NCBI GenBank assembly: GCA_031425655.1
Contig: JANPJS010000003.1
Location: forward strand, 1-11,955
DNA: 11,955 nucleotides
Source: Abditibacteriaceae bacterium
GTDB lineage: Bacteria > Armatimonadota > Abditibacteriia > Abditibacteriales > Abditibacteriaceae
Direction: 5' to 3'
Shown here: in pieces, positions 1 to 11,955 of the stretch
Layout: each line of letters starts with the position of its first letter
How positions within the stretch are numbered: position 1 is the first letter of the stretch
Position numbers and translations under genes: made by a program
The notes under the pieces: model-generated
The model's input: only the letters and a program-made list of their open reading frames with translations
Databases searched by the model: none
What the model was told of the DNA's origin: nothing

Positions 1-112
1 TCCCTCATCCTTCCGCCCTCATCCCTCATCCTTCCGCCCTCATCCCTCATCCTTCCGCCCTCATCCCTCATCCTTCCGCCCTCATCCCTCATCCTTCCGC
101 CCTCATCCCTCA
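1..112. repeat. Tandem repeat of a 21-bp unit TCCCTCATCCTTCCGCCCTCA (5 full copies plus a partial copy), built from three heptamers; truncated by the window edge
   Basis: Read directly: the unit repeats perfectly over 1-105, followed by TCCCTCA at 106-112. The sub-units TCCCTCA/TCCTTCC/GCCCTCA are 7-mers. Confidence 0.97.
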
Positions 113-168
113 GAAAGCGGCCTTTCATTTGCATTCTCCGGCGCGAAGTTTCACAAGGAAGAACGACC

Positions 169-1236
169 ATGAAAGTGCCCAGCATCAAAGAGTTCGGCGA
201 ACTTTTAAAAGACACCTACACCGATTGGAACGAAGACAAAGCGCCGCGACTGGGCGCTGCGCTGGCGTATTACACCATCTTTTCGATGGCGCCTTTGCTT
301 GTCGTCGTGATGGGCATCGTCGGCATTTTCTATTCGGGCAGTGATGTCGCGCTGCAAAAGCAAATGACCGAAGCGGTCGGCCCCGAAGCCGCCGGCGCCA
401 TCACTGACATCTTGAAAAACGCCAATCAAAACAAAAGCGGCGGCATCTGGGCGACTATTTTGGGCACCGCCACGCTGCTTTTGGGCGCCGGCGGCCTGTT
501 CGGACAATTGCAGGATTCGCTGAACACCATCTGGGAAGTGCAGCCAAAGCCGGGACAGGGCTTCATGGCGATGATCAAAAATCGCTTTATGTCCTTTTCG
601 ATGGTGCTGGGCACCGGCTTCATTTTGCTGGTATCGCTTTTCGTGACCGCCATGATTTCCAGCCTCGGAGCCTACATGGAAAGTGTGCTGCCACTGCCCG
701 CTTTCGTGTTGCAGATCATCAATTTCGTGGTGGCGTTCGCGGTCATTACGCTGCTTTTCGCCATGATCTTCAAAGTGCTGCCGGACGTGGAAATCGGCTG
801 GCACGACGTGTGGGTCGGCGCCGCAGTGACTTCATTTTTGTTCGGCGTCGGCAAGTTTGCGCTGGGCCTTTATCTGGGCAAGAGCAGCGTGGCGTCGGCT
901 TACGGCGCAGCGGGAAGCCTCGCGGTTTTGCTGTTGTGGATTTACTACGCGGCGCAGATTCTCTTTTTCGGCGCCGAATTCACGCAGGTTTACGCCAAAA
1001 AATACGGCTCGAAAATCGTGCCCTCGCCCAACGCCGAACCCATGACCGCAGAAGCGCGCGAGCAACAGGGCATGAAGGGCAGCGATGCGCCGATGCCCGC
1101 AGGCGGCGCAGTTGCCATCGTGCATCCGCACGGCATGGCGCCCAAATCCTCACAGGCGCGCGACATGGAATTCCTCTGGCCCGCCGCCGTCGGCTTTCTC
1201 ACCATTTTGTTATTCAAACAGCGGCGCAGAAAGTGA
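169..1236 (+). CDS. yihY: YihY/virulence factor BrkB family inner-membrane protein
   Basis: 355 aa with family motifs GAALAYYTIFSMAPLL, LQDSLNTIW, FKVLPD and YGAAGSLAVLLLWIYYAAQILFFGAEF. Multiple TM helices. AAGGAAG precedes the ATG. Confidence 0.93.
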   Translation: MKVPSIKEFGELLKDTYTDWNEDKAPRLGAALAYYTIFSMAPLLVVVMGIVGIFYSGSDVALQKQMTEAVGPEAAGAITDILKNANQNKSGGIWATILGTATLLLGAGGLFGQLQDSLNTIWEVQPKPGQGFMAMIKNRFMSFSMVLGTGFILLVSLFVTAMISSLGAYMESVLPLPAFVLQIINFVVAFAVITLLFAMIFKVLPDVEIGWHDVWVGAAVTSFLFGVGKFALGLYLGKSSVASAYGAAGSLAVLLLWIYYAAQILFFGAEFTQVYAKKYGSKIVPSPNAEPMTAEAREQQGMKGSDAPMPAGGAVAIVHPHGMAPKSSQARDMEFLWPAAVGFLTILLFKQRRRK

Positions 1237-1289
1237 ATTCAGATTAAACAGCCCCGAATCGCTTCTCTTGGAAATTCCTGCACAACAGG

Positions 1290-1667
1290 CTATTTACGGC
1301 GCGCACGCCACACGAGGAATGCACCGAGCGCACCGAAAGCGAAGCTGGTGAAAATTAGCAAGCCAACCAGTGCCACACCGCCGTTTATGTCCGAAGCAAC
1401 GCCTGCCCACTCGATATACCAACGCAAAGGCCAGAACAGAATAATTGGGAGTAAGATTGCTCCGATTATATAAGCGCCAATCATTCTTAGCGTAAGAAAA
1501 AATTGTTCATTGATCGCAATCACTTCCTCACCTGCTCTTTTCTCCTTAGTTAGAATTTCTTGTGTCACCAGTTCATATCGCTCTGGATATTTCTCTTTGT
1601 CAATGTGTTGAGCCGCATCATAAAGTTGTTCCAAGGAATAATTCTGATAATCTGGCGTGTCATCCAT
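1290..1667 (-). CDS. Hypothetical membrane protein (N-terminal helical PDYxxYSLEQL...IDKEKYPERY segment plus two TM helices)
   Basis: 125-aa ATG-started ORF with a protein-like composition, two hydrophobic helices and a basic tail (WRARRK). Visibly AT-richer than its neighbours. Confidence 0.8.
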   Translation of the reverse strand: MDDTPDYQNYSLEQLYDAAQHIDKEKYPERYELVTQEILTKEKRAGEEVIAINEQFFLTLRMIGAYIIGAILLPIILFWPLRWYIEWAGVASDINGGVALVGLLIFTSFAFGALGAFLVWRARRK

Positions 1668-1740
1668 GCGGTTAGTTTCTCTTGTTCGCCTTTATTTTGT
1701 GCGTCAAACCCGGCACGACGGCACAACACCTGTTTAGGCT

Positions 1741-1788
1741 GCGTCCGCGTAAATCCGTGGCCGTTTCTGTGAAATCTGTGTTCTATTT
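1741..1788. repeat. Degenerate half of a 9-nt-period REP-like palindromic repeat (TCCGCGTAAATCCGTG / TCTGTGAAATCTGTG)
   Basis: Two 9-nt-period doublets directly downstream of the 1796 stop codon. No complementary arm is visible nearby. Confidence 0.5.
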
Positions 1789-1795
1789 CGCGCGT

Positions 1796-2608
1796 TCAAC
1801 GGCGCTTTTCGGGCAAGACGAACTCGGCGTAAGGCACCGTCCACACCACGGGATGCGCCAAACGATGCCCGTGGTAGCCATCTTCTCCGAAAGCGGTGCC
1901 GTGATCGGAAGTCAGCACGCAAAGCGACGGCGCGCGGCGCTGCAACGCTTCAAAAAGCGGCGGCAAATGCGTGTCTACATAAGCTAAGGCATCGCTCATC
2001 GTTTCGGTTGAATCGCGCTCGGCGCCCGGCGTCCACAGATAGCTCGGCTGATGCAGCGCCGAAATGTTGATGAACAAAAACACGCGCCGTCCGCGTGGCA
2101 GCGATTGCAAAACTTCGATAGCCCGCGCGACTTGATGCTGCGTCGAGTGCGCGGCGGTCACGCTCATTTCTTCGTTCCAGTGGCTTTCGGCGAAAAGGCC
2201 CGGCAGCACGCACGCCAGCGGCGTGAGCTTGTTGAAAAACCCCACGCCGCCGATGCAAACCGTATGATAATTGCTTTGCGCCAGGCCGCTGACGATGTCG
2301 GGCGCATCGAAAACCATCGTGGTTTCCGTCGCGCTTTCGCTGCCCGCAAAGCGTGTGGCGAACAAGCGCGGCGCGTGCGGATTTTCAATCGGCGTAGGCA
2401 GAAATCCGGCGAAAAACGCATGGTGCGCCGCGTAAGTGAAACTGCCCGGCGTGTGACGCGCCTGCCACGCGCCGCCCGGCAAAAGCGCCCGCAAGTTGGG
2501 AGTGCGCCCTTGTCGCAGCGCGTTTTGCGCCACGTCGAAGCGCAGCGTATCCAACGTCACCAAAACGATGTCATGCGTGCCCAACAGGGCGCGCGAGTTG
2601 AGATTCAT
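1796..2608 (-). CDS. STM4013/SEN3800 family hydrolase (alkaline phosphatase/sulfatase superfamily)
   Basis: Motifs GTHDIVLVTLDTLRFDVA, HTPGSFTYAAHHAFFAGFLPTP, CIGGVGFFNK, FLFINISALHQP and SDHGTAFGEDGYHGHRLAHPVVWTVPY. ATG at 2608 (MNLNSR) is preferred over GTG at 2644 because a TATAAT lies between them. Confidence 0.9.
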   Translation of the reverse strand: MNLNSRALLGTHDIVLVTLDTLRFDVAQNALRQGRTPNLRALLPGGAWQARHTPGSFTYAAHHAFFAGFLPTPIENPHAPRLFATRFAGSESATETTMVFDAPDIVSGLAQSNYHTVCIGGVGFFNKLTPLACVLPGLFAESHWNEEMSVTAAHSTQHQVARAIEVLQSLPRGRRVFLFINISALHQPSYLWTPGAERDSTETMSDALAYVDTHLPPLFEALQRRAPSLCVLTSDHGTAFGEDGYHGHRLAHPVVWTVPYAEFVLPEKRR

Positions 2609-2626
2609 AAGAGATTCCAATCCCTG

Positions 2627-2676
2627 ATTATACCTTGTGGCCACTCTCTGAGATTTTCCCGCGCCTGACGTAAACT
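2627..2676. promoter_or_regulatory. Divergent promoter region: TATAAT on the minus strand (2632-2627) for the hydrolase and TAAACT on the plus strand (2671-2676) for the FG-GAP gene
   Basis: The hexamers match the sigma70 -10 consensus TANNNT. The plus-strand one lies 7 nt before ATG 2684, with no Shine-Dalgarno sequence. Confidence 0.5.
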
Positions 2677-2683
2677 ACACGCC

Positions 2684-3958
2684 ATGAAACGGCAATCCAC
2701 GATGGTAATTGCGCTGATTTTCAGCGCCTGCACTGCGGCGACGGCGCAAAATGCGCTTCCCAACACCCCGACGAATGTGAGTTGGAAAAAGACGGTTCTC
2801 GATAAGAAGTTTCGCGCCGAGGGCGCGGCGGTCGCGGACGTAAATCACGACGGCAAAAACGATATTCTCGTCGGCGATTTATGGTATGAAGCGCCGAACT
2901 GGACGCCGCACGAGATTCGCAAGCCGTTGGAACTCGGCGACGGCGCGAACAAATACAGCGAAGCCTTCCTGTGCTGGGCCGACGACTTCAACGGCGACGG
3001 TTGGAGCGACCTTTTGATCGTCGGCTATCCCGGCAAAGGGCCGCACTGGTATGAAAATCCCAAGAATGCCGCCGGCCATTGGAAAGAGCGATTGGTCTGG
3101 AAAAGCGCCTGCAACGAAGGGCCGATTTTCGCCGAACTCTTCGGTGACGGCAAACGGCGTCTGGTCGCCGCTTCGTGCGAAGAAGGCCAGATGGCGTGGT
3201 TCGAGCCGACGGCCAACGCCGACGCGCCGTGGACAAAGCATCCAATTAGCATGGAACAAAAGCCGGGCGTCGAAGTATGGGGCGTCAACCGCTTCGATCA
3301 CGGATTGGGCGCGGGCGACATGAACGGCGATGGCCGCACCGATGTATTAGTGAGGCAAGGCTGGTGGGAGCAACCGGCGGACGCCAAAACCAGTATGCAG
3401 CCGTGGCGCTTTCACGTCGCAAATATGGGCGAAGATTGCGCGAATATCATCGCATTGGACGGCAACGGCGATGGACACACCGACGCCATTACCAGCTCGG
3501 CGCACAAGCGCGGCATCTGGTTTCACAAGCGCACGCCCGACAAGCCGGCGGGCTTCGCGCGCAGCGTTTTATTCGACGCTTTCACGCAAAGCCACGCTTT
3601 AATCTACGAAGACATCAACGGTGATGGCGCGAAGGATTTAATCACCGGCAAGCGCTGGTGGGCGCACGGCCCAGCCGGCGACATAGAACCGATGGCGGCT
3701 CCGGTGCTTTATTGGTTCGAGATCAAAAAAACGCCCGGCGAAGCGCCCAAACTGGTGCCGCATTTAATTGATGACGCCAGCGGCATCGGCACGCAGTTTG
3801 AAGTCGCCGATGTCAACGGCGACAAAAAGCTCGATATCGTAGTCGCCAACAAAAAAGGCGTCTTTCTCTTCGAGAATAATTACCCACAAAACGCGCAAAA
3901 GGCACAAAAAGAACATCTTTTTACTTCTTTTTGTGCCTTTTGCGCCTTTTGTGGTTAA
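2684..3958 (+). CDS. Secreted FG-GAP/VCBS repeat (integrin-like beta-propeller) protein
   Basis: Signal peptide ending ATA-Q. Repeated Ca-binding blades DVNHDGKNDI, DFNGDGWSDL, DMNGDGRTDV, DGNGDGHTDA, DINGDGAKDL and DVNGDKKLDI. Confidence 0.92.
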   Translation: MKRQSTMVIALIFSACTAATAQNALPNTPTNVSWKKTVLDKKFRAEGAAVADVNHDGKNDILVGDLWYEAPNWTPHEIRKPLELGDGANKYSEAFLCWADDFNGDGWSDLLIVGYPGKGPHWYENPKNAAGHWKERLVWKSACNEGPIFAELFGDGKRRLVAASCEEGQMAWFEPTANADAPWTKHPISMEQKPGVEVWGVNRFDHGLGAGDMNGDGRTDVLVRQGWWEQPADAKTSMQPWRFHVANMGEDCANIIALDGNGDGHTDAITSSAHKRGIWFHKRTPDKPAGFARSVLFDAFTQSHALIYEDINGDGAKDLITGKRWWAHGPAGDIEPMAAPVLYWFEIKKTPGEAPKLVPHLIDDASGIGTQFEVADVNGDKKLDIVVANKKGVFLFENNYPQNAQKAQKEHLFTSFCAFCAFCG

Positions 3959-3960
3959 TT
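3878..3960. repeat. Palindromic REP-like element: 36-bp arms (2 mismatches), 11-nt loop, internal 9-nt periodicity; overlaps the 3' end of the FG-GAP CDS
   Basis: Left arm 3878-3913 AATTACCCACAAAACGCGCAAAAGGCACAAAAAGAA is the near reverse complement of 3925-3960. Confidence 0.92.
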
Positions 3961-4128
3961 TAACCCAAGTTGCTACCTATGCGGCAATTTGGAGTGCGCG
4001 AACTTGTTCGCGCCGTTTCGAGCCGACTTGTCGGCGTAAAACCTCCAAAACAGACGGGTTATGCCGACAAGTCGGCTCTTAAAAGCGGCGACAAGTCGCC
4101 GCACTCCATAAGTAGCAACTTGGGTTAA
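3960..4128. mobile_element. MITE/REPIN-like non-autonomous element with 17-bp perfect terminal inverted repeats and nested REP-like hairpins
   Basis: Outer IR TTAACCCAAGTTGCTAC (3960-3976) / GTAGCAACTTGGGTTAA (4112-4128). Middle imperfect IR TGGAGTGCG...(3990-4018) / AAAAGCGGCGACAAGTCGCCGCACTCCA (4081-4108). Inner perfect 16-bp IR GAGCCGACTTGTCGGC (4020-4035) / 4063-4078. Confidence 0.75.
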
Positions 4129-4129
4129 T

Positions 4130-6946
4130 TTATTTGGCTTGCGATTGCTGATAAAGCGCGGCAAGCTGCGAGGGCGTGACGGCGACGTAATCGGGGCCGA
4201 GCAAGTCGAGCATTTTCTTCAAGTCCTTCATCTTGCTGCCCCAATTCCAGATGAAAACATTGGTAAAAGCCGGGCGCGAATTGCCAATGCGCGTGCGAAT
4301 ATCGTTCGCCATTTTTTCGGGTGAGCCGTCGTAGGAAATCGCGCGAAAAACCGGCTGGCCGGTCGGCAAGGTGTAAGTCAGTTCAGGATATTTGTTTTCG
4401 TCGCGCCAACCGTAATCGGGCATTAAAAACGGCACGCGCGGCGTGAGGCGGCCAACGCGCGCGATGTCCTCAGTCGCCACGTTCATCAAGCGCAGAGATT
4501 TCATGTCCATGCGCGCCATGTAATCCTGCGTCCAGTTGTAAAAACTGCGCTCCGACTTTTCGCGGTCGCTTTTGCTGAGCACGGCGCCCCAATCCGGCGG
4601 ATAAATGTAACCCACGCCCGACACATCGCAGATGAATTCGTCTTTGTCCGTCGCGTTGTCGAAATACCACTGCGCCCACGTCGGCGCGACATCAATCAAG
4701 GTCGGCCCCATGCCCCAACCAACCGGAAAAGTGCCGTGCAACGGGTCGTTGAAATACTCGCGGAAGTAGCGCCGCCACGTCACCAGATTGTCGCCGTCGG
4801 ACATGGTAATCGCAATGTAGATTTTGCTTTTATCCAGCGTGGGCACCGCCGCCTGCGGCTTCTGTTTGAGGCTTTGCAACTTTACGCCGCTGAAAACTGA
4901 AAAATTCGGCGTCAAATCGCTCACGATAGTCACTTTGCCGAATTGACTCGACAGTGAAACGCCGGGCGTTTCATCAATGCCCTGCCCGTCGCCGTGCCAC
5001 CAGAAGCCGCGCACTACGGAGTGAAGCGGCATTTGGGCGAATAAGGCCTTGATTTCTTCGAGTTCGGCACTGGTGTCGGCGCCCGGCTTGTCTTGCGCGC
5101 GATGGCCTGTAATCCAGAAAACCGCGCCGCGCGCCGCGATAATTTGATCAAGTGAGCCGTTGTCATACATCGAAGGGTCGAGGCAAATCGAAATGTATGG
5201 ATTGAGGCGAGGAAAAACTTGCGTGCGAATGTAGCGCAGAGCAGCGGCGTTGTCTGTGAATTTGCCGCGCAAATCGGCGACAATCGGCAACTTCAATTGC
5301 GCCGCCAATTGTGGCGTGGCGATAACAAAACTATCGGCGCCCGACAGCGACGCCGCGACGCACGGGCTGGCGTAAACATTGGGGTCGGAAATCACGACGC
5401 CGGGAATTTCTGCGCGAAACTTTTCGACTAAATCCAGCGGTTTGGCCACTTCAATCGCCGCGCCGGTTTGACCGCGCTTTTGCATTTCCCCAAGCCAGAA
5501 ACGGTCATCTTCGCCGTATTGCAAATAAATGCGCGGCTGCTTGCGATTGACGATGCCCTGCAACGAAGAAAGCAGCAGCTTTTCATCGAAACTCAGACGG
5601 CGCACATCGGCCACATAAAGCTGCGCGGCAGGCTCCGGCATTTTCGGCTGAAACGTTTCGTAAGGACGCTTTGGCTGCGGCAGTTTTAAGTTGACATAGC
5701 GAATCGGTTGGGGCAGCGCATCCAGACGCGCGAACAGCGCTTTCGCCGAAGCAATTTTCTTCTGCGCCGCTAACGCCGCAATGGTTGATCGCACCAGAAT
5801 TTGGTTAGCGACAAAGCCGGGATTGGCATTGGCCGGATGGTTTGTCCAAACCGTCACGGAGCCGCTCGGATATTGAATTAAAGCGGTTAGAGGCTGGCCT
5901 TGCCAGATTAAAAACGGCGTGACTTTAGCGCCCTGCGGCAGAGATTTCACGTTCAACCACTGCGGCGTATCGGCAGGCCATTCGATGCCCAGCGACTTTA
6001 AGCGCAGCGGATCGCCGGGCGCGATTTGCGTTGGTAGTTTGACCTTGCCCGGCCCGGCAAAACCGCCGGCTTCGATGCCGTTTGGCCCGTTGCCTCCGGC
6101 TGCGTCGCTGTGCCCCAAATCGCTCCATTCGCCGCCGAGATTTTCAAAGTCGCCGTTGGCTAAAGCCGACTTTGCGCCGTTGATGGTGACTTGGATGTTG
6201 TCCAGACGCACCACGCGCTTTGCGCTGCGGATTTGCAGCGAAATATCGTAAGCGGCGGTGCCCGGCGGCGCTGTCGCATCCGCTTCGATTTTTTGCCATG
6301 TTGCGCCATTAGATAGCTGCGGCCCGAACTGCGAAATGAATTCGCCGCCCGCATCGAAAAAGCGAATATAAAGCTCGTCTTTGCCGACTTCACCCGCTAC
6401 GTTTTGCGACCACGCTTCGAGGTGGAATTTATCGCCCGTTTTGGCTTCTAATCGCGGCGAATCTACGCCGGCCCATTCGTGCATTCCTTTGATTTCTAAG
6501 GCCCGCGTGCCGCTATTGGCTTTGTCCGTCAAGCGCACGTTTTCGCCCCAACTGGGCCGCGCCGTCCAGCGCGCCGCCGAAGCATTGGCCACAGGATGCG
6601 TGAACGGAATACCAGTCACGACTAAGGCGCCGCCCGCGCGATGAAACGCCTGCAAATTGCGGAACGCCGGCTGCGGAAACGTGTTGCCGTAGGGCAAAAC
6701 AAGGGCGTCGTAGTGCGCCAAATTAAAGCGATTGGCATCGGTCAGCGCAGCGCCATCCAACAAATCTGCGTCGAGGCCAATCGCCTTCAAATTTCCAGCG
6801 ATGGCGCGCGGCGAAGCGAACGGCGTGGCGTTGTAAAAAGGAAAACCCGGCTCAAAAAAGACCGCCACACGCGGCGATTTTTCGGCGGCCTGCGCGCGAC
6901 AAGTCAGAAATATGGCGACGGCAAAAACGGCAAATTTCAATCGCAT
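4130..6946 (-). CDS. Secreted GxGYxYP-family putative glycoside hydrolase with an N-terminal GATase-like (beta-galactosidase trimerisation/ThuA-like) domain and an inserted CBM4/9-like module
   Basis: 938 aa. Signal peptide ending AQA-A. SLQGIVNRKQPRIY (GxGYxYP N-terminal region), MSDGDN and SGVGYIYP signature motifs. Residues about 127-274 have a CBM-like pattern. Confidence 0.88.
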   Translation of the reverse strand: MRLKFAVFAVAIFLTCRAQAAEKSPRVAVFFEPGFPFYNATPFASPRAIAGNLKAIGLDADLLDGAALTDANRFNLAHYDALVLPYGNTFPQPAFRNLQAFHRAGGALVVTGIPFTHPVANASAARWTARPSWGENVRLTDKANSGTRALEIKGMHEWAGVDSPRLEAKTGDKFHLEAWSQNVAGEVGKDELYIRFFDAGGEFISQFGPQLSNGATWQKIEADATAPPGTAAYDISLQIRSAKRVVRLDNIQVTINGAKSALANGDFENLGGEWSDLGHSDAAGGNGPNGIEAGGFAGPGKVKLPTQIAPGDPLRLKSLGIEWPADTPQWLNVKSLPQGAKVTPFLIWQGQPLTALIQYPSGSVTVWTNHPANANPGFVANQILVRSTIAALAAQKKIASAKALFARLDALPQPIRYVNLKLPQPKRPYETFQPKMPEPAAQLYVADVRRLSFDEKLLLSSLQGIVNRKQPRIYLQYGEDDRFWLGEMQKRGQTGAAIEVAKPLDLVEKFRAEIPGVVISDPNVYASPCVAASLSGADSFVIATPQLAAQLKLPIVADLRGKFTDNAAALRYIRTQVFPRLNPYISICLDPSMYDNGSLDQIIAARGAVFWITGHRAQDKPGADTSAELEEIKALFAQMPLHSVVRGFWWHGDGQGIDETPGVSLSSQFGKVTIVSDLTPNFSVFSGVKLQSLKQKPQAAVPTLDKSKIYIAITMSDGDNLVTWRRYFREYFNDPLHGTFPVGWGMGPTLIDVAPTWAQWYFDNATDKDEFICDVSGVGYIYPPDWGAVLSKSDREKSERSFYNWTQDYMARMDMKSLRLMNVATEDIARVGRLTPRVPFLMPDYGWRDENKYPELTYTLPTGQPVFRAISYDGSPEKMANDIRTRIGNSRPAFTNVFIWNWGSKMKDLKKMLDLLGPDYVAVTPSQLAALYQQSQAK

Positions 6947-6949
6947 AAT

Positions 6950-7460
6950 TTATTCTTCCGCCGCTTCCAGCGCGCCCAACGCAAGCGAAGAAGTGCGCGG
7001 CTTTAATTGCAGGTGCGGCGCATATTGTCCTTCGATTTTCAGCGCGCGGCGCACGCCGTCTCCATCCTCGTGAGCCAGATTAGGCGCAGCGTCCTGTGCC
7101 ACACCCGCATCTTTGCGCGGGCGAAAGTCGCGTCCGGCGGCGTTGGTGAATTCGGGGTCGGGGCCGCTGAAATTGCTGACGTTTTCGGCTTTCACCGGCG
7201 TTTTCCAGAGCATCGTGATCTGCGGCCTCCTGCATCACACTTTCTTGTTTTGAACCTCTGCTGCCTGTTTGGCCTCTTCAGCGCGTTTTGCGGTCTCTAA
7301 ACGCTCATGATAGATGCCGGAATCAACTTCCACAATGTCGCCAGCTTTGTTGTAGAGCAAGGTTTTGCAGGCTTTTTAAGTCGCGCGCCGGCCCGATTTG
7401 ATAGGTTTTGGCAATGGCGGAGACGGCGAGAAGCAGACAAACAAGAAGTAGAGAGCGCAT
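6950..7460 (-). pseudogene. Remnant of a secreted, probably right-handed beta-helix protein: frameshifted 5' end (7460 to about 7305), centre missing, 3' end retained (about 7213-6950)
   Basis: ATG 7460 reads MRSLLLVCLLLAVSAIAKTYQIGPARDLKSLQNLA. After a 2-nt deletion it continues KAGDIVEVDSGIYHE, a GDxVxVxxGxYxE start typical of beta-helix enzymes. The C-terminal DPEFTNAAGRDFRP...LGALE is typical of their ends. The stop lies 3 nt before the GxGYxYP start. Confidence 0.8.
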
Positions 7461-7539
7461 GACGCCCGTTGATTTCACGCCTACAGGGTTCACAGCTAAA
7501 TGTGCTTTATGTAAGGCGCAAAAGCCCTACGCCTATAGA

Positions 7540-7890
7540 TTACAAATCCAATTCATAGCGCAGCGCCGCGTTCACATGAGTCATAGTGTCGGCATCCAAA
7601 ACACCAACCAGTTTTTCCAAGCGAGACTGATCTATGGTCAGAAGTTGGGCACAGTTAACGTGGCCGTCACGCGGCAAATTGCCGTCGCCTTTGGCGAGAG
7701 GAACCGTGAATGGATAAACGCGCGGCAAAGGCGCGCTGCTAATAGCGACGACGACCGTATAAGACGAATTTTCGTTGCCGCGATTGTTTTGCACCACCAG
7801 AGCGGGGCGCCGCCCGCCTTGCTCCACGCCGCGTGCCGGCTCGAAATTCACCCAGTAAATCTCGCCGCGCTGCGGTTTCGATTTAGGCAT
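7540..7890 (-). CDS. mazF: Type II toxin-antitoxin system PemK/MazF family endoribonuclease toxin
   Basis: 116 aa with QRGEIYWVNFEPARGVEQGGRRPALVVQNNRGN and CAQLLTIDQSRL. The start overlaps the antitoxin stop by 8 nt. Confidence 0.96.
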   Translation of the reverse strand: MPKSKPQRGEIYWVNFEPARGVEQGGRRPALVVQNNRGNENSSYTVVVAISSAPLPRVYPFTVPLAKGDGNLPRDGHVNCAQLLTIDQSRLEKLVGVLDADTMTHVNAALRYELDL

Positions 7891-8170
7891 CGGCGGTTCC
7901 CTTGCGTTTTTTGCGATGCGATTCTGGGCTTTCTTCCCATTCCGGCCACGTTTGCGCCGCTACCGGCCCGGCAGCGGCGGCAAAGTTCGCCGTGTCGGAC
8001 GACAGCAAGCGATAGCCTTCTGCTGCCGCTTCATCGCGGCTGCGGCGGATTTCGTCCTCAATCAACTCCGCCAAATAGCGACTGGCCGGCTTTTGCAACT
8101 CCGCCGTGCGACGGCGTAATTTTTCGGCTACCGCACCATCAAGTGAAATATTCAATTTTACTACGGGCAT
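7883..8170 (-). CDS. Ribbon-helix-helix (CopG/NdoAI-like) antitoxin
   Basis: 95 aa. The N-terminal KLNISLD...SRYLAELIEDEI fits a RHH fold. AAEGY resembles the NdoAI/MazE motif. GAGGTG RBS. Located directly upstream of and overlapping mazF. Confidence 0.88.
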   Translation of the reverse strand: MPVVKLNISLDGAVAEKLRRRTAELQKPASRYLAELIEDEIRRSRDEAAAEGYRLLSSDTANFAAAAGPVAAQTWPEWEESPESHRKKRKGTADA

Positions 8171-8183
8171 AATTCACCTCTCG

Positions 8184-8216
8184 ACACAGTGTGGTGCCTT
8201 ATCTGTGTGGCGTCAA
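8184..8216 (-). promoter_or_regulatory. Putative TA promoter: -35 TTGACG (8216-8211), 17-nt spacer, -10 CACACT (8193-8188), overlapped by CCACAC repeats (putative operator)
   Basis: The minus strand reads TTGACG-CCACACAGATAAGGCAC-CACACT-GTGTCGAGAGGTGAATT-ATG. Confidence 0.6.
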
Positions 8217-8250
8217 GTTCTCTCCTTATAGTAAAGAACTAACAGCGCTA

Positions 8251-8660
8251 TCAATTCAACTTACTCGCTACCGTCAGCACGCGCGGCGGCGCCGAGATTG
8301 TGCCGATAGGCGCGCCGTCCTTGAAAACCGTCGCAGTTTGCGATTGCGCCGTCGGGTTGAAAACGAGGTAATTCCAAACCTTCGTGCGCGGATTGAAATA
8401 AACGCGCGATAGCGGCAGGCTCAGGTGATAATTCCACTGAATCTCGCCTAAAGTGGTTGGATGCCGCTTTTTTTGGTGTGTTTTTCCTGCATAGTCAGCA
8501 TAGTTCCGAGGCTCTTTTTCGCCCACGCCGGGTCGCGCGCTAAATACGCCAACGCCGGCGACATCGGCAGCCATTGAATCGCGTAAACCCAAGCCGGGTC
8601 GCCGCTGAAATACGTCCCAAAAAGCTGGCCCCCGCTCCACACCATGCCGACAATCGGCGG
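8251..8660 (-). pseudogene. C-terminal remnant of a GH81-like endo-beta-1,3-glucanase (copy 1), with an internal deletion/frameshift near 8460-8490
   Basis: IVGMVWSGGQLFGTYFSGDPAWVYAIQWLPMSP resembles the conserved GH81 GMVW...T(W/Y)FS...IQxLP segment. A second frame continues TLGEIQWNYHLSLPLSRVYFNP...YLVFNPTAQSQTATVFKDG to the stop at 8251. Confidence 0.75.
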
Positions 8661-8678
8661 TTTGCGCGTGCCGCTGTT

Positions 8679-8852
8679 TTACAGCTTTAGCACTTCACGA
8701 TAGGTGCCGGAATCAACTTCCACGACATCGCCGGCTTTGAGTTGCGGCGCAAGGTTTTGGAGGCTTTTCAAGTCGCGCCCCGGCCCAATTTGATAAGTTT
8801 TGGCGACAGCAGGTAAAGCGAGGCACAGGAGAACCAGAAGTAGAGAGCGCAT
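8679..8852 (-). pseudogene. 5' fragment (57 codons) of the same secreted beta-helix-type gene (second copy), fused in frame to the GH81 remnant
   Basis: MRSLLLVLLCLALPAVAKTYQIGPGRDLKSLQNLAPQLKAGDVVEVDSGTYREVLKL*. About 80% nt identity to 7311-7460 by hand alignment (28 mismatches and a 2-nt gap in 152). Confidence 0.85.
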
Positions 8853-8896
8853 GGCGCCAGTTTAAAGCAAATTGTTAATGCTTTGATGAGGCGCAT

Positions 8897-8951
8897 CGTC
8901 AAAAGACAACGCCGAGCATCATATTCGGATGCTCGGCGTTGTCTTTTGACG
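8897..8951. terminator. Perfect 24-bp inverted repeat with a 7-nt loop downstream of the TolB-like gene; probable terminator or mRNA-stabilising hairpin
   Basis: CGTCAAAAGACAACGCCGAGCATC (8897-8920) / GATGCTCGGCGTTGTCTTTTGACG (8928-8951), 14 nt beyond the stop at 8966. Confidence 0.7.
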
Positions 8952-8965
8952 GTATTTGATGCACC

Positions 8966-11176
8966 TTAACGCGCCGTCGTTGTGCCGGTGCCATCTGGCA
9001 AAGCATTGCCTTGCCCATCTTGTAACCCATTCCAATTCACCGAAACAATCGCCCCCGACTTCATCGCGCCGTCCGGTAGCAGCAGCGTCACCGCGGAAGC
9101 GTTGCCGGACAACGCTGCGCTTTCCACCTGCACCGCTTTGCCATCCACGCTCACACTGAAGCGGGAGGCGTCTGCCGCCGATGCTGCCAGAGCGCCACTG
9201 AAAGTGAGGCGAATGGCTCCGCCGGAGGCATCCGCTTCGGCGCTCGACAAGAACACCGCCGAACTCAAAGCAACGCTATTCGCCGCGACCGGCGGCACGG
9301 TGCCCGGCGCCCACGACGGCATAGTGTCAGTGCTAAAGTTTTGGGTCAGTTGCAGAGTTGGAACTAACTGTTCGCCCAGCACACCTGTGATACAGATTTC
9401 GTTATCTCCGCCGCCGCGCGTAGAAGTGAAAGCGAGGCGCGTTCCGTCGGGACTGAAACATGGCAGAACGTCCGTTACGCTACTATAGGTCACACGCTGC
9501 TGCGCGCTGCCATCGCCACGCATCACGTAAATCTCATATTGGCCCGCTATGCGGTTCGACTGGAATGCGATGAGGTTGCCGTTAGCGCTCCAACTGGGCT
9601 TGTTGTCAAGGCCACCGCTTGTGGTCAATCGCTTTTGATTGCTGCCGTCACTGTTCATCACGTAGATGTCATCGTTGTTGTCACGCCGCGAGTGAAAAAC
9701 GATCTTAGTGCCATCGGAATTGAAGCTGGGATGGTCATCTATAAGGGTGTTGTTCGTCAGGCGCTGCACGCTGGAGCCATTGCTGTTCATCAGGTAAATT
9801 TCCGAGTTGCCGTCGCGCGTCGAGACGAATATGATGCGGCTGCCGTCCGGCGAGAATTGCGGTTCGGAATCGCTGGCCGGATTATTAGTCAAGCGTTGCG
9901 GGTTAGTGCCGGCGGCGCTCATCACGTAGATTTCGCGGTTACCGTCGCGGCTCGACGAAAACACAATGCGACTGCCGTCGCGCGAAAAGTGAGGCGTATC
10001 GTCCGCCGCCGGGTTGGTGGTCAGACGCGTCTGGTTCGAGCCATCGGCGTTCATGACGTAAATCTCACTATTGGCATCGCGGGTGGCGGTGAAGGCAATT
10101 TTGCCGGTGAGCGGGCCGGGCGGAGGTAAGGTCGGCGTGGGCGTGGGCATTGCTGTTGGCGTGGGCGTAGGTATAGGTGTAGGTTTCGGCGTCGGGGTCG
10201 GATTCGGATTCGTAACGGAACCAAGGCTCCAGGAAGGGAAGTTATCCATCGCCAAATTATTAGTGAGACGCGTTTGGTTGGAGCCATCGGCATTCATCAC
10301 ATAAATCTCATCGTTGCCGTTCCGGTCGGTATTAAAGGCGATTTTGCTTCCATCCGGGCTGAAGACGGGACGGTTATCTACCCCTGGGTTGTTAGTGATG
10401 CGGGTTTGGTTGCTGCCATCAGCGTTCATCACGTAAACCTCAAGATTGCCGTCCCGGTCGGAACGGAACGCGATTTTGCTGCCGTCCGGGCTAAAAGAGG
10501 GTTGAGCGTCAAACCCCGTGTTATTAGTAAGGCGAGTTACCCCGCTGCCATTGGCATTCATCACATAAATGGACTGGGTGCTGCCGCTCCGATCCGAGAC
10601 AAAGACAATCTTGCTGCCGTCGGGACTGAAACTGGGATGGAAGTCACTCGCCGGATCGTTGGTAAGACGAGTTTGCCCGCTGCCATCGGCGTTCATCACA
10701 TAAATCTCAGGGTTCCCGTTGCGGTTGGAATTGAAGGCGATTCTGCTGCCTCCCGAATTGAGCGACGCTTCAATATCAGCCGCTGGGTTATTAGTGAGGC
10801 GGGTTTGCCCACTGCCATCAGCGTTCATCACGTAAATCTCGCCGTTGCCATCGCGGTCAGAACTGAACGCAATGCGAGAGCCGCTCCTGTTGGTTGAGGG
10901 TCTAATGTCCGGGGCGTTATTGTTGGTGAGGCGGGTTTGCCCGCTACCATCGGCATTCATCACGTAAATCTCGGAGTTGCCATCGCGCCTGCTCGCAAAA
11001 ACGATCTTGCCGGACGATGTTTGGGCCATAGCTGGCCGGATGAATCCGACGGCTTGCGGCGCGGCCCAAAATGCAGATTGTGGTTCAGCGTTGCGCGTGT
11101 CGTGCGGCGCCAGCAATAGAGCCGCGCCTGTAGCAACGGCGGCTGCGGCAATTAGTCGGAGCGTGTTTTTCTGCAT
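8966..11176 (-). CDS. Secreted TolB-like protein: two PD40/WD40-like six-bladed propellers, a Pro-Thr linker and a C-terminal SwmB/Ig-like domain
   Basis: About 44-aa repeats of PSFSPDGSKIAFxSxRDGNxEIYVMNADGSxQTRLTNN in two blocks separated by a PTPTP linker. ATG 11176 (MQKNTLRL, followed by a hydrophobic signal) is preferred over GTG 11206. Confidence 0.92.
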   Translation of the reverse strand: MQKNTLRLIAAAAVATGAALLLAPHDTRNAEPQSAFWAAPQAVGFIRPAMAQTSSGKIVFASRRDGNSEIYVMNADGSGQTRLTNNNAPDIRPSTNRSGSRIAFSSDRDGNGEIYVMNADGSGQTRLTNNPAADIEASLNSGGSRIAFNSNRNGNPEIYVMNADGSGQTRLTNDPASDFHPSFSPDGSKIVFVSDRSGSTQSIYVMNANGSGVTRLTNNTGFDAQPSFSPDGSKIAFRSDRDGNLEVYVMNADGSNQTRITNNPGVDNRPVFSPDGSKIAFNTDRNGNDEIYVMNADGSNQTRLTNNLAMDNFPSWSLGSVTNPNPTPTPKPTPIPTPTPTAMPTPTPTLPPPGPLTGKIAFTATRDANSEIYVMNADGSNQTRLTTNPAADDTPHFSRDGSRIVFSSSRDGNREIYVMSAAGTNPQRLTNNPASDSEPQFSPDGSRIIFVSTRDGNSEIYLMNSNGSSVQRLTNNTLIDDHPSFNSDGTKIVFHSRRDNNDDIYVMNSDGSNQKRLTTSGGLDNKPSWSANGNLIAFQSNRIAGQYEIYVMRGDGSAQQRVTYSSVTDVLPCFSPDGTRLAFTSTRGGGDNEICITGVLGEQLVPTLQLTQNFSTDTMPSWAPGTVPPVAANSVALSSAVFLSSAEADASGGAIRLTFSGALAASAADASRFSVSVDGKAVQVESAALSGNASAVTLLLPDGAMKSGAIVSVNWNGLQDGQGNALPDGTGTTTAR

Positions 11177-11251
11177 GATGTTTCTCTTCAAGACTTTATT
11201 TCTCACTTTAACGGCGCGACTGGCTGTTCATCGGCTTTTCAGTTGGCAATC

Positions 11252-11277
11252 TTAGAACCTATTCAAATAGGCTCTAA
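11252..11277. repeat. 26-bp palindrome TTAGAACCTATT-CA-AATAGGCTCTAA, resembling fused IS5-type ends or an operator
   Basis: 12-bp arms with one mismatch, read directly. Confidence 0.55.
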
Positions 11278-11536
11278 ATCTCACAATGTGAAAAGAAGTG
11301 CCCCGAAACGAAAAAAAGTCGCCCGCGGATGCGGACGGTTTCTTCAAAACGAATTCCAAATTTAACGACGCAACACAATTCTGGCACGACTCGTGGGGCA
11401 TTTCAGGCCCGCTCAACACTGCCGCACCGATTGATAAATCACCAGCGACGTTCGGCAAAAATTGCGGACGGGCAAACATAACGCGAATCATTGTAGTAGC
11501 CGTTGGTTAAGCGCGTCAAGGGCGAATGAAGACCCT

Positions 11537-11750
11537 CTATTTCAACTTCGTCGCCACTGTTAGCACGCGCGGCGACTAATGTTCCGACAGGCGCGCCGTC
11601 TTTATAAACCGTGGCGGTTTGCGATTGCGCCGTCGGGTTGAAAACAAAATAATTCCAAACTTTCGTGCGCGGATTGAAATAAACGCGCGATAGCGGCAGG
11701 CTGAGATGATAATTCCACCGAATTTCGCCTAACGTGCGGTTGGCGTGCGT
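11537..11750 (-). pseudogene. C-terminal remnant of the GH81-like gene (copy 2)
   Basis: Reads THANRTLGEIRWNYHLSLPLSRVYFNPRTKVWNYFVFNPTAQSQTATVYKDGAPVGT, then a 5-nt deletion, then PRVLTVATKLK*. 11582-11736 matches 8301-8455 with 16 mismatches in 155 nt. Confidence 0.85.
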
Positions 11751-11851
11751 CCCAAACCGTAACGGTTGAAGGCAGTCTGTTTGGAAGGAGGCGCCAGCCC
11801 AATGGCATTAAGTTAGTGAAAGAAGAGCGGCTTTGCCGCTCCTGAAAACCC

Positions 11852-11955
11852 CCAACCCCCTTGGTAAGGGGGCTAAATTTATTACGCTGTTGCACAAAGC
11901 CGAGTTTGAGTAGTGCCATAGCGTTTGAATTTAGCCCCCTTACCAAGGGGGTTGG
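11852..11955. repeat. REP-doublet-like long palindrome: perfect inverted arms of at least 28 bp, each containing a CCCCCTT-NNN-AAGGGGG hairpin, with a nested 12-bp imperfect IR; truncated by the window edge
   Basis: CCAACCCCCTTGGTAAGGGGGCTAAATT (11852-11879) / 11928-11955. Inner ACGCTGTTGCAC (11884-11895) / GTGCCATAGCGT (11913-11924). Confidence 0.9.

Follow-up and report, generated by a model that had tools for sequence, protein, structure and literature searches.

How does a locus come to carry the same gene junction twice, each time around different and intact genes? This question is raised by a window of 11,955 nt (the whole stretch of DNA analysed) from an Abditibacteriaceae bacterium, where the 3' end of a GH81 gene and the 5' end of a beta-helix gene (bh) both occur in two copies. 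The order of the units is GH81_A' - cargo A - bh_A (1-63) / GH81_B (576-end) - cargo B - bh_B. The region probably records one additive recombination event in which two diverged alleles of a sugar-degrading gene neighbourhood, GH81 - X - bh - GxGYxYP, were combined, and it has since decayed.

Layout and lesions of the two units

The GH81 pieces match a 768-aa GH81 protein of a same-genus genome and the 775-aa protein P0003. The bh pieces match P0001, a 398-aa Beta_helix protein. P0003 and P0001 are intact close orthologues found elsewhere. The features of the region are:

11778..11955, no strand: contig-end repeat, multi-copy, palindromic and interspersed, REP/MITE-like
11540..11775, minus strand: GH81_A, a 3' fragment only, P0003 residues ~692 to the end
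8966..11206, minus strand: cargo A, intact gene for a 746-aa secreted PD40 (TolB-like) protein (Pfam scan)
8897..8951, no strand: hairpin with perfect 24-nt arms, after cargo A
8664..8852, minus strand: bh_A, codons 1-63 of the beta-helix gene
8649..8665, minus strand: junction bh_A/GH81_B, bh codon 63 against GH81 codon 576
8251..8663, minus strand: GH81_B, codons 576-646, then ~698 to the stop
7540..8170, minus strand: cargo B, an intact two-gene toxin-antitoxin pair
7295..7460, minus strand: 5' part of bh_B, codons 1-56 (tblastn with P0001 12-37 and 39-56, in two frames)
6950..7294, minus strand: filler and 3' end of bh_B (tblastn with P0001)
4130..6946, minus strand: intact gene for a putative GxGYxYP glycoside hydrolase, 938 aa (PF14323, PF16216, PF20958, PF20957)

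In a blastn search of the whole 327-contig genome, the two GH81 3' ends align with 85.1% identity over 208 nt and the two bh 5' ends with 80.4% over 168 nt. Neither flank has a blastn match on the other 326 contigs, so they do not belong to a dispersed repeat family. A repeat search of the window pairs 8299-8455 with 11580-11736 (157 nt, 90%, ungapped) and 8255-8288 with 11541-11574 (85%) for GH81, and 7349-7470 with 8741-8862 (122 nt, 80%) and 7305-7349 with 8695-8739 (87%) for bh. Both searches uphold the flank coordinates and identities given in an earlier note on this DNA. The period between the units is regular, 3281-3286 nt. The homology begins and ends at coding limits. Mismatches occur throughout the flanks right up to their ends, and no outer part is close to identical.

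All four flank pieces are broken, as the earlier note had stated; deletions, frameshifts, a nonsense codon and truncation are seen in the alignments and in tblastn. GH81_A (tblastn with P0003 692-754: 11756-11568, 79%; also aligned with the genes of the same-genus genomes G001-G003) has a 5-nt deletion near its end, a homologous stop TAG at 11537-11539, and is cut off by the multi-copy repeat that starts at 11778. Its 5' part is missing from the whole assembly, and further loss must therefore be assumed. GH81_B (P0003 576-646: 8663-8451, 90%; also aligned with G001-G003) carries a ~160-nt deletion that shifts the frame and ends in a TGA at 8251-8253. bh_A (P0001 14-68: 8813-8649, 80%) is matched by an HMM built from five homologues (E=2e-15) and has a nonsense codon, TAA, at codon 58 (8679-8681). 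It was present as claimed, with its limit at ~8664 instead of 8679. For bh_B the 5' end was correctly described, and the 3' end had been missed: codons 309-398 lie at 7222-6953 (P0001 309-398, 81%, E=4e-43) and their stop at 6950-6952, 3 nt ahead of the GxGYxYP start. Codons 57-308 (252 codons) are deleted, a filler of 72 nt occupies 7223-7294, and a 2-nt deletion near 7349 is evident from the tblastn frames and the alignment of the copies. The bh fragments of the two units end ~7 codons apart (codons 63 and 56), a mild coincidence that counts against a single additive event.

Across the junction, bh sequence (..NSGTR) gives way to GH81 sequence (KPPIVGMVW..). P-I is found in both parent proteins at this point, and the P0001 and P0003 alignments overlap at 8649-8663, so that the junction is ambiguous by up to ~15 nt.

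Both cargos proved intact in ORF analysis and Pfam scan, in line with the earlier description. The full-length cargo A ORF (PF07676, E=1.3e-107, 10 stretches) has the architecture of a double beta-propeller with a C-terminal Ig-like/SWM repeat, and paralogues with 47-55% identity are found on C291, C196 and C297 of the same genome. The hairpin 3' of it may act as a terminator; it occurs once in the genome, and no hits from other contigs cover it. Cargo B comprises a MazF/PemK toxin of 116 aa at 7540-7890 (PF02452, E=3e-30, profile positions 1-106 of 109) and upstream, with an 8-nt overlap, a 95-aa ORF (7883-8170). The proposed RHH/MazF module is confirmed by Pfam for its intact toxin; the RHH label on the 95-aa ORF finds no Pfam match. 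Integrase or transposase families were absent among the 14 window ORFs scanned with Pfam, in keeping with the view that no recombinase is visible.

Only two units are present on the contig, which ends in the repeat beginning at 11778. This repeat adjoins the truncated GH81_A, has 28-nt perfect inverted arms, is covered by up to 51 blastn HSPs from other contigs and reaches a depth of 126 versus ~11 for the flanks (run X1). On the other side, the GxGYxYP gene shares 79% aa identity with its G002 orthologue, itself downstream of GH81-ROK-271aa; it is the vertically inherited anchor of the locus.

Divergence of the copies and the proposed event

The GH81 copies (64 codons) differ with dS 0.42, dN 0.061 and dN/dS 0.145, the bh copies (56 codons) with dS 0.74, dN 0.157 and dN/dS 0.21. 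For both combined (120 codons) dN/dS is 0.19; nonsynonymous changes amount to 26/62 compared with 75% expected, neutrality is rejected with P=4.7e-8 and dN/dS=0.5 with P=0.004. This low dN/dS argues that both copies diverged as working genes, and the substitutions indicate that the two units are not recent copies of each other. The GH81 dS of 0.42 is close to the G002-G003 value of 0.44 in the same stretch and lower than the G000-G002 value of 0.86 for GxGYxYP; the divergence between the units thus appears to be about that of orthologues from two species of the genus. With 57/62 identical aa, the GH81 copies are the closest relatives of each other among the compared sequences (52/63 and 52/62 with P0003; 46/63 and 43/62 with G003). 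For bh, 46/56 aa are identical between bh_A and P0001, 43/55 between bh_A and bh_B, and 37/55 between bh_B and P0001. Since bh_A is nearer to P0001 than to bh_B, either the bh copies are not clean sisters or bh_B decayed faster.

The claim that two diverged alleles of one locus are stacked head to tail is supported by the low dN/dS, the species-scale dS and the sister relationship of the GH81 copies. One allele would have had the PD40/TolB-like gene in its GH81-bh spacer, the other the 95-aa ORF and MazF. Part of one allele, derived from a related lineage, may have entered the other by homologous pairing on one side, in GH81 or bh, and an illegitimate join on the other, which would have put bh codon 63 against GH81 codon 576. 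One homologous and one illegitimate joint yield the observed topology of the units. Linear homology-facilitated illegitimate recombination (HFIR) and a single crossover of a circularised 3.3-kb fragment would give an identical product. Stacking would have left two of the four gene pieces dead on arrival. GH81 and bh function would later have been lost wholly through the ~160-nt, 5-nt, 2-nt and 252-codon deletions and the nonsense codon, the truncation of GH81_A next to the repeat element being part of this later decay. That the fragment came from another lineage and paired at a homologous anchor, and the sequence in which the steps took place, are what we infer from these data. ComEC and DprA are present in the genome; they also score over the cut-off in 10 of 14 control genomes (DprA in 11; E<=0.001).

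Alternative readings

An identical final topology would result from an old tandem duplication of complete GH81 - X - bh, in which both copies were long functional, spacer genes were exchanged or gained, and one microhomology-mediated deletion later ran from bh_A codons 64-398 through GH81_B codons 1-575, followed by decay. This accounts for the low dN/dS, explains the GH81 copies as sisters relative to G001-G003 and P0003, and makes a foreign donor, of which none was found, unnecessary. However, two full paralogous loci would have had to stay under selection over a dS of 0.4-0.7, and the cargo of the same spacer would have had to change twice independently. None of the same-genus genomes has a second GH81 or any bh at the locus, and the position of bh_A nearer to P0001 than to bh_B does not fit, although it is also a point against the additive event. 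Furthermore, other scars of this genome have the same signature at single-copy housekeeping genes such as glnA, lepA and carB, for which tandem duplicates of the whole gene are not a plausible origin. Such an origin is therefore unlikely.

The earlier note had regarded the GH81/bh spacer as a standing variable slot and the region as an integrase-free cassette-accretion array, in which dead gene ends are maintained and reused as anchors. Two different intact cargos in the same spacer of two diverged units, the lack of a recombinase family in the 14 scanned ORFs and the two successive orphan ends at glnA (C267), by which repeated addition does happen, would agree with this. Yet the contig holds only two units before it ends in the repeat, and no array-building system has emerged. 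A ROK kinase gene follows GH81 in both same-genus genomes with readable flanks (G002, G003), and unrelated genes do so in five of five family-level genomes. In 0/8 genome loci and 0/19 metagenome loci, GH81 or GxGYxYP was found near bh homologues. The three same-genus genomes contain no close relative of bh, and GH81 beside bh, or either cargo at this position, was encountered in no relative searched; the variable slot is thus not seen outside this contig. The same relatives yielded neither a donor nor a single-cargo allele, which weighs against the additive event, too. Nothing supports the dead ends as anchors: their frameshifts, nonsense codon and deletions are what by-products should show, and their low dN/dS means that they diverged as working genes and not as conserved non-coding anchors. 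The array is accordingly improbable, and a reading of the dead ends as by-products of a single event is preferable.

Of the routes proposed earlier, additive homology-facilitated recombination fits better and duplication of a partial segment worse. A partial tandem duplication from GH81 codon 576 to bh codon 63, with later replacement of one cargo, predicts exactly the observed junction and the regular period of 3281-3286 nt. It also predicts near-neutral divergence of the dead pieces, which is at odds with dN/dS 0.19 and the rejection of 0.5 (P=0.004). The differences that reach the flank ends and a divergence equal to the inter-species distance speak against it likewise, and it is disfavoured as very improbable.

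The objection that reads might not span the junction was addressed with independent Logan k=31 contigs of run X1, the probable source run. They match exactly and with even depth at 83-3874 (9.9), 4081-8410 (12.6) and 8381-11691 (10.9), and the last one contains the bh codon 63/GH81 codon 576 joint. The contigs break at 8381-8410 = 11662-11691, inside a 41-nt stretch that is the longest exact one common to the GH81 copies, so that the order 'B-left to B-right' is that of the source assembly only. That the assembly misplaces the 3281-nt loop (8381-11661), which would instead stem from mixed strains or a separate circle, is, despite the 41 common nt and the same 30-mer at both ends of contig 8381-11691, the least probable reading: the odd joint lies within one contig whose depth of 10.9 is near the 12.6 and 9.9 of its flanks, no shared k-mer could make it, single short reads and the larger k of usual assemblers should span a 41-nt repeat, a 3.3-kb circle without a replication gene at chromosomal depth is implausible, and a circle on the alternative path would carry the identical joint anyway.

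Known systems and similar scars in the genome

The additive recombination preferred here is an event of an already known kind. HFIR is defined in PMC3240628, and the reference list of PMC5361080 names de Vries & Wackernagel 2002, Prudhomme et al. 2002 and Meier & Wackernagel 2003. As in HFIR, foreign DNA would have been added beside a homologous anchor by one homologous joint and one illegitimate joint with little or no homology, and the insert needs no recombinase gene. In contrast to HFIR, the incoming DNA would be an allele of the same locus that extends into the neighbouring conserved gene, the diverged repeats form two pairs instead of one, and the event is deduced from sequence instead of observed, with the anchor no longer visible. 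The invisible anchor counts against the additive event. So does the rarity of HFIR in experiments (PMC5361080), with a value of 3e-10 given for E. coli conjugation in PMC3240628.

In Campbell-type single crossover (insertion-duplication), a direct duplication of the homologous segment flanks the inserted DNA. PMC3240628 reports duplications of 109-950 bp of the homologous locus (lacZ ends) that arose when a circular molecule recombined by one crossover, and 'homologous recombination with circular intermediates' is mentioned in PMC2935791. The 3281-nt loop of the k=31 graph corresponds exactly to a unit of this type. There is no sign here of a circle, a plasmid or a replication function. This route and linear HFIR cannot be told apart with the present data.

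Additive displacement arrays are described in PMC5361080 and PMC2935791. At rhs C-terminal displacement and T6SS effector-immunity loci, a new gene end arrives with its cargo and shifts the previous end downstream, where it persists as an orphan; no integrase takes part, and the array grows by repetition of such additions. Those are polymorphic-toxin loci whose immunity genes are retained by selection. By contrast, the displaced genes here encode a glycoside hydrolase and a beta-helix protein, those at the other loci of the genome are housekeeping genes, and nothing here suggests selection for an array. Integron cassette arrays and gene-end genomic islands also gain accessory genes stepwise at one place, and integrative islands leave a displaced copy of the end of their target gene. 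Unlike these, neither the unit nor the 12-kb contig contains an integrase, a repeated attC-like element is absent here, and the repeats are long diverged coding sequences and not a short identical core.

A self-comparison of the genome revealed 81 local diverged direct-repeat pairs. ORF maps were drawn for 14 of them, and eight of these loci were scanned with Pfam. In all eight, a gene is separated by 1-6 kb of unrelated cargo from an orphan copy of its own 3' end; among these genes are an Mrp-type ATPase, glnA (two orphans), lepA and carB. Seven ungapped pairs from six of these loci, when pooled, gave dS 0.28, dN 0.023 and dN/dS 0.08 (neutrality P=2e-15); C306 and C241 were left out for their gapped pairs. 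The signature of gene end, cargo and orphan end is present at six further tested loci of the same genome, which favours the additive event: this kind of scar recurs across the genome.

Broken gene ends and intact cargos on contig C3

The genome G000 comprises 5.98 Mb in 327 contigs and is 97% complete. The window is the entire contig C3 (11955 nt) and carries two units, each composed of the 3' end of a GH81 gene, intact cargo and the start of a beta-helix gene (bh):

11955-11778, minus-strand layout: multi-copy palindromic repeat
~11775-11540, minus strand: GH81_A, 3' fragment
11206-8966, minus strand: intact PD40/TolB-like gene (cargo A)
8951-8897, minus-strand layout: perfect hairpin
8852-8664, minus strand: bh_A, codons 1-63
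8663-8251, minus strand: GH81_B
8170-7540, minus strand: intact pair of a 95-aa ORF and MazF (cargo B)
7460-7295, minus strand: bh_B, 5' part
7294-7223, minus-strand layout: filler of 72 nt
7222-6953, minus strand: bh_B, 3' end
6946-4130, minus strand: intact GxGYxYP gene, starting 3 nt past the bh_B stop

The two GH81 ends are 90% identical over 157 ungapped nt (85.1% over 208 nt with gaps) and the two bh starts 80.4% over 168 nt. Neither flank has a match on the other 326 contigs of G000. The GH81 pieces match the 768-aa GH81 protein of the same-genus genome G003 (PF17652, E=2e-47) at 65% identity, and GH81_B is 90% identical to residues 576-646 of P0003, an intact 775-aa GH81 protein (PF17652 precomputed). 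Pfam on the four fragments alone yielded a single weak match, GH81C, at E=0.0056, under the cut-off. By homology to the C-terminal domain PF17652, the flank gene can be assigned to glycoside hydrolase family 81. The bh pieces are 80-82% identical to P0001, an intact 398-aa Beta_helix protein. Through P0001, 7222-6953 was identified as the 3' end of bh_B (81% over residues 309-398), which has suffered a 252-codon deletion. An HMM trained on five distant bh homologues detected the two 5' pieces but missed this 3' remnant (E=4.1). Cargo B includes a full-length MazF/PemK toxin (PF02452, E=3e-30, profile positions 1-106 of 109). The 95-aa ORF upstream is without a Pfam match and overlaps the toxin ORF by 8 nt; together they are predicted to form a type II toxin-antitoxin system with the small ORF as putative antitoxin. 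The earlier note had described the repeated flanks, with all four pieces broken and both cargos intact, and the repeat search, Pfam and the alignments to P0001 and P0003 bear this out.

Several further elements were observed. The PD40/TolB-like gene has paralogues on the G000 contigs C291, C196 and C297 (47-55% aa identity), and C297 also carries a 37% homologue of a 271-aa gene found upstream of GxGYxYP in the same-genus genome G002. A 79-aa ORF without assigned function (11252-11491, minus strand) lies between GH81_A and the PD40 gene. It is preceded by a promoter-like site (11519-11490, 10/12 matches) and contains a terminator-like hairpin (11337-11320); in the promoter and terminator scans, the hit counts did not rise above those of shuffled sequence (4 vs 2.3±1.3 and 11 vs 8.7±3.4, respectively). 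The palindromic repeat at 11778-11955 adjoins the truncated GH81_A, belongs to a family present on dozens of contigs, often at contig ends (up to 51 HSPs), and probably breaks the assembly. A second dispersed palindromic family is represented by 3878-4132, where the FG-GAP and GxGYxYP genes converge on nested inverted repeats with arms of 36, 50 and 26 nt that are covered by up to 16 HSPs from other contigs. The contig start (1-133) consists of about six head-to-tail copies of a 21-nt unit with up to 27 HSPs from other contigs; its depth in sequencing run X1 is 333 vs ~11 in the flanks.

Divergence of the two units and their origin

Divergence between the copies in units A and B
GH81 copies: 64 codons; dS 0.42; dN 0.061; dN/dS 0.145
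bh copies: 56 codons; dS 0.74; dN 0.157; dN/dS 0.21
GH81 and bh combined: 120 codons; dS 0.56; dN 0.104; dN/dS 0.19

For comparison, the GxGYxYP orthologues of G000 and G002 show a dN/dS of 0.16 at dS 0.86, and the 3' ends of the functional GH81 orthologues of G002 and G003 a dN/dS of 0.24 at dS 0.44. Since both dN/dS and dS of the copies are on the orthologue scale, they appear to have diverged like working orthologues of two species. This means that breakage would be recent relative to that divergence. GH81_A and GH81_B are sisters: 57/62 aa are identical between them, compared to 52/63 and 52/62 with P0003 and 46/63 and 43/62 with G003. By contrast, bh_A shares 46/56 aa with P0001 vs 43/55 with bh_B, and bh_B only 37/55 with P0001; either bh_B decayed faster or the bh copies stem from different clades. 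Homology between the units begins and ends at the coding limits, as expected of diverged genes with replaced spacers.

The best-supported reading, which we consider probable, is that two alleles were stacked by additive, homology-facilitated recombination, a route that the earlier note had listed among its candidates. The dN/dS of 0.19 and the inter-species dS fit a donor/recipient origin, and no donor lineage was found among the same-genus genomes or in the genome_contigs and metagenome_contigs scans. In homology-facilitated illegitimate recombination (HFIR), one homologous and one illegitimate joint would create the entire arrangement at once. Homology would anchor a fragment of one allele in GH81 or, in the mirror image, in bh, while illegitimate joining would place its other end within the resident copy, which adds DNA instead of swapping it. 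The anchor is expected either in bh, where bh_B has lost 252 codons, or in GH81 before codon 576, where the assembly lacks the 5' part of GH81_A. Alternatively, a single crossover of a circularised 3.3-kb fragment would yield the same product, and the two routes are inseparable here. GH81/bh function would later have been lost completely through deletions and other lesions. HFIR is defined in PMC3240628, and results presented there include lacZ-end duplications in 56/60 Lac- clones, arising via single crossover of circular molecules and measuring 109-950 bp in 14 sequenced clones. PMC5361080 and PMC2935791 explain orphan gene-end arrays likewise. ComEC and DprA are present in G000 and are uninformative on competence.

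A long-kept paralogue would show the same dN/dS and dS; an old full duplication followed by deletion is rated as rather unlikely. The earlier note had gone further and read the stack as an integrase-free gene-accretion array, which is improbable. An integron or cassette array has a tyrosine-recombinase integrase beside it, whereas Pfam detected no recombinase family in the 14 ORFs scanned from the 11955-nt contig, in agreement with the note's remark that neither integrase nor transposase is visible. In integrons, imperfect attC-type palindromes occupy each cassette boundary; here, an inverted-repeat search revealed one hairpin only within the stack (8897-8951) and none at the other boundaries. 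An integrase-borne gene-end island brings its own integrase and has a short identical att core. In contrast, the unit here holds only the PD40 gene, and the longest identical runs (41 nt and 18 nt) lie within diverged coding repeats. As in Campbell-type insertion-duplication, a direct repeat of the homologous segment flanks the insert (period 3281-3286 nt here). The unit can also be closed into a circle, as the loop contig described below indicates, which leaves this route indistinguishable from HFIR. The window represents a type of event already known, namely HFIR or Campbell-type insertion-duplication and C-terminal displacement, and not a new accretion system. For annotation, the case cautions against taking short orphan gene ends next to intact accessory genes for the cassette boundaries of a new mobile system; such ends are scars.

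A partial tandem duplication is highly improbable. Its truncated copies should evolve unconstrained, whereas only 26 of the 62 changes between the copies are nonsynonymous vs 75% expected under neutrality (codon counts, both genes; P=4.7e-8), and dN/dS=0.5, roughly corresponding to one constrained and one dead lineage, is rejected (P=0.004). Counts of synonymous and nonsynonymous changes between dead copies can tell two joined alleles from a fragment copied in place and, as this case shows, stacks of this kind are datable and sourceable from sequence alone.

The joint between the units

At the joint, bh codon 63 abuts GH81 codon 576. Read against P0001 and P0003, bh ..LKL*NSGTR is followed by GH81 KPPIVGMVW.., with a TAA at the position of Q58 of P0001. 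The residues P-I, two residues past the junction, are all that both parent proteins share there, and at most ~15 nt (8649-8663) fit both. The bh/GH81 junction is a joint made at little or no homology, as HFIR requires on one side. A common end codon of bh_A and bh_B, which would point to a pre-existing truncated unit, was considered and rejected: P0001 shows that bh_A extends to codon 63-68 behind the nonsense codon. The two ends lie ~7 codons apart.

Logan k=31 contigs from run X1, the probable source of the assembly and hence not independent DNA, are identical to the window at 83-3874 (depth 9.9), 4081-8410 (12.6) and 8381-11691 (10.9). As the bh/GH81 joint is internal to the last of these, it is real sequence at chromosomal depth. 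The X1 contigs break within a 41-nt stretch identical in both GH81 copies, and contig 8381-11691 starts and finishes in one 30-mer, forming a 3281-nt loop. A loop-free chromosome plus a separate circle is thus also compatible with the data at k=31, but such an assembly artefact is very unlikely: the source contig passes through both copies, and ordinary reads would span the 41-nt repeat. Runs X2, X3 and X4 yielded only pieces of 151-338 nt, which are uninformative on structure, and no contig joining across the loop.

Relatives and orphan gene ends elsewhere in G000

In G002, GH81 is followed by a ROK kinase gene, the 271-aa gene and GxGYxYP. In G003, other genes follow GH81 and ROK, with GxGYxYP 300 kb off, and in the third same-genus genome, G001, the contig stops just past GH81. 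Five family-level genomes have different genes after GH81. In six relatives at greater distance, the ~10 kb upstream of GxGYxYP lack GH81, the ROK kinase gene, the 271-aa gene and bh. For bh, the three same-genus genomes contain no close relative; the sole match (41%) is located elsewhere in G002. A genome_contigs scan with P0001 found 8 loci (L051-L058; 49-63% identity) without synteny and with neither GH81 nor GxGYxYP nearby, in MAGs labelled Sumerlaeota, Omnitrophota, Phycisphaerae/Planctomycetota and Armatimonadota, outside the window's own genus. A metagenome_contigs scan with a 57-aa bh piece added 19 partial matches of 36-68% identity, none of them close and none near GH81 or GxGYxYP. 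Judged from these matches, the distribution of bh appears patchy. The earlier note had proposed a variable GH81/bh slot that holds different genes in different lineages, to be recognized in relatives by GH81-bh neighbours or by either cargo at this position. Neither was encountered in any relative examined. The slot, the weakest element of the note's interpretation, is therefore unconfirmed outside contig C3, and GH81-bh adjacency in two lineages is evidenced solely by the pair of units itself. The GxGYxYP orthologue in G001 (L015, C157) has a large internal deletion joining residues 1-109 to 789-942, and that in G003 (L013, C8) is split over several frames, indicating decay of this locus in further species of the genus, too.

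A self-comparison of G000 yielded 81 local diverged direct-repeat pairs, crudely classified as intragenic (17), between two long ORFs (16), 'long ORF plus fragment' (14) and 'both short' (34). ORFs were mapped at 14 candidate pairs, and 8 of these loci were scanned with Pfam. In all eight, a gene is followed by 1-6 kb of unrelated cargo and this in turn by an orphan copy of the gene's own 3' end. The scarred genes encode an Mrp-type ATPase, GlnA (two orphans), LepA, CarB, a sugar-phosphate-isomerase-like protein, an alpha/beta hydrolase, a PIG-L deacetylase and an 872-aa protein of unknown function. Cargos include a rhamnosidase, a Calx-beta protein, a heparinase-like lyase, a DNA methyltransferase, a kinase-regulator-subtilase set and a PIN toxin pair. 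Seven ungapped pairs from six loci, pooled without the gapped pairs at two loci (C306, C241), gave dS 0.28, dN 0.023 and dN/dS 0.08, with 14/53 changes nonsynonymous (rounded from 13.5; P=2e-15 vs neutrality). This ratio marks the orphan ends as alleles from relatives rather than local copies in decay. The window adds a further case of these scars; it looks two-sided only because the DNA that came in, an allele of this same locus, extended into the next conserved gene.

On contig C267 (9574-14122, L060), the glutamine synthetase 3' end occurs three times, as the gene's own end and as orphans with 98% and 96% identity, and a 1020-aa Calx-beta gene and a 117-aa ORF are located between these ends. 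Here, a housekeeping gene carries a genuine two-step stack.

The clean dN/dS signature and the frequent recurrence of such scars in G000 are where the interest of the window lies. The same signature at six further tested loci, core genes included, suggests that in this little-studied phylum genes are regularly gained through additive one-sided recombination. Tentatively, the lineage might gain accessory genes mainly by integrase-free additive recombination with DNA of relatives, which would leave orphan ends at many loci including housekeeping genes and could be repeated at one site, as with the two orphans of glnA and the two alleles here. If this is true, the locus in the window would capture one moment in a general process of gene accretion and would not be a one-off accident.
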